From: a virus
Length of the DNA: 64,000 nt
IMG/VR virus record: IMGVR_UViG_3300042889_002115
Span: 1 to 64,000 of that record
Reading direction: 5' to 3' (one strand)
The position numbers and the translations under genes were made by a program. The notes beneath the pieces were generated by a model. The model did no database searches. It was not told the DNA's origin and was given only the letters and a program-made list of their open reading frames with translations. Below, piece after piece: positions 1-64,000 of this stretch. Positions within the stretch are counted from its first letter, which is position 1. Every line of letters starts with the position of its first letter.

Positions 1-2
1 AC

Positions 3-740
3 CTGGCCTACTGGCACGCCAAACGCGGCCTCCGGTACGGTGAAAAGGATGCTCTAGCCGAAGTCAAAACCTGGATGGAACATCTGGCATTCTACTTGAC
101 CGAAGCGTCAGTTGAGCTGGCCCAAGAACGTGGCCGATGCGAAGGCAGTGATCACACACGTTATGGGCAAGGACAATTTCCTTGGGAACTACGTGCTCAG
201 GGTGTTAACGAACTTGCAGACTTTGCTCCAGAACTTGACTGGGAAAAATTACGCACAGAAATGAAAACGCATGGTGTACGCAATGCCACACAAATGGCAG
301 TGGCGCCTGTGGAATCCAGCTCAGTTGTGATCAACTCAACCAACGGTATTGAAATGCCCATGAGCTTGATTAGTGTCAAAGAAAGCAAAGCTGGCAGCTT
401 GACACAAGTGGTTCCAGAATATCACAAACTCAAGAACAAATATCAGTTGATGTGGGAACAAAGAGACTGCGATGGCTACCTAAAGACTGCAGCAGTTATC
501 GCTGCCTATGTGGACCAGAGCATCAGCACCAACACTTTTTACAATCCTGCACACTTTGCAGACCGCAAGGTACCCACTACCTTGATTGCTCGGAACTTGA
601 TGCAGTCACACTACTGGGGTCTGAAAACTTTTTACTACAGCCTGATCAACAAGACCGGCAGCAAGAATGTCACGGAAGATGCTCCGTTAGAAGTGATTGA
701 TTTTGACGAGCAAGAAGATTGTGAGGCATGCAAGCTCTAG
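3..740 (+). CDS. nrdA: Ribonucleotide reductase class Ia alpha subunit, C-terminal part (5' truncated by window)
   Basis: Frame open from base 3; GVRNATQMAVAPVESSS, YVDQSISTN, LKTFYY and C-terminal CEACKL motifs. Confidence 0.95.
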   Translation: MAYWHAKRGLRYGEKDALAEVKTWMEHLAFYLTEASVELAQERGRCEGSDHTRYGQGQFPWELRAQGVNELADFAPELDWEKLRTEMKTHGVRNATQMAVAPVESSSVVINSTNGIEMPMSLISVKESKAGSLTQVVPEYHKLKNKYQLMWEQRDCDGYLKTAAVIAAYVDQSISTNTFYNPAHFADRKVPTTLIARNLMQSHYWGLKTFYYSLINKTGSKNVTEDAPLEVIDFDEQEDCEACKL

Positions 741-751
741 CATGACATGGT

Positions 752-1261
752 ATGAAAATAAATGAACTGTTAGAAAGTGCAGATGACATAGAGTTGAAGG
801 CAAAAACTCTTGCTGTTGATGCACACAAGAACCAAAAATACGGTGTACACCCTTATGCCACCCATTTGGCGGATGTTGTTGCCCGTGTTAAAACAATTAC
901 ACAAGACCCAGAAATAATTGCTGCTGCTTGGTTGCATGATATAGTGGAAGATACAGATGTCACATTGGAACAAATCAAACAACAATTTGGTGATAATGTT
1001 GCCAATATAGTTTGGGCAGTAACAGGCCGCGGAGAGAACCGAAAAGAAAAAATGGCAAATGCCATTGCTAAGATTGCTCAAACTCCAGGAAGTGAATTGG
1101 TAAAGAGTGCAGACCGATTGAGCAATGTTTCTGCCAGTTTACCAAGTGGTTTAGCAAACAATCCAAAAAAACTTAAAATGTACCGAGATGAACACAAGGA
1201 TTTGAGTCCAGTCTTGGGTAACAATGCATTGGCCCTAGAGCTAGTGGATTTATTCAAATAA
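752..1261 (+). CDS. HD-domain hydrolase, RelA/SpoT small alarmone hydrolase (Mesh1-like)
   Basis: AHKNQKY..PYATH, AAAWLHDIVEDT, FG..VA.IV..VT, VKSADRLSN motifs. Confidence 0.85.
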   Translation: MKINELLESADDIELKAKTLAVDAHKNQKYGVHPYATHLADVVARVKTITQDPEIIAAAWLHDIVEDTDVTLEQIKQQFGDNVANIVWAVTGRGENRKEKMANAIAKIAQTPGSELVKSADRLSNVSASLPSGLANNPKKLKMYRDEHKDLSPVLGNNALALELVDLFK

Positions 1262-1276
1262 GGAAAAGAAATCGTA

Positions 1277-1900
1277 ATGTTAGAAACCATTTGTGATGTG
1301 ATGTTGGATGCGTATAAACGCAATTGGATTACCAGTCGTGATGGCAATGTGAGTATTCGTCACCACGACCGTGACCATTTTTATATCACACCTAGTGGTG
1401 TGCGTAAGCAAACACTACAGCCGGACCAGTTCAAGAAGATTCGTATTGTTGGCAGTATGTTGTGGGAAGAGCAGCCATACACTGATATCAGTGCCAATCT
1501 CGAACCGTCGGGCGAACTGCCCCTACACCTTGGACTACAACGAAAAATGGGTCAGCACCGCGATGAAGTGCGAGTAGTAGTTCACTTACATCCCACCTAC
1601 TGTATAGCGGCCATGCATGCTGGTATTGATTTGAGTACAGTGAGTGCGGCATTTCCAGAATTGAATCGCTACACTCGAGTGGCACCCAATGTGGGTGATG
1701 TGGCTCCCATTAGCCAAGAGCTTGCAGACCAGTGCCACACTATGTTACAATTAGACAATGAAGGAAATATTGCCTACGACATTGTGGGCATCAAAGGACA
1801 CGGTGTTGTGGCCATTGACACAACACCGTGGCGTGCTTACGAGCACATAGAAAGACTAGAACACATTTGCAAGATAGTGCTTGCTTCAGGAAAATATTAA
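1277..1900 (+). CDS. Class II aldolase/adducin family protein
   Basis: DGNVSIR, FYITPSG, PSGELPLH, VVHLHP, GHGVV motifs. Confidence 0.88.
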   Translation: MLETICDVMLDAYKRNWITSRDGNVSIRHHDRDHFYITPSGVRKQTLQPDQFKKIRIVGSMLWEEQPYTDISANLEPSGELPLHLGLQRKMGQHRDEVRVVVHLHPTYCIAAMHAGIDLSTVSAAFPELNRYTRVAPNVGDVAPISQELADQCHTMLQLDNEGNIAYDIVGIKGHGVVAIDTTPWRAYEHIERLEHICKIVLASGKY

Positions 1901-1901
1901 A

Positions 1902-3002
1902 ATGTCAAAACAACAATACAATTTAACAACAAAGACAGACTACCTTAATCGCAAGATGTTTCTGGATCCAGCGGGTCCTGTCACAATCCAACGCTTTGAA
2001 GAAGTCAAATACAAAAAGATTGCAGACTACGAAGCCACAGCACGTGGATTCTTTTGGCAACCCGAAGAAGTCAGCTTGACCAAAGATTCAAATGACTTCA
2101 AGGATGCCAGCGAAACAGTGAAACATATCTTTACCAGTAACCTGTTGCGCCAAACAGCGCTAGACAGCCTGCAAGGTCGTGGACCCAGTCAGATCTTTAT
2201 GCCTGTAGTATCATTGCCAGAACTAGAAGCCTTGATCTACAACTGGACATTCTTTGAAACCAACATTCACTCAAAGAGTTACAGCCACATCATTCGCAAC
2301 ATCTACAACGTGCCCAAGGATGTGTTCAACACCATTCACGACACACAACAGATCATTGACATGGCATCAAGTGTGGGCCGGTACTATGATGACCTGCACA
2401 GAATCAACTGTGCCAAAGAACTGGGACAGTCTGTGGAAGAAACAGAACATGTGAGAGCAATCTACATGGCCTTGCATGCCAGCTATGCACTGGAAGCCTT
2501 CCGCTTTATGGTCAGCTTTGCCACAAGCCTGGCCATGGTGGAGAACAAGATCTTCATGGGCAATGGTAACATCATCAGCTTGATTCTTCAAGACGAGATT
2601 CTGCACAAAGAATGGACTGGTTACATTATCAATCAGGTGGTCAAAGAAGATCCACGCTTTGCTGCTGCCAAGGTCGAGTGCGAAGCCGAAGTGTATGCAC
2701 TGTACCTGGATGTGATACGTGAAGAAAAGGGCTGGGCAGACTACCTGTTCAACAAGGGACCTGTGATTGGACTCAATGCCAACATTCTCAAAGACTTTGT
2801 GGACTACACAGCCGTGGCTGCACTCAAGGAAATTGGTATCAAGTATCTGGAACCTGCACCCCGTAGCACACCTATTCCTTGGTTCAACAAGCACGTCAAC
2901 ACCAGCAACAAACAAACTGCACTGCAAGAGTCTGAAAGCACTAACTATGTTATCGGAGTCATGAGTGATCAACTAGACTACGATGCACTACCGGAACTAT
3001 AA
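1902..3002 (+). CDS. nrdB: Ribonucleotide reductase class Ia beta subunit
   Basis: FFWQPEEV, QTALDSLQGR, ETNIHSKSY, EAFRFMVSF, DEILH, ALQESESTNY; start moved to ATG at 1902. Confidence 0.95.
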   Translation: MSKQQYNLTTKTDYLNRKMFLDPAGPVTIQRFEEVKYKKIADYEATARGFFWQPEEVSLTKDSNDFKDASETVKHIFTSNLLRQTALDSLQGRGPSQIFMPVVSLPELEALIYNWTFFETNIHSKSYSHIIRNIYNVPKDVFNTIHDTQQIIDMASSVGRYYDDLHRINCAKELGQSVEETEHVRAIYMALHASYALEAFRFMVSFATSLAMVENKIFMGNGNIISLILQDEILHKEWTGYIINQVVKEDPRFAAAKVECEAEVYALYLDVIREEKGWADYLFNKGPVIGLNANILKDFVDYTAVAALKEIGIKYLEPAPRSTPIPWFNKHVNTSNKQTALQESESTNYVIGVMSDQLDYDALPEL

Positions 3003-3004
3003 AA

Positions 3005-3451
3005 ATGAATGATGATATTAAACAATCTATTGCAGCAACTGCACCACGAGTAGATGATACTTGGTTTGATACCGGCGGTTTTCAAACCTACAAACACCCT
3101 ACTGCCATCAGCTACGAAACTGCCACAGACAATGGTACGGTAGACACTCTTGAAGGTCCAGTCAAGTACACTGTTGGACACAAGATTATTACTGGTCCCA
3201 AGGGAGAAAAGTATCCTGTAAGTCCCATCAAGTTTGCTGCATACTACGACGACAATGGTGATGGCACAGCAATACCCAAAAAGATCATGAAGATTGCTCG
3301 ACTGGCTGACCATGATGGTGTTGTCCGAGCCAGCTGGGGAGATTTAAACTATACCAAGGGCAATGATTATATTGTCAAGCACGGCCCTGGTGATTACGGT
3401 GTTGTCAAATCAGACATCTTTGCCAAAACGTACAACACATCACAACTATAA
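3005..3451 (+). CDS. PGDYG-domain protein
   Basis: Two-repeat structure (ITGPKGEKYPV; HGPGDYGVVKSDIFAKTY). Confidence 0.7.
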   Translation: MNDDIKQSIAATAPRVDDTWFDTGGFQTYKHPTAISYETATDNGTVDTLEGPVKYTVGHKIITGPKGEKYPVSPIKFAAYYDDNGDGTAIPKKIMKIARLADHDGVVRASWGDLNYTKGNDYIVKHGPGDYGVVKSDIFAKTYNTSQL

Positions 3452-3460
3452 GGAAAACAC

Positions 3461-3682
3461 ATGAAAGCAATAGTATGGTCAAAAGATTTCTGTTCTTTCT
3501 GCACTCAAGCAAAGGCACTACTGGAATCTCAAGGAATTGAATATGAAGAACGCAACGTGAGCCGGGATTGGACACGTGAACAACTACTAGAAGCAGTACC
3601 AACAGCTCGAACACTACCACAGATATTCTTGGATCAAGAACTAGTGGGTGGATTTACAGAACTCAGAAAGAAACTAGCATAA
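3461..3682 (+). CDS. Glutaredoxin
   Basis: CSFC active site, TLPQIF, VGGFTEL; next to nrdB. Confidence 0.92.
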   Translation: MKAIVWSKDFCSFCTQAKALLESQGIEYEERNVSRDWTREQLLEAVPTARTLPQIFLDQELVGGFTELRKKLA

Positions 3683-3987
3683 TGAATATTGAAAAAACAC
3701 TGGGACAGGTTTGCACATTTAAACTCAATTCGGGAGAAGAACTGATTGCAAGAGTAGAACTGATTGAATACAATTTTATCACAGTAAGTGAGCCAGTTAG
3801 CGTAGCACCAGGACCACAAGGGCTGGGTCTTGTGCCCAGTGTGTTTACCGCAGAACGCAAGGCTTCGGTCACAATAAATATTAATAATGTTGCAATCTAT
3901 GCACTCACTGACCAAGAAGTCAAAATGAAGTATATCGAAGCAACCACTGGCATCAAGGTGCCAGAAAAGAAATTGATACTAGGATAA
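3682..3987 (+). CDS. Conserved phage protein, probable Sm-like/SH3 beta-barrel
   Basis: FKLNSGEELIARV pattern; TAATG coupling to glutaredoxin. Confidence 0.55.
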   Translation: MNIEKTLGQVCTFKLNSGEELIARVELIEYNFITVSEPVSVAPGPQGLGLVPSVFTAERKASVTININNVAIYALTDQEVKMKYIEATTGIKVPEKKLILG

Positions 3988-3988
3988 C

Positions 3989-4276
3989 ATGCCAGCAGTA
4001 CAACGACAGGGAGATGCAAACTCAGCAGGAGGAGTAGCCGCAAGTGGCGTGGCTTCTGTGCGAGTCAATGGTCGGCCTGTGGTTGTGCCTGGTATTTCTG
4101 TAACACCTCATCCATGTTGTGGTCAAAAAGGATGTGCCAAACACTGTTCAGCAACTACCAATGGTGGTTCAGCAACTGTAAAAGCCGGCGGCAAACCCAT
4201 CATAAGAACTTCAGCTGACGTAGACACTTGTGGTCACGCTCGATCAGGCGGCAGCCCCAACGTTAGGGTAGCATAA
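3989..4276 (+). CDS. PAAR-repeat spike tip protein (gp5.4-like)
   Basis: MPAVQRQGD, VRVNGRPV, GSATVKAGGKPI, TCGH, GSPNV; Cys/His metal ligands. Confidence 0.88.
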   Translation: MPAVQRQGDANSAGGVAASGVASVRVNGRPVVVPGISVTPHPCCGQKGCAKHCSATTNGGSATVKAGGKPIIRTSADVDTCGHARSGGSPNVRVA

Positions 4277-5400
4277 TGACCCAGGGCTTATTAACACCAT
4301 TGCAACTCACAAGCGGTGCAGGCCTGTTACAAAACACTGGAATAGCACTCAACAGTGTGTTTTCAGGAGCAGTGCAACAATATGAAGCTATTGCACCTAT
4401 TGCCAATCTGTTGGCCACTTTGAGCCTGGCTAGTACTGCTGGCCTGGCCAATGCTACTATTCTGAGTTTGCAAACTCTAGGAAATTCAGTATGTCCCGCA
4501 TTGGGTGACAGTATCCCTGCTGCGTCAGCTAACACTGCACCATTTCCTGTGGGCAACAGCCTGGGGTTTCTGGGATTTCTAGAAACTGTGGGCAACACAC
4601 AACTAGGCTCAGGCGATGTGGGAAAATTTGCACAGGCGTTTTCAGCAGCACAAGGATATGTGGGGCAAGTTAATTTGTTCATTACCAGTGCGGCCAATGC
4701 TAACGAATATCTTGGCCCGACATTTACCAACCTTGACGACATGATCACCGGCGATCTCACCAGGGTGTCGCTGGCGTTGCCTGCACTGGGAGCAGATCTT
4801 GAAAAGCTAGGCAACTTGTTGGTGCTTTCTAATATTCAAAATCTAGGTGAACCTGCTGCACTATTGCAACAATTAAGCAAGGTAGGCAATATGGGCAACA
4901 ACACACTACCGTGTGTGCAAGCTGCCCTGGAAATGTCTGGACTTGACTCCGTAGAAATCACAGGCCTAATCAGCAACAATAGACAAAGTTTGTTTAATCC
5001 CAATGGATTGACTACCAATCAATTTGATCGTCTACAACAACGAGCATACCAGGGTATGAACATGGTAGCAGGAGACTGCTTGGCTGATGTATTGGCCATC
5101 TTGGATGTGACCACTCCCGGAATTACTGTTATGACAGATCTGTTGGATCCGGCCAAAATATTGCCCACAAGTTACCCCACCTTGAAGTTTGAAGACCAGT
5201 TGATTTACGCACCCGACGGAGCAGTAAATTCAGGAATATCCAACACACTAAATGCAACCACAGCCACAGGCTGTGACGAACTGGGCAAAATTATACCTCC
5301 GTCCCAGGCAGTGGCCAACAAGGCCTTGCAGTATCAACTGCAGCAGGTCAGCGGTATTCAAAATCTAACATTGCCACAGTTGGCAGCCATACTGGTATGA
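4276..5400 (+). CDS. Hypothetical virion structural protein
   Basis: Long ORF coupled to PAAR gene; A/G/L/N/T-rich composition. Confidence 0.55.
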   Translation: MTQGLLTPLQLTSGAGLLQNTGIALNSVFSGAVQQYEAIAPIANLLATLSLASTAGLANATILSLQTLGNSVCPALGDSIPAASANTAPFPVGNSLGFLGFLETVGNTQLGSGDVGKFAQAFSAAQGYVGQVNLFITSAANANEYLGPTFTNLDDMITGDLTRVSLALPALGADLEKLGNLLVLSNIQNLGEPAALLQQLSKVGNMGNNTLPCVQAALEMSGLDSVEITGLISNNRQSLFNPNGLTTNQFDRLQQRAYQGMNMVAGDCLADVLAILDVTTPGITVMTDLLDPAKILPTSYPTLKFEDQLIYAPDGAVNSGISNTLNATTATGCDELGKIIPPSQAVANKALQYQLQQVSGIQNLTLPQLAAILV

Positions 5401-6203
5401 CCATAGAAACTCTAAAAAATTTGCCCCTGGTTGAGGCTCAAACTCAACCTATTACTGATGCAGTAAAAAACTTCTACGCCAACACATTTGCCGGCGGCTC
5501 AGGACCTGATGGCACATACCTGATCACTGACTTTTTTGGCACAGCAGCTGGAATTCCTGCTGTGGATGTACTGCCTCAGGCCAACGCTATCTTGGCTGCA
5601 AGAGTTGCAGACGGAACACTTGCTGCTTTAAACGCAGTGTATGCCAACATGCTGGGCACAGTCAACGGCACATTTGGCGATCCTGTGTTGGGCCCAGTGG
5701 TTATCCCGTCAGGCCCGGGTACCGGAGCATATGCCGATGCCGAAGCAGCCATGGCCATACTGATTCCATTAGCAGAGTCAGCTATTGTTACTGCAGCCGC
5801 AGCCATGGGAAGCGATACTGCAACTCTGAACAGTGCATTCACCAGCATGGCTGAACAGGCCACTTCGGAAGTGGTCAATCAAGGCAAAGCTGCTATCAAT
5901 TTGAGTGATCTCACAGCAGGTGATCAGACCAGTGTGATGGCCCTGATAACCAATTTTACTAGTCTGGGTACAGACGTTGCAGTGGGACAGGCTGCCCAGT
6001 TTTTTGAAGACATTGTGGACATCAATAGTACCACTGGCCAGGCCATCATTGGAGCCATGCGAGAAGGCCGCAATCAAGTGCAACTGGCCGAAACAGGCAT
6101 CAACGGCTATGACATTGTGCCTGACCAACCAGAAACTCCACCACCTGTGGCACCATTGCTGGGCAGCAGTTACACAGTGGCCGAAGCCGAATCGGCCAGT
6201 TGA
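5397..6203 (+). CDS. Hypothetical virion structural protein
   Basis: ATGA overlap with upstream gene; AIIGAMREGRN motif. Confidence 0.55.
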   Translation: MTIETLKNLPLVEAQTQPITDAVKNFYANTFAGGSGPDGTYLITDFFGTAAGIPAVDVLPQANAILAARVADGTLAALNAVYANMLGTVNGTFGDPVLGPVVIPSGPGTGAYADAEAAMAILIPLAESAIVTAAAAMGSDTATLNSAFTSMAEQATSEVVNQGKAAINLSDLTAGDQTSVMALITNFTSLGTDVAVGQAAQFFEDIVDINSTTGQAIIGAMREGRNQVQLAETGINGYDIVPDQPETPPPVAPLLGSSYTVAEAESAS

Positions 6204-6228
6204 CCAAAATTGCCTGGTGTTGTATAAT
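6200..6228 (+). promoter_or_regulatory. Sigma70-type early promoter
   Basis: TTGACC-17 nt-TATAAT. Confidence 0.75.
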
Positions 6229-6299
6229 TAAACATACAACAACCATGTGACAACGTATGCTGAATTAAGCCGTACTTGGCTAGCTTGATTTTTTGCAAT

Positions 6300-6352
6300 T
6301 TGACCTAAATTAACACTTGTGCTATAATTAACACTTAAACAGCAACAAGGAA
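6300..6352 (+). promoter_or_regulatory. Sigma70-type early promoter plus conserved leader/RBS cassette
   Basis: TTGACC-17-TATAAT followed by TAACACTTAAACAGCAACAAGGA. Confidence 0.85.
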
Positions 6353-6358
6353 CACTGC

Positions 6359-6598
6359 ATGACAGTACAAGAACTCATCAATTCCCTGCAATTATTGGAC
6401 CCTACTGCCGAAGTACACTTTAGTTATAACTATGGTGACCACTGGCAGACGCAGGTTGCGCCCACTGTGGACCGCGTGGATCTGGCCTTGATCAAGTACA
6501 GTGAGTATCACCGTATGAACAAACTCCTAGACGAAGATGACATGTACGAAGATGAGGGTGACTACGAAGGCACACGCCGTGTGGTGGTGCTTGGTTGA
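6359..6598 (+). CDS. Hypothetical early protein
   Basis: Promoter and RBS directly upstream; MTVQELINSL start. Confidence 0.75.
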   Translation: MTVQELINSLQLLDPTAEVHFSYNYGDHWQTQVAPTVDRVDLALIKYSEYHRMNKLLDEDDMYEDEGDYEGTRRVVVLG

Positions 6599-6649
6599 CC
6601 TTTATTCACCGAAATGCTATAATTAACACTTAAACAGCAACAAGGAGCC
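6593..6649 (+). repeat. 57-nt early promoter/leader cassette, copy A
   Basis: Identical to 50050-50106 except one base (G/A); contains TTGACC-17-TATAAT and AAGGAG. Confidence 0.9.
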
Positions 6650-6653
6650 CCGG

Positions 6654-6935
6654 ATGCCCACAGCAACTTACCAAGCACTTACTGAGCAAGAAAAACGCCA
6701 AGTTGGCATGTATGGTGTAACCGAAAAAGGCATGCGTGAAGCTGTAGAGTCCAGCATGACTTTCCGTTCTAGTGGTCCTGCTATGATGGCGGCCGGCCTG
6801 TTGAGCGATTGCCAAGAGATGATGGCTTACGGTCCCTATGACTCAGACACGCTGGCCAACATCCAGGAAGATCAGCGTCAAATACTGAATCGTGCCAAGT
6901 GGATCCTGTTTGAATATCTTTCATCCAAAGCCTAA
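6654..6935 (+). CDS. Hypothetical early protein
   Basis: Promoter cassette and AGGAG upstream. Confidence 0.75.
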   Translation: MPTATYQALTEQEKRQVGMYGVTEKGMREAVESSMTFRSSGPAMMAAGLLSDCQEMMAYGPYDSDTLANIQEDQRQILNRAKWILFEYLSSKA

Positions 6936-6947
6936 TAGGAGAATAAC

Positions 6948-7034
6948 ATGATGCGACAATTGCTAATTGACCTTGCTCACGCCACTGTGGTATATGCAGT
7001 GCCCTTGACACTATACTGGACCTTGATAGGCTAA
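6948..7034 (+). CDS. Small membrane peptide (28 aa), not in ORF track
   Basis: AGGAG RBS; MMRQLLIDLAHATVVYAVPLTLYWTLIG. Confidence 0.55.
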   Translation: MMRQLLIDLAHATVVYAVPLTLYWTLIG

Positions 7035-7044
7035 GGAGATTGTT

Positions 7045-7290
7045 TTGAACGACAAAAAAATTGATTTTAGTTGCTTGGGCTTTGACCGCTATCAAAGCAT
7101 TGACCTTCAAATTCTTATGAGTCTGCAAAATCATAAGGACATCTGTGAATGGGCCAAGGCAGTGGGCGAAGATGATGTGCGTTACGGACTCGGATTGCTG
7201 GAACAGGCCGCCTTGGCTGAACTAGATCGCGACACTGAAAATATGAAACAGTTTCCTGAAGCAATGGCTGCAATTAGAAAGGTAATGTAA
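7045..7290 (+). CDS. Hypothetical protein
   Basis: AAGGAG then TTG start; coupled to next gene. Confidence 0.65.
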   Translation: MNDKKIDFSCLGFDRYQSIDLQILMSLQNHKDICEWAKAVGEDDVRYGLGLLEQAALAELDRDTENMKQFPEAMAAIRKVM

Positions 7291-7640
7291 TGGGACTGGA
7301 CATGTACGCCTATGTTGCCGCCAAAGCAGGTCAAGAGGCCACTGCTCGTGAACTGGCCTACTGGCGCAAGCATCCTAATCTGCATGGCTGGATGGAACAA
7401 CTTGCCAAATCTAAAAATGTTGAGTACGGCTCATTTAATGGCGTTGAACTAGAACTGACCTGGGCAGACATTGATGCACTGGAGCAGGCAGTGACGCATA
7501 AGCAATTGCCGGGCACTGGCGGTTTCTTTTTTGGGCGTGATGCTGATGAACACTATCAAGAAAGTGACCTAGCGTTTGTCAAGGCTGCGCGAGCAGAATT
7601 GTTTCTGGGCTTGCGAGTGTTTTATAATAGCTCGTGGTAA
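7290..7640 (+). CDS. Conserved phage hypothetical protein (MGLDMY...YWRKH...GFFFG...YNSSW type)
   Basis: Recognisable motif set common in phage ORFs. Confidence 0.7.
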   Translation: MGLDMYAYVAAKAGQEATARELAYWRKHPNLHGWMEQLAKSKNVEYGSFNGVELELTWADIDALEQAVTHKQLPGTGGFFFGRDADEHYQESDLAFVKAARAELFLGLRVFYNSSW

Positions 7641-7652
7641 AAGATTAAATAT

Positions 7653-9029
7653 ATGAATGACATCAATTTTTCCAACTCACGCTTTGATGGTCTAACCATG
7701 TCAGCCGACTGGATCCAAGATCTTGAAAGTTCCGACAGCCGATTGCACAAAGAAAAAGTAATCGAAAAAGCCCTGATGGCTGCAAAATTGGGCAGTGCCA
7801 GTGCTCAGGGCTTTTTGTTCAACGCTTATCAGGCCTACAATCCCTTCCATGTGTTTGGTGTGCAACAAGTGTCTGAGACTACAGGCATCACTCATGCTCC
7901 AAACCCCTGGTCCACATTCTGGGCCCTGCTAGAAGATCTGCGTACTCGTACTATCACTGGCCATCGTGCTCGCGACCGTATCAAGGAAGTGTCCCAACTG
8001 TTTGACAGTGTGGAATGGAACACAGTTTGTCGACGTGTGCTGATCAAGGACCTAAGATGTGGTATTTCAGAAAAGACTCTGAACAAGGTGCTGGGCAAAA
8101 CAGAATGGAAAATCCCTGTGTTCGGTGTGCAGCTGGCACAGGACTCAACTGATCAGCCCAAGAAAATGAAAGGCATCAAACGCCTGGAAGTCAAACTGGA
8201 TGGTGTGCGTGTTATTGCAGTGGTGTCGGGCAGTAGCTGTGTGTTGTACAGCCGCAATGGCAAGGAGTTTGAAAACTTCCCACAAATTGCTGAGGCTGTC
8301 CTGGACAACCGTCGAGCTTTCCAATACGGCCGAGGAACAGGTGGCCACTTTGTGTTGGATGGTGAAATTGTAGGTGAGAATTTTCAAGCCTTGATGAAAC
8401 AGGCACAACGCAAAAGCAATGCCAACACAACTGGCATGGTTTATCACATTTTTGATATTGTTCCGCTGGATGCACTCAAAGAAGGTCACTGCAATTTACA
8501 ACAGCACAAGCGTATAGAATGGATTGAAAGTGCAAGATCCATTCTTGACACCACTGATTGCTTGCGCATCATGCCAGGTATGAATGTGGACTTGGACACT
8601 GCTGAAGGACATGATGTCATGCAGCGTTTTGCCAGCGCCAGTGTGGAGCAAGGATATGAAGGCATCATGATCAAGAATCTTGACGCCCCGTACGAATGCA
8701 AGCGTAGTGACCACTGGATGAAATGGAAACCCACAATCACAGTTGACCTGACCATTGTGGGTTTTGAAGAAGGAACTGGTCGCAATCAGGGCCGACTGGG
8801 TGCTATAATTTACGAAGGAGTTGACAATGAACGAAATATTCGGGTCAATGTTGGTACTGGCTATAGCGATAATGATCGTGATGAGTTTTGGGCTGCCAGG
8901 GATCAGTTACTTGGCGTCATTGGCGAAATCCAAGCTGATGCAGTTACTCAGAATCAAGACGGATCATTCAGTTTGAGATTTCCTCGACATGTTCGATTCC
9001 GTGGATTTGAAGCCGGAGAGAAACTGTAA
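7653..9029 (+). CDS. ATP-dependent DNA ligase (T4 gp30-like)
   Basis: EVKLDGVR adenylation motif, LDGEI, EGIMIK, WMKWKP, SLRFPR. Confidence 0.95.
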   Translation: MNDINFSNSRFDGLTMSADWIQDLESSDSRLHKEKVIEKALMAAKLGSASAQGFLFNAYQAYNPFHVFGVQQVSETTGITHAPNPWSTFWALLEDLRTRTITGHRARDRIKEVSQLFDSVEWNTVCRRVLIKDLRCGISEKTLNKVLGKTEWKIPVFGVQLAQDSTDQPKKMKGIKRLEVKLDGVRVIAVVSGSSCVLYSRNGKEFENFPQIAEAVLDNRRAFQYGRGTGGHFVLDGEIVGENFQALMKQAQRKSNANTTGMVYHIFDIVPLDALKEGHCNLQQHKRIEWIESARSILDTTDCLRIMPGMNVDLDTAEGHDVMQRFASASVEQGYEGIMIKNLDAPYECKRSDHWMKWKPTITVDLTIVGFEEGTGRNQGRLGAIIYEGVDNERNIRVNVGTGYSDNDRDEFWAARDQLLGVIGEIQADAVTQNQDGSFSLRFPRHVRFRGFEAGEKL

Positions 9030-9124
9030 TGCACTGGATACTGGTACTGATACTGACATTCGTTAACCTGCCGCTGGCCCTGGCCTTGTCAGCAATTTTT
9101 ATATTTTTTGGAAATCAAAAATGA
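9029..9124 (+). CDS. Small hydrophobic membrane peptide (31 aa), not in ORF track
   Basis: TAATG and ATGA coupling on both sides; MHWILVLILTFVNLPLALALSAIFIFFGNQK. Confidence 0.55.
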   Translation: MHWILVLILTFVNLPLALALSAIFIFFGNQK

Positions 9125-9318
9125 GCAAGAATAAACTGGAAATTGACGTTGACACAGCAGATCGAATTGCAGTGCTTGTGCTCAAGGAACATCGCAAGTA
9201 TCTCAAGAAAGAACTAGCCGACTTCAAAAAAGGTCAGTACCTGCATCCTGAAGATGTAAGTGGAAACACAATCATGGTTCATCACTTGGATGCTGTTATC
9301 AAACATTTTGGTGGCTAA
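9121..9318 (+). CDS. Hypothetical protein
   Basis: Tight operon packing. Confidence 0.65.
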   Translation: MSKNKLEIDVDTADRIAVLVLKEHRKYLKKELADFKKGQYLHPEDVSGNTIMVHHLDAVIKHFGG

Positions 9319-9744
9319 ATGAAAATTGGACTCAGTTATAGCCGATGTGTTCGAGACATTGTGGAAGGTCGAGTAGACATTGACGATGTGCTGGTGATCA
9401 TTTCTCGTACAGATTTTGATCCGCAAGACGATGATCAATGGCAAGGAATTTGGTCATCGTACTGTTTAGGCGGAAGAAGTAATCCCGAGTGGAGCAATTA
9501 CGATGTTAACAGCAAAGAGGATGAGGACAAGTTCCGCAGTGTGAGTGTAGGCTTATGGAAGTTGGGCAAGTTTCACCAGCCACGCAAGTTTGGCGCACAT
9601 CCTAGTCGTCGCTCAGAATTTTGGTTGGAAGCAGTGTTGCCTGATTCTGAATTACAAGCTCGTCCAGCAGTAAAAGACGCATGGGATCAGTTTCAGATAC
9701 TGGCCGGCCTAACAAACACAAAGTTGGATAGAGATTATCAATGA
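9319..9744 (+). CDS. Hypothetical protein
   Basis: Tight operon packing; MKIGLSYSRCVRDIV. Confidence 0.7.
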   Translation: MKIGLSYSRCVRDIVEGRVDIDDVLVIISRTDFDPQDDDQWQGIWSSYCLGGRSNPEWSNYDVNSKEDEDKFRSVSVGLWKLGKFHQPRKFGAHPSRRSEFWLEAVLPDSELQARPAVKDAWDQFQILAGLTNTKLDRDYQ

Positions 9745-10205
9745 AAAAGGTGTACTATGAAAAAATTGGACGGCGGTATCGGCCTGTGGCTGAGTATGAT
9801 AATGATCTTTTGGATAGTTTCCATAAAGGTAGTCATCTTGTCTGTGTATACCCCGGGGGTCAATCCCGTAGGTATAACGTGGAACCTAACCATGCGGCCA
9901 TGATTGCAGCAGGGCGTGTGGCTGAAGATGCTATCTGTCAGGCCTTACATAAAGCCAGTGAAATGCGGCCACAGCGAACACCTATCACTCTGGGACAACA
10001 ACGAGCCTGGCAAAAATTAGCCAAAGAGTTTGGTGATGAATTATGCCCATTGATGCACGCCAGCGCTAGAGATGTGGCCGAAGCTGGCGTCAAGGCCATG
10101 CAGACAGAAGCTAACAAACTGATGAGTCATCCCGCAGTGGTTGACGCCTGGGAGAAATTTATGTTAACATGTGAACTTACTAGGGAGAGAGAAAATGGCA
10201 ACTAA
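9741..10205 (+). CDS. Hypothetical protein
   Basis: ATGA overlap. Confidence 0.7.
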   Translation: MKKVYYEKIGRRYRPVAEYDNDLLDSFHKGSHLVCVYPGGQSRRYNVEPNHAAMIAAGRVAEDAICQALHKASEMRPQRTPITLGQQRAWQKLAKEFGDELCPLMHASARDVAEAGVKAMQTEANKLMSHPAVVDAWEKFMLTCELTRERENGN

Positions 10206-10407
10206 AACAACAGTATCTAAAATCAGCGACAAGCTGATCAAGATAAATGAATCATACACTGTGTATCGTTACGACAACGGCTTCATGGTAGAAGCAGGTG
10301 GGCGCAACAAAAAAGGCGACTACGTCACTGCCAAGATCCTGTGCAACACACTGGATGAGGTGCTGATTCTTGCAAAAGAAGCTGGCGAGATGGACTTGGA
10401 TATTTAA
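10195..10407 (+). CDS. Hypothetical protein
   Basis: GGAG RBS; start at MATKTT. Confidence 0.65.
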   Translation: MATKTTVSKISDKLIKINESYTVYRYDNGFMVEAGGRNKKGDYVTAKILCNTLDEVLILAKEAGEMDLDI

Positions 10408-10417
10408 GGAAACTACC

Positions 10418-10939
10418 ATGACACAGACTATACCAAATGTAACCTTTGCCTTTAGACAAGGCGACGAAGCACCTGAGGAAGGTGGATGCCCCATAGGCGG
10501 CGAGTTTGTTTTTAAAACAACCAATGACTTGTTTGCCAACAAACGAGTGGTGGTGTTTAGCCTGCCAGGCGCATTCACACCCACTTGCAGCACCTATCAA
10601 TTGCCGGGCTTTGAAGAACAGTACAATGACTTCCGAGCAAAAGGTATCGATGAAATTTATTGTGTCAGCGTGAATGATGCCTTTGTCATGAACGAATGGG
10701 CCAGAGCATTAAACATCAAGAATGTTCGAGTCATCCCCGACGGTGGTTACAACTTCACACGAGGCATGGGCATGTTGATTGACATGAGTCACATTGGCTT
10801 TGGCTGGCGCAGTCGTCGTTATGCGGCTGTGATCAACAACGGTCTAGTGGAACACATGTTTGTGGAACCAGAATCCAGCGCAGCTGATCCTGATCCCTAC
10901 AGTGTTTCCAGTCCTGAAAACGTAATGAAACACCTGTAA
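10418..10939 (+). CDS. Peroxiredoxin (Prx5/redoxin family)
   Basis: LPGAFTPTCS, SVNDAFVM, RSRRYA motifs. Confidence 0.93.
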   Translation: MTQTIPNVTFAFRQGDEAPEEGGCPIGGEFVFKTTNDLFANKRVVVFSLPGAFTPTCSTYQLPGFEEQYNDFRAKGIDEIYCVSVNDAFVMNEWARALNIKNVRVIPDGGYNFTRGMGMLIDMSHIGFGWRSRRYAAVINNGLVEHMFVEPESSAADPDPYSVSSPENVMKHL

Positions 10940-10949
10940 GGAGAACAGC

Positions 10950-11630
10950 ATGGCCATCTGGAAACTATCACCACAGCATAAAAAATCAGCAGTAGAAAAA
11001 ATGTTTTTCTACAATGGCAGCAAAGCTATCGTTGTTGAACAAGGCTGGCGCTGGGGCACGTTCACAGTGGAATCAGATGAGCGTCCGCTTACCGATTCGG
11101 AACTGGTAAATGAAGACGGCTATGAACTTGGTTGCATTGACAACGACGAGTCATGGGAACTGTCTGAAATGACCGACGGTTGTTGGCTAGATATTGACGC
11201 ATTGCGCGATGCCACCGAAGAAGATGTGACAGCATTTGAACAGGCCTGGGAACAAGATGGCTATGACGGCGTAGAAGAACTGGGCTGGAGCAATGACGAT
11301 ACAGAATACTACTACCTCGGTCCTTTGGAATTGACCAACGAAGACACTGGTCAAGTATTTCTGGGTGATGCTGTTGAGCCTCAAGCTCAAACCGAACAAC
11401 AGTTGATAGCAGAGTTGGACCAGCTTATTGCAACCATGCCAGAGCCAGAAGAACCTGCTGTCACAGACTGGTTCCCAATCACAGTCAATCCTGCACATGT
11501 TGGCAGTTATCAAATAACTGAGACCAAATATCCCAATTGGCCGTTTCCGCAACATGCTACCTGGGATGGCAAATCCTGGAGTGAATCGGACATTGTGTCC
11601 TGGCGTGGCCTGGCAAACAAGCCCGAATAA
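10950..11630 (+). CDS. Acidic hypothetical protein
   Basis: AGGAG RBS; long ORF. Confidence 0.7.
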   Translation: MAIWKLSPQHKKSAVEKMFFYNGSKAIVVEQGWRWGTFTVESDERPLTDSELVNEDGYELGCIDNDESWELSEMTDGCWLDIDALRDATEEDVTAFEQAWEQDGYDGVEELGWSNDDTEYYYLGPLELTNEDTGQVFLGDAVEPQAQTEQQLIAELDQLIATMPEPEEPAVTDWFPITVNPAHVGSYQITETKYPNWPFPQHATWDGKSWSESDIVSWRGLANKPE

Positions 11631-11634
11631 TAAG

Positions 11635-11663
11635 TTGACAACATGTCACATGATCTGTATAAT
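11635..11663 (+). promoter_or_regulatory. Sigma70-type promoter, perfect consensus
   Basis: TTGACA-17-TATAAT; -35 lies inside a TGACA-ACA-TGTCA palindrome. Confidence 0.85.
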
Positions 11664-11669
11664 TACTAT

Positions 11670-11806
11670 GCATGATCAAGGAAATGGTGCTGTTCAATAG
11701 TGCGGCGGGGGTCCTAGGCCCGCTGCTACTGTGGCATGTGAACGTTAGTCGCATAGGTTGAGACACTGTCCTTGAGTCAAATCAAAACCTGGTTGGTAGC
11801 CAGGGG
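11670..11806 (+). ncRNA. Candidate structured ncRNA or long structured 5' leader
   Basis: Nested stems TCAAGGA/TCCTTGA, GTTCA/TGAAC, GCGGCGGG/CCCGCTGC plus a CCTGG/CCAGG hairpin directly after a consensus promoter. Confidence 0.45.
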
Positions 11807-11839
11807 TATGCCATAAAAGGAATAAAACAGTGAAAGGAT

Positions 11840-12157
11840 ATGTATATGTCTGTTGAAATTGGGGCCGCTGCGTTGAGCATGTCCGAGTCACTCAGCTCTC
11901 TTGAATCAACGCCCTTGGTCATGCACCGTATTTGGTTTGATATCGACAGTACCGACGTCTGGTATTCAATCCAGCGTGAAGCAAAAAAACTCTATGGCCG
12001 CAACTGGAAAAGTCAATCTCGAGTCAGGCGCAAACTAGAAAACATCTGGGGCCATCAAGTGACCCATCCAGTTTGGTTTGATGTGCCCGATCAGTCATTT
12101 GCATCCTGGATCTCGGTAAAGTACGCTGTGACCGCCAAGCTAGGTCCCAATAAATAA
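11840..12157 (+). CDS. Hypothetical protein, possible divergent member of the FxLKW paralog family
   Basis: AAGGA RBS; C-terminal WFDVPDQSFASWISVKY. Confidence 0.6.
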   Translation: MYMSVEIGAAALSMSESLSSLESTPLVMHRIWFDIDSTDVWYSIQREAKKLYGRNWKSQSRVRRKLENIWGHQVTHPVWFDVPDQSFASWISVKYAVTAKLGPNK

Positions 12158-12160
12158 TCT

Positions 12161-13615
12161 ATGTTCCTTAGTTATATCACCCTGGCAGTTGCATTAAGCC
12201 TGTCAGTTATTGCTGCCTACTACTCAATCATGGGTCTTGCGGCCATTTTTGCTGCGGCCGTGATACCTATTATTATCATGGGTTCTATTCTAGAACTGGG
12301 CAAGGTGGTTGTCACGCTGTGGTTGCACGAGTATTGGTCTCGCTGCCGACTACTGATGAAAATGTATCTGGTGCCTGCTGTGGCAGCCCTGATGCTGATC
12401 ACCAGCATGGGTATTTTTGGTTTTCTTAGTAAAGCACACAGCGACCAGAGCCTGGTATCAGGTGATGTGCAGGCCAAGATCTCAGTGTATGATGAAAAAA
12501 TTCGAACAGCCAAGGACAATATAGATGCAAACCGTAAGGCGCTTAAACAGATGGATGAGGCAGTCGACCAAGTTATGGGTCGAAGTGCAGATGAAAAAGG
12601 TGCCGATAAAGCCGTATCAATCCGCAGATCTCAAGCTAAAGAACGTGCTCGTTTACTATCCGAAATCTCCTCCGAGCAGAAAACTATTGCTACAGTCAAT
12701 GAGGCTCGTGCGCCTATTGCAGCAGAGGTCAGAAAGGTTGAGGCCGAAGTTGGCCCCATCAAGTACATAGCTGCACTGATTTACAGTGATACCACCAATG
12801 TTAATATGCTAGAAGAAGCAGTGCGCTGGGTTATTATTTTGTTGGTCATTGTGTTTGACCCCTTGGCCATCATGATGCTGTTGGCGTCTACTGAAAGCCT
12901 AAGGTGGGAACGAAAGACACGTGAAGATCAAGCCGCTATGAGTATTGTTCCGCCTGACATAGTCACAAGATCGTTTACTCCAGAAGAAATTGCAGCATTG
13001 GATCAAAATGAATCTGAACCCAAGTATGACTCTGACGACGGACCGTTGACTGATGATCAGGTGCAACAGATTAAAAAAACAACAGCAGAGCAACACCCGT
13101 ATCTTGATCAGCCTTTTGTGCATTTTAAAAACCTTACACCCATACCAGCACCTGCAACTGTTAGGCCAGAAACAGATGTAGATGAGCTTGATAATGAACA
13201 AGAACTGCCTTATGTGAAAGAAGCCATCAAACAGTGGAAATCAGTTAATCCTAATGACACCATCAAGAACCAACGACACCTGTTGTCTCGGGGAGAAATT
13301 GCTGAACTGCCATGGATGGCCTTGATTAAATCTTTGCCTGAATACCAAGCTGTACACAGCTTTGGCACACAGTTACCCAGGTCAGGCAACAAAGGCGACA
13401 CCTACATTCGAACAGATCAAGTGCCTAATCGCTTGTTTAAACACAATGGCCACAACTGGATCGAGCTTGACAAAACCATCAGCGACAGTTATACTTACAA
13501 CACTGCCTACATCGATTATCTCATCGACAAAATTGCCCGGGGGGAATACGACCCTGACTTGCTGAGCGACAGAGAGAGCGAACAAGTTGCCCTACATTTA
13601 CAAGAAAGACAATAA
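12161..13615 (+). CDS. Membrane protein with three N-terminal TM helices, coiled coil, fourth TM and soluble C-terminus
   Basis: Hydrophobic segments, heptad-rich middle, IVFDPLAI motif; TAAATA at 12151. Confidence 0.7.
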   Translation: MFLSYITLAVALSLSVIAAYYSIMGLAAIFAAAVIPIIIMGSILELGKVVVTLWLHEYWSRCRLLMKMYLVPAVAALMLITSMGIFGFLSKAHSDQSLVSGDVQAKISVYDEKIRTAKDNIDANRKALKQMDEAVDQVMGRSADEKGADKAVSIRRSQAKERARLLSEISSEQKTIATVNEARAPIAAEVRKVEAEVGPIKYIAALIYSDTTNVNMLEEAVRWVIILLVIVFDPLAIMMLLASTESLRWERKTREDQAAMSIVPPDIVTRSFTPEEIAALDQNESEPKYDSDDGPLTDDQVQQIKKTTAEQHPYLDQPFVHFKNLTPIPAPATVRPETDVDELDNEQELPYVKEAIKQWKSVNPNDTIKNQRHLLSRGEIAELPWMALIKSLPEYQAVHSFGTQLPRSGNKGDTYIRTDQVPNRLFKHNGHNWIELDKTISDSYTYNTAYIDYLIDKIARGEYDPDLLSDRESEQVALHLQERQ

Positions 13616-14821
13616 ATGAAAAATATCAAACCGATAGATACCTGTAATTTTTGCGGCAAACACAAAGACACTGTGACCAAGCTTATAGTAGGCGATTCAG
13701 TTGCTATTTGCAACGAGTGTGTGGATCTGTGTCAAACTCTCTTGGTAGATGACCCAGCAGAACTCAACAAACAAACCGCTACACTGGATCCATTGGCCAT
13801 TAAAGATCATTTAGACCAGTATGTGATTGGCCAAGATCAAGCCAAACAAGTGTTGAGCGTGGCAGTGGTCAATCACTACAAACGGATCAACAATCAAGAC
13901 CAAAATACTGAAATTGAAAAAGCCAACATTCTCATGCTTGGCCCCACAGGGTCAGGCAAAACACTCTTGGCTCGCACAGTGGCCCGTTATCTTGACGTGC
14001 CGTTTGTGATTGCTGATGCCACCAGCTTGACTGAAGCTGGTTATGTAGGCGACGATGTGGAAAGTCTAATCAGTCGCTTGTATGCTGCTGCAGACTACAA
14101 CGTAGACCGTTGCCAACGCGGCATTGTGTTTGTGGATGAAATTGACAAGATTGCTAGAAAAAGTGAAGGAACCAGTATCACACGTGATGTGTCGGGCGAA
14201 GGTGTACAACAAGCCCTGCTCAAACTGGTGGAAGGCACTCGATGCCGAATTACTCCGCAAGGCGGGCGTAAACACCCGTCGGGGGAAACGGTAGAAATTG
14301 ATACCACAAACATCTTGTTCATTGCAGGTGGTGCTTTTGTGGGCCTGGAAACTATTCTTAAAAATCGCATCAAAGGCAGCACCATTGGCTTTGGTTCTAA
14401 ACTGGCCACACAAGATGATGTTAATCTCATGAACCAGACCATGCCAGACGATCTGGTACGCTTTGGTCTTATTCCAGAGTTTGTGGGACGATTCCCCAGC
14501 TGGGTTGCACTGCAGGAACTGACCAAACAGGATCTGTTGCGTATTCTACAAGACGTCAAGCACAACTACATCAGTCAGTACCATTGGTTGTTTGAGCGCG
14601 ATGAAGTTGAACTCAATTTCTCCCCTGCTGCATTAGAATTGATTGCTGAACGTACTATTGCTAACAAAACAGGTGCCAGAGGTCTGCATTCAGAACTTGA
14701 ACGAGTATTGTTACCACACATGTTTTACCTAGCAGCATATCGTCGCCAAGGCATCAAGTGCGTGGACATTGACGTAGATCTAGTAAACTCACCAGTAGAA
14801 TTGAAACAAGTCAACGAGTAA
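13616..14821 (+). CDS. clpX: ATP-dependent Clp protease ATP-binding subunit ClpX
   Basis: CNFCGK zinc finger, GPTGSGKT, DATSLTEAGYVG, DEIDK, RDVSGEGVQQALLK, RKH, IGF loop, TGARGL. Confidence 0.97.
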   Translation: MKNIKPIDTCNFCGKHKDTVTKLIVGDSVAICNECVDLCQTLLVDDPAELNKQTATLDPLAIKDHLDQYVIGQDQAKQVLSVAVVNHYKRINNQDQNTEIEKANILMLGPTGSGKTLLARTVARYLDVPFVIADATSLTEAGYVGDDVESLISRLYAAADYNVDRCQRGIVFVDEIDKIARKSEGTSITRDVSGEGVQQALLKLVEGTRCRITPQGGRKHPSGETVEIDTTNILFIAGGAFVGLETILKNRIKGSTIGFGSKLATQDDVNLMNQTMPDDLVRFGLIPEFVGRFPSWVALQELTKQDLLRILQDVKHNYISQYHWLFERDEVELNFSPAALELIAERTIANKTGARGLHSELERVLLPHMFYLAAYRRQGIKCVDIDVDLVNSPVELKQVNE

Positions 14822-15093
14822 TGTATATTGAATTTACTCTGCCACAGGGGCCTAGTGGGATAACCGCACTACAGCCAGGAATACATGCTTTGAACATAGT
14901 TTCCAAAAAACTCTCCGCCTGGGCACAACAGTACAACGTTGAGTACAAGACAAAAACAATCAAATATAAAATACGAGTAACTTTTGATTTGGACGAGTAT
15001 TACACATTGTTTGGACTGACCTGGACTGTGGACCCAAAATATCCAAGCTGGACAGATTACCGCGTGATATCTAATCTAAATAACAAAACATAA
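14821..15093 (+). CDS. Hypothetical protein (FxLxW paralog-like)
   Basis: Coupled to clpX; RVTFDLDEYYTLFGLTW. Confidence 0.6.
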   Translation: MYIEFTLPQGPSGITALQPGIHALNIVSKKLSAWAQQYNVEYKTKTIKYKIRVTFDLDEYYTLFGLTWTVDPKYPSWTDYRVISNLNNKT

Positions 15094-15121
15094 TTGATTT
15101 TTGTGTTATACTAAATAACAA

Positions 15122-15181
15122 TGTAGTGCCCATAGTGGGGCTACACTTCAAAGTCATCTTGCTTAATAAAGGAGAAAACAA
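15122..15181 (+). promoter_or_regulatory. ROSE-like RNA thermometer in hsp20 leader
   Basis: CTTGCT (15158-15163) pairs with AGGAG (15170-15174) with a bulged G; upstream TGTAG...CTACA hairpin; TAAATA at 15112. Confidence 0.6.
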
Positions 15182-15643
15182 ATGACAAAAACTCTCACCC
15201 TTCGTAGTTTCGACATCCCCGCAATTCACAAATTTGGTATTGGTTTCGATAACATGTTTGATGATCTAATGCGTGTGACAGCTCAACAATCCAGCACAAA
15301 CTATCCACCTTACGATATTGTACAAATCAGCGAAGATGAGTACATGATCAATCTAGCAGTGGCAGGTTTTGGGCACGACAATCTTTCAGTGACCAAGGAC
15401 AAAAAGTTTTTGATAGTTGAAGGTACACACAGTGTAGCAAAGTTGGCAGATGAAGATGATGCCAACTACACATATCTACACAAAGGCATCAGCGAAAGAC
15501 ATTTCCGCAGAGAATTTCAACTTGCAGATCATGTGGAAATCAGCAATGCACACCTTGAACTTGGTATCTTGAGCATACGTTTAAAACGTGAAGTTCCTGA
15601 AAGCGCCAAGCCAAAAACTATTGCTATTACGCACGTTTCTTAA
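15182..15643 (+). CDS. Small heat shock protein Hsp20 (IbpA-like)
   Basis: IGFDNMF, NYPPYDI, LAVAGF, YLHKGISERHFRREFQLA, GILSI. Confidence 0.93.
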   Translation: MTKTLTLRSFDIPAIHKFGIGFDNMFDDLMRVTAQQSSTNYPPYDIVQISEDEYMINLAVAGFGHDNLSVTKDKKFLIVEGTHSVAKLADEDDANYTYLHKGISERHFRREFQLADHVEISNAHLELGILSIRLKREVPESAKPKTIAITHVS

Positions 15644-15702
15644 TATAATAGTGTAAATACAGTGGCAGCAATTTCGCTGCCACTTTATCAAGGAAAGTAA
15701 CA

Positions 15703-16011
15703 ATGCCTCAATCAGATATCCGCACACGCATCAAACCACTAGAAGCTGTAAAAGAACCCCCAATGTACCGCGTGGTTTATTTGAATGACAATCAAACTTC
15801 ATCAGAGTTTGTGGTTGAAAGTTTGATGGAGCATTTTGATTATACTGCCGAAACAGCGGATCAAATCACAATTGACATTCACGAATCTGGCTCAGCTGTG
15901 GTAGCTGTGTTGCCCTACGAAATTGCCGAACAAAAAGGCGTAGAAGTGACCATGCTGGCTCGAGCACAAAGTTATCCTTTGCAGATCAAACTAGAACCTG
16001 AATCAAATTAA
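15703..16011 (+). CDS. clpS: ATP-dependent Clp protease adaptor ClpS
   Basis: PPMYRVVYLND..T..EFVV, IHESGSAVV, YEIAEQK, YPL. Confidence 0.9.
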   Translation: MPQSDIRTRIKPLEAVKEPPMYRVVYLNDNQTSSEFVVESLMEHFDYTAETADQITIDIHESGSAVVAVLPYEIAEQKGVEVTMLARAQSYPLQIKLEPESN

Positions 16012-16799
16012 TAGTTAATCACAATACGCTTTGGGTAGTACACCTGCTGTGAATAAGTTGTGTCTCCCCGACCTCTGCAGTTGTTGACAAATCTAACTCC
16101 GCTACGAACTTGATCCACAGATCCATGATAGTGCCCAAAACACCAGGTGTGAATCTTTTTTTCAGTGTCAGCACCTAGTGCCTGCATCATGTATCGGTTG
16201 CCCGCAGTGTTCATTCTTGAAGATCCTACTAGATCAATGTCGTGCGCAACCAAGGCAGGATCAGGTACTGTGTGAGTAACCACGATGATTTTTTTAACAT
16301 CAGGATGTGTTTGCAATCGTTTGATACTGGTATTCATGTACAGAGCATCGCTTACAGCCATTTGTGCAATGGATCGAACAGTTGCTACGTCAAGGTCATG
16401 ACGCTCGGCATACCATAGCATGGCGTCAGCTGAATCAATGGATGAGTCAAAGTCAAATGCCCACCACCCGGAAGTGCCCACAATAGCAACACCGTCGATC
16501 ACAACCACATTGTCTTGCAAGTACACCACATTGGGTATGAGTTCAATTTGTTGACTCAGATACTGATAACTAAAATCCAGCTGTGTGATATAATTTTTGT
16601 GTTCATCATTGCCGTCTATGTAAAAAACAGCTCGATAGCAGGTTCCTAGATGTTTGAGAGTTTTTAACAACAATGCTTGATCTTTGCACACATCACCGGC
16701 CACAATACACACAGGACTAGTGGCCTGAGCTGTCCAGTCAAAAGATTCAGGCCAGGTTTCAATGTGTAGATCAGAAATTAAATCAAAAGCAAATTGCAT
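16008..16799 (-). CDS. Calcineurin-like metallophosphoesterase
   Basis: ISDLH, AGD, GNDEH, VVTH, WCFGHYH, NNCRG. Confidence 0.85.
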   Translation of the reverse strand: MQFAFDLISDLHIETWPESFDWTAQATSPVCIVAGDVCKDQALLLKTLKHLGTCYRAVFYIDGNDEHKNYITQLDFSYQYLSQQIELIPNVVYLQDNVVVIDGVAIVGTSGWWAFDFDSSIDSADAMLWYAERHDLDVATVRSIAQMAVSDALYMNTSIKRLQTHPDVKKIIVVTHTVPDPALVAHDIDLVGSSRMNTAGNRYMMQALGADTEKKIHTWCFGHYHGSVDQVRSGVRFVNNCRGRGDTTYSQQVYYPKRIVINY

Positions 16800-16823
16800 G
16801 ATACATATTTAAAAGGAAAACAC

Positions 16824-17177
16824 ATGAACATTATATTTGGAGACTCAATCAATCAAATTCCCAACAGTTTTACTGTGCTGGAACTGGACACATTCCGTAT
16901 GATCAACGAAGGTCGTAACGCCACCGCATATTGCGTGATTGAAAAAATTCCCTTGACTGATTTTGACAAGCTGACAGCCTACAAAAAAGTACATAGTGAT
17001 CTCCTGGAGAACTATCGCAGACGCGAATGGACCTATTGTGAGCATGCTATTGAAGGCCTTATGGGCAAGTGGAACAACGAACTAGATTCTTTTTATTCTG
17101 ACCTGTTGTTACGAGTACAGACATATCGTCAAAATCCCCCTGGAGACGAATGGGATGGCACTAGAGTCAAGATTTAA
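16824..17177 (+). CDS. Hypothetical protein, possible TPR-like helical domain
   Basis: AAGGA RBS; YRRREW...PPGDEWDG pattern resembles the C-terminal module of some class III adenylate cyclases. Confidence 0.5.
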   Translation: MNIIFGDSINQIPNSFTVLELDTFRMINEGRNATAYCVIEKIPLTDFDKLTAYKKVHSDLLENYRRREWTYCEHAIEGLMGKWNNELDSFYSDLLLRVQTYRQNPPGDEWDGTRVKI

Positions 17178-18456
17178 CGTTAGAATGTTTTAGTAATTCT
17201 TTTGTTCTTTCATATTGTGCCAGAGTCGCCCAGGATGGCCTCCATTGAGGATGGTATTTAGATTCTAAATATTGAAATTTAATTCCGGTTGTGTAATTGT
17301 TCATTTCTGTAATTCCTTGATTTAAATTTTGTTGATATTCAAGAATAACCTGTTGTTGAAATTCTTTACTAAAGAATCTTTTGTGATTGTGTTCGCATAC
17401 TTCTTGCATTTTTTTATACATGATTTCTTTTTGTGCGCCTGGCATAGTTGCAATTGATTTCATTAGATCAACAATTGCAACAAGCCTTTGTGCTGGATCC
17501 TGAATATTGTCATAATCTTCGTCGATAATATTCTCAAATGTCTGAAAGCCGTAACTTTGCAAATATGCTAGACTTCCTGGTGTAGATACCAAAATAAACG
17601 GCTGTCCACAAGCTATTGGTCTCAATATTTTTTCAGTAAGATGCCATCTAGTGTCGTCAAACAATGTTTCTAAAACAATTTCTATGCCGCATGTTTGATA
17701 ATCCTCACCTGCATAATCAGCGCTGGCTGAGCTTGGTGTTAAGTTGTTTTCAAAGAAATCTTCAAGATCAAATCTTGAAATAGACAACGTGGGATTTTTG
17801 AATTGATGAGATTGATAATGGTAATTTTGATCTGTATCACTGAATGACATCTTGCATTTTTCAGCCAGATCATAGTTAACGATTAACTCAGTAAACCTTA
17901 ACCGATATTCCCTGACCCCAGACCAAGCTCTGTTATACACCAGGAAGTCTTTTGTTATTGATTTGTTTTTTAATAACGGGTCTATTTCTGCGTATCTGAA
18001 CCAGTCTCTTGCAATAATAGCATGACTCCAGAGATACACCGGAACAAACTCATTAGATTGATATTTTAAAACCTCGTTACTATTTTTTTCTGAGTGTAAT
18101 ATTAAGGTACGGTCATAAACAGATGGTGGTCCTATTATACGTAACATGAATTCTTTAGCTGTTTTTGAGCTGGTCTCCATGTAAATTTCAAACTCGGGGG
18201 AGTTTGTAGTAAATGGGCAAGAATTTTTTATAAAATTGATTATGTCAGATTCTGAATAGTAATTGTAATCCAATGGTTCTTGATCGTGACATATCATGGC
18301 AGGAATGTTGGGCCACAAATCTGATTTGTCGTAACTTTTTAACATGGTTAGATTGTTGAGATTTCTTGAGCCATGAGGATTCCAACGATAAATTAATAAG
18401 TTATGATTACTGATGCTGTCTAAAAAATTGTATAATCTATCTAAAGGAATTGACAT
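17167..18456 (-). CDS. Putative glycosyltransferase-like protein
   Basis: C-terminal IEIVLET...HLTEKILRPIACGQPF...GFQTF motif reminiscent of GT10/GT-B donor-binding region; AT-rich. Confidence 0.45.
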   Translation of the reverse strand: MSIPLDRLYNFLDSISNHNLLIYRWNPHGSRNLNNLTMLKSYDKSDLWPNIPAMICHDQEPLDYNYYSESDIINFIKNSCPFTTNSPEFEIYMETSSKTAKEFMLRIIGPPSVYDRTLILHSEKNSNEVLKYQSNEFVPVYLWSHAIIARDWFRYAEIDPLLKNKSITKDFLVYNRAWSGVREYRLRFTELIVNYDLAEKCKMSFSDTDQNYHYQSHQFKNPTLSISRFDLEDFFENNLTPSSASADYAGEDYQTCGIEIVLETLFDDTRWHLTEKILRPIACGQPFILVSTPGSLAYLQSYGFQTFENIIDEDYDNIQDPAQRLVAIVDLMKSIATMPGAQKEIMYKKMQEVCEHNHKRFFSKEFQQQVILEYQQNLNQGITEMNNYTTGIKFQYLESKYHPQWRPSWATLAQYERTKELLKHSNVKS

Positions 18457-18459
18457 CGA

Positions 18460-19710
18460 ATGAAAAATGTTGGATTTATTGGTCTCGGCAAGTTAGGGCT
18501 TGAATGTGCCGAAGTGTTTGCTGAATATTATACTGTGTACGGATATGATATTTACCCAAGATCAAGTGACCTTGTTAAAGTTTGCGATGTGCAGCAAGTA
18601 ATAGAATCATGTGAATGGATTTTTGTGGCAGTGCCTACTCCGCATGCTGACGGTTATGACGGATCAGTTCCGTCAAGCCACATGTGTCCGCAAGATTTTG
18701 GTCACCACGCGGTAATTGATGCGCTGGAAAAAATCAATGCCTATGCTGACTCTCCAAAAAAAGTTGTGCTGATCAGCACAGTGCTTCCTGGTACTACTAG
18801 AAAACACTTTGCAACACTATTAGATCCCAAACACACATTCTTATATAACCCCTATCTTATTGCCATGGGATCGGTTAAGTGGGACATGGTCAACCCTGAG
18901 ATGGTCATGATTGGTTCAGACACCGGAGCAGGCACAGAAATACAGGAACTAGTGGAGTTATATCAGTCCATGATGAAAAATTCGCCACGCTATGTGACAG
19001 GCACCTGGGAAGAATGTGAAGCTATTAAGATCTTCTACAATACATTTATTTCAGCCAAAGTGGGCATAGTAAACATGATTCAAGACTTTGCGGTCAAGAT
19101 TGGTAACATCAATGTGGATGTGGTTACCGATGCACTGGCTGCCAGCACCATGCGGATCATGGGACCTAAATACATGACCGCGGGCATGGGCGATGCAGGT
19201 GCTTGCCATCCGCGTGACAACATTGCTCTACGCTGGTTGGCCAAAGAATACAATATTGGCTATGACTTGTTTGACACCATCATGCGGGCTCGAGAACAGC
19301 AAGCTCGCAACCTTGCTCAGTTTTTGTTTGACACTGCACTACAGGATGGAAAGGCTTTTGGTCTTTTGCCCATAGTGATTCATGGCAAAGCCTACAAGCC
19401 CAACGTGCCTTACTGTATTGGCAGCTACAGCACCTTGGTTGGACACTACTTGAAAGAGCTAGGAGTCCTGGTTAAATATGTTGACCCATTGGCAGATGAC
19501 CGCACAGATTGTGTAACATCGTTTGATCAGCCAGCAGTGATTCTTATGGCACACAATCGCAACATCACATATGGCTACACAGGTGTACAAGCAACAGATC
19601 CAGACTACTTTGAATTTGTTCAAGGCAGCATCATTGTTGATCCGTTCCGACAAGAAGCAAATCGAACAGGCATGACAGTAATACATTATGGCAACACACG
19701 CAGTCTCTAA
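18460..19710 (+). CDS. UDP-glucose/GDP-mannose dehydrogenase family protein
   Basis: IGLGKLG Rossmann motif, FVAVPTP, ISTVLPGTT, IKIFYNTF, GACHPRD catalytic Cys, GKAYKPN. Confidence 0.92.
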   Translation: MKNVGFIGLGKLGLECAEVFAEYYTVYGYDIYPRSSDLVKVCDVQQVIESCEWIFVAVPTPHADGYDGSVPSSHMCPQDFGHHAVIDALEKINAYADSPKKVVLISTVLPGTTRKHFATLLDPKHTFLYNPYLIAMGSVKWDMVNPEMVMIGSDTGAGTEIQELVELYQSMMKNSPRYVTGTWEECEAIKIFYNTFISAKVGIVNMIQDFAVKIGNINVDVVTDALAASTMRIMGPKYMTAGMGDAGACHPRDNIALRWLAKEYNIGYDLFDTIMRAREQQARNLAQFLFDTALQDGKAFGLLPIVIHGKAYKPNVPYCIGSYSTLVGHYLKELGVLVKYVDPLADDRTDCVTSFDQPAVILMAHNRNITYGYTGVQATDPDYFEFVQGSIIVDPFRQEANRTGMTVIHYGNTRSL

Positions 19711-20212
19711 ATATCATATTCCTGCATTTTGGGATGATGAATTCCTGGACCTTGAATATATCAATGAAACATTCAACGACAATGAATCAATTGAACATTG
19801 GTTGGCACAAGGATTTTCAAGCAAGTTCACAGGCGACATGTGCGACATGCGTAGTGCACAACCCAGCTGGAACCAAACTATCATTGAAGTGTTCACCCAG
19901 CTGGGATGGCAAGATATTGGCACCAGTTACTACAGAATGATGCCAGGAACAATTTTGCCCACACACCAAGATCTTTACAAAAAATACATTGACATATTTG
20001 ATCTGCAAGGTCAGGAACACACCATTTGCCGAGCTGTGATATTTTTACAGGATTGGCAACCTGGACACTACTTGGAGGCCATGGACGAACCTGTGGTCAA
20101 GTGGCGTGCGGGTGATGTGATAGAATGGTGTTATGACACTCCACACATGGCAGCCAACATGGGTGCCACAGTCAGGTACACGTTACAAGTTACTGGACAT
20201 GTGCCCAAATGA
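19688..20212 (+). CDS. 2OG-Fe(II) oxygenase / cupin-fold hydroxylase
   Basis: MMPGTILPTHQD (HxD) ... TPHMAAN.G...RYTLQVTG. Confidence 0.7.
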   Translation: MATHAVSKYHIPAFWDDEFLDLEYINETFNDNESIEHWLAQGFSSKFTGDMCDMRSAQPSWNQTIIEVFTQLGWQDIGTSYYRMMPGTILPTHQDLYKKYIDIFDLQGQEHTICRAVIFLQDWQPGHYLEAMDEPVVKWRAGDVIEWCYDTPHMAANMGATVRYTLQVTGHVPK

Positions 20213-21132
20213 TCTCCAGCTACAACGAATACAGCACACTAAAACGCATTGTGGTAGGTGACGCTGCCTATGCCAACTGGCCCACAAAGGATCCTGTGTT
20301 TAGATCCGAAGCTGAACGCACACTGTGGAAACATACACCATTACCCAGCGGACCAGTGCCCGAGCACATTATACAGGAAACCAATCAAGACCTACAAGGC
20401 TTGTGCAGCATTTTGACCATGCATGGTGTGGAAGTTGTGCGTCCCAGTACATTTGACTTTCAAACCCATGATGGGCTGTACAACTATTGCCCACGTGATC
20501 GATTTATTGTGTATGGTTCTATCATAATTGATCCTGCCATGATGTATCCTTGCCGTGATCAAGAATACCAGTGTTATATAGACATACTTGAAGATGCTGA
20601 TCAGATCATTCACATGCCTCGAGACTCAGGTATGGTGCTGGACGCTGCTAATGTGCTGAGAGTAGATCAGCACCGATGGTTATTTTTGGAATCTGCTAGC
20701 GGCAATCGAGCTGCTTACGAGTGGCTATGTGCACAATTGCCCGAGGTAGATATTGAACTGTGTAACTTTTATTCTGGAGTACATATTGATTCAACAATAG
20801 TGGCACTGAATGCAGATCAATTTGTTGTTAATGGCAGCAGACTAGATCGGAATAGAAAAGATCTACCACGACATCTCAAGGGAAAAGAGATATTTTTTGT
20901 TGAAGAAGTAATAGCGCAAGGATTTTACGAATATCCGTATGCATCAAAATGGATTGCACTCAACATGTTGAGCATTGATCCTAAAACCGTCATAGTTGAT
21001 GCCAAACAGGAAGCCATGATACAGGCGCTAGAACAAGGTATGGGCATGACGGTTATACCCCTGGAACTGCGTCACAGCAGGACTCTAGGCGGGGGATTCC
21101 ACTGTGTAACGCTTGATTTGGTACGATGTTAA
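20209..21132 (+). CDS. Amidinotransferase (glycine/inosamine-phosphate amidinotransferase family)
   Basis: SYNEYSTLKRIVVG, YCPRD, DAANVLR, HIDST, NMLSIDP, LGGGFHCVTLD (Asp-His-Cys triad). Confidence 0.9.
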   Translation: MISSYNEYSTLKRIVVGDAAYANWPTKDPVFRSEAERTLWKHTPLPSGPVPEHIIQETNQDLQGLCSILTMHGVEVVRPSTFDFQTHDGLYNYCPRDRFIVYGSIIIDPAMMYPCRDQEYQCYIDILEDADQIIHMPRDSGMVLDAANVLRVDQHRWLFLESASGNRAAYEWLCAQLPEVDIELCNFYSGVHIDSTIVALNADQFVVNGSRLDRNRKDLPRHLKGKEIFFVEEVIAQGFYEYPYASKWIALNMLSIDPKTVIVDAKQEAMIQALEQGMGMTVIPLELRHSRTLGGGFHCVTLDLVRC

Positions 21133-21416
21133 CCGGATTCAACTTGGCCAGTAGCTACACCATCACTGTTTGATAACACATAATTAACAAATGTTTCAGC
21201 CGCTTCTTGTGTGTGCCAGCCGCGTTTGACTTCTACAGATGTTTGGTCAGTATTTGCAGTTATGTTTGCTGCATTTTCGTATCCTGGCATCAAGTCCCCG
21301 CCAAGACCGTTGTCAATCATTTCTTGTGCTTTGATTTGAATATCTCTTAAAATATTCAAATTTGCTGAATTAGTCCTAACTGCCTCAACCGAATATGTAA
21401 CTACAGATATCCACAT
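21129..21416 (-). CDS. Hypothetical protein
   Basis: AGGAG RBS and TAAATA upstream on minus strand. Confidence 0.65.
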   Translation of the reverse strand: MWISVVTYSVEAVRTNSANLNILRDIQIKAQEMIDNGLGGDLMPGYENAANITANTDQTSVEVKRGWHTQEAAETFVNYVLSNSDGVATGQVESG

Positions 21417-21453
21417 AAAAACTCCTTTTTTTTATTTATGAACAGCTACTGAT

Positions 21454-21482
21454 TTGACATTATTCCAGATGTGTTGTATAAT
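21454..21482 (+). promoter_or_regulatory. Sigma70-type promoter giving probable leaderless uvsE mRNA
   Basis: TTGACA-17-TATAAT, ATG 7 nt downstream of the -10. Confidence 0.8.
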
Positions 21483-21488
21483 ACAAGC

Positions 21489-22517
21489 ATGATTACACCT
21501 AAGATTGGTTTTTGTTGCAAATGGCTAAATGATCCGAGCGAATGTGGCGGCATGAAAGTCAATGCAGTGGACCGTGAACTAAACGGCCGATCAACCACCA
21601 TGCGCTGGCTTCGCGAACATGCAGACGAAGCTGAACAACGGCAATGGGACATAATGAATCACAATGCTGCCGCAGCAGTAAAAATGATTGAACGAGTGGC
21701 CACGCTACCTCCCGAACGCAGAATGGTGCGCCTGGGTAGTGAAATGCTGCAAGGATATACTGAAGCCAGCTGGATTGACTGGTGGCAGCGAACAGAGATA
21801 CAAGATCATCTGGCCCGTATTTTTGCTCCTGTTGGCGAAACTGCCCGCAGACTGGGTGTGCGACTCAGCTTCCATCCCGGACAGTTCTGTGTGCTGGCCA
21901 GTGAGTCGGATGAAATTGTAGAACGCAGTATCCTGGAATTTGAGTATCATGCAGACATGGCCCGTTGGATGGGCTATGGAAAAACCTGGCATGATCATGG
22001 TTTTAAAATCAACGTACATTTGTCGGGTAAAGGTGGTCCCGACAAGTTTTTGCGCACACTGGGTCGACTGACTCCTGAAGCGCGAAATCTAATTACCATC
22101 GAGAATGATGAGATGACAAATGGGATTGATACTACTTTGCTTGTGGCTGAGCATGTTGCTCTTGTGCTGGATGTACACCACCACTGGATCAACTCGGGGG
22201 AATACATCACCCCCACTGACTCTCGTACAATGCGGGTTATTGAGTCTTGGCGTGGTCAGCGTCCTGCTCTTCACTACTCTGTTAGTCGTGAAGATATTTT
22301 GGTTGGGCATGATCGAAGCGTTCGACCAGACCTTTCTGAACTTCTTGATCGAGGTTTTAAAAAGCAAAAGCTCCGCGCACATAGTGACTTCATGTGGAAT
22401 GATGCCTGCAACAAATGGGTAGTGGGGTTTGCTGACAATTTTGACATTCAGTGCGAAGCCAAGGGCAAGAATCTAGCATCCATGCAGGTGTACGAGCACT
22501 ACAAACAACTAGCATGA
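21489..22517 (+). CDS. uvsE: UV damage endonuclease (UvsE/UVDE)
   Basis: IGFCCKW, RLGSE, RLSFHPGQFCVL, INVH, ITIENDE, LDVHHH, LHYS, RAHSD, EAKGKN. Confidence 0.92.
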   Translation: MITPKIGFCCKWLNDPSECGGMKVNAVDRELNGRSTTMRWLREHADEAEQRQWDIMNHNAAAAVKMIERVATLPPERRMVRLGSEMLQGYTEASWIDWWQRTEIQDHLARIFAPVGETARRLGVRLSFHPGQFCVLASESDEIVERSILEFEYHADMARWMGYGKTWHDHGFKINVHLSGKGGPDKFLRTLGRLTPEARNLITIENDEMTNGIDTTLLVAEHVALVLDVHHHWINSGEYITPTDSRTMRVIESWRGQRPALHYSVSREDILVGHDRSVRPDLSELLDRGFKKQKLRAHSDFMWNDACNKWVVGFADNFDIQCEAKGKNLASMQVYEHYKQLA

Positions 22518-22804
22518 ACATAATTCTCAAAGATATTTTTACCTGGATACATGATGATTACAAAACTAACAGATTCCGTTTTGTCGTGGAAGTACTTGCT
22601 TGGGCTATCAGTATTGGCTGTAGCATTACGATGGCTGCCACTGTACCCACTCCCCCTTTACTTGCTATGTATCCTATTTGGATTCTTGGTTGTGCTATGT
22701 ACGCTTGGGCTAGTTGGACTCGCAAATCGTTTGGTATGTTGGCTAACTACATCCTGCTGGTGACCATTGACAGTGTTGGCTTGATCAGGATGCTGACACA
22801 ATAA
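22514..22804 (+). CDS. Small three-TM membrane protein
   Basis: ATGA overlap with uvsE; three hydrophobic helices. Confidence 0.65.
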   Translation: MNIILKDIFTWIHDDYKTNRFRFVVEVLAWAISIGCSITMAATVPTPPLLAMYPIWILGCAMYAWASWTRKSFGMLANYILLVTIDSVGLIRMLTQ

Positions 22805-22828
22805 TTTTACAAACGCGATCTCTGACTA

Positions 22829-23323
22829 TCAGCTGCCGCAACCTACCAATTTACAGTATTTGACAAATTCGTAGGTTCCCCATATGGTTCCCAATACCAT
22901 TATTATTAGCAGTGTTGCTAGTAATACTGTTTCTATTAGATCTTCAAGTTCTTTTTTGTGACGGGCTGCTGCTTCTTTTTCACGACGAATAGCATGTGCT
23001 TCATCCGCATCCATGGCAGCGGAGCGTGATTTGATCTTGTTCCAGACGTCTACCTTGCCTGCTTGCATGAACAGCAGTTGCAACTCGTCTTCAAATCGTT
23101 TGGCCTGATCCAGAGCCATCTCAATCTGGATGGCTGTGCCCATACTGGATTTTTTACCACTGTTTTTGGATTCCACCATGGCCTTGGATGCAGTGCTCTT
23201 GGCGTCAAAGTATTTGCCCAGCACTGGTCCCAAGGACGCTACATCGTCCACAGTCTTGGATACTTTTTTAATCAATGCAACAGCAGCTTGTATGCCGGCC
23301 AGTGCGGTTAGCGGATCAATCAT
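22829..23323 (-). CDS. Hypothetical protein with C-terminal TM helix
   Basis: MIDPLTALAG start typical of phage ORFs; coiled region then TM. Confidence 0.7.
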   Translation of the reverse strand: MIDPLTALAGIQAAVALIKKVSKTVDDVASLGPVLGKYFDAKSTASKAMVESKNSGKKSSMGTAIQIEMALDQAKRFEDELQLLFMQAGKVDVWNKIKSRSAAMDADEAHAIRREKEAAARHKKELEDLIETVLLATLLIIMVLGTIWGTYEFVKYCKLVGCGS

Positions 23324-23556
23324 TTTAGTTCTTTTCTTCCTTCTAATTTACATATTTCTTTGTGCAATCGATTGGAGCAATCTTTCTTTTGCCATTCCAC
23401 GCAAACTACTCGACGATCATATACATCGCCCGTCCAGGTCCATCTAACACATGCCCATGTGTAGTCCGTGGCTTTTTCAGTATCTTTTTTGGTTTGAGCA
23501 CCTGAATTCAACATGCCCAAACATACCACAACAATAAACACCACAGTTTTGATCAC
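23320..23556 (-). CDS. Small secreted Cys-containing protein
   Basis: Signal-peptide-like N-terminus; CVRWTWTGD...CVEW; TAAATA upstream at 23574-23579. Confidence 0.6.
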   Translation of the reverse strand: MIKTVVFIVVVCLGMLNSGAQTKKDTEKATDYTWACVRWTWTGDVYDRRVVCVEWQKKDCSNRLHKEICKLEGRKELK

Positions 23557-23647
23557 AAAAAAGCCTCATGCAGTATTTACATAGGGCTTTTAAATTGTAA
23601 ACCGGGCAGTTATCGCGGCTGGAACTGGTTTGCATGTTATGCAACTG

Positions 23648-23681
23648 GTGTAACAAAACTGTAATATTTGGTTGTTAAATA
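23648..23681 (+). promoter_or_regulatory. Pho-box-like direct repeat with -10/late element upstream of pstS
   Basis: GTGTAAC-AAAA-CTGTAAT (11-nt period), 10 nt, TAAATA. Confidence 0.65.
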
Positions 23682-23703
23682 AATGTACTAACAAGGAGAC
23701 TTT

Positions 23704-24705
23704 ATGAAACGATTTATCACAATGCTGCTGGCAGCAGTAGCAGTCACAGCTCACGCAGACATCACAGGTGCTGGTGCAACATTCCCCTACCCTATCTATG
23801 CCAAGTGGGCAGAAGCCTACAAGAAAGAAACCGGTATTGGACTCAACTATCAGTCAATTGGCAGTTCAGGTGGTATACGCCAGATCAACAACAAAACAGT
23901 GACATTTGGTGCCAGCGATGCTCCTGTGGCAGGTGCTGAACTAGACAAGCTAGCTCAAGTACAGTTTCCCGCTATCATTGGCGGCACAGTGCCTATCGTG
24001 AACTTGGAAGGGTTTAAACCTGGAGAATTGCGTATCACTGGGCAAGTATTAGCCGAAGTGTTCTTGGGTGATATCACTCGATGGAATGACGCTAAACTAG
24101 CAGCATTGAATCCTGGTAAGAAATTGCCCGATCAACCGATCACAGTGGTTCATCGTGCTGACGGATCAGGCACAACATTCAACTGGACTGACTACTTGAC
24201 TGTGGCCAGCCCAGACTGGGCCAAGCGTGTGGGTCGTGGTGCAGCAATTAAATGGCCTGCTGTGAGCAGTATTGGTGGCAAAGGCAACGAAGGTGTTGCA
24301 GCCATTGTGAATCGTACTAAGGGCGGTATTGGTTATGTTGAGTATGCTTATGTAAAGAAAAATAACATGACCTTTATGCAACTACAAAACAAAAATGGTA
24401 AGTTTGTCAGTCCTGATGATGTGACATTTGCAGCCGCAGCCGCAGGGGCTGATTGGTTCAGTGTGCCGGGCATGGGCTTGAGCATCGTGGATCAAAAGGG
24501 CGATGCTGTGTGGCCAGTAACCACTGCCAGCTTTATCATCATGTACAAGAATCCAGAAGATAAAAAATCTTCAGCCGAAGTGCTCAAGTTTTTTGACTGG
24601 GCATTCCGCAATGGCAAGAAGGATGCTGCTGACCTTGACTATGTGTCATTGCCAGACAGCTTGACTCGACAAATTCGTGAACGAGTTTGGACACAAATCA
24701 AATAA
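23704..24705 (+). CDS. pstS: Phosphate ABC transporter substrate-binding protein PstS
   Basis: Signal peptide; ITGAGATFPYP, YQSIGSSGG, FGASD, HRADGSGTT, GKGNEGVA, IGYVEYAY. Confidence 0.97.
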   Translation: MKRFITMLLAAVAVTAHADITGAGATFPYPIYAKWAEAYKKETGIGLNYQSIGSSGGIRQINNKTVTFGASDAPVAGAELDKLAQVQFPAIIGGTVPIVNLEGFKPGELRITGQVLAEVFLGDITRWNDAKLAALNPGKKLPDQPITVVHRADGSGTTFNWTDYLTVASPDWAKRVGRGAAIKWPAVSSIGGKGNEGVAAIVNRTKGGIGYVEYAYVKKNNMTFMQLQNKNGKFVSPDDVTFAAAAAGADWFSVPGMGLSIVDQKGDAVWPVTTASFIIMYKNPEDKKSSAEVLKFFDWAFRNGKKDAADLDYVSLPDSLTRQIRERVWTQIK

Positions 24706-24751
24706 ACCGGCCGCAAAATTGAGCGGAAGCTGGAACTCGTAACCAGTACTA

Positions 24752-24772
24752 AGGGCCGCAAGGCTCTTTTTT
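24752..24772 (+). terminator. Rho-independent terminator after pstS
   Basis: AGGGCC-GCAA-GGCTCT followed by T-run. Confidence 0.8.
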
Positions 24773-24774
24773 AT

Positions 24775-24809
24775 TTGTAACACAAGTGTAATCAAACAGG
24801 TTGTAAATA
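24775..24809 (+). promoter_or_regulatory. Pho-box-like direct repeat with -10/late element upstream of plcP
   Basis: TTGTAAC-ACAA-GTGTAAT (11-nt period), 11 nt, TAAATA; same layout as pstS site. Confidence 0.65.
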
Positions 24810-24813
24810 CACC

Positions 24814-25698
24814 ATGCAAAAGACTTATCGATCTATTTTTATCAGTGATGTGCATTTGGGCACCCGAGACTGTCAGGCCGGCAAGTTAAACAACTTTCTC
24901 AAACACAACACCTGCGAAACCTTGTACCTGGTAGGGGACATACTAGATGTGTGGCGCATACAACAAAACAAATGGCGTTGGAAGCAGAGTCATACCAATG
25001 TGGTTCGCCGCATACTGGGACATGCCAAACGCGGCACCAGAGTGATATATGTGGCTGGAAATCATGATGAATTCTTGAGACCGCTCATGCAGTACGGCAT
25101 CAACTTTGGCAATGTGGAAGTGGTCAATCAATGTGAACACATTGGAGTAGATACCAAACATTACCTAGTCACACACGGCGACCTGTTTGATGGCATCACA
25201 CGTCTAGCGCCCTGGATTGCTTTCTTGGGAGACAAAGCCTATGATTTTGTGCTTGGTCTCAACAGCAAGTTCAATTGGATCCGCCATCGCATGGGATTTG
25301 GTTACTGGAGTTTGAGTAAATATCTCAAGGGCCGTGTTAAAAAAGCAGTGGACTTTATATTTCAATTTGAAAAAAATCTAGCAACCTACTGCAACAAGCG
25401 TGGCTATGATGGTGTGATTTGTGGTCATATTCACCATGCAGAAATCAAACTGATAGACGGCATTGTGTACATGAATGATGGCGACTGGGTAGAATCATGT
25501 ACAGCACTGGTAGAGCACCACACAGGCCAGTGGGAAATTGTTACCTGGACCAAGGAGAGTGATGATGTGGATCTTGATACTGATAGCAACACACATAAAC
25601 GACCCCGCCGATCAGCCAGGACGAATAGAGATACAGTTTCCCAACCAACAGAGTTGCGAGCAGGCTCTAAACACAGTCAAGTGGCAGTTAAAGTTTAA
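24814..25698 (+). CDS. plcP: PlcP-type phospholipase C (LpxH-like metallophosphoesterase)
   Basis: IFISDVHLG, LYLVGDI, YVAGNHDE, THGDLFD, LGDKAYD, YWSLSKYLK, ICGHIHHA, NDGDWVESCTALVE; adjacent GT4 gene. Confidence 0.8.
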   Translation: MQKTYRSIFISDVHLGTRDCQAGKLNNFLKHNTCETLYLVGDILDVWRIQQNKWRWKQSHTNVVRRILGHAKRGTRVIYVAGNHDEFLRPLMQYGINFGNVEVVNQCEHIGVDTKHYLVTHGDLFDGITRLAPWIAFLGDKAYDFVLGLNSKFNWIRHRMGFGYWSLSKYLKGRVKKAVDFIFQFEKNLATYCNKRGYDGVICGHIHHAEIKLIDGIVYMNDGDWVESCTALVEHHTGQWEIVTWTKESDDVDLDTDSNTHKRPRRSARTNRDTVSQPTELRAGSKHSQVAVKV

Positions 25699-25741
25699 AA
25701 GTTTCAAGGTAGTGAGCGAATGCAAAAAACCATCCTTATAG
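25562..25741 (+). CDS. Small protein overlapping plcP 3' end and GT start
   Basis: AAGGAG RBS; MMWILILIA...FPNQQSCEQAL...SECKK. Confidence 0.6.
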   Translation: MMWILILIATHINDPADQPGRIEIQFPNQQSCEQALNTVKWQLKFKSFKVVSECKKPSL

Positions 25742-26727
25742 TCACAGACAACCTATATGACCAAATCAACGGTGTGGTTACGACCTACAAAAATATTGAA
25801 GCGTGTGCGGTTCGCGACAACTATCGTGTTGTATATCTTGATCCCGGGCGGTTCCGCTATGTTGATTGCCCTGGCTACAACGAAGTCAAGATTGCCTTTC
25901 CCCGGAAAGTGGGCGCGATACTTGAGGAGATCCGTCCGGATTATATCCACATCGCCACCGAGGGTCCTGTGGGTCTGCGTGTTAGACAATATCTTGACAA
26001 ACACGGTTATCGCTATAATACTGCTTACCATACTAAGTTTCCAGAAGGACTTAAAAAACTATTTGGAATTCCTGAAGCCATTACTTGGCCTCTAGTGCGC
26101 TGGTTCCACAAGCATTCGGGCAAGGTATTGACCACCACAGAGTCCATGGTTCAAGAACTACGGGCACACGGCTTTGACGGAGATATTGTTCCTTGGACTC
26201 GTGGTGTTGATCGTGAGATATTCAATCCTGAATCCAGAGAACCACACCAGGACACTGTGCTGGTTTGTGTGTCAAGAGTCAGCAAAGAAAAGAACCTGGA
26301 AGCATTTTGCAGCTTGGCCTACCCAGGGGCAAAAAAAATCTTAGTAGGCGATGGGCCGCATCGAGCAGAACTTCAAGAACAGTATCCTGATGTTGAGTTT
26401 GTGGGATTCAAACGAGGAATTGCTCTGGCCTGGTACTATGCCAATGCTGATGTGTTTGTGTTTCCAAGCCGCTGGGAAACATTTGGCATTGTAATGATTG
26501 AAGCCATGGCCTGTGGTACGCCAGTAGCAGCTTATCCTTGCCAAGGACCTGAAGATGTTGTGGACCCTGGGGTTACTGGTTGTCTCAACGAAGATCTATC
26601 ACAGGCCATAACAGACTGTTTGGCTCTGGACAGAAACACCGTTGTCAAAGGCAGTGAACACTGGAGTTGGGAACAGGCCTGGGTCATATTCCGAGACAAC
26701 CTAGTTGAAGCCAGGCATAAAAGTTAA
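25720..26727 (+). CDS. GT4 glycosyltransferase, Agt-type diacylglycerol glycosyltransferase
   Basis: IVTD...QINGVVTT, HIATEGPVG, TAYHTKFPE, RWFH, WTRGVD, SRVSKEKN, VGDGP, VFPSRWETFGIVMIEAMACGTPV. Confidence 0.85.
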   Translation: MQKTILIVTDNLYDQINGVVTTYKNIEACAVRDNYRVVYLDPGRFRYVDCPGYNEVKIAFPRKVGAILEEIRPDYIHIATEGPVGLRVRQYLDKHGYRYNTAYHTKFPEGLKKLFGIPEAITWPLVRWFHKHSGKVLTTTESMVQELRAHGFDGDIVPWTRGVDREIFNPESREPHQDTVLVCVSRVSKEKNLEAFCSLAYPGAKKILVGDGPHRAELQEQYPDVEFVGFKRGIALAWYYANADVFVFPSRWETFGIVMIEAMACGTPVAAYPCQGPEDVVDPGVTGCLNEDLSQAITDCLALDRNTVVKGSEHWSWEQAWVIFRDNLVEARHKS

Positions 26728-26732
26728 TCAGC

Positions 26733-27458
26733 TCAAACTGAATTTTGCGGCTGTCTTGTGGTCACAGTTGCTAGTCCCACTGATCTAAGCACAGTAATAT
26801 ACATCCACCCTATGTCAAACTCAAACCAACGACGGCTCAGTCGAGGGTTAGCAGGATCCAGATGATGGTTATTATGAAGACACTCCCCACCAATAATAAT
26901 ACCCCAAGGCATAAGATTTCTACTGTGATCTTTGGTTTTGCCATTTCTGTATCCTATCCAGTGTCCTACTCCGTTGACTACACCTGCTGCCCAGAACGGT
27001 ATCCAGATCATTTGTATGCCCCAAATCAGCAGCCCCCACCAGCCAAACACAATTATGTTGAACACAAAGAGAATGCCAATGCCAAGTCTACTGTGAGCAG
27101 TGTATACGTTGTGCTCCATCCAATCAGCAGGAGTGCCAGCACCGTATGAATCAACCATGACTTTATCTTTGCTTGCTGCATGATATAACATTGCTCCCTG
27201 AAACAACACCTGCCAAATACCATACACATGTGGTGTATGCGGATCGCCTTGCTGGTCACTAAATCTATGATGCTTGCGATGGATTGCAACCCATTGTTTG
27301 GTGACCATGCCTGTGGTCAACCACAACCAGGCTCGCATGGCATGACTAATCACGGGATGAAAAGTCACGCCACGGTGTGCTTGGCCACGGTGCAAAAACA
27401 AAGTCACGCACACTATGGTAATGTGCGTGACTATCAAGGTGTAAATTAAATATGTCAT
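26733..27458 (-). CDS. Membrane fatty acid (acyl-CoA delta-9-type) desaturase
   Basis: His boxes HRGQAH, HRKHH, HNNHH; GDPHTP; FEFDIGW; start at MTYLIY (TAATG coupling). Confidence 0.92.
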   Translation of the reverse strand: MTYLIYTLIVTHITIVCVTLFLHRGQAHRGVTFHPVISHAMRAWLWLTTGMVTKQWVAIHRKHHRFSDQQGDPHTPHVYGIWQVLFQGAMLYHAASKDKVMVDSYGAGTPADWMEHNVYTAHSRLGIGILFVFNIIVFGWWGLLIWGIQMIWIPFWAAGVVNGVGHWIGYRNGKTKDHSRNLMPWGIIIGGECLHNNHHLDPANPRLSRRWFEFDIGWMYITVLRSVGLATVTTRQPQNSV

Positions 27459-28015
27459 TACATACTTAGCGGTGCCCACAGCCATAGGCCTTGACTCATG
27501 AGCACCAGACCTAGTGCTCCTACTCCTATTGATCCCCAATACATACGCATGTTAACTGCTAAGATACTAGCACTCAACAACACGATTGCCAGCTGAAACA
27601 GCATGCCTGAAAAGTTTAACCAAGGACTATGTAGTCTAGCTTCGTCTCTTGCAGCTTCCTGTGCTCGTGCTTTGACCAATAACTCTTTCTTACCTTCGCC
27701 TGTGTCAGGTTCTGATTCGTAGCGATCAATCTTGGCTTCCAGCTTGGCTACACGTTCTTTGTTGCCTGCCAGTCGTGCTTCTTCCAGTTGCCCTTCGGCT
27801 AGAGTTTGTTTGATTGATTTGGACTGATAAAATCCGTAGGTGTTAGATGCCTTCAGCAGATTGGTTTGTGCTACACTGCTGAAGTTGTTGGCAATATAGG
27901 TGTTGGCTGCCAGGAACAGGGCCATGAAAACAATTACCAGGCCTGCTCGGTCTTTGATTTGTGCTTCACGTTCTGAACGTGAGAGTGGCTTTGCTTCTTT
28001 GATTTCTTCTGCCAT
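27458..28015 (-). CDS. Membrane protein (DUF4337-like TM-coiled coil-TM-TM)
   Basis: FYQSKSIKQ, LFQLAIVLLSASIL patterns. Confidence 0.6.
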   Translation of the reverse strand: MAEEIKEAKPLSRSEREAQIKDRAGLVIVFMALFLAANTYIANNFSSVAQTNLLKASNTYGFYQSKSIKQTLAEGQLEEARLAGNKERVAKLEAKIDRYESEPDTGEGKKELLVKARAQEAARDEARLHSPWLNFSGMLFQLAIVLLSASILAVNMRMYWGSIGVGALGLVLMSQGLWLWAPLSM

Positions 28016-28016
28016 T

Positions 28017-28487
28017 TTATTTCCTTGTTATGTCGAATGTTAAATTGGGATGATCGGGATAATTCACAATCACTTCACCTTCTGGGCACTTGTATTTGAT
28101 ATTGGCCATCAGCGTGGCTGTACCAGGTGCAACTCGTGCAGGGTCAGCCAGTGTGATACGATACCCAAATTTATCAACTTTGTTTGAAGCAGGACCCGAA
28201 AATACACTAACAGAGCTCTTGGCAGTGTGTACTTGAAATTCTGAATCTTTTACTTCTAGCTTGAACTCCTTGACTTCGCAATCATCTCGGTGTTTTTCTC
28301 TAGCAACTACCACTGCAAACTCGCCATTTGCTGGGCCTGACTGAATTTTAAAATACTCTCCGTGCCAGGTCAATATAGGCTCTGGGGCTTTCATTTTATC
28401 CCAGAGTGAATAGCCACCACCTGCTAGTGCTAAACTAGCTGTGATAGCCCCTATACCTTTGGTGATTGTTTCTAGAGTTAGTTCCAT
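28017..28487 (-). CDS. Single-TM protein with beta-rich extracytoplasmic domain
   Basis: N-terminal hydrophobic helix; two Cys. Confidence 0.65.
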   Translation of the reverse strand: MELTLETITKGIGAITASLALAGGGYSLWDKMKAPEPILTWHGEYFKIQSGPANGEFAVVVAREKHRDDCEVKEFKLEVKDSEFQVHTAKSSVSVFSGPASNKVDKFGYRITLADPARVAPGTATLMANIKYKCPEGEVIVNYPDHPNLTFDITRK

Positions 28488-28502
28488 ATCAAATCCTTTG
28501 GA

Positions 28503-29090
28503 TTATTTACCGGCTAAAGGATTGTCAATGGCTTTCTGAATCTTGTTGTCTACTTCGCGTTTGAGTGCGTCTACTTCGCGACCAATTTCTCTACGAGCAT
28601 CAGCCATTTCCTTACGGATAGCATTTACTTCACCACGAGCTTTTTCTAGATCTTCTTGAATACCCTTACGAGCCTGGCGCATTTCTTGCTCAGTTTCACG
28701 CTGTGCTGTTTTAACACTGCGTTCAACTTGTTCTGTTACACTCTCATTGCGACGAATATCGTTCTTTAGGTCATTCTTGATGTCACGAGTGTAGTCGCTG
28801 GTCTTGCCTGAATTTTCTTCAATCACTGCCAGTCGCTTGTCAAACCCACTCAAGTCAGGTGCAGCATACTCAGCAATTTTCTTCTTCATGCCCTGATAGT
28901 CCTTGTACACTTCAAACGTGCCATATAATCCACCCAGTATGGATGATACTATTGTGAATGCTACCATGAGTTTGGCAGGTGTAAATTCATATCCACCTAT
29001 GCTGATCACAGTGTCTTTGCTGGCATACTTCTTGACCGCTGATTCAGCTTGGTCGATTGTGGCATTAACATCTTTGATTTGTTCTGTCAT
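28503..29090 (-). CDS. Single-TM coiled-coil protein
   Basis: TM at aa 40-58 then long heptad-rich helix ending NPLAGK. Confidence 0.7.
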   Translation of the reverse strand: MTEQIKDVNATIDQAESAVKKYASKDTVISIGGYEFTPAKLMVAFTIVSSILGGLYGTFEVYKDYQGMKKKIAEYAAPDLSGFDKRLAVIEENSGKTSDYTRDIKNDLKNDIRRNESVTEQVERSVKTAQRETEQEMRQARKGIQEDLEKARGEVNAIRKEMADARREIGREVDALKREVDNKIQKAIDNPLAGK

Positions 29091-29101
29091 TTTATTATTC
29101 C

Positions 29102-30655
29102 TTATTTGTATTGACTGTCAACAATTTGTTTCCAACGAGTTTCATTGGCTCCGCCGAGTTGACGTTGTGCGGATCTGTTGTCTACCGTGGCCTTGTAGTA
29201 TTGTTTTGCCACTGTGGCACCCATGGTATCTGGCACAGTACTGTTTTGATATGCACTAAAGCCCGGCACATATCCTATTAGGCCCACCAGCAGGCCCTGT
29301 GTGGCTGTTTGTGCTTCTAGAGTTGCTGCTCGACCAATATCTTTGGCCAGTTCCTTAGCTTTTTCTGTGGCTGCTGCCCTGGCTGCTGTGGCATTGCCGC
29401 CGGCTTTCTTTTCCACACTGGCCACAGCACCTTCTGTTTTCTTGGCATCAGCTTTTTGTTCCGCTGCCGCACCAGGCGGAGGAGGTGGGGGCGGTGCAGA
29501 CGCTGCGTTCATTGTGCTAGCAGCCGGCGGTGCATTGATAACTGACATAGGCGAAGTAACTGAAGTTGCTGATGTTGTGGATGGTGCTGTTACAACAGAA
29601 TCCACAGTGGCATTGCCTGTGGCAGAAACCACATTGGCAGGATCATTGCGCTGAATTTCTACATTTGTGGTCAGGGCTGAATTAACCGCAGTGGTCACAG
29701 CAGGATCCAGGTTCACAAGATACTTGATGGCATAGGCAGTTTTGTATCCTTCGCATTTGTTGCTGAACAAGCTGTCTATCAAACACTGTTGATTCAGGTA
29801 GGCTTCTGCGTAGCCTGGACAGTCAGTGGCATACAAGGGACTGGCTGTACACTGGTATGATTTATAGGCCACATCATAGCCTGGACAGTCAGTAGCATAC
29901 AAGGGATTGGCACTACACTGTTGAATTTTGTAGGCTGCTGCGTATCCTGAACAAGCAGTTGAATATAGTGGATTGGCACTGCATTGCTGGGCAGTGTAGG
30001 CCTGTTGATATCCTGCACAAGTGGTGGAACTTAGTGGATTGGCAATGCAGGGGTCTGGTGCTTCTGCACTGTACTTGAGTCTGGCATACACTGTGCTCAG
30101 TGCGGTGCCCAGGTATGGCTCACCAGTTGATGCGCCTCCATCAGTACCAGTAAATGTCATGTTGATGTGACCCATGCTGGCCAGGGGAGTTGATGAGAAG
30201 TTCACATCCTGTGCTTCGCTAATCCAGGACCACCGGCTGGTGTTGTACACATGAGTTCGGTCAAACACAGTGCTGCCACCGGTGTTGGTAACATTGACAT
30301 TGGCTGTGAGTGTGTCTGCTGCTCCTGTGCCGTTGGCGCAGGTGTTTGAGTTGCCACCCACAGGATTGTTGCAGTATATGGCAAATCTCCAACCGTACTG
30401 AATACCTGTTACATTGATACCTGTGCCTGCTAGTGCAGCATTGATAGCAATAGATCGTGCAACTGATCCTTGTGTTCCAAACGAATACTGGTTTTGACCC
30501 ACAACAGGATGACTGGCGTTGGATCCAGACCCTGTCACAGTCCACCCGTTCATTGTGGAAAAATTAGGGTCTGTAACCAGGTTGTCAGTTGTGCTTTGTG
30601 ACTGAGCAGAAATTGCTGCCAGACTCAGCAGTGCTATTGCTATCCAGTGTTTCAT
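29102..30655 (-). CDS. Secreted protein with beta-sandwich-like N-domain, Cys-rich tandem repeats and Pro/Ala linker
   Basis: Signal peptide; about five 23-aa CxxNPLYxTxCxGY repeats. Confidence 0.7.
   Translation of the reverse strand: MKHWIAIALLSLAAISAQSQSTTDNLVTDPNFSTMNGWTVTGSGSNASHPVVGQNQYSFGTQGSVARSIAINAALAGTGINVTGIQYGWRFAIYCNNPVGGNSNTCANGTGAADTLTANVNVTNTGGSTVFDRTHVYNTSRWSWISEAQDVNFSSTPLASMGHINMTFTGTDGGASTGEPYLGTALSTVYARLKYSAEAPDPCIANPLSSTTCAGYQQAYTAQQCSANPLYSTACSGYAAAYKIQQCSANPLYATDCPGYDVAYKSYQCTASPLYATDCPGYAEAYLNQQCLIDSLFSNKCEGYKTAYAIKYLVNLDPAVTTAVNSALTTNVEIQRNDPANVVSATGNATVDSVVTAPSTTSATSVTSPMSVINAPPAASTMNAASAPPPPPPPGAAAEQKADAKKTEGAVASVEKKAGGNATAARAAATEKAKELAKDIGRAATLEAQTATQGLLVGLIGYVPGFSAYQNSTVPDTMGATVAKQYYKATVDNRSAQRQLGGANETRWKQIVDSQYK
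29735..30055 (-). repeat. Intragenic 69-nt (23-aa) Cys-rich repeats
   Basis: CIANPLSSTTCAGY, CSANPLYSTACSGY, CSANPLYATDCPGY, CTASPLYATDCPGY, CLIDSLFSNKCEGY. Confidence 0.85.
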
Positions 30656-31128
30656 TTTTCACGCACAACAGCAGGTATACGACCGGGTGCAGCATCCCAG
30701 ATTTCCTTGGCTTCTGCACCAATCTTGCCGTCAATGGGGCAGGGTGTGCCGGCATTCATCATGGCATCAAACACTCTACGGTCCTGACACATGGTAGACA
30801 CAGCAGCCACTTTCATGCCCATGTCATACAGAGTCTTGCTCAGTTTCAGACGTTCGCAGTTGTAGTCAACTCGTGTGCTGCCAAAGCTGATGCCAAAGAT
30901 TTGTGTTTGTGCAGCACCACTAAAGCCTGTGACACAGATGTCACTGTTGATGCTGGTAACGCTGGGTGCAATAGCACTGGGAGGAGGACTAACCACAGTG
31001 GTCTTGCTGTCACTGGTGCTGGTGGTTCTACTGTCACTGGTGGATTGGGTCACAATCGGATCCGACTGTGCAAACGCAGAAACGGCAACGAATCCCAAAA
31101 TCGCTGCCAAGTAATTTAATTTTTTCAT
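30652..31128 (-). CDS. Secreted Cys-containing conserved phage protein
   Basis: Signal peptide; PPPSAIAP, NCERLKLSKTLYDMGMKVAAVSTMCQD, AGTPCP; TAAATA upstream. Confidence 0.7.
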   Translation of the reverse strand: MKKLNYLAAILGFVAVSAFAQSDPIVTQSTSDSRTTSTSDSKTTVVSPPPSAIAPSVTSINSDICVTGFSGAAQTQIFGISFGSTRVDYNCERLKLSKTLYDMGMKVAAVSTMCQDRRVFDAMMNAGTPCPIDGKIGAEAKEIWDAAPGRIPAVVREK

Positions 31129-31213
31129 AACTCTGGCCCTTTATTATCAACAGCCAATCTTTGTTGGCTTGCTGATATTTATAGCACCAGAGTTGCTTTA
31201 TAGTCTGGTGCTA

Positions 31214-31573
31214 TTAAGTTGGCTTTTTGACTGCTGGTTTTTTCACAACAGGCTTTTTGGCAGTCTGTGGTTTTTTCACAGCAGGCTTTTTGGCAGCGGC
31301 TGCCGGGGTGTCGCAAGAATTGTTGGCCTTTTGGCAGCTGCCACGAGCTTGTTCTGCTGCCCATTGTGCTGGTGTAAGTTTGTGCAATCCAACACACAGG
31401 CCAGTTGGGCTTCGCCCGCAACCGCACTTGGTCTGGGCTGATACCGTGGCTGGTGTCATTGTGGGTGCAACAACAGGTGCTTCTACCTTGTATGGTGCTG
31501 CTTCAGGTTGCACTGTGGGCGCAAGGGCCCGGGGGCTGGGTGATCTAAACCAATCAAAAACTGCTTTTAACAT
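31214..31573 (-). CDS. CDGSH-type iron-sulfur domain protein with basic KKP tail
   Basis: CGCGRSPTGLCVGLH resembles CxCxxSxxxPxCDGSH; AKKPAVKK repeats; AGGAG RBS and TAAATA upstream. Confidence 0.6.
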   Translation of the reverse strand: MLKAVFDWFRSPSPRALAPTVQPEAAPYKVEAPVVAPTMTPATVSAQTKCGCGRSPTGLCVGLHKLTPAQWAAEQARGSCQKANNSCDTPAAAAKKPAVKKPQTAKKPVVKKPAVKKPT

Positions 31574-31625
31574 AAAATTCTCCTAGGCAGTATTTACTAT
31601 CAAAACACAAAATTGGTTTAAAAAA

Positions 31626-31671
31626 TTAGTGAGTGGTCACTAAAGGGTTGAAAAAATGTTGCGTTGCAACA
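31626..31671. promoter_or_regulatory. Two palindromic operator candidates (TTAGTGA-N4-TCACTAA; TGTTGC-N3-GCAACA, PhaR-like)
   Basis: Perfect inverted repeats at 31626-31643 and 31657-31671 upstream of phasin-like gene. Confidence 0.55.
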
Positions 31672-31693
31672 AAGTTATCATATATAATAGTAC

Positions 31694-31750
31694 ATGAGAC
31701 GCTGGATAGGCCGGGTCTCATAGCAAACTCGCTTAAATTAGGAGAAACAT
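31694..31750 (+). promoter_or_regulatory. ROSE-like structured leader
   Basis: ATGAGAC...GTCTCAT hairpin then CTCGCT pairing with AGGAG; same architecture as hsp20 leader. Confidence 0.5.
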
Positions 31751-32023
31751 ATGTTTACAGCAGACGCAATCATCGACACCGTTCAAACCGGTAAAAAACA
31801 ATTTGTAAAAACTTTTGTGACCAACGAAGCCGTTGCAGCCGCAATGAATAGCTTTGTGGACGCACAAGCCGACTACACCAAGAAAGCATTCCGAGTTGGT
31901 GTGGACACATTCACAACTCTCAGCTCAGAAATGATCAAGGCCAATCAAGAAGCCATGAAATTTGACTACAGCAAATTTGGTGAAGGCATTATGAAAGCCT
32001 ACACTGCACAAGGCAAAAAGTAA
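31751..32023 (+). CDS. Putative phasin-like (PHA granule-associated) protein
   Basis: 90 aa, amphipathic helical A/K/Q/F/T-rich; TGC-N3-GCA operator upstream. Confidence 0.45.
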   Translation: MFTADAIIDTVQTGKKQFVKTFVTNEAVAAAMNSFVDAQADYTKKAFRVGVDTFTTLSSEMIKANQEAMKFDYSKFGEGIMKAYTAQGKK

Positions 32024-32039
32024 TACTTTTTTGCTACTA

Positions 32040-32069
32040 AAAACCCGTCATTTTGGCGGGTTTTCTTTT
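32040..32069 (+). terminator. Rho-independent terminator
   Basis: AAAACCCGTCA-TTT-TGGCGGGTTTT then CTTTT. Confidence 0.8.
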
Positions 32070-32071
32070 GG

Positions 32072-32122
32072 TTGACTCAAATTGCTCAAAGTGCTATAAT
32101 TAACACTTAATCAACACAGGAG
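32072..32122 (+). promoter_or_regulatory. Early promoter cassette variant
   Basis: TTGACT-17-TATAAT-TAACACTTAATCAACACAGGAG. Confidence 0.85.
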
Positions 32123-32127
32123 CTGCC

Positions 32128-32382
32128 ATGCTTACGGATGCACAAGAATTGCAAATTAACTCAGTTGAAAAGTACACACACGACTACGAAGCAGAAGCCG
32201 TAAAGTCTTTTGATGCCACTGGCGACGACAACATGCAAAAATTGCAAGAACGTTTTGAAGCAGTCATTGCAGGTGCTTACAACAACAACGACGACATGGG
32301 TGGTATTGTTGCTTACTTTAAAGACTCAGAGCTCGTGGCATTTTACGACTATGAGAATTTTAAAGGTGCAGTGTTTGCATAA
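32128..32382 (+). CDS. Acidic hypothetical early protein
   Basis: Promoter and RBS upstream. Confidence 0.7.
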   Translation: MLTDAQELQINSVEKYTHDYEAEAVKSFDATGDDNMQKLQERFEAVIAGAYNNNDDMGGIVAYFKDSELVAFYDYENFKGAVFA

Positions 32383-32406
32383 CCCTTGACCCGAAAGGGT
32401 CATTGG

Positions 32407-32459
32407 GTGACAATAATTGCCCATTGTGCTATAATATACACATAAACAGCAAACAGGAG
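32407..32459 (+). promoter_or_regulatory. Early promoter cassette variant
   Basis: GTGACA-17-TATAAT-ATACACATAAACAGCAAACAGGAG. Confidence 0.75.
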
Positions 32460-32465
32460 TTCCAG

Positions 32466-32681
32466 ATGAGCAAGTTTGAAGTTCGTTTTTTTCGTAGTGA
32501 AGATGCCGCATCCTCTAGCTGGCTGGTGACTGAAGTGCTGTCAGACGATGGCGAAGGCAATCGCACAAGCGATATCTATGCTGAATTTGACCCCACCACC
32601 GATGGCCAGGAACAGGCCCGCGACCTGGCTGATGTGTTAAACCGCGAAGTGGAACAAGAAATCTACGCAGAATTTGGTTGA
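32466..32681 (+). CDS. Acidic hypothetical early protein
   Basis: AGGAG RBS; start MSKFEV. Confidence 0.7.
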   Translation: MSKFEVRFFRSEDAASSSWLVTEVLSDDGEGNRTSDIYAEFDPTTDGQEQARDLADVLNREVEQEIYAEFG

Positions 32682-32688
32682 AGCAAAT

Positions 32689-32838
32689 ATGAAACCCGTG
32701 TCTTTTGTTATACAACTACCTCGTCGGCGTCGTCGTGCTGTGGAACTGTACAGCCGCGACACGCCGTTCAAACCCCGAATTGAAAAGTCTCGCACAGTAT
32801 ACACTCGTCGAGTCAAACATGTTCAGCAGGAATTCTAA
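32689..32838 (+). CDS. Small basic protein, ArfA-like (49 aa), not in ORF track
   Basis: MKPVSFVIQLPRRRRRAVELYSRDTPFKPRIEKSRTVYTRRVKHVQQEF; fills the gap exactly between flanking genes. Confidence 0.55.
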   Translation: MKPVSFVIQLPRRRRRAVELYSRDTPFKPRIEKSRTVYTRRVKHVQQEF

Positions 32839-33081
32839 ATGAAACGTTGTGCTATACTGCTGGCCTTGGTGCTGACTGGTTGTGCAACACATCAGGTGCC
32901 ACCTCCCAGTGTACAGATCATGCCCAATGACTGCGCCAACCGTGCCATGATAATTCAGTGGCTGAGCCGACAAGCTGCTATTTCTCGAACTCCCTTGCAA
33001 ACACAGGAATCTTATGACCAAGCCCAAGCTCAAATTCGCCATCGTATTTGGAATATGCGTTACAATTGCCAGCCTGTCTAG
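32839..33081 (+). CDS. Putative lipoprotein
   Basis: Lipobox LTGC. Confidence 0.7.
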   Translation: MKRCAILLALVLTGCATHQVPPPSVQIMPNDCANRAMIIQWLSRQAAISRTPLQTQESYDQAQAQIRHRIWNMRYNCQPV

Positions 33082-33364
33082 TGGGTGTGCCATCAGTCCC
33101 AATCCCAATCGTGTGACTGCCAGCATTGCACATCTTGACAGTGGGTTCCGGCTGGACTGCCGCAGGAAACACGAACAGATTGCCATGTTGCAGAGCATGC
33201 GGCAATCAAAAGATGAAAGCTTTGAAGCTCACTTGCGAGTATTTTTGCAACCCTGGCGAGTGATCACCGATCCGGCAGATCATCAAATTGACTCAGAGGT
33301 TGCTTACGGCAATCCCAACAAATACATCAACTATCATCTCAACCAGTTAAGGTACTGCCCATGA
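33014..33364 (+). CDS. Putative lipoprotein
   Basis: Hydrophobic signal then SSGC. Confidence 0.6.
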   Translation: MTKPKLKFAIVFGICVTIASLSSGCAISPNPNRVTASIAHLDSGFRLDCRRKHEQIAMLQSMRQSKDESFEAHLRVFLQPWRVITDPADHQIDSEVAYGNPNKYINYHLNQLRYCP

Positions 33365-33921
33365 AACATCTAGCATTGATTGCAGCCTTGATCCCTGCCT
33401 TGGCCGCGGCAGAATGTGTGCTACAAGATCGAACAGTTACTTCGCATGCAATTGTGATACAAGAACGTTCAGGGCTGCAACGAACAGTGGTTGCTCCTCC
33501 CGAAGGCGGCAAAAGATGTATTGTGAATTTTCGTGCCAGAGTGGGATCAGCCTGGTACACTGCCACAGGGCAGTATGATTGGGCCGGGGATCGGCCTTCC
33601 AACGAAGCATGTGCTGTGGCTGCTGCTCGAGCCGATGACAGTGTGCATGGTCAAGCCATCAGTCAACATGTGCGCAGTGAAAAAGTCATGATCTGCAATG
33701 ACCAAGAAAACTTGAACAACACAAAAACAACCACTCCGGGCACAAAAGGACAACTACATCAGTTTCGCCCACATCCAGATTATCCCAAACGTTTTTGGCA
33801 CAACGGAGCACAGTGCAGAATGATCCTGGATTCGGCCTGGACTGGTCGAGATATCCATACCTACCAAGGAGTCATTTGCCAATTGCAAGATTCCACCTGG
33901 GTAGTGGTTGACAAATTTTAA
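33361..33921 (+). CDS. Secreted Cys-containing protein
   Basis: Signal peptide MKHLALIAALIPALAAA; six Cys. Confidence 0.7.
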   Translation: MKHLALIAALIPALAAAECVLQDRTVTSHAIVIQERSGLQRTVVAPPEGGKRCIVNFRARVGSAWYTATGQYDWAGDRPSNEACAVAAARADDSVHGQAISQHVRSEKVMICNDQENLNNTKTTTPGTKGQLHQFRPHPDYPKRFWHNGAQCRMILDSAWTGRDIHTYQGVICQLQDSTWVVVDKF

Positions 33922-33936
33922 CAACCGTGCTATACT
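33908..33936 (+). promoter_or_regulatory. Sigma70-type promoter
   Basis: TTGACA-17-TATACT. Confidence 0.8.
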
Positions 33937-33965
33937 ACAAGCACATTAACTCAACGGAGAAATCC

Positions 33966-34088
33966 ATGAAATTGTTTTTAACTTTGATCCTGGCCATGTT
34001 TCTGACTGCATGTGGCACAATAGGCGGTACAGTCAGTGGTGCCGGCACAGACCTGAGTCGAGCCGGTGAATGGATTAAATCTCGTTAA
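33966..34088 (+). CDS. Entericidin-like small lipoprotein (40 aa), not in ORF track
   Basis: GGAG RBS; MKLFLTLILAMFLTAC-GTIGGTVSGAGTDLSRAGEWIKSR. Confidence 0.65.
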   Translation: MKLFLTLILAMFLTACGTIGGTVSGAGTDLSRAGEWIKSR

Positions 34089-34093
34089 GGAAT

Positions 34094-34672
34094 ATGATGA
34101 AAAACTTTTTAGCTCTGGCCCTGGTGGCATCGTTGGCTGCATGCAGTTCTGCCCCCAAAGACACCTACGAAAAACGTGTGTATGAAGAACGCATTCAGCA
34201 AGAAAAGTCAGTTGAGCGATCAATTGACCAGGCTCCAAAATGGATGACTCAATTGCCCGAAAGCAAAAACGCAGTATTTGCCACAGGATCTAGTGTGAGC
34301 CGTGACATGAGCATGGCAGACTGGAAAGCCAAGATGGTTGCCATGGGCAAGATCTGTGTGGCAGCTGGCGGTCAGATCAGTCAGCAAGGCAAGATCTTCA
34401 TGCAGGACAGCGAAAGCACTTCGACTGAAATCAGTGAAATGGCCATCAAAACATTCTGCCCAAGTGTGGATGTGACTGGGGTCGAAGTTCGTGAAATCAA
34501 ACGTATTGCTGAAGGCAGTCGGTATCGAACCTTTGTGCTGATAGCACTGCCCACTGGCGATGCCAATCTGTTGCAAAAGCGCAAAGACGTACTAGCTCAG
34601 CAAAATCGAGCAAAAATCCGAAGCACAGAGGCATTTAGAGAGCTAGATGCTGTAAAAACACCGGCTCAATAA
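34094..34672 (+). CDS. Lipoprotein (LPP20-like)
   Basis: Lipobox LAAC; APKWMTQLP, VFATGSSVS. Confidence 0.65.
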   Translation: MMKNFLALALVASLAACSSAPKDTYEKRVYEERIQQEKSVERSIDQAPKWMTQLPESKNAVFATGSSVSRDMSMADWKAKMVAMGKICVAAGGQISQQGKIFMQDSESTSTEISEMAIKTFCPSVDVTGVEVREIKRIAEGSRYRTFVLIALPTGDANLLQKRKDVLAQQNRAKIRSTEAFRELDAVKTPAQ

Positions 34673-34683
34673 GCTAATAAATA

Positions 34684-34707
34684 AAAGCAGCCTCCGGGCT
34701 GCTTTTC
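34684..34707 (+). terminator. Rho-independent terminator-like hairpin
   Basis: AAAGCAGCC-TCCG-GGCTGCTTTT. Confidence 0.7.
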
Positions 34708-34713
34708 TCACGT

Positions 34714-35295
34714 ATGAACATGGCCACAGACAACACACAACAACTTGAACAAACGCACACACAAGCCTTGGCCGACAACGGTATGCATGTGTTTATGGGC
34801 GAGGTAGACAATGAGCACATACAGCCCATTGTGGAATGGATCTTGCATGAAAATTTTGTGGTTAAAAAACGCAAAAAAGAACTCTTGCTGATGATCTGCT
34901 CCGAAGGTGGTGACATGAGCACTGCCTTTGCCTTGATTGATGTCATGCGCAGCAGCAACATTCCTGTAAAAACTGTGGGCCTGGGCCAAATTGGATCAGC
35001 TGGCCTGTTGATATTTCTAGCAGGCTCGCCGGGACGTAGAATACTTACTCCCAACACCAGTATCTTGAGTCACCAGTTCAGCTGGGGCAGTGATGGCAAG
35101 GTACATGAATTGTTTGCCACAATGAAAGAATTTGAGCTTACACAAAAACGCATGGTACAGCACTACAAGGATTGTACCGGGCTCGATGATGAAACAATTC
35201 GAGCCAAGTTGTTGCCACCACATGATGTTTGGCTCAGTGCTCAAGAAGCCCTGGCACTGAACATCTGCGATGCTATTTCTGAACTGGCTCGCTGA
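34714..35295 (+). CDS. Divergent ClpP-family protease
   Basis: MICSEGG, GLGQIGSAG (Ser), ILSHQ (His), DVWLSAQEAL. Confidence 0.85.
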   Translation: MNMATDNTQQLEQTHTQALADNGMHVFMGEVDNEHIQPIVEWILHENFVVKKRKKELLLMICSEGGDMSTAFALIDVMRSSNIPVKTVGLGQIGSAGLLIFLAGSPGRRILTPNTSILSHQFSWGSDGKVHELFATMKEFELTQKRMVQHYKDCTGLDDETIRAKLLPPHDVWLSAQEALALNICDAISELAR

Positions 35296-35297
35296 GT

Positions 35298-36878
35298 TTA
35301 GCGTTTGGCCCGGCCAGTAACACTGGGATCAAAGTTTGGTTCTTGAGTTTGTTTTGATGCTCGGGCACCCGGTCCAGTTAGTCTTGGAGCACTAGTGATA
35401 TTGTCCAAGGTATCTGTGTCCTGGTCAGCTATCTCCGCATCACTCTTGGCAACTCCGGGAATGTCTCCTGGATCAAGGTCTGTACCACCCGGGGAGATTT
35501 CCACACTCATTTTACCCTTGATTTCACCTGCAGATCCTTTGGTCTTGAGTTTAACTTGGCCGGATATTTTAGCAGGCCAAAAAGCCTCTGTGACCAACTT
35601 GTTGCCCTTGACGTTGGTGTAGAGTTGAATAAAGTTATAGCCCAAACTTTCAATCAATGCTGCTCTTAGGTCTGGCACGGCTCGATCAGAATTCACAGCC
35701 CGCATCACATCCGAAGTTACTGCATACCAGGCCTTGCCACCGTCAGCAGCAGTACCATACAACACTTTGTCGCTGAGTTGTTTTTCAAAATTTTTCATAA
35801 TGCCTCTTGGCAATGATTTGCCAGATTTCATACTGGCTTCTATCCGAGACACAAAATCTGAGTCAAACGGCAACATTGCATGATAGGCTTTTGGTACCTT
35901 GCTGGGATTAAGCAAATACAGATGGTTCATCATGGCAAATGGTTGCGTGTATTGCGAAAGAGCAGGGTCTTGTGCAATATCCAAAAACTCCGCAGCATCA
36001 GGATATTTTTCACGTACCTCTTTTGGCAACTTCATTGAACCAAGACTTGGTGGTGCTCCTTTGCCTGCTGCTTTGCTGGAAATCTTGACAGCATGACCTG
36101 TTGAATCGTTGACAACACTAAAACTATCAGCCAGCGGATTGTTTGACGCCTTGGGAAAGAACATGATCATGTCGGAAAGATCCCCCCCAACAAACTCTTG
36201 AAATTCTTCACGACTGCCCCGAACAAATGGCACTCCACCGCTGACCAATCCCAGAGCTCCAATGTATTCAGATGCATACAGTTCAATTGCCTTGGTTTGA
36301 TCTTTGTTGAGATCTGAAGGAAATACCGGAACTTGTCCGTTGTTGGCCTGCTTGGCCAAATAAATTACTGCGTCACCCAGTTTTCCCATGTTCTGCAACG
36401 CAGGATTTTCTGCAATCTTGCTGTACATTTCTGAAGCCGGAAACCCGCCTGCTTTCAACAGAGAATCAATGTTGTTGCCAAGATCAGCAATTTCAGTGTC
36501 TGGATCAGTTGCAAAAACATCACTGGGTTTGATTTTAATATTTTCTGCTTCTTTACTGCCAAACTCCACAGTTTTCTGCAACTCAGTATTTTTGACTGTG
36601 CCGCCATCTGTGGTGCGCATGGTGATGGTTCCTTTGGGGCCACTGGCCAGCCAGGATGCAACCAAATTGGCATCTCCACGATTGATCACAACTTCGTCGC
36701 CATCAATTTTGGTGAACGGACTACCATTTTTGACCTTGTGTAAAAACAGTTCGGGCCGAGTGAACAGTGTTTTAGTTTTGGGATTGACCACTGCTGACAT
36801 TTTTTTGGAAGGTATTTCGCCGGCTGCTAGACTGGCCTCTACCAGCATGTTATCGAGTAAGTTGAGTAGGTCTCTCAT
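35298..36878 (-). CDS. Large hypothetical protein, possible head-packaged protein
   Basis: 526-aa ORF; [14 protein letters not shown] leader; NPLADSF...KISSK resembles a PD-(D/E)xK-like motif (weak). Confidence 0.6.
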
Positions 36879-36933
36879 TGTGTTTTCCGTAAAAAGATGT
36901 TATACTTACTTATCACTAACACAAGGAACCCCT

Positions 36934-37527
36934 ATGTCAAACTTGGTACCAATGGTGCTGGAACAAACAGCCAAGGGCGAACGCAGCTACGATATCTACA
37001 GCCGTTTGCTCCGAGATCGCATCATCATGCTGCACACTGATGTGAATGAAAATTCAGCCAGCCTGATTGTGAGTCAGCTGTTGTTTTTGGAAGCAGACAA
37101 TCCTGACAAAGACATCAGTTTTTACATCAACTCACCAGGTGGCGCAGTCACAGCAGGCATGGCCATCTATGATACCATGCAGTTTATCAAATGTGATGTG
37201 CAGACCATTGTGATGGGGCAGGCATGCAGCATGGGCAGTTTGTTGGCACAAGCAGGCGCAGCAGGCAAACGCAGCATCCTGGCCAATGCACGACACATGA
37301 TTCACCAGCCGTCGGGCGGAGCTCGTGGCCAGGCCACAGACATGCTGATTCAGGTGGAGGAAATTCTTGCCATGAAAAAGAACCTGACCGAGATCTATGT
37401 TGATCACAACTCAGCAGGCAAAACGTTTGATCAGCTGAGTGCCGACATGGAACGGGATAACTACATGAGTGCAGATCAAGCAGTTGCTTATGGTCTTGCC
37501 GACAAAGTTATTTCTAAACGTGACTAA
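36934..37527 (+). CDS. clpP: ATP-dependent Clp protease proteolytic subunit ClpP
   Basis: [52 protein letters not shown]; AAGGA RBS before 36934. Confidence 0.97.
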
Positions 37528-38836
37528 TCCTAACATTTTTTGTAGCACACCCTGGTACGAACTGCACATCTATTGGGATGGCAGTCTGGGTATCTGCTGC
37601 GCCGAAGCACACAAACTGTACTCGCCTGACAGCAGATACAACATAGCTCGCATGAGCATTGTGGAATGGTTCAATTCTGAACCAGTGAAACAATTTAGAA
37701 CTAGAATTTCTGGAAATGCTCGTATATCTCAATGCCGTCGTTGTTATGATGAGGAAGATTTTGGTGGCAATAGTCGTCGGCAACGATCCAATCAAAAAAG
37801 TGTAATCTTTGAACAAGCATTTGATGAAAGTTTTCAGCAAAGTCCGGGGCACCAGTATTTTGTAAATAGTGCTAATAACAATGGTGCAACTGAAACCTAC
37901 CCAATAGACATGCACATTGATTTAGGCAATCACTGTAATCTTGCCTGTAAAATGTGCTTCCCTCGGGCCAGTAGTAAAATCGCAATGCAAGAAGTAAAAT
38001 GGGGCATCGAATCCAGTAAACAGTATGTTGGTACTGATTGGACCAGAGATCAGTTGGTCTGGAACAATTTTAAAACCCAACTGGTAAACATTCACAAATT
38101 AAAAAATATTCACTTTATGGGCGGTGAGACTCTGATCTCTCCAAGATTTGAGGACCTGGTGGACACACTAACAGCACATGAGCGATTTGATGTGGGGTTT
38201 AGTTTTGTGACCAATGGCACCACGGTAAATCCTGCATTGATGAACAAGCTAAAAAAATTCAGTAGAGTAGGAATAGAAGTCAGTATTGAAACAACCACTC
38301 CACACAACTCCTATGTAAGACAAGGCACAGACACCAGTCAAGTGCTGAAAAACATAGCCTGGTATCAGTCACAGGCCAACAATACCACTATTTCAGTAGC
38401 TCTGCGTCCAGCAATCAGTATGTTGACCATTGGATATTATTCTTCTTTGTTGGAGTATGCCTGGCACAATCAGTTGATCATAAAATCGTTGTTGGTAACA
38501 GATCCAGATTTTTTAAATGCCAGCAATCTCCCAACTGATGTGAAACAGCATTACTCTGGAACATTTGACAAAATCATCTCAAAATCGTCCCACATCACAG
38601 TTGATCCAGATTACAACGCTAGTGATCCCAACAATTATCAAACTGTGATTCAACAACAGGCTCACATGTGCAAACAATTGTTGAACACACCGGCTCACCA
38701 CAACAGTTTGCACAATCATCGACTACTGGTAGAGCATTGTCAGCGATGGGACAAGGTGTACGGGCACAACGCAACAGTGCTGTATCCTGAACTGCAAGAC
38801 ATCTGGACTCAATATGACTACACTGGTTCAACTTGA
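37520..38836 (+). CDS. Radical SAM protein with N-terminal SPASM/twitch-like domain
   Basis: CSTPW, ICC, CRRC; CNLACKMC; FMGGETL; FVTNGT. Confidence 0.88.
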
Positions 38837-39245
38837 ACTAACGCTGGAACCAGTGCATCTGCCCTGGATCGAAGTGGCACTAGACGGCATCAAGTACACT
38901 CAACAGTTGACCAAAGAAACGGCGTTTGTATTTGAATTTGAAACTGACGTTCAGCAACTGCTGCTGACAGTGACTCATTTCAACAAACTGCCCGATGATC
39001 CGTCAACTGCGGTAATAGTCAAACAGTTGAGTTTTTTTGGAATATCAGATCCTAAATTCATATGGCAGGCACAATATAGACCCGAATATCCTGAACCCTG
39101 GTTTGGCCAACAACGTCCGTCTCCGCCAGAGATTGTGACTAGTGCCACCTACCTGGGCTGGAACGGAGTTTGGAGTTTGGAGTTTGGGGTGCCAGTATTC
39201 ACATGGATACACCAGATTCAAAATCTTGGCTGGATTTACGATTGA
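38814..39245 (+). CDS. Hypothetical protein
   Basis: Overlaps radical SAM stop; YLGWNGVWSL.F..PVFTWIH motif. Confidence 0.65.
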   Translation: MTTLVQLELTLEPVHLPWIEVALDGIKYTQQLTKETAFVFEFETDVQQLLLTVTHFNKLPDDPSTAVIVKQLSFFGISDPKFIWQAQYRPEYPEPWFGQQRPSPPEIVTSATYLGWNGVWSLEFGVPVFTWIHQIQNLGWIYD

Positions 39246-39253
39246 TGTCCAAT

Positions 39254-39282
39254 TTGACCTAAATTCCCATTTGTGCTATAAT
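39254..39282 (+). promoter_or_regulatory. Sigma70-type early promoter
   Basis: TTGACC-17-TATAAT. Confidence 0.8.
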
Positions 39283-39332
39283 ATACACATAGATAGCAAC
39301 AAAATTCTCAAAGAACACTTTGGAGTCGAAGA

Positions 39333-39683
39333 ATGAAATGGTTTGCTGAAACAACTGTGTGGAGTGACACCAACATTCCCAATGGTGTGTACTTGCTGGA
39401 CGATGGCAAAAGCAAGATGTATGCATTCCGTCCACAGAGCACTGGTGCTATAAAAGTTTTCAAGAATGCAATCCGTATTGACACTCGTGGACGCAAGTTT
39501 GTGGTCAATCCTGTGCAGTTTGCAACTGGTGTGAAAGAACCAGAACCTCAAGGTCGTGCCTGGACAGTAAAAGGCAGCAAGGGCGACGAGTACAAGGTCA
39601 CAGAGTTGAACGGAAACTTTTCTTGCACCTGTTCAGGATTTCGATTCCGGGGGGACTGCAAGCACGTTAAGGGTGTGACATGA
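39333..39683 (+). CDS. SWIM zinc-finger protein
   Basis: VKGSKGDEYKV...CTCSGFRFRGDCKH. Confidence 0.8.
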   Translation: MKWFAETTVWSDTNIPNGVYLLDDGKSKMYAFRPQSTGAIKVFKNAIRIDTRGRKFVVNPVQFATGVKEPEPQGRAWTVKGSKGDEYKVTELNGNFSCTCSGFRFRGDCKHVKGVT

Positions 39684-39910
39684 ATTCAGCACAACGACGA
39701 CAGGATGACCGAAAGTGGAAGTACCAGATCAAGTTAACTTTGGAGGAGGCAGATCGTAACGGGTATGACAACATGTTTGACTGGTGCCGCACCACGTTTG
39801 GCAATGGTATACACAATGATCTTTGGCGGGAAAAACATCAAGAAACTGGCACCTGGTGGCAGTTCAGTGACAGCAAGGCCGCCGCACTGTTTGCACTGAA
39901 ATGGTCGTAA
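39680..39910 (+). CDS. Small FxLKW-family protein
   Basis: DWCRTTFG...WWQFSDSKAAALFALKWS. Confidence 0.7.
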   Translation: MNSAQRRQDDRKWKYQIKLTLEEADRNGYDNMFDWCRTTFGNGIHNDLWREKHQETGTWWQFSDSKAAALFALKWS

Positions 39911-39937
39911 GAAAGCCCCTTTCGGGGCTTTCATTTC
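39911..39937. terminator. Bidirectional terminator between convergent genes
   Basis: GAAAGCCCC-TTTC-GGGGCTTTC. Confidence 0.8.
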
Positions 39938-40165
39938 TTACGCCTGGTCTACAAACTTCTTGAGTTCTTCAGCCTTGCTCACAATATCCGCACTAGACGG
40001 AAAGTCCGGTAAGGCTGGAAATGCAAGTGAGTCACGATTGGCATCAGTTAACTTGGCATGATACTCATTTATCTTAGCCTCGCGAGTTTGGTAGATTGGC
40101 GTTTGGAGTATTTCCCTAGCCAAGTGTAAGAGTTCGAGACGAATCTCATAGGGTGTTTTGCTCAT
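39938..40165 (-). CDS. Conserved phage hypothetical protein
   Basis: MSKTPYEIRLELL...DIVSKAEELKKFV; AGGAG RBS. Confidence 0.75.
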   Translation of the reverse strand: MSKTPYEIRLELLHLAREILQTPIYQTREAKINEYHAKLTDANRDSLAFPALPDFPSSADIVSKAEELKKFVDQA

Positions 40166-40237
40166 GTTTTTCTCCTGTGTGATGTGTGTGTAATCGTGCC
40201 CCGCCCTTTGCAGGACAAGATTGCTACACGAGCAAGT

Positions 40238-40669
40238 TTACTTATAGATGTAGTTGATGGTGTTGGAATTTTCACGCAATTCTCTAGCACCATTTTTCAA
40301 ATGAAATCGTCGAGCCATTTCGGTCTTGGGACTTAGGGTCACATAGGTGCTGATATCGGGAAATTCTTGCTGAATGCTGGTCTGAGCCTGCTGGATTAGT
40401 TCTCGGCCTGCGCCAGCGGCATAGCTCCAAATGGTGTAAAATACCGCAGTTGTGGCACTCTCGACCAAGCCAACCAAGTCTTCCACAGCAGCAGGAACCA
40501 CAGTCAAAAACTTCACACAGGTCACTGCCAGAGTTTGGTCACCATTTTTCAGCATGTAGATTCTGCTGTTGGCATTGACTCTTTGGCTTAGAGGAATTTC
40601 GGGACGTACCGGGTCATCCTGAATCAAGGTCTCAAGCTCGTCGGTAATGGTTGTGATGGTGTGTAACAT
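40238..40669 (-). CDS. Hypothetical protein, possible GNAT-like fold
   Basis: DDPVRP, AVFYTIWSY..GAGR, VTLSPKTEMARRFHLKNGA; TAAATA upstream. Confidence 0.6.
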   Translation of the reverse strand: MLHTITTITDELETLIQDDPVRPEIPLSQRVNANSRIYMLKNGDQTLAVTCVKFLTVVPAAVEDLVGLVESATTAVFYTIWSYAAGAGRELIQQAQTSIQQEFPDISTYVTLSPKTEMARRFHLKNGARELRENSNTINYIYK

Positions 40670-40770
40670 AATCTACGCCATTCGTTATATACAGCTATTT
40701 ATCTTTGGCATCAAAATTTGATATTTTTTATCAAAACAATAGATTATGGCAACATGTGTGCCAAACATGC

Positions 40771-40799
40771 TTGATTATATCGCACACATGCGTTATACT
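40771..40799 (+). promoter_or_regulatory. Sigma70-type promoter with flanking inverted repeat
   Basis: TTGATT-17-TATACT; CATGTGTGC (40753) and GCACACATG (40782). Confidence 0.65.
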
Positions 40800-40854
40800 A
40801 GTATCATGCTGTGACGCAAACAGCTAATTTAACTTACTTTGAAAGGTAACAATT

Positions 40855-41121
40855 ATGCGCTTTAATCCAGAAACTAAAACCTACAAACTTTTCTCCGCTC
40901 TCAATGCAGGCGAGAAAGTGTCCGCCAGTGTCGCTTCCAAGCGTTTTGGCATCAAGAACATTTCCGCTGAAGTGTCACGTATCCGTCAAGCAGGCTTTGC
41001 TGTGTACGGCAACTCCCGTGTGGCCGGCAACGGTATCAAGGTTACAGAATATGTAATCGGCAAACCAAGCCGCAAGATTGTGGCTGCTGGCTACAAGGCC
41101 ATGGCCATGGGCCTGGTCTAA
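40855..41121 (+). CDS. Winged helix-turn-helix DNA-binding protein
   Basis: RFGIKNISAEVSRIRQAGFAVY...YVIGKPSRKIVAAG. Confidence 0.7.
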   Translation: MRFNPETKTYKLFSALNAGEKVSASVASKRFGIKNISAEVSRIRQAGFAVYGNSRVAGNGIKVTEYVIGKPSRKIVAAGYKAMAMGLV

Positions 41122-41164
41122 TACAGACTCGCTGTCCGATTCAGACCGGACACTTAGGTAAACA

Positions 41165-41218
41165 AGGCCCGTGCAATGCGGGCTTTCTCTTGACCATTAA
41201 TTCAAGATGTTGTATAAT
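41165..41218 (+). promoter_or_regulatory. Terminator hairpin followed by early promoter
   Basis: GCCCGT-GCAA-TGCGGGC-TTT; TTGACC-17-TATAAT at 41190-41218. Confidence 0.75.
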
Positions 41219-41238
41219 TGTTCAGCAAAGGAGTAAGC

Positions 41239-41691
41239 ATGTTTTTAAAACTACTGGAGCGTCTGGGCCGAAAAAGGATTGTTTACGATCGCCTGGACAA
41301 TGAACCGTATCTGGAGCGTTACTATATTTTTCTCAAGGACCGAAGCTGGTTCCCTTTTAATGTGTTCCTTCACAAGTTTCTCAAGAGTGATCCTGACGAT
41401 GTGCATGATCATCCGTGGCCATTTGCCACACTAATTTTGAAAGGTGGATACTGGGAGTGGCGCCCGCAGTTTGATGCACAAGGTAACAAGGCCGGAGAGA
41501 TTGCCAAATGGTGCGGTGCCGGTAGCTTTAGAACTGCTCGAGCCACAACATATCACCGCATTGAACTGGATCCCACAGTGGAATGTTGGACCTTGTTCAT
41601 GCCTGGTGCCAAACAACGAGACTGGGGATTCCTTGTGAAAAACAAGTGGGTACAGTGGGAACAATATTTAACTCAAAGGAAAACAGCATGA
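41239..41691 (+). CDS. Cupin-like conserved phage protein
   Basis: YLERYYI, LHKFLKSD, HDHPW, ILKGGYWE, YHRIEL, WTLF, WGF. Confidence 0.7.
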   Translation: MFLKLLERLGRKRIVYDRLDNEPYLERYYIFLKDRSWFPFNVFLHKFLKSDPDDVHDHPWPFATLILKGGYWEWRPQFDAQGNKAGEIAKWCGAGSFRTARATTYHRIELDPTVECWTLFMPGAKQRDWGFLVKNKWVQWEQYLTQRKTA

Positions 41692-41990
41692 AATGGTTTG
41701 ACAAATGGTTTCTCAACAAATCCAAGTGGGCCTGGCAGCACCGCAACGACGAACCTAATGTGGCTGAGGTAGAAACAAACAGCGTATCAAGATTGGTTGG
41801 CCGTGAGCATGACTGGCACGAAAATCTCAGCTTGTCGATAACTACTGCAAATGGTGGAAAAATTGTTTCGTTCAGGCGCTATGATCACAAGACTGATCGC
41901 CATGACAACAAGATCTATGTTGTGCCCGATGATCTGGACTTTAATGCAGAACTGGGCAAGATGATCACTTTGGAAAGCATGCGAGGTTAA
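41688..41990 (+). CDS. Hypothetical protein
   Basis: AAGGA RBS, ATGA overlap. Confidence 0.7.
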   Translation: MKWFDKWFLNKSKWAWQHRNDEPNVAEVETNSVSRLVGREHDWHENLSLSITTANGGKIVSFRRYDHKTDRHDNKIYVVPDDLDFNAELGKMITLESMRG

Positions 41991-41992
41991 AT

Positions 41993-42358
41993 ATGGACTT
42001 GATCATGGAGTTTTTAGAACTGGCTGGATATGTTGCAATTGCATATGGCATTGTTAGATGGATGACCAAAACGGCCGTGCCAAGTGAGACCAACCAGGTC
42101 CTGACCGAAATCCAGGATGGTAGCTTGATACCACTCACTGTTGAACTTGACAACAATACCTTTTTGTGCTATAATATGTTAACAAAGGAATTTGTGTGTC
42201 AGGGCAATGATCTCAACGAGATCATGAAACGGTTCACTGAACGATTCCCTGACACAATGTTGTCCTTTTATGATGACAACAGTGTCGCAGTCAAAATCTT
42301 GAACGAACAACGCAGGAGTTTACTTGAAAATCGCAATTGCATCGGACCTACACCTTGA
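41993..42358 (+). CDS. Hypothetical protein with N-terminal TM
   Basis: Operon packing; GAGG RBS. Confidence 0.65.
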   Translation: MDLIMEFLELAGYVAIAYGIVRWMTKTAVPSETNQVLTEIQDGSLIPLTVELDNNTFLCYNMLTKEFVCQGNDLNEIMKRFTERFPDTMLSFYDDNSVAVKILNEQRRSLLENRNCIGPTP

Positions 42359-43202
42359 ATTTGGTGACCTGGAGTTTGACAACAGCAGCCACGCTGATGT
42401 GTTGATCCTGAGTGGCGATATCCTTGTGGCCCGAGATATCACACAACATGATCCCCACAACATCATGGGAACAGAATACCGTAGCAATCGATATCACAAC
42501 TTTATGCAACGCTGCTGTGAACAGTTTGCTCATGTGATCTACGTCATGGGTAATCACGAACACTATCATCATGACTTTGCCAAGACCGAAAGTCATCTCA
42601 AAGATGTGCTTGGTTACCTGAAAAACTTGTATATCCTTGAGCGTGAAATCAAGGTCATTGACAACGTTACCTTTGTTGGTGGCACGTTATGGACTGACAT
42701 GAACCAGGAAGATCCGCTGACCTTGTACCACATGAAGAGCATGATGAATGATTTCAGGATCATCAGCAACAGCAACAAACAGGTCAATTATAGAACTTTT
42801 GATGATGTTGACAATCCTGAAAAACCAACTTTTAGAACTCGGGAGGCCAAATTCAGCCCGGAGGATTCAGTAGAACAACATCGTATGTTTGTGGCCTACC
42901 TTCAACACTGTGTTGAAGGCCGAGCAGATCAAAAGTTTGTGGTGGCGGGGCATCATGCACCCAGCAGACTCAGCACACATGCACAGTATGCCAACGCCAC
43001 TCTGATGAACGGTGCCTACCGTTCAGACTTGGATGAATACATTCAGGATCATCCGCAGATTCGACTGTGGACTCATGGGCACACGCATCACAATTTTGAC
43101 TACATGATTGGCGAAACTAGAGTGGTATGTAACCCGCGTGGTTATCATGGGCATGAGCAACAGGCCGCTACCTGGCAACTGCAAACCGTGGAGATTCAAT
43201 GA
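42324..43202 (+). CDS. Calcineurin-like metallophosphoesterase
   Basis: ASDLHLE, LSGDI, MGNHEHY, GGTLWTD, GHHAPS, WTHGHTH, CNPRGY. Confidence 0.9.
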   Translation: MKIAIASDLHLEFGDLEFDNSSHADVLILSGDILVARDITQHDPHNIMGTEYRSNRYHNFMQRCCEQFAHVIYVMGNHEHYHHDFAKTESHLKDVLGYLKNLYILEREIKVIDNVTFVGGTLWTDMNQEDPLTLYHMKSMMNDFRIISNSNKQVNYRTFDDVDNPEKPTFRTREAKFSPEDSVEQHRMFVAYLQHCVEGRADQKFVVAGHHAPSRLSTHAQYANATLMNGAYRSDLDEYIQDHPQIRLWTHGHTHHNFDYMIGETRVVCNPRGYHGHEQQAATWQLQTVEIQ

Positions 43203-43459
43203 GCCAACAAGAAACTACTGCCAAGGGCCAACGAGGCATACTGATCACTGGTATGGATAATCAAGTGTACTTTAGACAGTACGCCAGTGACTACACCTTT
43301 GTTGACTACATGTTGACCAACTATGACGTTGAGATTGAAATCACTGATGCAGACGCTGCCTTGATCAGAAACGAAAGCGGCAACTTTCTTGACTACACTT
43401 CTGAAAGCATGAGTGTTGTGGCAAACAGTAACCTTGGTAGTGACAATGACCGAACTTGA
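43199..43459 (+). CDS. Hypothetical protein
   Basis: ATGA overlap, GGAG RBS. Confidence 0.65.
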   Translation: MSQQETTAKGQRGILITGMDNQVYFRQYASDYTFVDYMLTNYDVEIEITDADAALIRNESGNFLDYTSESMSVVANSNLGSDNDRT

Positions 43460-43625
43460 AACTTTGTTGAAAACACATGACTGGGGTCATGCAGGATACA
43501 TTACTCGACCTGCAATAGATCAAGCCATGCGAGCCACAGCAGGTGCAGAAGCCACTGCACTATGGGAAAAATACTGTCCTTGGAGTGAGACCAATGGCGG
43601 ATACATTGCCTGGAGTAAACGATGA
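43446..43625 (+). CDS. Hypothetical protein
   Basis: MTELETLLKTHDW; operon packing. Confidence 0.6.
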   Translation: MTELETLLKTHDWGHAGYITRPAIDQAMRATAGAEATALWEKYCPWSETNGGYIAWSKR

Positions 43626-44344
43626 AAGTATATATTAGCAAATATCGAGATCACTGGATCTCACCGTACACCATGTTGGACTATGCGTTTTGGTGGACTG
43701 ACTGGTCACGGTGCAGTCGTGACAAAACTGTGATTCGTTCACTGGCCGAAGAGCGTGAACACAAATATGTGGAACACCCTGCCTGGGTAGAGCGGTGGTC
43801 GGATCGACTGCTGCCTGTTAGTCGTGCTATTGCATGGGTGTGGGACCGTGTGCATCCACCCATCAACTACATCAAGATTGATCACTATGACACCTGGAGC
43901 ATGGATCATACCCTGAGCCCCATCATCCTGCCCATGCTGAAACAACTAAAAGCGGCCAAGCATGGTTCACCGTTTGTGGATGACGAGGATGTGCCAGACG
44001 AACTAAAAAGCACAGCAGCGCCCCCCAAAGAAAACGAATGGGACACTGATGAAAACCACTTCCGGCGTTGGGACTGGGTCATGAGCGAAATGATCTTTGC
44101 ATTTGAGTGCAAGGTAGATGACTCCTGGGAAGATGCTTTCCGTTCAGGCGAACATGACATTACATGGATCCCTGTGGATGCTGCCGGCAATGAAGTAGCC
44201 AAGGGCGAGCACAAGTACTATCAAATGGGACACGGGCCCAAAGACACCTACCGGTGCGATTACGAAGGCATGAAGGTGGTAGAAGCTCGTATTCAAAACG
44301 GCTTCCGATTATTTGGCAAGTATTATGCAGCACTTTGGGATTGA
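43622..44344 (+). CDS. Conserved T4-like phage hypothetical protein
   Basis: IKIDHYDTWSMDHTL, HGSPFVDDEDVP, RWDWVMSEMIFAF, GFRLFGKYY..LWD. Confidence 0.8.
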   Translation: MKVYISKYRDHWISPYTMLDYAFWWTDWSRCSRDKTVIRSLAEEREHKYVEHPAWVERWSDRLLPVSRAIAWVWDRVHPPINYIKIDHYDTWSMDHTLSPIILPMLKQLKAAKHGSPFVDDEDVPDELKSTAAPPKENEWDTDENHFRRWDWVMSEMIFAFECKVDDSWEDAFRSGEHDITWIPVDAAGNEVAKGEHKYYQMGHGPKDTYRCDYEGMKVVEARIQNGFRLFGKYYAALWD

Positions 44345-44345
44345 C

Positions 44346-45041
44346 ATGAGAACTGCACTGCAGACAATCAACTGGGACGAGGTTCTCACCATTGACAACG
44401 AGCCTCCCGAAGGACCAATTGTGTTCAAAGATGATCCAATTGCCATGGCCTGTGCCAGCTATAGATTGGGGCAACAGGGTGGATATGCCTGGTTGGATCT
44501 ACATTCAGCAACAATAGAACCTCAGGATCGCGACACAGCCGCTGACATTCGCAAATACTATGCTGATCGACTGTTGGTAACAGCACTCAAGTCCAATGGC
44601 GTCATGAGTGAATTTAGACGCAAACTGTATGGTGTGGTCACTGGCAACTATCAACTGAAGAAATCTGAAGAAGGTATGCTGTATCGACTGCCATACTTTT
44701 ATGCTGAAGACACTGGCCTTGATCATGTGATGAGTCAGACACAGTCAGTATCAATAGTCAACAATGCCACAGCAAAGATTGCAGGAAAGTTTACTCTTGT
44801 GAAAAAAATATTTTGCAGTCGTGCACATGCCGGATCTCATTGGCAGTTTTGGTTTGTGCGTGAAACATCTCAGGTGCCATACTTGGTAGAAATCCGGGAT
44901 GACAATGTGCTGTACAAGTTGTTTGACACCTTGACCCAGCAGCCGCAGATGTTTTCCGCGGGCACAACGCACGTCAAACATCATCGCGGCCATTATCGAG
45001 ACAGGGTCTACATCAAGATGACACAGGTTGATCTAGCATGA
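44346..45041 (+). CDS. Hypothetical protein
   Basis: Long ORF; IRKYY...LYRLPYFY. Confidence 0.7.
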   Translation: MRTALQTINWDEVLTIDNEPPEGPIVFKDDPIAMACASYRLGQQGGYAWLDLHSATIEPQDRDTAADIRKYYADRLLVTALKSNGVMSEFRRKLYGVVTGNYQLKKSEEGMLYRLPYFYAEDTGLDHVMSQTQSVSIVNNATAKIAGKFTLVKKIFCSRAHAGSHWQFWFVRETSQVPYLVEIRDDNVLYKLFDTLTQQPQMFSAGTTHVKHHRGHYRDRVYIKMTQVDLA

Positions 45042-45063
45042 TGGGTCAAGCAGTATTTGCCAA

Positions 45064-45282
45064 ATGTATAGAATTGAATTACCAAACTTGACCCCCGATG
45101 ACGGCATACGTCTCAAGAATCTGCTGATCAGTACTGGACTAGTAATGTATCAGGACTTTGTATGGCAATACCGCACAGCAGTTTACGACAAAACAGGATA
45201 CAACTCAATTACCCCGCGCACAGTGACATTTGACTTTGAGGATGGAGCCACTGCCACATACTGGCGGCTGAAATGGATCTGA
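45064..45282 (+). CDS. Small FxLKW-family protein
   Basis: VTFDFEDGATATYWRLKWI. Confidence 0.65.
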   Translation: MYRIELPNLTPDDGIRLKNLLISTGLVMYQDFVWQYRTAVYDKTGYNSITPRTVTFDFEDGATATYWRLKWI

Positions 45283-45322
45283 CATTTTTGTCAAGCACTG
45301 CTAGACCAACTAATTAACATTG

Positions 45323-45559
45323 ATGAATACTGTTTCAGTCCCTTATCAACATCGCAACAAAGAAAGTTTTCAGCATACCCGAAAAATTACCAAACCTTTT
45401 GGGGCACTGGATCACGTGATAGACTGGTGCAGAACTGAATGCACTGGAGATTGGCGCTGGGAGTTGGTTGACGTCAGTTCAGACACAAGTCCGGGACAAT
45501 ACATTTTTTATTTTGATTCAGATCGTGATTGTGCAGCATTTTCCCTGCAATGGTGCTAG
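45323..45559 (+). CDS. Small FxLKW-family protein
   Basis: DWCRTEC...YIFYFDSDRDCAAFSLQWC. Confidence 0.65.
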   Translation: MNTVSVPYQHRNKESFQHTRKITKPFGALDHVIDWCRTECTGDWRWELVDVSSDTSPGQYIFYFDSDRDCAAFSLQWC

Positions 45560-45573
45560 TACTTTTGCTGTAC

Positions 45574-45602
45574 TTGACTCAAAACCCTGATTCAGCTATA
45601 AT
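45574..45602 (+). promoter_or_regulatory. Sigma70-type early promoter
   Basis: TTGACT-17-TATAAT. Confidence 0.8.
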
Positions 45603-45627
45603 ACAAGCTCATCCACTAGGAAACGCC

Positions 45628-45852
45628 ATGACTATTCACATTGACAATCTAACCCAGGCGCAAGTTGACATGCTGGATCACATGTGGTCCTTGGAAACAG
45701 AACAAGACTACTTTGACTGGTACGAAACACTGGACGCTAGAGAACAGCACAGTGCCGATGTACTGCAACGCTTGATCATTCTTGAGTGCATGGAAGAAAA
45801 TCTAGGCAACCATGCCGAAGCCCGTGCAGTGCTACAACAATTTCGATTATGA
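45628..45852 (+). CDS. Hypothetical acidic protein
   Basis: AGGA RBS; MTIHIDNLT. Confidence 0.7.
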   Translation: MTIHIDNLTQAQVDMLDHMWSLETEQDYFDWYETLDAREQHSADVLQRLIILECMEENLGNHAEARAVLQQFRL

Positions 45853-46064
45853 GCCAAGACGGCCGAACAATTGATCATGTCATGCGTGACATCAAGAACT
45901 TGACAGAATACCAGGTTCAGATCACCATTCCGGAGGGATTTAAGTTCTCTGGCACAGTGCCATTTGACATGAACATTGTGGCCGGCGAAGCCTTTGTGAC
46001 CCTGGTAGCACCCAGCTGGCCTGAGGCAGTGTCTAGAGTAAAAAACTTTTTTAATCAAACTTAA
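45849..46064 (+). CDS. Hypothetical protein
   Basis: ATGA overlap. Confidence 0.6.
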   Translation: MSQDGRTIDHVMRDIKNLTEYQVQITIPEGFKFSGTVPFDMNIVAGEAFVTLVAPSWPEAVSRVKNFFNQT

Positions 46065-46065
46065 T

Positions 46066-46311
46066 ATGAATATTGATCAAGCATCTGCATTTTTAGTAGG
46101 CTCAATCTTGATTGGCCTGGCCATATGTGTGTTGTCAGTGGTAATACTGGTGGTGAATAATTTGTTCAGCCGCTTCTGGCAGACTGTACATTGGTCCAAG
46201 TATGAATGGTTGCAGCCCGGCAGATTTGTCAACTCAGAAGATCCAGCGCCGCCAAAAGTAGCGCCCGAGTTTGACAGCAAGGCTACAAAAAAGAAACCAC
46301 CAGTTGTATGA
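46066..46311 (+). CDS. Single-TM protein
   Basis: Long hydrophobic helix aa 8-31. Confidence 0.65.
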   Translation: MNIDQASAFLVGSILIGLAICVLSVVILVVNNLFSRFWQTVHWSKYEWLQPGRFVNSEDPAPPKVAPEFDSKATKKKPPVV

Positions 46312-46658
46312 TCAACCAAGAAGATGAAGATCCACGCAATAGCGTGTTTGCCATCATGTGGGACTGCAATGGCCTTGAAGCTGTGGCTCGTGTGCCCAAC
46401 CCAGCTGACATCACCTTTGCATTGCTCAAGGGTGCAGAGCCTCCAAGACCGCCCAACATCAACCATTGGCAATTGCGAGCACGATACAACAGCCAGCGCC
46501 ACTACGAAATCTACATCATTACTGCTGACTCAGGCATTGTTGAAGATGACATTCGCAACATGTTTGAAGCTGATCCGCAAACAGCAGCCGACACCGTTCG
46601 ACGCATTGGTGAAAAGTTTTACGGTGATCGCCGGTGCACTCCGGTGGCAATCACTTAG
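46308..46658 (+). CDS. Hypothetical protein
   Basis: MWDCNGLE...LRARYNSQRHYEIY. Confidence 0.7.
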   Translation: MINQEDEDPRNSVFAIMWDCNGLEAVARVPNPADITFALLKGAEPPRPPNINHWQLRARYNSQRHYEIYIITADSGIVEDDIRNMFEADPQTAADTVRRIGEKFYGDRRCTPVAIT

Positions 46659-46661
46659 TGG

Positions 46662-46690
46662 TTGACCATTGATCATAATTTTGTTATAAT
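46662..46690 (+). promoter_or_regulatory. Sigma70-type early promoter
   Basis: TTGACC-17-TATAAT; two hairpins follow in the leader. Confidence 0.8.
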
Positions 46691-46766
46691 ATACACAAGC
46701 TAGCCTGGTATGGTACCAGGCGGCCTGTTACCCGATGCATTGTGCATCATTACTAAAGGAAACAAA

Positions 46767-47819
46767 ATGGCAACCAAACGCCTAACACGCAAACTCACTG
46801 ACGTGATTGCAGAAGTTGAAACACAACTTCGAGCACACTACAATGTAACTCAAAACAACCTTGATGCCTGGCGAACCCGTGCAAAGGCTCTATCACACAA
46901 ATTTCCTGTCAGTAGCATGATCCAAATTGAAGATCTTTGGATTGACTATGAAGTTCAGCGTGATGTGTTGCACAAGCACATCATTAATATCATGCGAAAG
47001 TGGGATCCACGCATTTGCTCCCCTGGATCTGCATGCCGCTTTGGCGGAACACCTCCAATCTATTTGTACGACGCCCAGCACCGTACCATTGCGGCAGGCT
47101 TGCTAGGCTACACAGAAATTCCTTGTGCAGTGGTAGAAACTGACGAACCCAACTTTGCATCCTACGCATTTGAAATGCTCAACGACACAGGCGTCAAACG
47201 ACTCACTCCCGGCGATTTGCATCGCAATGCCTTGGTGCGTTACAAGAATGGCAGTCGCGACAGCAAGGTAGTTCACGCCAGAACTATGCAAGATCAATTT
47301 GACGCCACGGGCATTGACCTGCAAGACAAAGGTAGTCGCAACAGCGATAACCTACGTGGTGACAACGACTACTTCTTCAGTCACTTTAAGTATGCACAAA
47401 AAGGCATCGAAGTGGATGACAAGGGCAAGGTACTGTTTGAAGTCTTAAATTCTATCAAGACAGCGTTTCCATTACAAGAGGAAATTGACCAGGGCATTTA
47501 CATTGGACTGTTGGAATTACACAAGTTATCTCGTGCAGAGACAACCGAATTACCCAAAAGGTGGATAATTGAATTGTTAAATGTGGTCAAGAAAACTTTT
47601 AAGAGTTCTAATTTGATCCATTCCAAAGCCAAAGTGCAATGGGAACATGTGAATCCCGGCGGCACTTGGACTGCTCCTACTGCTATGAGCAACTTCATGC
47701 GTGAGCTGTATATTCGCAACGGCGGCACCCAGTTGAACTTGCCCTACCACGGAGAAGGCGCTAAAATGGGTATTACTGATGGCAATGTTGCCCCAGGTTT
47801 GTTTCCCGAGGAGAACTAA
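46767..47819 (+). CDS. ParB/Srx-like N-terminal domain protein
   Basis: LWIDYEVQR, YLYDAQHRT (DGQHR-like), IPCAVV, FEMLN...KRLTPGDL. Confidence 0.7.
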   Translation: MATKRLTRKLTDVIAEVETQLRAHYNVTQNNLDAWRTRAKALSHKFPVSSMIQIEDLWIDYEVQRDVLHKHIINIMRKWDPRICSPGSACRFGGTPPIYLYDAQHRTIAAGLLGYTEIPCAVVETDEPNFASYAFEMLNDTGVKRLTPGDLHRNALVRYKNGSRDSKVVHARTMQDQFDATGIDLQDKGSRNSDNLRGDNDYFFSHFKYAQKGIEVDDKGKVLFEVLNSIKTAFPLQEEIDQGIYIGLLELHKLSRAETTELPKRWIIELLNVVKKTFKSSNLIHSKAKVQWEHVNPGGTWTAPTAMSNFMRELYIRNGGTQLNLPYHGEGAKMGITDGNVAPGLFPEEN

Positions 47820-47820
47820 A

Positions 47821-48342
47821 ATGAAAAATGCATTTCACAACTACCCTGCAATCTACTTACCACTGGCCTCAATGAATGATCCTTGGGAAATCTGTGAATT
47901 CTTAGATGCTAAAAATATCAGACAGTACACCTATTTCTTTGCTACCAGTTTAGGAATACTAAAATATGGACAGAGCGCCAATGATAACAGTGCATTTTGT
48001 GGCAACCGTCTATACAGACAAGCAGGCAACATACTTGGTTGGCCCAAAGGCCTGATAGGTAACAGTGGCGATGACATGACGGTTATTAGTCAGGACTATA
48101 CAGAAATGTACAGGAAAAATTTACACAGGAAGGATGTGATAATTGGTGTGGTTGACATGTCTGGGCACACCGCCGAAGACTGTGAAGAATTAGAACGAAA
48201 TTTTATTGACCTACATATTCACCAGCGCGGTCATGCCCCAATTGGAAACAAGGATTATACAACTTTGTTAACTGAACGAAAATATCACAATCAACATCAA
48301 CTAGAAAAGTTTGGCATTTATATCCTGGGTGACCATGCTTAA
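47821..48342 (+). CDS. Possible GIY-YIG-like nuclease
   Basis: YTYFF...LKYGQS...RLYRQ...ELERNFI...PIGN. Confidence 0.5.
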   Translation: MKNAFHNYPAIYLPLASMNDPWEICEFLDAKNIRQYTYFFATSLGILKYGQSANDNSAFCGNRLYRQAGNILGWPKGLIGNSGDDMTVISQDYTEMYRKNLHRKDVIIGVVDMSGHTAEDCEELERNFIDLHIHQRGHAPIGNKDYTTLLTERKYHNQHQLEKFGIYILGDHA

Positions 48343-48892
48343 AGAATCTCTAGAACAATTCACAGCACCGGTGTACGGCAAGACCCGTCGTACACCGGAC
48401 ACATACCGCACTGTGGCCGACCACTGTACCGGGCACTTGGAACGTCTGGTTGCAGAGTACCGCGGTGTAAAAAACAATCAACAGTTGTTGCGTGAGATAC
48501 GCAATGACATTGACTACTATCTGCGTCGATATCACGAGTACTGCATCAAGCAACGCGATGGAATGCAAGCACACTACCACGAAATTGGCGCTGATGACGA
48601 GTGTGATTTTGAGCATTTGATTCCGGCCGCTCGCATTCGCGACCTGTTGTTGGTCAATGCCATCGCAGTAGAACAGGCTCTCAATGCACCCACTGTGCGA
48701 CTGAGTCGTATCAAACATGCTCAACTCAAAGAAGCGGGCTGGGCCAGTACCACTCCTGACATGTGGCGGCCGTTCAGGCGCTACAGTCAGGTGTTTGAGG
48801 CCAAGTTTGAAACACACGACGGCACCCAGATTAACACTGAGACTTGGACACTTGAACAACATTTCAACTACTTTCAACATCTTGTGCTATGA
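48335..48892 (+). CDS. Possible His-Me finger (HNH-like) protein
   Basis: DFEHLIP motif; PFRRY. Confidence 0.45.
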   Translation: MLKESLEQFTAPVYGKTRRTPDTYRTVADHCTGHLERLVAEYRGVKNNQQLLREIRNDIDYYLRRYHEYCIKQRDGMQAHYHEIGADDECDFEHLIPAARIRDLLLVNAIAVEQALNAPTVRLSRIKHAQLKEAGWASTTPDMWRPFRRYSQVFEAKFETHDGTQINTETWTLEQHFNYFQHLVL

Positions 48893-49119
48893 ACCTGGAT
48901 CTTAACTCAGTATTGAAATGGTTGGGCACTGTGACCTTGATTGTGGGCACTGGCATCAACAGCCTGGGCTATTATCCAGCAGGACCACTGATTCTGCTGT
49001 TGGGCGGCGCCTTTTGGTTGGCCGTGAGTATTCGTTGGCGCGAACCTGCACTGATTGTGACCAATGCTGTGATGTTTGTGACAGCAGCCGCGGGCCTGAC
49101 CTGGGCATGGCTAAAGTGA
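48889..49119 (+). CDS. Small three-TM membrane protein
   Basis: LKWLGT...YP...W...W.EPALIVTN. Confidence 0.7.
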   Translation: MNLDLNSVLKWLGTVTLIVGTGINSLGYYPAGPLILLLGGAFWLAVSIRWREPALIVTNAVMFVTAAAGLTWAWLK

Positions 49120-49123
49120 CTGC

Positions 49124-49477
49124 ATGATGTCACTGCCATTTCCCATTACTCAGGTCCGCAACGGTTGGATGATTAGCTGGCCCGGCTTTCGTGACATCAG
49201 CCAGATAGAAATCAAACAGAAACTGGCAGATTTAATTTTTGACTCCATTGGAGTGGAAGAGGCCCGTTTTGGTGTTCGAGTGCAGAGTGGCAAAACTGAA
49301 TTCTTGCACATACAATTCGATGACTGGGCCGCAGATCGATCCGGCATTGCAGACAAAATACTGGACCGAATTGAAATAACCGGGGTGTTGTTCGACACTA
49401 AACAGTCGGCTGAATGGTTGCAGGACTACTTTGAAAAAAAGCTGATGTGGAAACGGTTAAAACAGGTTGCTCAATAA
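49124..49477 (+). CDS. Hypothetical protein
   Basis: Operon packing. Confidence 0.6.
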   Translation: MMSLPFPITQVRNGWMISWPGFRDISQIEIKQKLADLIFDSIGVEEARFGVRVQSGKTEFLHIQFDDWAADRSGIADKILDRIEITGVLFDTKQSAEWLQDYFEKKLMWKRLKQVAQ

Positions 49478-49518
49478 TCACTTTAGTGCTATAATAATAG
49501 CACACAAGGAGACAATCC

Positions 49519-50046
49519 ATGCTTACTTTGCCCGAATTTCTTGAATTGATTGATCATCGCATCACTGGCGGCAGTGAATACGGTTGGCAGTGCTACGGCG
49601 GCCATGCACAGACCATTGACTCAGACGCAGTAGACTACAACTTCTCAGTGATTTTTGATCGGCAAGATCAAACAGTGTACGAAGTCACTGTGTGTGATTA
49701 TCCCAACAACCGTGCCTATCGCATTATCAACCCTGATTACAAAACCAAACATGATGCCGAAGCGTCCATGCGTGGGGTTCAATCCCGCCAGGCCTGGGAC
49801 GATGTTAACTATGTGGATCTAGATGTGGATGACGATTTTATACAAAAAGGTCTGGCCATCCGTGCAGGCAACTCATACGACACACGAGTTCAAGTTGAGT
49901 TGGACCTAGACGATGACCTGTTGCTCCAGCTCATGACTCAAGCTCACAAGCAAGACATTACCCTGAATAAAATGGTCGAGCAGATCCTGACGGAAATGAT
50001 TGATCGTACTCAAAAATCACAAACTGAATCTCAAAGGCAGCTGTAA
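49519..50046 (+). CDS. Hypothetical protein with C-terminal ribbon-helix-helix-like segment
   Basis: Promoter TTGCTC-17-TATAAT (49467-49495), AGGAG; ELDLDDDLLLQLMTQAHKQDITLNKMVEQIL. Confidence 0.7.
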   Translation: MLTLPEFLELIDHRITGGSEYGWQCYGGHAQTIDSDAVDYNFSVIFDRQDQTVYEVTVCDYPNNRAYRIINPDYKTKHDAEASMRGVQSRQAWDDVNYVDLDVDDDFIQKGLAIRAGNSYDTRVQVELDLDDDLLLQLMTQAHKQDITLNKMVEQILTEMIDRTQKSQTESQRQL

Positions 50047-50049
50047 ATC

Positions 50050-50106
50050 GGTTGACCTTTATTCACCAAAATGCTATAATTAACACTTAAACAGCAACAA
50101 GGAGCC
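50050..50106 (+). repeat. 57-nt early promoter/leader cassette, copy B
   Basis: One mismatch to 6593-6649. Confidence 0.9.
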
Positions 50107-50110
50107 TTGA

Positions 50111-50437
50111 ATGTTTGCACTAGACAATATTGAATCCGTCCATAACACTGCCGTAGCCGCCGCGCAACAGGCCGAAACAGAATTCCGCGCCCGGCATGGT
50201 GAGCCTGGCTACTGTGGTTTTGCCTGGGTGCAGGTAACTGAAAAAGCCAGTACCAAACTGGGTCGTGCGCTGAAAACTGTGGGCTTTACCAAGGCCTACG
50301 GTGGCGGTCTCCAGCTGTGGAATCCGGGTGGTAGCTTCACGCAGAGCATGGACATCAAAGAAACAGGTGCCCGAGCCTATGCTGAGGTACTCAAGTCGCA
50401 TGGCATCACTGCATACATGAGCTCAAGAGCCGATTGA
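50111..50437 (+). CDS. Conserved phage early protein
   Basis: CGFAWV, QSMDIKE.GA.AYA, SRAD. Confidence 0.75.
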   Translation: MFALDNIESVHNTAVAAAQQAETEFRARHGEPGYCGFAWVQVTEKASTKLGRALKTVGFTKAYGGGLQLWNPGGSFTQSMDIKETGARAYAEVLKSHGITAYMSSRAD

Positions 50438-50486
50438 CCCTTATTCACCATTCTGTTATAATATATACATAAACAGCAACAAGGAG
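50434..50486 (+). promoter_or_regulatory. Early promoter cassette variant
   Basis: TTGACC-CTTATTCACC...TATAAT...TAAACAGCAACAAGGAG. Confidence 0.85.
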
Positions 50487-50492
50487 TTCTAA

Positions 50493-50966
50493 ATGGGCAC
50501 ACACAGTCGAATTGGGGTCATGCACGGTGACACTGTTAAGAGTGTTTACTGTCATTGGGATGGCTACCTGGAGCACAATGGCCGGATCCTACAAGAGCAT
50601 TATGGCTCAAATCAATCCCCCAAAGCAAATCATCTTGTGGCCTTGGGCGACATTAGCTCGCTGGGCAAAGAGATTGGTGAGAAGCATCCGTTCAGTCGAT
50701 TTGACACTGACATGTCAGACGAAGCGTATGAGAAACTCTATGGCAACATGACCACTTTTTACGGTCGCGACCGTGATGAACAAGGCGTGGACTTCAAAGT
50801 GGCACACACCTTTGCCTCCTTCCTGGATCAGGTTGAGGCCTGTGGTGCAGAGTATTACTACATCATGCGTGACGGTGTGTGGTACTGTGGTAGTCCTAAC
50901 AAGGGTAGCCGACTGGTGGCTCTGACAGAGGCTCTGGCTGCAATACAGGAGACTGAACATGCGTAA
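50493..50966 (+). CDS. Conserved phage early protein
   Basis: MGTHSRIG, YCHWDGY, LGDISSL, YGRDR, EYYY. Confidence 0.75.
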   Translation: MGTHSRIGVMHGDTVKSVYCHWDGYLEHNGRILQEHYGSNQSPKANHLVALGDISSLGKEIGEKHPFSRFDTDMSDEAYEKLYGNMTTFYGRDRDEQGVDFKVAHTFASFLDQVEACGAEYYYIMRDGVWYCGSPNKGSRLVALTEALAAIQETEHA

Positions 50967-51087
50967 TTTAATAATTGGATTCATTCTAGGCCTGGTGGTC
51001 AGTGCTGTGGGATTTTCGGGTATTGCTCGAATGTTCGACCGAGGTGTCCAAACCATCCAGGAAACCAGCAAAGAACTCGCCCAGTAA
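50959..51087 (+). CDS. Small membrane protein (42 aa), not in ORF track
   Basis: AGGAG RBS; MRNLIIGFILGLVVSAVGFSGIARMFDRGV... Confidence 0.65.
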   Translation: MRNLIIGFILGLVVSAVGFSGIARMFDRGVQTIQETSKELAQ

Positions 51088-51123
51088 AACGGGCAAACAG
51101 AGTCAAAATTATGCAGAAAGTGG

Positions 51124-51152
51124 TTGACCGTTATGCCGCAATCTGCTATAAT
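51124..51152 (+). promoter_or_regulatory. Sigma70-type early promoter
   Basis: TTGACC-17-TATAAT. Confidence 0.8.
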
Positions 51153-51217
51153 TTAGACATGCAGAAAAACACTGCATTAATTTTAAACTTGACAGGCAAC
51201 TTTTTAAAGGCAACAAA

Positions 51218-51574
51218 ATGACAGAAAAACTCTTCACAGTGGCAGGTACTGCAACTAACCCCGATGGCACAACCAAGGCTCGTTTTGCAAACGACCTGGT
51301 GGCTCGCATCAAGATTCTAAACAAATCCAAATGCACTGACATTAACCTGATGGAACTGCCCGAGCCCATGACCAAACTGCAAGCTCTGCAATTTTTGCAA
51401 GCACAGGGGGTCACTGACGGCGAAGCTGGTTATGCAGTGAGTGCCAAATTGGCAGAGAAAAGCAAGGTCGCTAAAAAAGGCGAAGTCAAAGTGGCTGGCG
51501 TCAAGACCAAATCCGCTAAACCAGCGGTCACTGCTGAACAGGTGCTGTCTGCAGTAAACAAAGCCTCCGTTTAA
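51218..51574 (+). CDS. Basic hypothetical protein
   Basis: FTVAGT...KARFAND..RIKIL...ELPEPMTK; Lys-rich tail. Confidence 0.7.
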   Translation: MTEKLFTVAGTATNPDGTTKARFANDLVARIKILNKSKCTDINLMELPEPMTKLQALQFLQAQGVTDGEAGYAVSAKLAEKSKVAKKGEVKVAGVKTKSAKPAVTAEQVLSAVNKASV

Positions 51575-51597
51575 AAACTGACCAGCTCAGACCCACA

Positions 51598-51620
51598 AGC
51601 GGCCTCCGGGCCGCTTTTTT
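51598..51620 (+). terminator. Rho-independent terminator
   Basis: AAGCGGCC-TCCG-GGCCGCTT-TTTT. Confidence 0.85.
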
Positions 51621-51680
51621 ACGATCGTGACACTTTGGCATATATAAACTGTGCGTCAAGTTGACGCCATTTTTTTACCA

Positions 51681-51929
51681 ATGACCATACTTTCGTATCG
51701 CTCCGCCGAGCCCTTGTATATTGTCAGCATGCGTAACAACCCTCGAGCAGAAACTATGTTTCGGACCTGGATCAAAGATCACAAGATTGAGCATGCTTCA
51801 GTGTCTGACTACCGACTCCAATTACACGACCAACGCGGATTTGAGAAATTCTGCTTGACCTGGTCACACGATTGGCAGTGCCTGAATGTGTGGGATACCT
51901 GGAATCGACGCCACATTTATCTGGATTAA
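51681..51929 (+). CDS. Hypothetical protein (FxLxW paralog-like)
   Basis: LHDQRGFEKFCLTW. Confidence 0.55.
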   Translation: MTILSYRSAEPLYIVSMRNNPRAETMFRTWIKDHKIEHASVSDYRLQLHDQRGFEKFCLTWSHDWQCLNVWDTWNRRHIYLD

Positions 51930-51944
51930 TTTACTCGTCTTTTA

Positions 51945-51973
51945 TTGACACCAGGTGTAGTTGACGTTATAAT
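51945..51973 (+). promoter_or_regulatory. Sigma70-type promoter, perfect consensus
   Basis: TTGACA-17-TATAAT. Confidence 0.8.
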
Positions 51974-52023
51974 TACTTTGCTGCCAGCAAATCAGCTGGC
52001 ACAGTCTTAATAAGGAAACTCAA

Positions 52024-52212
52024 ATGACTACACAACATGAAACAATCGTCGCCGCTTATGAATCTTACATCTCTGAAAATGAGAAGTTCACAACCAAGGG
52101 TGTGAAAGCCTCTGCGGCCCGAGCCCGTAAAGCTCTGCAGGAAATGTCAAAAGGTATCAAGGAGCGCCGTAAAGAAATCACAGCTGAAAAAGAAGCACTA
52201 GCTGCAAAATGA
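52024..52212 (+). CDS. Histone H1-like Hc1-family small DNA-binding protein
   Basis: EKFTTKGVKASAARARKALQEMSKGIKERRKEI. Confidence 0.7.
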   Translation: MTTQHETIVAAYESYISENEKFTTKGVKASAARARKALQEMSKGIKERRKEITAEKEALAAK

Positions 52213-52379
52213 TTGTGAAACAAGACCAAGTACACCGGCAGCATCCAGAACACTGGCCCGAAGAACTAACACCTGCACAACGAGAGCAACTGTTGCAGGC
52301 CAAGTTGACTCGGGCTGTGGAATGGATTCGTGCTCGTGCTGGTCTTGATACCTTTAGGTATCAAAAGGAATCAACATGA
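52209..52379 (+). CDS. Hypothetical protein (56 aa), not in ORF track
   Basis: ATGA overlaps at both ends. Confidence 0.5.
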   Translation: MIVKQDQVHRQHPEHWPEELTPAQREQLLQAKLTRAVEWIRARAGLDTFRYQKEST

Positions 52380-52813
52380 GTGATGATGAATTAACAATTA
52401 CCTGGCCTGATATTTCTGACACTTCGGACACATACAATATCAACCTTGACTCAATGGGCACAGTCAGTAGTGGTGGAGCGTATGTCTACAGTGCCAACAC
52501 GAACAACACAATCTGGACCACAAACACCACAACTGGTTCAAATCCGCAATTCAATAACTGGAACATAGGCAACAGCAATGTTGTACCGACGGGACAGTTG
52601 AGCCTAGTGGGCGACAATGCTGACATTGTGATCAATGGTCAAAGCCTAAATGACACACTGACAATCATACAAGAACGCCTGGGCATGTTGGTACCCAATG
52701 CAGAAATGGAAGCAGAATGGGACGAACTGCGCGAGCTCGCTGAACGCTATCGTGAACTAGAAAAACTATGCAAGGAAAAAAGCACAGTATGGAACAAGCT
52801 CAAAAAGATTTAA
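52376..52813 (+). CDS. Hypothetical protein
   Basis: Low-complexity T/N N-terminus; ADIVINGQSL...IQERLGML.PN. Confidence 0.7.
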   Translation: MSDDELTITWPDISDTSDTYNINLDSMGTVSSGGAYVYSANTNNTIWTTNTTTGSNPQFNNWNIGNSNVVPTGQLSLVGDNADIVINGQSLNDTLTIIQERLGMLVPNAEMEAEWDELRELAERYRELEKLCKEKSTVWNKLKKI

Positions 52814-52853
52814 CATCCCGGCACAAGATGACCCCCCATTCCTGTGTGCAGAC

Positions 52854-52882
52854 TTGACAACTAAGTCAAGTTCTTGTATAAT
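52854..52882 (+). promoter_or_regulatory. Sigma70-type promoter with palindrome over -35
   Basis: TTGACA-17-TATAAT; ACTTGAC-N6-GTCAAGT. Confidence 0.8.
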
Positions 52883-52978
52883 ACAATACGTGAGTTAACT
52901 GCTCACATAATGGCAAAATCGTGCCATTTGGGCCCGATGATTCGGGGTTATGCAACTCTCTGAGTAAGTAAAACTACC

Positions 52979-53557
52979 ATGAAAGCACAAGTAAACTCTA
53001 TCAACCAAGCACTGACCACCTGGAGCGCAAGACTGCTAAAGTCTCTGGGTCTGCTGGCAGTGGCCGTGACATTGTTCACTGTGGTTGGTGCCAAATTTGA
53101 TCATCTGCGCCTGGCCAACAGCAGAATGCCCGAGCACATGATCACTGCTGAGCAACGCATGAAAGAACTGGATTGTCTTACTAGAAATATCTACTGGGAA
53201 GCTGCCTCGGAACCTTTTGAAGGCAAAGTAGGCGTGGCCCAGGTCACACTGAATCGAGTAGAATCGGGCAAGTTCGCCCCTACCATATGCGGAGTGGTGT
53301 ACCAAAAGAATGTGTTCTACGAAAAAGTAGTGTGCCAATTCAGCTGGTTCTGCGAAGCAACTCACAAGATCAGACCCATTCACAAACCTTTGTGGCTGGA
53401 AAGTGAAGAAGTGGCCAAGAAGGTACTGCTGGAAGGATTCCGCCTGCCCAGCCTGGAAAACGCATTGTTCTATCACGCAGATTACGTGAGCCCAGGCTGG
53501 AAACTGCCCCGAATTGAAAAAATTGGACGACATATTTTTTATGGAGAACGTGTATGA
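52979..53557 (+). CDS. Cell wall hydrolase, SleB/Hydrolase_2 family, N-terminal membrane anchor
   Basis: CLTRNIYWEA, VAQVTLNRV, ICGVVYQ, CQFSW, FYHADYV.PGW, IGRHIFY. Confidence 0.92.
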   Translation: MKAQVNSINQALTTWSARLLKSLGLLAVAVTLFTVVGAKFDHLRLANSRMPEHMITAEQRMKELDCLTRNIYWEAASEPFEGKVGVAQVTLNRVESGKFAPTICGVVYQKNVFYEKVVCQFSWFCEATHKIRPIHKPLWLESEEVAKKVLLEGFRLPSLENALFYHADYVSPGWKLPRIEKIGRHIFYGERV

Positions 53558-53862
53558 AATGGCAAATCTTATTTTTTGGCCTGCGAGATTATATCCGCGA
53601 AAGTTCTGCCAAAATCTCAGCTGACACTCTGGGATGGCTGGCTGCAATTGTACTGCATGCAGCCACAGTGCCCACAACACTGGCCCTGATAACCGGACTC
53701 AGCGACCGCACTCCCAATTTGGATATAGTGCTGTTTCTGTGGTCGGGTCTGGTGCTGTTGTTTCTTCGAGCAGTGGTACTCAAAGACATGCTGAACATCA
53801 TCACAATCGGGGTGGGATTCATGGTGCAGGCAGCATTGATGGCCCTGATTCTGTTTAAGTAA
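53554..53862 (+). CDS. Three-TM membrane protein, PQ-loop/SemiSWEET-like pattern
   Basis: LGWLAAIVLHAATVPT...LKDMLNIIT. Confidence 0.55.
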   Translation: MKWQILFFGLRDYIRESSAKISADTLGWLAAIVLHAATVPTTLALITGLSDRTPNLDIVLFLWSGLVLLFLRAVVLKDMLNIITIGVGFMVQAALMALILFK

Positions 53863-53873
53863 AAAGTACTAGA

Positions 53874-53902
53874 TTGACCATTAATCACAATCGTGCTATA
53901 AT
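53874..53902 (+). promoter_or_regulatory. Sigma70-type promoter giving probable leaderless mRNA
   Basis: TTGACC-17-TATAAT, ATG 7 nt downstream of the -10. Confidence 0.8.
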
Positions 53903-53908
53903 AACAGC

Positions 53909-54139
53909 ATGATAAAGATTACTTCTGGTCGATCCTTTCGAACAATCAAGTCTGGCGATCCTGACTGGCATTTCAGTCCCAATGAATTTACTTTGGTGCC
54001 ACGTGCTGGTTTTGAAATCAGTGAAAAATGTCCAAAAGAATATCGAATGATCCTTGCAGATTGTATCAACTACGGCTGGATCAAACCCGTTGCCCACATG
54101 CAAGATTCTGAATACACCTGGGAGTTATTGAAAAAATGA
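53909..54139 (+). CDS. Hypothetical protein
   Basis: PRAGFEIS..CP..Y...GWIKPVA. Confidence 0.7.
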   Translation: MIKITSGRSFRTIKSGDPDWHFSPNEFTLVPRAGFEISEKCPKEYRMILADCINYGWIKPVAHMQDSEYTWELLKK

Positions 54140-54534
54140 GCATGCACCTACATCATCCTAGTCTTAGTCTTAATGGCAAGCGCAAAGGCAAAGTAAAGTT
54201 TCGCAATGCAGCCGAAGCACAACGAGCACGAGAACTTGACGCCAGCTGGAAAGAGATCCTCAAAGCTCAGGGTGTTGCAGACGAGCAGCGCAAACGTACA
54301 CGGGCCATGAAAGCAGAACCCTTGCAATACAATCTCTCTTCGGTTAATGACCGTGCCAACACACGACACATTCCCAGCCTGGATACAGGACACTCTGGTG
54401 CTTTGCGTACCAAGGATATTCCCAAGTACACCGGCACAAAGATTCTGGGCATTGGTACCATGCACAAATCAAATGCAGTGCCTGTGTTCAGCGAAGAAGA
54501 AGCACATGACATCGCAACCATGCGCCGTGGCTAA
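54136..54534 (+). CDS. Conserved T4-like phage hypothetical protein
   Basis: YTGTKILGIGTMHKSNAVPVFS...DIATMRRG. Confidence 0.75.
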   Translation: MSMHLHHPSLSLNGKRKGKVKFRNAAEAQRARELDASWKEILKAQGVADEQRKRTRAMKAEPLQYNLSSVNDRANTRHIPSLDTGHSGALRTKDIPKYTGTKILGIGTMHKSNAVPVFSEEEAHDIATMRRG

Positions 54535-54769
54535 ACACACAGTGAGAACGCATTACCCTTGGGCAGAGGTACTGAGTTACTTGCAGGAACATGTGGGTGT
54601 GTTGCTGCATTCTCAACCTATAATATTTTGGCACGGTCGAGGCTGGCACATGAAAGCCGGCACCTCACATAGACAAGTAGCACCAAGAGGCACTGTGGGA
54701 ACTAGTTTTTATGATGTCACCTTTGATGATCCCAAGCAGGCAGTGGCCTTTGCACTAAAGTGGGCATGA
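54527..54769 (+). CDS. Small FxLKW-family protein
   Basis: GTG start; VTFDDPKQAVAFALKWA. Confidence 0.6.
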   Translation: MAKHTVRTHYPWAEVLSYLQEHVGVLLHSQPIIFWHGRGWHMKAGTSHRQVAPRGTVGTSFYDVTFDDPKQAVAFALKWA

Positions 54770-54933
54770 AATTTTTCCGTAAAGTAAAAATACCCGAAGC
54801 ATACGCTCGTATAGAGTGGTGTCGTATGACGTTGGGTCGCGAGCGCAAAAGTGGCAATTGGTGGCGTCATCGAGGACATATCTACTTCAAAGATGAACAA
54901 GCATTTGTATTTTACACATTGAAATGGGCATGA
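54766..54933 (+). CDS. Small FxLKW-family protein (55 aa), not in ORF track
   Basis: ATGA overlaps; EWCRMTLG...IYFKDEQAFVFYTLKWA. Confidence 0.7.
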   Translation: MKFFRKVKIPEAYARIEWCRMTLGRERKSGNWWRHRGHIYFKDEQAFVFYTLKWA

Positions 54934-55253
54934 TAAAGAAACAAGCCATTGCTGCGGGCAGACAATTTGGTAAGACTGGTTTGACAACCGACCAAATTTG
55001 GTGGAACGACATGTGGAACAACACTCCACGACTCGAAACTGGCTATGCCTTCAATCAACCCAAATGGCCCTATTGGGTCAAGCCGTGTAACTACTCTGCC
55101 GAAGAGTGGTTGGATATGACTAATTGGATGGTAGAAACATTTGGTGATACTGACTGGTCTACTCCCGGTGGGCGCTGGGTAGGCAGCGATAGAAAATTCT
55201 GGTTCCGTGATGCAGCCGATAGAACCTTGTTCTTGTTGAAATGGTCACGATGA
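54930..55253 (+). CDS. Small FxLKW-family protein
   Basis: NWMVETFG...FWFRDAADRTLFLLKWSR. Confidence 0.7.
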   Translation: MIKKQAIAAGRQFGKTGLTTDQIWWNDMWNNTPRLETGYAFNQPKWPYWVKPCNYSAEEWLDMTNWMVETFGDTDWSTPGGRWVGSDRKFWFRDAADRTLFLLKWSR

Positions 55254-56074
55254 ACAGGTGGGCCAAGTTACTGGCAACATCAGCCTTGATCATGTGCGGA
55301 AATGTGCAAGCCAAGCCAAGTATCTGGGTGTACAATCAAACTCAAGACACAATTGTTTTCAATCAAAATGTCAACACAGTTAGACCAATTGCATCTATTA
55401 CCAAATTGATGACAGCCATGGTGGCCTTGGACCATGACCCTGCGCTTGCTCGTAGCATAAAACTCATCAACCGTGTGGGCAGTAGCTTGCCAAACGGGCA
55501 TTACACTCGACGTCAGTTGTTTGATGCTATGCTGGTACGCAGTGACAACGCAGCAGCCGAAACACTGGCAGAAGACTTTCCCGGCGGCAGAGCGGCTTTT
55601 GTCCGAGCCATGAATCGTCGGGCTCGTGCCCTGGGCATGACCGGCACTAGATTTCAAGATCCCTCAGGACTGAGCCGAAGCAATGTGGGCACCGCAGGAG
55701 ACATAGGCACCTTGGTCACAGCCGCTGGCAAATACGCACTCATACGAGAAATCAGTGTGCAGCAACAAGTTCGGATTGAGTCACACTTTAAACAGCGTGT
55801 TCGAATCATTTCTTTGCCCAATACCAATCAGCCCGTGTTGTTTAGTTTTGACAACATACAGGTCAGCAAAACAGGATTTACTAATCCTGCTGGTTGGTGT
55901 GTGGCTCTGCTGGTGGAACGCAACAAGCAGACATTTGCTGTGGTGGTATTGGGGTCCGAAAACAAGTCTCGCAGACTTGACACAGTAAGAAATCTAATGT
56001 ATAATCATATTAATGATGCAGCAGAATTGCCCGCGGTGGACGATCCCAGCATCATACCGGAGATAAGATGGTAG
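55250..56074 (+). CDS. D-alanyl-D-alanine endo/carboxypeptidase (peptidase S11, PBP7-like)
   Basis: Signal peptide; ASITK (SxxK), SDN (SxN), SKTG (KTG); DPSGLS. Confidence 0.92.
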   Translation: MNRWAKLLATSALIMCGNVQAKPSIWVYNQTQDTIVFNQNVNTVRPIASITKLMTAMVALDHDPALARSIKLINRVGSSLPNGHYTRRQLFDAMLVRSDNAAAETLAEDFPGGRAAFVRAMNRRARALGMTGTRFQDPSGLSRSNVGTAGDIGTLVTAAGKYALIREISVQQQVRIESHFKQRVRIISLPNTNQPVLFSFDNIQVSKTGFTNPAGWCVALLVERNKQTFAVVVLGSENKSRRLDTVRNLMYNHINDAAELPAVDDPSIIPEIRW

Positions 56075-56457
56075 AAAATAAATTGTCAATTTGGGAACAG
56101 CAAGAAATTGTGCGACTGCTCAAGGGAGCGCCAGGCACACAGTATCAAGCAGCAGATGATGCCAACAAAATGATCATGCGAGATTGGATAAAGAGTTTGC
56201 TGCAAGCATCCACAATTACAGTACAGTTTACCAAGGCTGATGGCACGGTACGGGACATGCAATGCACACTAAATCCTGAACAACTGCCAGACATGGTCAC
56301 AACCGGCCCGGTGGACGGTATTGTTGTGGAATCTGCCAGGCCTCGAAAAGTACCTGATCCACACAGTTTGCGAGTGTTTGATGTAGAAAAACAAGAATGG
56401 CGCAGTTTTAGATTTGATCGTTTGCTCAAGATCACAGCTGAACTAAAGTTTGAATGA
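56068..56457 (+). CDS. WYL-like SH3 beta-barrel protein
   Basis: VQFTKADGTVRDMQCTL...VFDVEKQEWRSFRFD. Confidence 0.75.
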   Translation: MVENKLSIWEQQEIVRLLKGAPGTQYQAADDANKMIMRDWIKSLLQASTITVQFTKADGTVRDMQCTLNPEQLPDMVTTGPVDGIVVESARPRKVPDPHSLRVFDVEKQEWRSFRFDRLLKITAELKFE

Positions 56458-56885
56458 GACACTTGTATTTTGCATATGGCATGAATACACACCTAGATCA
56501 AATGGCTCAGCGTTGTCCTGGTGCCGAAGTTGTGGGCGTGGCTGAGCTACAGGACTATGCTCTAGAGTTTGCTTACCACTGCAATGTCACCCCTGTGCCC
56601 GGATCAAGCGTGCCAGGTCTGCTGTGGACCATAACTGATCAGGATCTGGAAGCACTGGATTGGGTCGAAGGATATCCTGTCTATTACGATCGTTTACAAG
56701 TGCCAGTTGCGGTCAACGGGATTGTACTCAACGCTGTGGTGTATGTTATGACGGGCAAAACACAGCCATGCCCGCCCGGACAGGGATACTTGGACCTGGT
56801 GCGAACTGGCTATGCCCAGAACAAAATAAATCAAACACAGCTGGATCTGGCATTAAATAAAAGCTATGAACTATACACTGTTTAA
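56454..56885 (+). CDS. Gamma-glutamylcyclotransferase (AIG2-like) family protein
   Basis: [24 protein letters not shown]...V..GY. Confidence 0.85.
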
Positions 56886-56887
56886 CT

Positions 56888-57106
56888 GTGGCTAAAGAAA
56901 CGACCATCAACATGGAAGGTAAAGTGGAAGAAATTCTTCCGGCTGCTATGTTCCGCATCCGACTGGACGTGAATCAAAGCATGGTCCTGGGTCATCTAAG
57001 TGGCCGCATGCGAACCAACAACATCAAGGTACTGCTGGGAGATCGTGTGGAAATGGAATTTTCACCATACGATCTCACTCGTGGGCGTATTACCCGTCGC
57101 AAATAA
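56888..57106 (+). CDS. infA: Translation initiation factor IF-1
   Basis: [47 protein letters not shown]. Confidence 0.95.
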
Positions 57107-57114
57107 ATACTAGT

Positions 57115-57663
57115 ATGACCATCAGACAAACCATTGACCTAATAGAAGCGTCCACTCGCCCGGCCAAGCTGGAAACCACTCCTTTGCCCTATGGCGAAAA
57201 GGATCTGGACCCTGTATTGAGTGCAGACAGCATCAACTATCACTACGGCCACCTGGCCCGGGGCTATGCCAAACGCTACAATGCAGGAGAAGGCAATGCA
57301 GATTTTAATCGTGCTGGTAGTTTTCTACACAATAAATTTTTCCCCCAGCTTAGGGCTCCCAAGGGCGCCAATCGTCCCAGGGGAGCAGTACTTGAACTTA
57401 TAGAGACCAACTTCAAAACATACGAAGACTTCAAAGAAGAGTTCAAACAAACTGCCATGAAGATCCAAGGATCAGGCTGGGTGTATTTGAGCACAGGTGG
57501 AGCAATCAAAACAATTGCCAACCATGCAGTTCGTACTGATATCTGTGTGCTGGTGGACTGGTGGGAACATGTGTGGGCCACAGATTACCAGTGGGACAAA
57601 GAAGCATACCTTGATAATATCTGGAAGATTATCAACTGGGACGTTTGCAACGAAAGACTGTAA
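57115..57663 (+). CDS. Fe/Mn superoxide dismutase
   Basis: PLPY, HY...Y, LHNKFF, QGSGW, DWWEH; TAAATA at 57104. Confidence 0.88.
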
Positions 57664-57983
57664 TGAATATTTTACCTGGTGCTGTGACCAAACTTCAAGA
57701 ATTGTTTGCTGAAGAAAACAATCCCAATCTCAAACTTCGTGTGTTTGTGCAAGGTGGCGGCTGTTCAGGATTCAGCTATGGATTCACATTTGACGAAGTT
57801 CAAGCTGAAGACGACTTTGACTTTGTGGCTGAAGACGTCAAGGTTCTGGTAGATGCCATGAGCATGCAGTATCTTCAAGGTTCTGATATTGACTACAAGG
57901 AAGATGCCATGGGCTCCAGCTTTGTGATCAACAATCCTCAAGCGGCCAGCACCTGCGGCTGCGGATCAAGTTTTAGCGTTTAA
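57663..57983 (+). CDS. erpA: Iron-sulfur cluster insertion protein ErpA (HesB/IscA family)
   Basis: [39 protein letters not shown]. Confidence 0.93.
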
Positions 57984-58172
57984 CCAAGCGGTGTACTCTG
58001 TTGCAAGAGGATGTGTCAGCACTTGCTGACCAGTTGCATGACCAATCAGTGGCAATCCTGGCATGATTTTATCTAGTAACGTGGCATGTTCAGAAATTAT
58101 CTGAAACAATACATGTTTCTCATCTTGCGGTAATCCAATGATAGTCTGGGTAATGGTCGGTATTGTGTACAT
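57966..58172 (-). CDS. Hypothetical protein
   Basis: Immediately downstream of minus-strand structural gene. Confidence 0.55.
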
Positions 58173-58174
58173 TT

Positions 58175-60010
58175 TTATTTCCGTGTAAATAATTTTCCTA
58201 GCCCGGCAACTGTCCTGAGAGCCACAAATACTGGTATAAGCATCAGTCCCTTGCCAAACCCAGCTGGACGTTTACTTGGACCCATCACCCGCTGCCAGAC
58301 ACCAACTACTTTACATATTGGAGTTCCCACAGCCATTATGGCTTTGCCTGTTGCATTACTTGATTCTCTACAACCCATTTGATAGGCCATTTCTTCGGCC
58401 CAGGGTGTGGCAATTTCTTGTGCCCAACTGGTTGACCAACGTTGAGTAATTTCACGTCTACGTTGCTCTGACAACCAAGGCATCATGTTGGGACCATTGC
58501 CGTCCATCCAGTCAACCACAATTTCTGCCCAGGCACGATATCCGTTGTAAAGGTCTGGATGGGATTTCACTAGATCCGCACCAAATGCTTGATCGGCTTC
58601 GTAGATCTCTTTGCTCATTAATCCAAGCTCGTGTAGTTTGGTACAAATGATCTTGCCGCCGCCACCACCGCCACCTTGGCCCCCTATTCCTTCTCTTGGG
58701 TTTATGCCAAATCGACCTGGCACGTTGCTGAATCCTGGTGCTTCAGATCCGTTGATAGTAGCCCAGTCCCCGTCTTTTTTAATATAAGTTGATTGTACCG
58801 GTTGCCAAACGTTGTTTAATTTTACATAAGTTTGAGTCACTGGTTGGAAAGATACACCGTCATGCACAAAAGTTCCTGGTACTTCAAATTCAAAAACTGC
58901 AAAGCCTGGCACTCCACCGCCACCACCAAAGGATCCGCCCCGACCGGCCCTACCGGGATAGTAAGAGTTGGTTGTGCCGCCAGGTTGAAGGCCCACAGGA
59001 TCTTGAAAATCACCTGAACTCAGACCAAATGCACCTGCAAATCCTCCTGTGTCACCGCCTGGAGTAGTTCCGCCATTGCCGCCAGCCCAGCCCCCACCAC
59101 CACCACCACCGCCGCCACCGTCTCCTGATTTGTTGGTACCGTTTTGTCCAGCATTATCTCCTACTGCGGCCTGACCACGATCTCCTGGCGCAGTTTGACC
59201 TATTGCTGCGCCAGTATTGCCACCGCCACCACCACCTGCACCGCCACCTGCTGCGCCAATTGGCACACCATTTAGTAAAATCACAGTACCGCCACCACCA
59301 CCACCGCCAGCGCCCGAAGTACCAGAGCCGCCTGCGTTGCCACCACGACCGCCACTGTAGGCGACGCCTTGGTTGATAGTCAATGCCACAGCTCCTGGTC
59401 CGCCAGTGTTGGTTCCTAAAATTCTTATGGAATGATTGCCTGCAGACACCGGTATGCTGATAGTGAATTCGTTAGTATAGTTGTTGGCAAAAAACGCTGA
59501 TGTGCCGTCAATAAAAAATTGAGCAGAGTTGTCAGCTGATGCTGTAAATTGATAGTCGCCTGACACTGGAAAATTCACAGTGTAGGTTCGATCAAATACA
59601 GCCGCACTAGTTGGGTTTACCCAAACACCGTAGGTGTTTAAGAATGTGCAATAGGCTGAATTGAACTGTTTGAATACTGGCGGGCTAGCAGCATTGTCAA
59701 TGGTGTTAAAATCGCTTGATTCAAGGAGACTGGCCCCAGCAAAACCACCGCCTGCGCCACGTTGTCCACTTGCACCCGGCCCACCGCCTTCGCCAACTGC
59801 AACCTCAAGCACATCGCCAACATTGATGGTAAATTGCACTGGTGTGAATCCGGCGCCACATCCGTTCCCGCCTCGGTTAGAGTCATTGCCACCACCACCA
59901 CCACCGCCTCCCCATAGATAAGCAGTTACTGGAACGTTGTTACCTTGCGCCCAGATCAACTGTTGCAAAGAGCCAGTATAGCCGGCTGGTCTGACTACGA
60001 TTTTTCCCAT
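58175..60010 (-). CDS. Glycine-rich virion protein with PA14-like domain and distinct C-terminal domain
   Basis: Poly-G stretches; YQFTASADNSAQFFIDG; GGGKIICTKLHELG C-domain. Confidence 0.7.
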   Translation of the reverse strand: MGKIVVRPAGYTGSLQQLIWAQGNNVPVTAYLWGGGGGGGGNDSNRGGNGCGAGFTPVQFTINVGDVLEVAVGEGGGPGASGQRGAGGGFAGASLLESSDFNTIDNAASPPVFKQFNSAYCTFLNTYGVWVNPTSAAVFDRTYTVNFPVSGDYQFTASADNSAQFFIDGTSAFFANNYTNEFTISIPVSAGNHSIRILGTNTGGPGAVALTINQGVAYSGGRGGNAGGSGTSGAGGGGGGGTVILLNGVPIGAAGGGAGGGGGGNTGAAIGQTAPGDRGQAAVGDNAGQNGTNKSGDGGGGGGGGGGWAGGNGGTTPGGDTGGFAGAFGLSSGDFQDPVGLQPGGTTNSYYPGRAGRGGSFGGGGGVPGFAVFEFEVPGTFVHDGVSFQPVTQTYVKLNNVWQPVQSTYIKKDGDWATINGSEAPGFSNVPGRFGINPREGIGGQGGGGGGGKIICTKLHELGLMSKEIYEADQAFGADLVKSHPDLYNGYRAWAEIVVDWMDGNGPNMMPWLSEQRRREITQRWSTSWAQEIATPWAEEMAYQMGCRESSNATGKAIMAVGTPICKVVGVWQRVMGPSKRPAGFGKGLMLIPVFVALRTVAGLGKLFTRK

Positions 60011-60013
60011 ATA

Positions 60014-61684
60014 TTAAATTTGATACCAAATGTCACCGTCTTGTCCGCCTGTGGGCGATGATGTACTTACATAACGTGTGCCGTATCCATTACTATTGGT
60101 GGCGATGCTTAGTGTACGATCAGTAACAAGACTACCGCCGCCAGCAAGGCCAGCACCTGCTATAATTTGTGTACTACTTCCAGCAGCAGCAAGACTGGTT
60201 CTTGCACCTGCAGCAGTGTTGGCTCCGGTTCCGCCATCGGCTATGGCCAAAGAAATAATACCACTGATGGAGCCACTGGTAATAGTTACATTGGCACCAT
60301 TGAACTGAGTAATCCCTACCATGGTGCCGCCTGTGATTCCCACAGCATTGGCATTTTGTGTTGAGATACTGCCAAGTCCAAGTCCTGCCCGTGCACCTGG
60401 TTGGTCGGTGCCGCTTGTGCCACCCGACGACACTGCTAGTGGGGTATTGAGTCCAGAAATATTGCCACCAATGATATTGATGTTGTCTGCATTTTGCGTA
60501 GACACAGTGCCCAACCCAATATTTATACGAGCATTGGCAGCATTGGTGGCACCCGTGCCACCAGATATTATTGCAAGTGGAGACGTTAGATTGCTAATAG
60601 CACTATTGGTAATAGAAATGTTATCTAAGGTACCACCGGTGATAGTAATTTCGCCTGAATTTTGAGTAGCAATATTTCCCAGCCCTAGATTGATCCTGGC
60701 ATCAGCAGCAGTATTTGAACCAGTTCCTCCAAATGCAATCGACAGCGGAGAAATACCTGTGATGGTTCCGCCTGTGATGGCTACTGCGTTAGAATTTTGC
60801 TGACTCATTGTGGGCAAGTTTGAAGCTGTTTGTTGCACAAACTGTGTAGTAGCAATTTGAGTTGTACTGGTTCCCACTGCAGCAGTGGGTGCAATGGGTG
60901 TGCCTGTAAATGCAGGACTGACTTTTTCGCCTTGCACAAAAGCAGTTGTTGCAATTCTGGTACTAGAGTCACCTGTAGCGGCTGTGGTAGCAGTGGGAGT
61001 ACCAGTTAATACAGGACTAATTTTTTGTAACTGAACAAACTCTGTAGTGGCCAACTGTGTGGTATTGGCAGTGGCAGTTGCAGTGGGCGCTGTGGGTATG
61101 CCTGCAAATTGCGGGCCAGCTGTGACAAAAGCTGTAGTGGCCAACTGTGTGGTGTTGGTTCCCGCAGCGGCTGTGGGCGCTGTGGGTATGCCTGCAAATT
61201 GCGGGCCAGCTGTGACAAAAGCTGTAGTGGCCAACTGTGTGGTGTTGGTTCCCGCAGCGGCTGTGGGTGCAACAGGCACACCGACAAATTGCGGGCTGTT
61301 GGTCACAAAAGCAGTGGTAGCCACCTGGGTAGTGGCTGTGCCTGCGGCTGCTGTGGGTGCAGTGGGGGTGCCCGTAAATGCAGGGCTGACTTTTTGTAGT
61401 TGCACATATTCTTGTGTAGCCAGTGGAATCCACGCATTGCCTGAGCCGTATGTGGAAATCACATCTATAGCATTGTTGTACCACAGTTGTCCCAGTATGG
61501 GTTGCAAAGGTGCAGTACTGTTGGCAAAGTTTTCCAACAAAAACACATAGTTTTCGTTTTCAAAAGTACCGTAGTCAGTAAGGGCTCGTCCTACCAAAGA
61601 TAGGTCTGTGGCAGTGGTGTTTACTGTGCCATCTGCTACTACTGCAATGACTTGCCCGCGGCTGTTGTTGATAATATATGACAT
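60014..61684 (-). CDS. Tail fibre / baseplate-associated structural protein with repeats
   Basis: NENYVFLLENFA..P..P..GQLWY N-domain; SPAFTGTPTAPTA repeats; GGTGA...ARINLGLG repeats; GDIWYQI end; start at MSYIIN. Confidence 0.8.
   Translation of the reverse strand: MSYIINNSRGQVIAVVADGTVNTTATDLSLVGRALTDYGTFENENYVFLLENFANSTAPLQPILGQLWYNNAIDVISTYGSGNAWIPLATQEYVQLQKVSPAFTGTPTAPTAAAGTATTQVATTAFVTNSPQFVGVPVAPTAAAGTNTTQLATTAFVTAGPQFAGIPTAPTAAAGTNTTQLATTAFVTAGPQFAGIPTAPTATATANTTQLATTEFVQLQKISPVLTGTPTATTAATGDSSTRIATTAFVQGEKVSPAFTGTPIAPTAAVGTSTTQIATTQFVQQTASNLPTMSQQNSNAVAITGGTITGISPLSIAFGGTGSNTAADARINLGLGNIATQNSGEITITGGTLDNISITNSAISNLTSPLAIISGGTGATNAANARINIGLGTVSTQNADNINIIGGNISGLNTPLAVSSGGTSGTDQPGARAGLGLGSISTQNANAVGITGGTMVGITQFNGANVTITSGSISGIISLAIADGGTGANTAAGARTSLAAAGSSTQIIAGAGLAGGGSLVTDRTLSIATNSNGYGTRYVSTSSPTGGQDGDIWYQI
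61083..61330. repeat. 90-nt (30-aa) tandem repeat, two identical copies plus a diverged third
   Basis: 61083-61172 identical to 61173-61262. Confidence 0.9.
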
Positions 61685-61703
61685 TAATTGCTCCGAATAC
61701 GTG

Positions 61704-61753
61704 TATTTAGTACTTGACAGGTTGTTGCTGTAGCACAAAACTTTTGGTAAATA
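61704..61753. promoter_or_regulatory. Divergent pair of TAAATA late promoters
   Basis: TATTTA at 61704-61709 and TAAATA at 61748-61753 between divergent structural genes. Confidence 0.75.
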
Positions 61754-61774
61754 CAATCAACAGGAATTTCAAAC

Positions 61775-64000
61775 ATGGCACAGCAAACGATCAATGTAGG
61801 CAACGTAGCAAACGATGGGCAAGGCGATCCTGTCCGTACTGCTTTTGAAAAAACAAACAGCAATTTTACTGAACTTTTTAATATTGGTGGTATTTCGGGT
61901 ATTGCCAATGGCACTTCAAACATTCAAATTGTTGAAGATTCCACTGTGAGTGTAAGTGCCGCCAACGTGGCCAACGTGTTTGTGGTTTCAGGGACCGGAG
62001 CAACAGTAAAAGGCACATTGGTAGCCAATACCACAATTTCTGCCACAGGCAACATCACATCAGGCGGTTTGTTCTTTGGCAACGGATCCCAGCTGACTGG
62101 CGTGGTTGCAAGTGCTCCGGCTGCGCTGATCACAGGAAACACACTCAGTGCCAACGTGATAAATTCAAGTTTGGTCACTGTGGGGACATTGACTTCGTTG
62201 TTGGTATCAGGCAATGCCACAGGCGGCAACTTGACTTCTAGCGGTGTTGTTACTGCATCTGGCAACATCTCTGGACAAAACATTGTGACCAATGGCACTG
62301 TGAGTGCAGCAGGCAACGTCACTGGCAGCAACATTGTCACAGCAGGTCAGGTCAACAGCACAGGCAACATCACCAGCCTGGGCAACATCACCGCCAGCTA
62401 CTTCATCGGCGATGGCAGTTTGTTAAGCAATGTCAGTGGCAGCGGTGGCGGCTCTAATGCACAGCTACTGACCGGAAGCACACTGAGTTCAAACGTGGTC
62501 AACTCTGTTCTACAAACAGTAGGCGACCTAAACAGTTTGGTGGTCAGCAATGCCCTGGGCGGCACTGGCAATATTGCCAGCAACAATATCAGTGCGGCAG
62601 CCAGCATGATTGCAACCGGCAACATCACAGGCGGCAACATTATTAGTCTTGGCACAGTGTCCACTGTGACTATCACAGCTCTGGGCGAAATACAATGCGA
62701 CAATGTGATTGCCAATACCACCGCAGGCACAGTGGCAGGCAATCTAGTGGCTGCAACCAGTTTGATTACCACATCAGTGTTGAGTGCTTCGGGCAACATC
62801 ACAGGTGGCAATGTGGCCACAGCCGGACGAATAATTGCCACAGGCAACATCACAGGTGGCAACTTGATTGGTGCAATTGCTACTGCCAGTCAGACTGCTA
62901 TCACAGCAATTGGTACACTGGGCAGTCTAAACGTAACAGGCAATATTGCCGGTGGGAATATCTCCTTGGGCGGAGAAGTTGTGGCCACAGCCAACGTCAG
63001 CGGCGGCAACGTGATCAGCGGCGGCCTAATCAGTGCAGCAGGAGCAGTAACTGTGGTGGGCAACGTCACCGGCGGTAACATCAGCACAGCTGGCCTGATC
63101 ACTGTGGTGGGCAACGTCACCGGCGGCAACATCAGCACAGCAGGTCAGGTCAGTGCCACCGGTGCCATCACAGGCGGCAGTTTGACAGTGAACGGTGCCA
63201 CTGTGATTGCTGGCAACTTGACTGTGACCGGCAATACTTTTTACACCAACGTTGAGACCCTGGCCATTCAGGATCCTATTATTAGCCTAGGCAACGGTGC
63301 TAACAATGCTCCACTGATTAGCAACGACAGCAAGGATCGCGGAACTGCTCTGCAGTATTATGACACTGCTGCAAGAACAGCATTTGTGGGCTACGACAAT
63401 AGTGTAAACAAACTGGTTGCTGCAGTTCGAGTCAACATTACCAACGAAGTGATCACTGTGAGTAGTTACGGCACACTGGTAGTGGGCACACTAGAAGGCA
63501 GCAATGTCAGCGTCACAGGCGATGTCAATGCTGGCAATGTGGTATCTGTAGGATTTGTACAGTCAGCCACAGTTTCTGCGTCAGGCAACGTCACTGGCGG
63601 CAATGTCGTCACCAGCGGCCTGATCAGTGCAGGAGGCACTGTCAGTGCAACAGGCAACGTCACCGGCGGCAACATAAGAACAGCAGGTTCAGTCAGTGCC
63701 ACAGGAACCGTCATAGGCGGCCTAATCAGTGCAACAGGCAACGTCACCGGTGCTCAGTTCAATGGATCTGGTGCAGGTCTAACATCAATTCCTGGTGCCC
63801 AGGTCACAGGCACTGTGCCTAGTGCAACCACCGCCTCCACCGCAGGATCAGCAACCACCGCAGGATCAGCAACCACAGCAGGATCAGCAACCACCGCAAC
63901 CACAGCAGGCACAGTGACCACAGCGGCACAGCCCAATATTACCAGCCTGGGTTCGTTGATCAGCTTGATCATACCAGTATCAAGTTTTGATCCAGCAAGT
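61775..64000 (+). CDS. Large repeat-rich tail fibre/baseplate protein, gp9/gp10-like N-terminus (3' truncated; absent from ORF track)
   Basis: MAQQTINVGNVANDGQGDPVRTAFEKTNSNFTELF; 17-aa GNVTGGN repeats; ATTAGS repeats near 63826-63915. Confidence 0.8.
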   Translation, partial: MAQQTINVGNVANDGQGDPVRTAFEKTNSNFTELFNIGGISGIANGTSNIQIVEDSTVSVSAANVANVFVVSGTGATVKGTLVANTTISATGNITSGGLFFGNGSQLTGVVASAPAALITGNTLSANVINSSLVTVGTLTSLLVSGNATGGNLTSSGVVTASGNISGQNIVTNGTVSAAGNVTGSNIVTAGQVNSTGNITSLGNITASYFIGDGSLLSNVSGSGGGSNAQLLTGSTLSSNVVNSVLQTVGDLNSLVVSNALGGTGNIASNNISAAASMIATGNITGGNIISLGTVSTVTITALGEIQCDNVIANTTAGTVAGNLVAATSLITTSVLSASGNITGGNVATAGRIIATGNITGGNLIGAIATASQTAITAIGTLGSLNVTGNIAGGNISLGGEVVATANVSGGNVISGGLISAAGAVTVVGNVTGGNISTAGLITVVGNVTGGNISTAGQVSATGAITGGSLTVNGATVIAGNLTVTGNTFYTNVETLAIQDPIISLGNGANNAPLISNDSKDRGTALQYYDTAARTAFVGYDNSVNKLVAAVRVNITNEVITVSSYGTLVVGTLEGSNVSVTGDVNAGNVVSVGFVQSATVSASGNVTGGNVVTSGLISAGGTVSATGNVTGGNIRTAGSVSATGTVIGGLISATGNVTGAQFNGSGAGLTSIPGAQVTGTVPSATTASTAGSATTAGSATTAGSATTATTAGTVTTAAQPNITSLGSLISLIIPVSSFDPAS

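Follow-up and report, generated by a model that had tools for sequence, protein, structure and literature searches.

A lake jumbo phage carries a putative phosphate-stress module homologous to the bacterial plcP-agt lipid-renovation operon

Next to its own pstS gene, a phage from lake water encodes a PlcP-type phosphoesterase and an Agt-type glycosyltransferase in tandem, and both pstS and plcP are preceded by a Pho-box-like repeat. We interpret this arrangement as an auxiliary phosphate-stress module that is homologous to the PhoB-controlled plcP-agt lipid-renovation operon of bacteria, a reading that we put at about two chances in three. The phage probably draws phosphorus from the membrane of its host in this way, a conclusion in which the enzyme activities, PhoB binding and the benefit through phosphorus supply are inferred.

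The gene cluster and its setting

The DNA analysed here (the window, 64 kb) is a portion of a 98.9-kb IMG/VR virus record whose source is lake water and whose completeness is estimated at 29%. Hallmark phage genes are found in the record, and the PA5oct-type jumbo phages are its closest isolates. The four genes named in a preliminary description of the locus, pstS, a metallophosphoesterase, a GT4 glycosyltransferase and a desaturase, were all found at the coordinates it had given. Those of its suggested checks that could be run by computation all favoured its reading. The features of the locus are:

23649-23665, plus strand: Pho-box-like direct repeat TGTAAC-N5-TGTAAT, 5' of pstS (pattern search)
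23676-23681, plus strand: TAAATA, resembling a -10 element, in the pstS promoter; 10 nt separate it from the repeat (read from the sequence)
23693-23698, plus strand: AAGGAG between TAAATA and pstS (read from the sequence)
23704-24705, plus strand: pstS, periplasmic phosphate-binding protein with signal peptide (NF008171, TIGR00975)
24751-24775, plus strand: intrinsic-terminator-like hairpin and T run 3' of pstS (7-pair stem, GCAA loop)
24776-24792, plus strand: Pho-box-like direct repeat TGTAAC-N5-TGTAAT, 5' of plcP (pattern search)
24804-24809, plus strand: TAAATA, resembling a -10 element, 5' of plcP; 11 nt from the repeat and 4 nt from the ATG
24814-25698, plus strand: plcP, PlcP-type (LpxH-like) metallophosphoesterase, predicted phospholipase C (Pfam Metallophos, trees, motifs, fold)
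25720-26727, plus strand: agt-like GT4 gene, predicted diacylglycerol glucosyl/glucuronosyl transferase (Glycos_transf_1, Glyco_transf_4)
26733-27458 (ORF to TTG at 27539), minus strand: DesA-type membrane fatty-acid desaturase (PF00487, NF049918, His boxes)
27458-28015, minus strand: DUF4337 membrane protein, directly upstream of the desaturase and in one unit with it (PF14235, 104 bits)

PstS passes the equivalog model NF008171 (397 bits, cut-off 339) and reaches 365 bits with TIGR00975. Its signal peptide ends AHA/D, and comparison with relatives gives a dN/dS of about 0.1.

The phosphoesterase and the glycosyltransferase

The proposal that the phosphoesterase is PlcP rather than LpxH is supported by sequence comparisons, from which a phospholipase C activity can only be inferred. 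In trees the protein clusters with PlcP, and the phage clade is placed between the gamma- and the alpha/beta-proteobacterial PlcPs, nested among proteobacterial PlcPs. The metallophosphoesterase motifs DxH, GDxxD, GNHD, HGD and GHxH are all intact, and the residues that are invariant in a 40-sequence alignment (D12, H14, D42, D45, N83, H84, D85, H121, H205 and H207) are all present in the window protein. Identity to bacterial PlcPs is 45-57%; validated PlcPs share just 46-47% among themselves (PMC8528852). The dN/dS of plcP is 0.03-0.06. The PlcP and GT4 alignments include no PlcP or Agt sequence with experimental characterisation; in place of characterised PlcPs, the tree has only homologues from the genus Pseudomonas (L118, L139 and L159). 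The link to the characterised enzymes runs via synteny, literature criteria and these genus-level relatives.

The gene that starts 21 nt 3' of plcP encodes a GT-B glycosyltransferase of family GT4 (PF00534, PF13692, PF13439). It falls in the plcP-adjacent Agt group with the key residues retained, which supports its designation as an Agt-type transferase; glycosylation of diacylglycerol is inferred. About 52 of 80 bacterial loci have a same-strand GT4 homologue directly 3' of plcP. In three of five bacterial genomes, this plcP neighbour is the clear best match of the phage GT4, and in the other two (G006 and G009) it shares first place with a paralogue of nearly equal score (207-280 bits). The remaining GT4s in the five genomes score at most 87 bits against the phage protein. 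At 335 aa, the latter is one residue longer than GTcp of SAR11 (334 aa), of which it keeps His104, Gly82/85, RVxxEKN, FPSxx[D/E]TFG and the final Glu. We also compared the residues studied by mutagenesis in GTcp (His104, Gly82/85, Arg190, Lys195, Thr257, Phe258, Gly259, Glu264 and Asp256). All 31 phage copies have retained the equivalents H104, G82, G85, R186, K191, T254, F255, G256 and E261. At Asp256, the Asp of the His-Asp dyad, the window protein has Glu, as do 28 of the 31 phage copies and 9 of the 57 bacterial neighbours. Identity between the phage GT4 and bacterial GT4s does not exceed 47%.

Homologues of the phosphoesterase are named LpxH in their source annotations, and the protein shares with LpxH (UDP-2,3-diacylglucosamine diphosphatase) the metal-binding motifs and the helical lipid-binding cap: its predicted structure folds like LpxH and carries a two-helix cap, and the top 23 PDB matches are all LpxH. 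It might therefore be an LpxH-type lipid A enzyme, the GT4 modifying LPS or another surface glycan and thereby altering the phage receptor. We consider this very unlikely, since the phage protein stays far below the LpxH equivalog cut-offs (43 versus 134 bits for NF003743, 30 versus 190 bits for TIGR01854), has no sequence match to solved LpxH chains at E < 0.01, and is set apart from the LpxH clade with 100% support, in the FastTree as well as the IQ-TREE C20 tree. Moreover, a true LpxH (213-332 bits) and a separate PlcP paralogue (38-56 bits) coexist in all five bacterial genomes that hold a PlcP homologue, and the GT4 specifically fits the plcP-adjacent Agt group. It is hardly credible, finally, that mis-assembly or mis-binning has fused host DNA carrying the module to the phage sequence, the outcome that would have refuted the preliminary description. 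Bacterial homologues do exist for all four genes. However, none of those found is more than 57% identical to the phage genes, and where the nearest bacterial PlcP stays within this limit, copies on hundreds of viral contigs are 74-91% identical. The linkage recurs on many independent viral contigs, and the flanking phage genes uvdE and ugd again adjoin the module on three of them (L070, L074 and L080). Module and flanks are covered by error-free unitigs at even depth in two lake metagenomes, about 62-69x in one (X1) and 5-9x in the other (X7), and the stretch is present in 22 lake-water DNA runs.

Pho-box-type repeats precede pstS and plcP

The TGTAA repeat reported upstream of pstS and plcP proved real and specific, with a period of 11 nt in both sites. 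The pattern TGTAAY-N5-TGTAAY has exactly two matches in the 64-kb window, where 0.06 would be expected by chance, and still only two exact matches, before pstS and plcP, across the whole 98.9-kb record. In the consensus Pho box, a 7-bp motif resembling CTGTCAT is directly repeated at a period of 11 bp, and the pair sits some 10 bp 5' of the -10 element (PMC8528852). Both repeats conform to this layout, lying 10 and 11 nt before TAAATA. TAAATA itself is found in the 60 nt preceding a gene start in 23 of 50 cases (about 2 expected). At plcP, the repeat is placed 22 nt 5' of the gene, no Shine-Dalgarno sequence is found in the start region, and the TAAATA-N4-5-ATG arrangement is kept in relatives. 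A third TGTAAA before plcP (24802) is offset by 15 nt, not 11, and overlaps the TAAATA element.

A homologous site is found 5' of pstS in 12 of 14 related phage loci, and a TGTAAY- or TGTCAY-type site 5' of plcP in 55 of 82 phage loci; across relatives, TGTAAY and the canonical TGTCAY swap at the same position. These data support the view that the repeats are Pho-box-type control sites. This assignment is made without PhoB-binding data or a comparison with the Pho-box consensus of the host, and another regulator could bind them.

Spread among phages and comparison with known systems

A survey of viral contigs, which had been suggested as a check, revealed that the gene pair is widespread. The phage PlcP clade is found on at least 585 IMG/VR viral contigs, and a glycosyltransferase lies 3' of plcP in 76 of 80 related viral loci, a GT4 in 31 and a phage-specific GT2 in 45. 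The dN/dS values of the module genes (0.03-0.2) indicate purifying selection; they are rough, since dS is saturated (>1). Genes of the plcP type are common in lake viromes and routinely mislabelled LpxH, so that surveys of viral metabolism overlook them. The Pelagibacter phage Mosig (MT647606) has a homologous phosphoesterase with 48% identity, which lies head to head with pstS, and that of Synechococcus phage S-SRM01 (MW015081) is 37% identical. Both are annotated as LpxH, and unlike in the window phage, neither has an adjacent glycosyltransferase. We found no paper that treats the Mosig or S-SRM01 genes as PlcP. The statement that the full pathway is unreported in phages also holds as far as our literature search goes, in which no paper on a plcP-agt-type lipid swap in a virus was found.

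PhoB-regulated plcP-agt lipid-renovation operons are known from S. meliloti (SMc00171), Phaeobacter MED193, SAR11 HTCC7211, P. aeruginosa (PA3219-PA3218) and B. cenocepacia (BCAL2364-2365) (PMC4796936, PMC8528852, PMC13691135). As in these operons, members of the two protein families are encoded in this order and on one strand in the phage module, with a Pho-box-type site upstream (PMC4796936), and the catalytic residues of its proteins are conserved. In contrast to the bacterial operon, it is encoded by a phage, its PlcP and GT4 form clades of their own, and dagK is absent. It also differs in having a phage pstS with its own copy of the site immediately upstream, a TAAATA promoter element of the phage, and a plcP that appears to be leaderless. 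The auxiliary genes pstS and phoA of cyanophages are induced through host PhoB by Pho-box control. The window phage has pstS in common with them and, although PhoB-binding data are lacking for it, would likewise place a Pho-regulon gene under the phosphate-starvation regulator of the host. Unlike the cyanophages, it is a jumbo myovirus related to PA5oct, and its putative regulon reaches membrane lipid turnover.

Proposed mechanism and its significance

When a Gram-negative host runs short of phosphate, its PhoB, once phosphorylated, would bind the two direct-repeat sites and turn on pstS and, separately, plcP together with agt. The sites lie where a -35 element would, with a spacing of 10-11 nt to the usual TAAATA -10-like element of the phage. 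PstS would then increase phosphate capture via the PstCAB transporter of the host. PlcP would remove the phosphate head groups from host phospholipids, yielding diacylglycerol and a phospho-alcohol whose phosphorus could feed the synthesis of the approximately 340-kb genome (by arithmetic about 6.8 x 10^5 P atoms per copy). Agt would add a sugar from a UDP-sugar to the diacylglycerol, which would keep the bilayer intact until lysis. The neighbouring Delta9-type acyl-lipid desaturase, which is separately transcribed and outside the control of the repeats, probably alters host lipids too. Of this scheme, the binding of PhoB, the activities of the enzymes and the selective advantage through phosphorus supply are inferred, without activity, lipid or PhoB-binding data for any phage copy. 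A phosphatase that releases phosphate from phospho-alcohols was not identified in this fragment.

The repeats could also serve a regulator of the phage as operators, or set the timing of a class of phage promoters, in which case the genes would track the infection programme and not phosphate. TAAATA is indeed a general promoter-like element in this genome, the host is unknown, and the strict repeat pattern is found 5' of plcP in only 1 of 80 bacterial plcP loci, which leaves the match to a host PhoB site untested. We nevertheless think this explanation unlikely, because in 98.9 kb the pattern is restricted to the front of two Pho-regulon-type genes and relatives have the canonical TGTCAY-N5-TGTCAY at the same place; in addition, no PhoB-type response regulator was found in the fragment, which is only 29% of the genome. 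Alternatively, lipid remodelling may be real and its benefit something other than phosphorus: a block to superinfection, less grazing, lipid for a phage-built compartment, or the timing of lysis. Lipid-remodelled bacteria differ in phage attachment and grazer susceptibility (PMC9938194, PMC9457565), and the four desaturase genes in the record suggest an interest in lipids beyond phosphorus. This remains rather unlikely in our view, since the control sites are Pho-box-like and common to pstS, and the module adjoins pstS both here and in other phages, including the pelagiphage Mosig.

The known phosphate genes of phages (pstS, phoA and phoH) work at uptake, and a phosphate-stress module as proposed here would add an internal source, the host membrane. 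It would also widen the range of auxiliary metabolic genes to the exchange of bacterial membrane lipid head groups. If active, it would alter the interpretation of phosphorus limitation, burst size and lipid biomarkers, such as the ratio of glycolipid to phospholipid, in lakes. The phage copies also provide compact forms of PlcP and Agt for biochemical work. Only tentatively, and at slightly less than even odds, do we suggest that a lake jumbo phage lineage has long kept a host-type phosphate-starvation regulon that rebuilds the membrane with PlcP, a GT4 or phage-invented GT2 and up to four desaturases, turning infected cells into largely phospholipid-free 'virocells' and moving membrane phosphorus into virions at ecosystem scale.

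A desaturase and a DUF4337 protein lie in a convergent unit

The desaturase likely starts at the ATG at 27458, which overlaps the stop codon of the DUF4337 gene, and is convergent with the GT4 gene, 5 nt separating the two stop codons. It scores 44 bits with PF00487 and, at 384 bits, just misses the cut-off of 400 for NF049918, of which it covers only model positions 7-246 of 385. Yet the three His boxes HRGQAH, HRKHH and HNNHH are present, and we regard the protein as a shortened relative of the DesA family. Its inclusion in a Pho-box-controlled module can be upheld only in part. The gene does converge on the others, but it is part of another unit on the minus strand (orf517, orf195, orf156, DUF4337 and desaturase), no Pho-box-type repeat was found upstream of it, and its suggested role in fluidity rests only on gene linkage. 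Of 80 related loci, 18 have a homologous desaturase within the retrieved plcP flanks; in some of these it follows plcP directly and on the same strand. A DUF4337 gene lies near plcP on four further contigs (L032, L040, L041 and L046).

Composition of the module and integrity of the assembly

The genes of the proposed lipid remodelling module were found as open reading frames (ORFs) at the positions that the preliminary description had given for them. They are listed here together with further features of the window and of the whole record, the latter also with L085 coordinates.

Features of the module and of the record
21471-22517: UvdE-type UV damage endonuclease gene (PF03851, 103 bits), adjoins the module
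23649-23665: TGTAAY-N5-TGTAAY repeat upstream of pstS
23704-24705: pstS (PstS equivalog model, 397 bits against a cut-off of 339; cleavable signal peptide)
24776-24792: TGTAAY-N5-TGTAAY repeat upstream of plcP
24814-25698: plcP, calcineurin-like phosphoesterase
25720-26727: GT4 glycosyltransferase (family match)
26733-27539 (ORF), minus: membrane desaturase with the His boxes HRGQAH, HRKHH and HNNHH
Whole record 72294-75289 (L085:8294-11289): four tandem genes of approximately 240-260 aa each, three of which pass Pfam FA_desaturase
Whole record 77145-77762 (L085:13145-13762), minus: phoH (PF02562, 240 bits), a classic phage phosphate-stress marker

The window covers bases 1-64000 of an IMG/VR virus record of 98,929 bp; as CheckV puts the completeness of the record at 29%, the full genome would measure roughly 340 kb. 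Genes are present for tail-fibre, baseplate-wedge and virion-structural proteins, a DNA ligase, a clamp loader and Lon/ClpX-like proteases; no tRNA genes were found in the window. The nearest clamp loader is that of the PA5oct group of Pseudomonas jumbo phages (52% identity), and next come those of the jumbo phages that infect Sinorhizobium, Salicola and Agrobacterium. Judged by the signal peptide of PstS, the relatives of the phage and the kinship of its genes, the unidentified host is likely a Gram-negative proteobacterium. The best bacterial PlcP matches are scattered over Alpha-, Beta- and Gammaproteobacteria at similar identity and indicate no single host.

That the block of genes is mis-assembled host DNA is very unlikely, since the flanks and the module have equal depth in error-free unitigs of two lake metagenomes that date from different years, and since the flanking phage genes recur in other contigs. 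Of the sampled words from 21400-29100, 43-95% are present in 22 DNA runs, all of which are labelled lake water metagenome. Contigs from two lake metatranscriptomes cover, at 90-95% similarity, parts of pstS, plcP, the GT4 gene and the desaturase gene. This is not proof of expression, as these contigs derive from relatives, may include DNA, and lack transcript starts and levels.

The phosphoesterase is a PlcP rather than an LpxH

The preliminary description had assigned the phosphoesterase to PlcP, an LpxH-like phospholipase C, and not to LpxH, the lipid A enzyme. What links the protein to LpxH is its fold: the 23 best PDB fold matches of its AlphaFold model (pLDDT 82) are all LpxH, at 16-22% identity. 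A sequence search of the PDB, however, gave no hit with E < 0.01, to a solved LpxH or to any other chain. LpxH models give 24814-25698 only 43 and 30 bits, where 134 and 190 would be needed. Five bacterial genomes that have a homologue encode a true LpxH (213-332 bits) elsewhere, and the score of the homologue itself (38-56 bits) is similar to that of the phage protein. When 151 sequences were placed in a tree with the LpxH of E. coli and five other true LpxH as the root, LpxH split off with 100% support and the phage protein fell inside a clade of 63 viral sequences, also with 100% support. In a mixture-model tree of 58 sequences, the viral clade is found between gammaproteobacterial PlcPs, including those of Pseudomonas, and PlcPs of alpha- and betaproteobacteria. 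Thus, both trees, the model scores and the coexistence of LpxH and homologue in five genomes bear out the assignment to PlcP.

The metal-binding residues of PlcP are all invariant in the alignment. Identity between the phage protein and the bacterial ones is 45-57%; among validated PlcPs it is only 46-47% (PMC8528852). The predicted structure combines a phosphoesterase core with a two-helix insertion (residues 127-195), a fold and insertion that would fit a lipid-acting paralogue of LpxH. Its C-terminus (25561-25698, residues 250-294) is a basic tail modelled with low confidence (pLDDT about 50), and the majority of distant homologues align to residues 3-247 only.

Phage plcP is old and paired with a transferase

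Relatives of this PlcP are encoded on at least 585 IMG/VR contigs; identity is 74-91% for the best 80, whose contigs reach 524 kb. Outside the phage PlcP group, an exhaustive search of cluster representatives revealed nothing above 55% identity, and plcP is therefore old in this lineage. Pelagibacter phage Mosig carries a homologue (48% identity) that stands head to head with pstS, and the homologue in Synechococcus phage S-SRM01 is more distant (37%). The annotation is LpxH in both cases and, unlike the gene studied here, neither has an adjacent transferase. A literature search, which left out most subscription journals, recovered nothing relevant on the Mosig gene, on a PlcP or PlcP-Agt pair encoded by a phage, or on lipid remodelling by viruses. 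Binding of PhoB, the activities of both enzymes and phosphorus supply as the benefit to the phage are all inferences.

The combination of plcP with a transferase recurs in viral metagenomes. Among the best 80 of at least 585 loci, plcP is followed by a GT4 gene in 31 and by a gene for a 238-aa GT2/GT21-like transferase in 45; in the remaining four the contigs mostly end after plcP. An upstream pstS is present in 14 loci. The nearest protein-atlas clusters of the GT2 partner (e.g., L012:4766-5482 in a related viral locus) are mostly viral and bear only generic GT2 names. No homologue of it was found in 80 bacterial plcP loci, and the phage lineage has therefore swapped its transferase for an unrelated one and kept the pairing. 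We take this swap, deduced from gene order and sequence only, as the strongest indirect evidence that the product of PlcP is glycosylated. In comparison with related loci, plcP has a dN/dS of 0.03-0.06, pstS one of about 0.1 and the GT4 gene one of 0.12-0.2, with dS being saturated.

The kinship of the GT4 protein with Agt, the plcP-adjacent transferase of bacteria, is supported by synteny, by best matches and by conserved residues. In about 52 of 80 bacterial loci, the gene that comes next after plcP, in the same orientation, encodes a homologue with 38-47% identity, which is the known plcP-agt arrangement (PMC4796936; PMC13691135). The plcP neighbour is the clear best match of the phage GT4 in three out of the five bacterial genomes; in the genomes G006 and G009 it and a second paralogue score nearly equally (207-280 bits), and all other GT4s of the five genomes reach at most 87 bits. 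For the SAR11 enzyme GTcp (334 aa), mutagenesis has shown which residues are important (PMC8231724). The phage GT4 (335 aa) keeps the equivalents of His104, Gly82/85, Arg190, Lys195, Thr257, Phe258, Gly259 and Glu264. The position of Asp256 is occupied by Glu in this protein, in 28 of 31 phage copies and in 9 of 57 bacterial ones. Finally, a single branch with 100% support separates phage from bacterial GT4s.

A gene of the UDP-glucose/GDP-mannose dehydrogenase family (18460-19710) lies with unannotated neighbours (17167-21132) in a cluster separate from the module. The region stays syntenic with pstS-plcP in four related loci (L056, L070, L074, L080). The dehydrogenase could supply UDP-glucuronate to Agt, or may instead belong to another sugar pathway.

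Pho-box-like repeats precede pstS and plcP

The repeats that had been claimed upstream of pstS and plcP are the only two exact matches to TGTAAY-N5-TGTAAY in the window (0.06 expected) and in the whole record. Both lie 10 or 11 nt upstream of TAAATA. In the whole record, 23 of 50 TAAATA occurrences are found at most 60 nt upstream of gene starts, compared to approximately 2 expected; owing to this enrichment, TAAATA, which is reminiscent of T4-type late promoters, is probably the general -10-like element of the genome. In E. coli pho promoters the Pho box replaces the -35 element, at the spacing seen here. The Pho box consensus is CTGTCAT-N4-CTGTCAT (PMC8528852).

The same type of repeat precedes plcP in 55 of 82 related phage loci and pstS in 12 of 14, and in these relatives TGTAAY interchanges with the canonical TGTCAY, the spacing to TAAATA being kept. 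A hairpin followed by a T run sits between pstS and the second repeat. The strict pattern was detected upstream of plcP in only one of 80 bacterial loci; the sites were therefore not simply inherited together with the gene, and they cannot be matched to those of a named host. That the repeats act as PhoB binding sites is inferred in the absence of binding data, and no PhoB-type regulator was found in the phage fragment, which is incomplete. The ATG of plcP follows TAAATA by 4-5 nt (24804-24816) without a Shine-Dalgarno sequence, as in the relatives (L005-L084), which suggests, by inference only, that the plcP mRNA may be leaderless.

The desaturase belongs to a separate unit

The desaturase, which had been counted as part of the module, does converge on the GT4 gene and is linked to the module, but it lacks a repeat and belongs to a separate minus-strand unit, since its probable start codon, an ATG at 27458, shares bases with the stop codon of a DUF4337 gene. 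A homologue is present in the fetched flanks of 18 of 80 related viral loci, in some directly after the GT4 gene and on the same strand. On a DesA-family model the protein, with 384 bits, narrowly misses the cut-off of 400, and its match extends no further than position 246 of the 385 in the model. Together with the three tandem genes that pass Pfam FA_desaturase, the record holds at least four desaturase genes. A perfect 14-pair hairpin followed by a T-rich run (27402-27432, minus) lies within the desaturase coding sequence, in its 5' part just past the DUF4337 stop; it could serve for attenuation or partial termination between the two genes.

Small ORFs upstream of pstS

The 380-nt gap upstream of pstS contains a 78-aa ORF (23320-23556, minus) behind its own TAAATA, with a signal-peptide-like start, several cysteines and no family match. 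Divergent from pstS, 22829-23323 (minus) encodes a 164-aa protein without a match in Pfam or NCBIfam, of which a 30% identical homologue is found in pelagiphage Mosig, approximately 1 kb downstream of plcP (L001:7699-8148). A 117-aa ORF (22451-22804), also without a family match, is a conserved companion of the module: its homologues lie downstream of the desaturase gene in the related loci L007, L016, L068 and L071 (46-47% identity) and L030 (79%).
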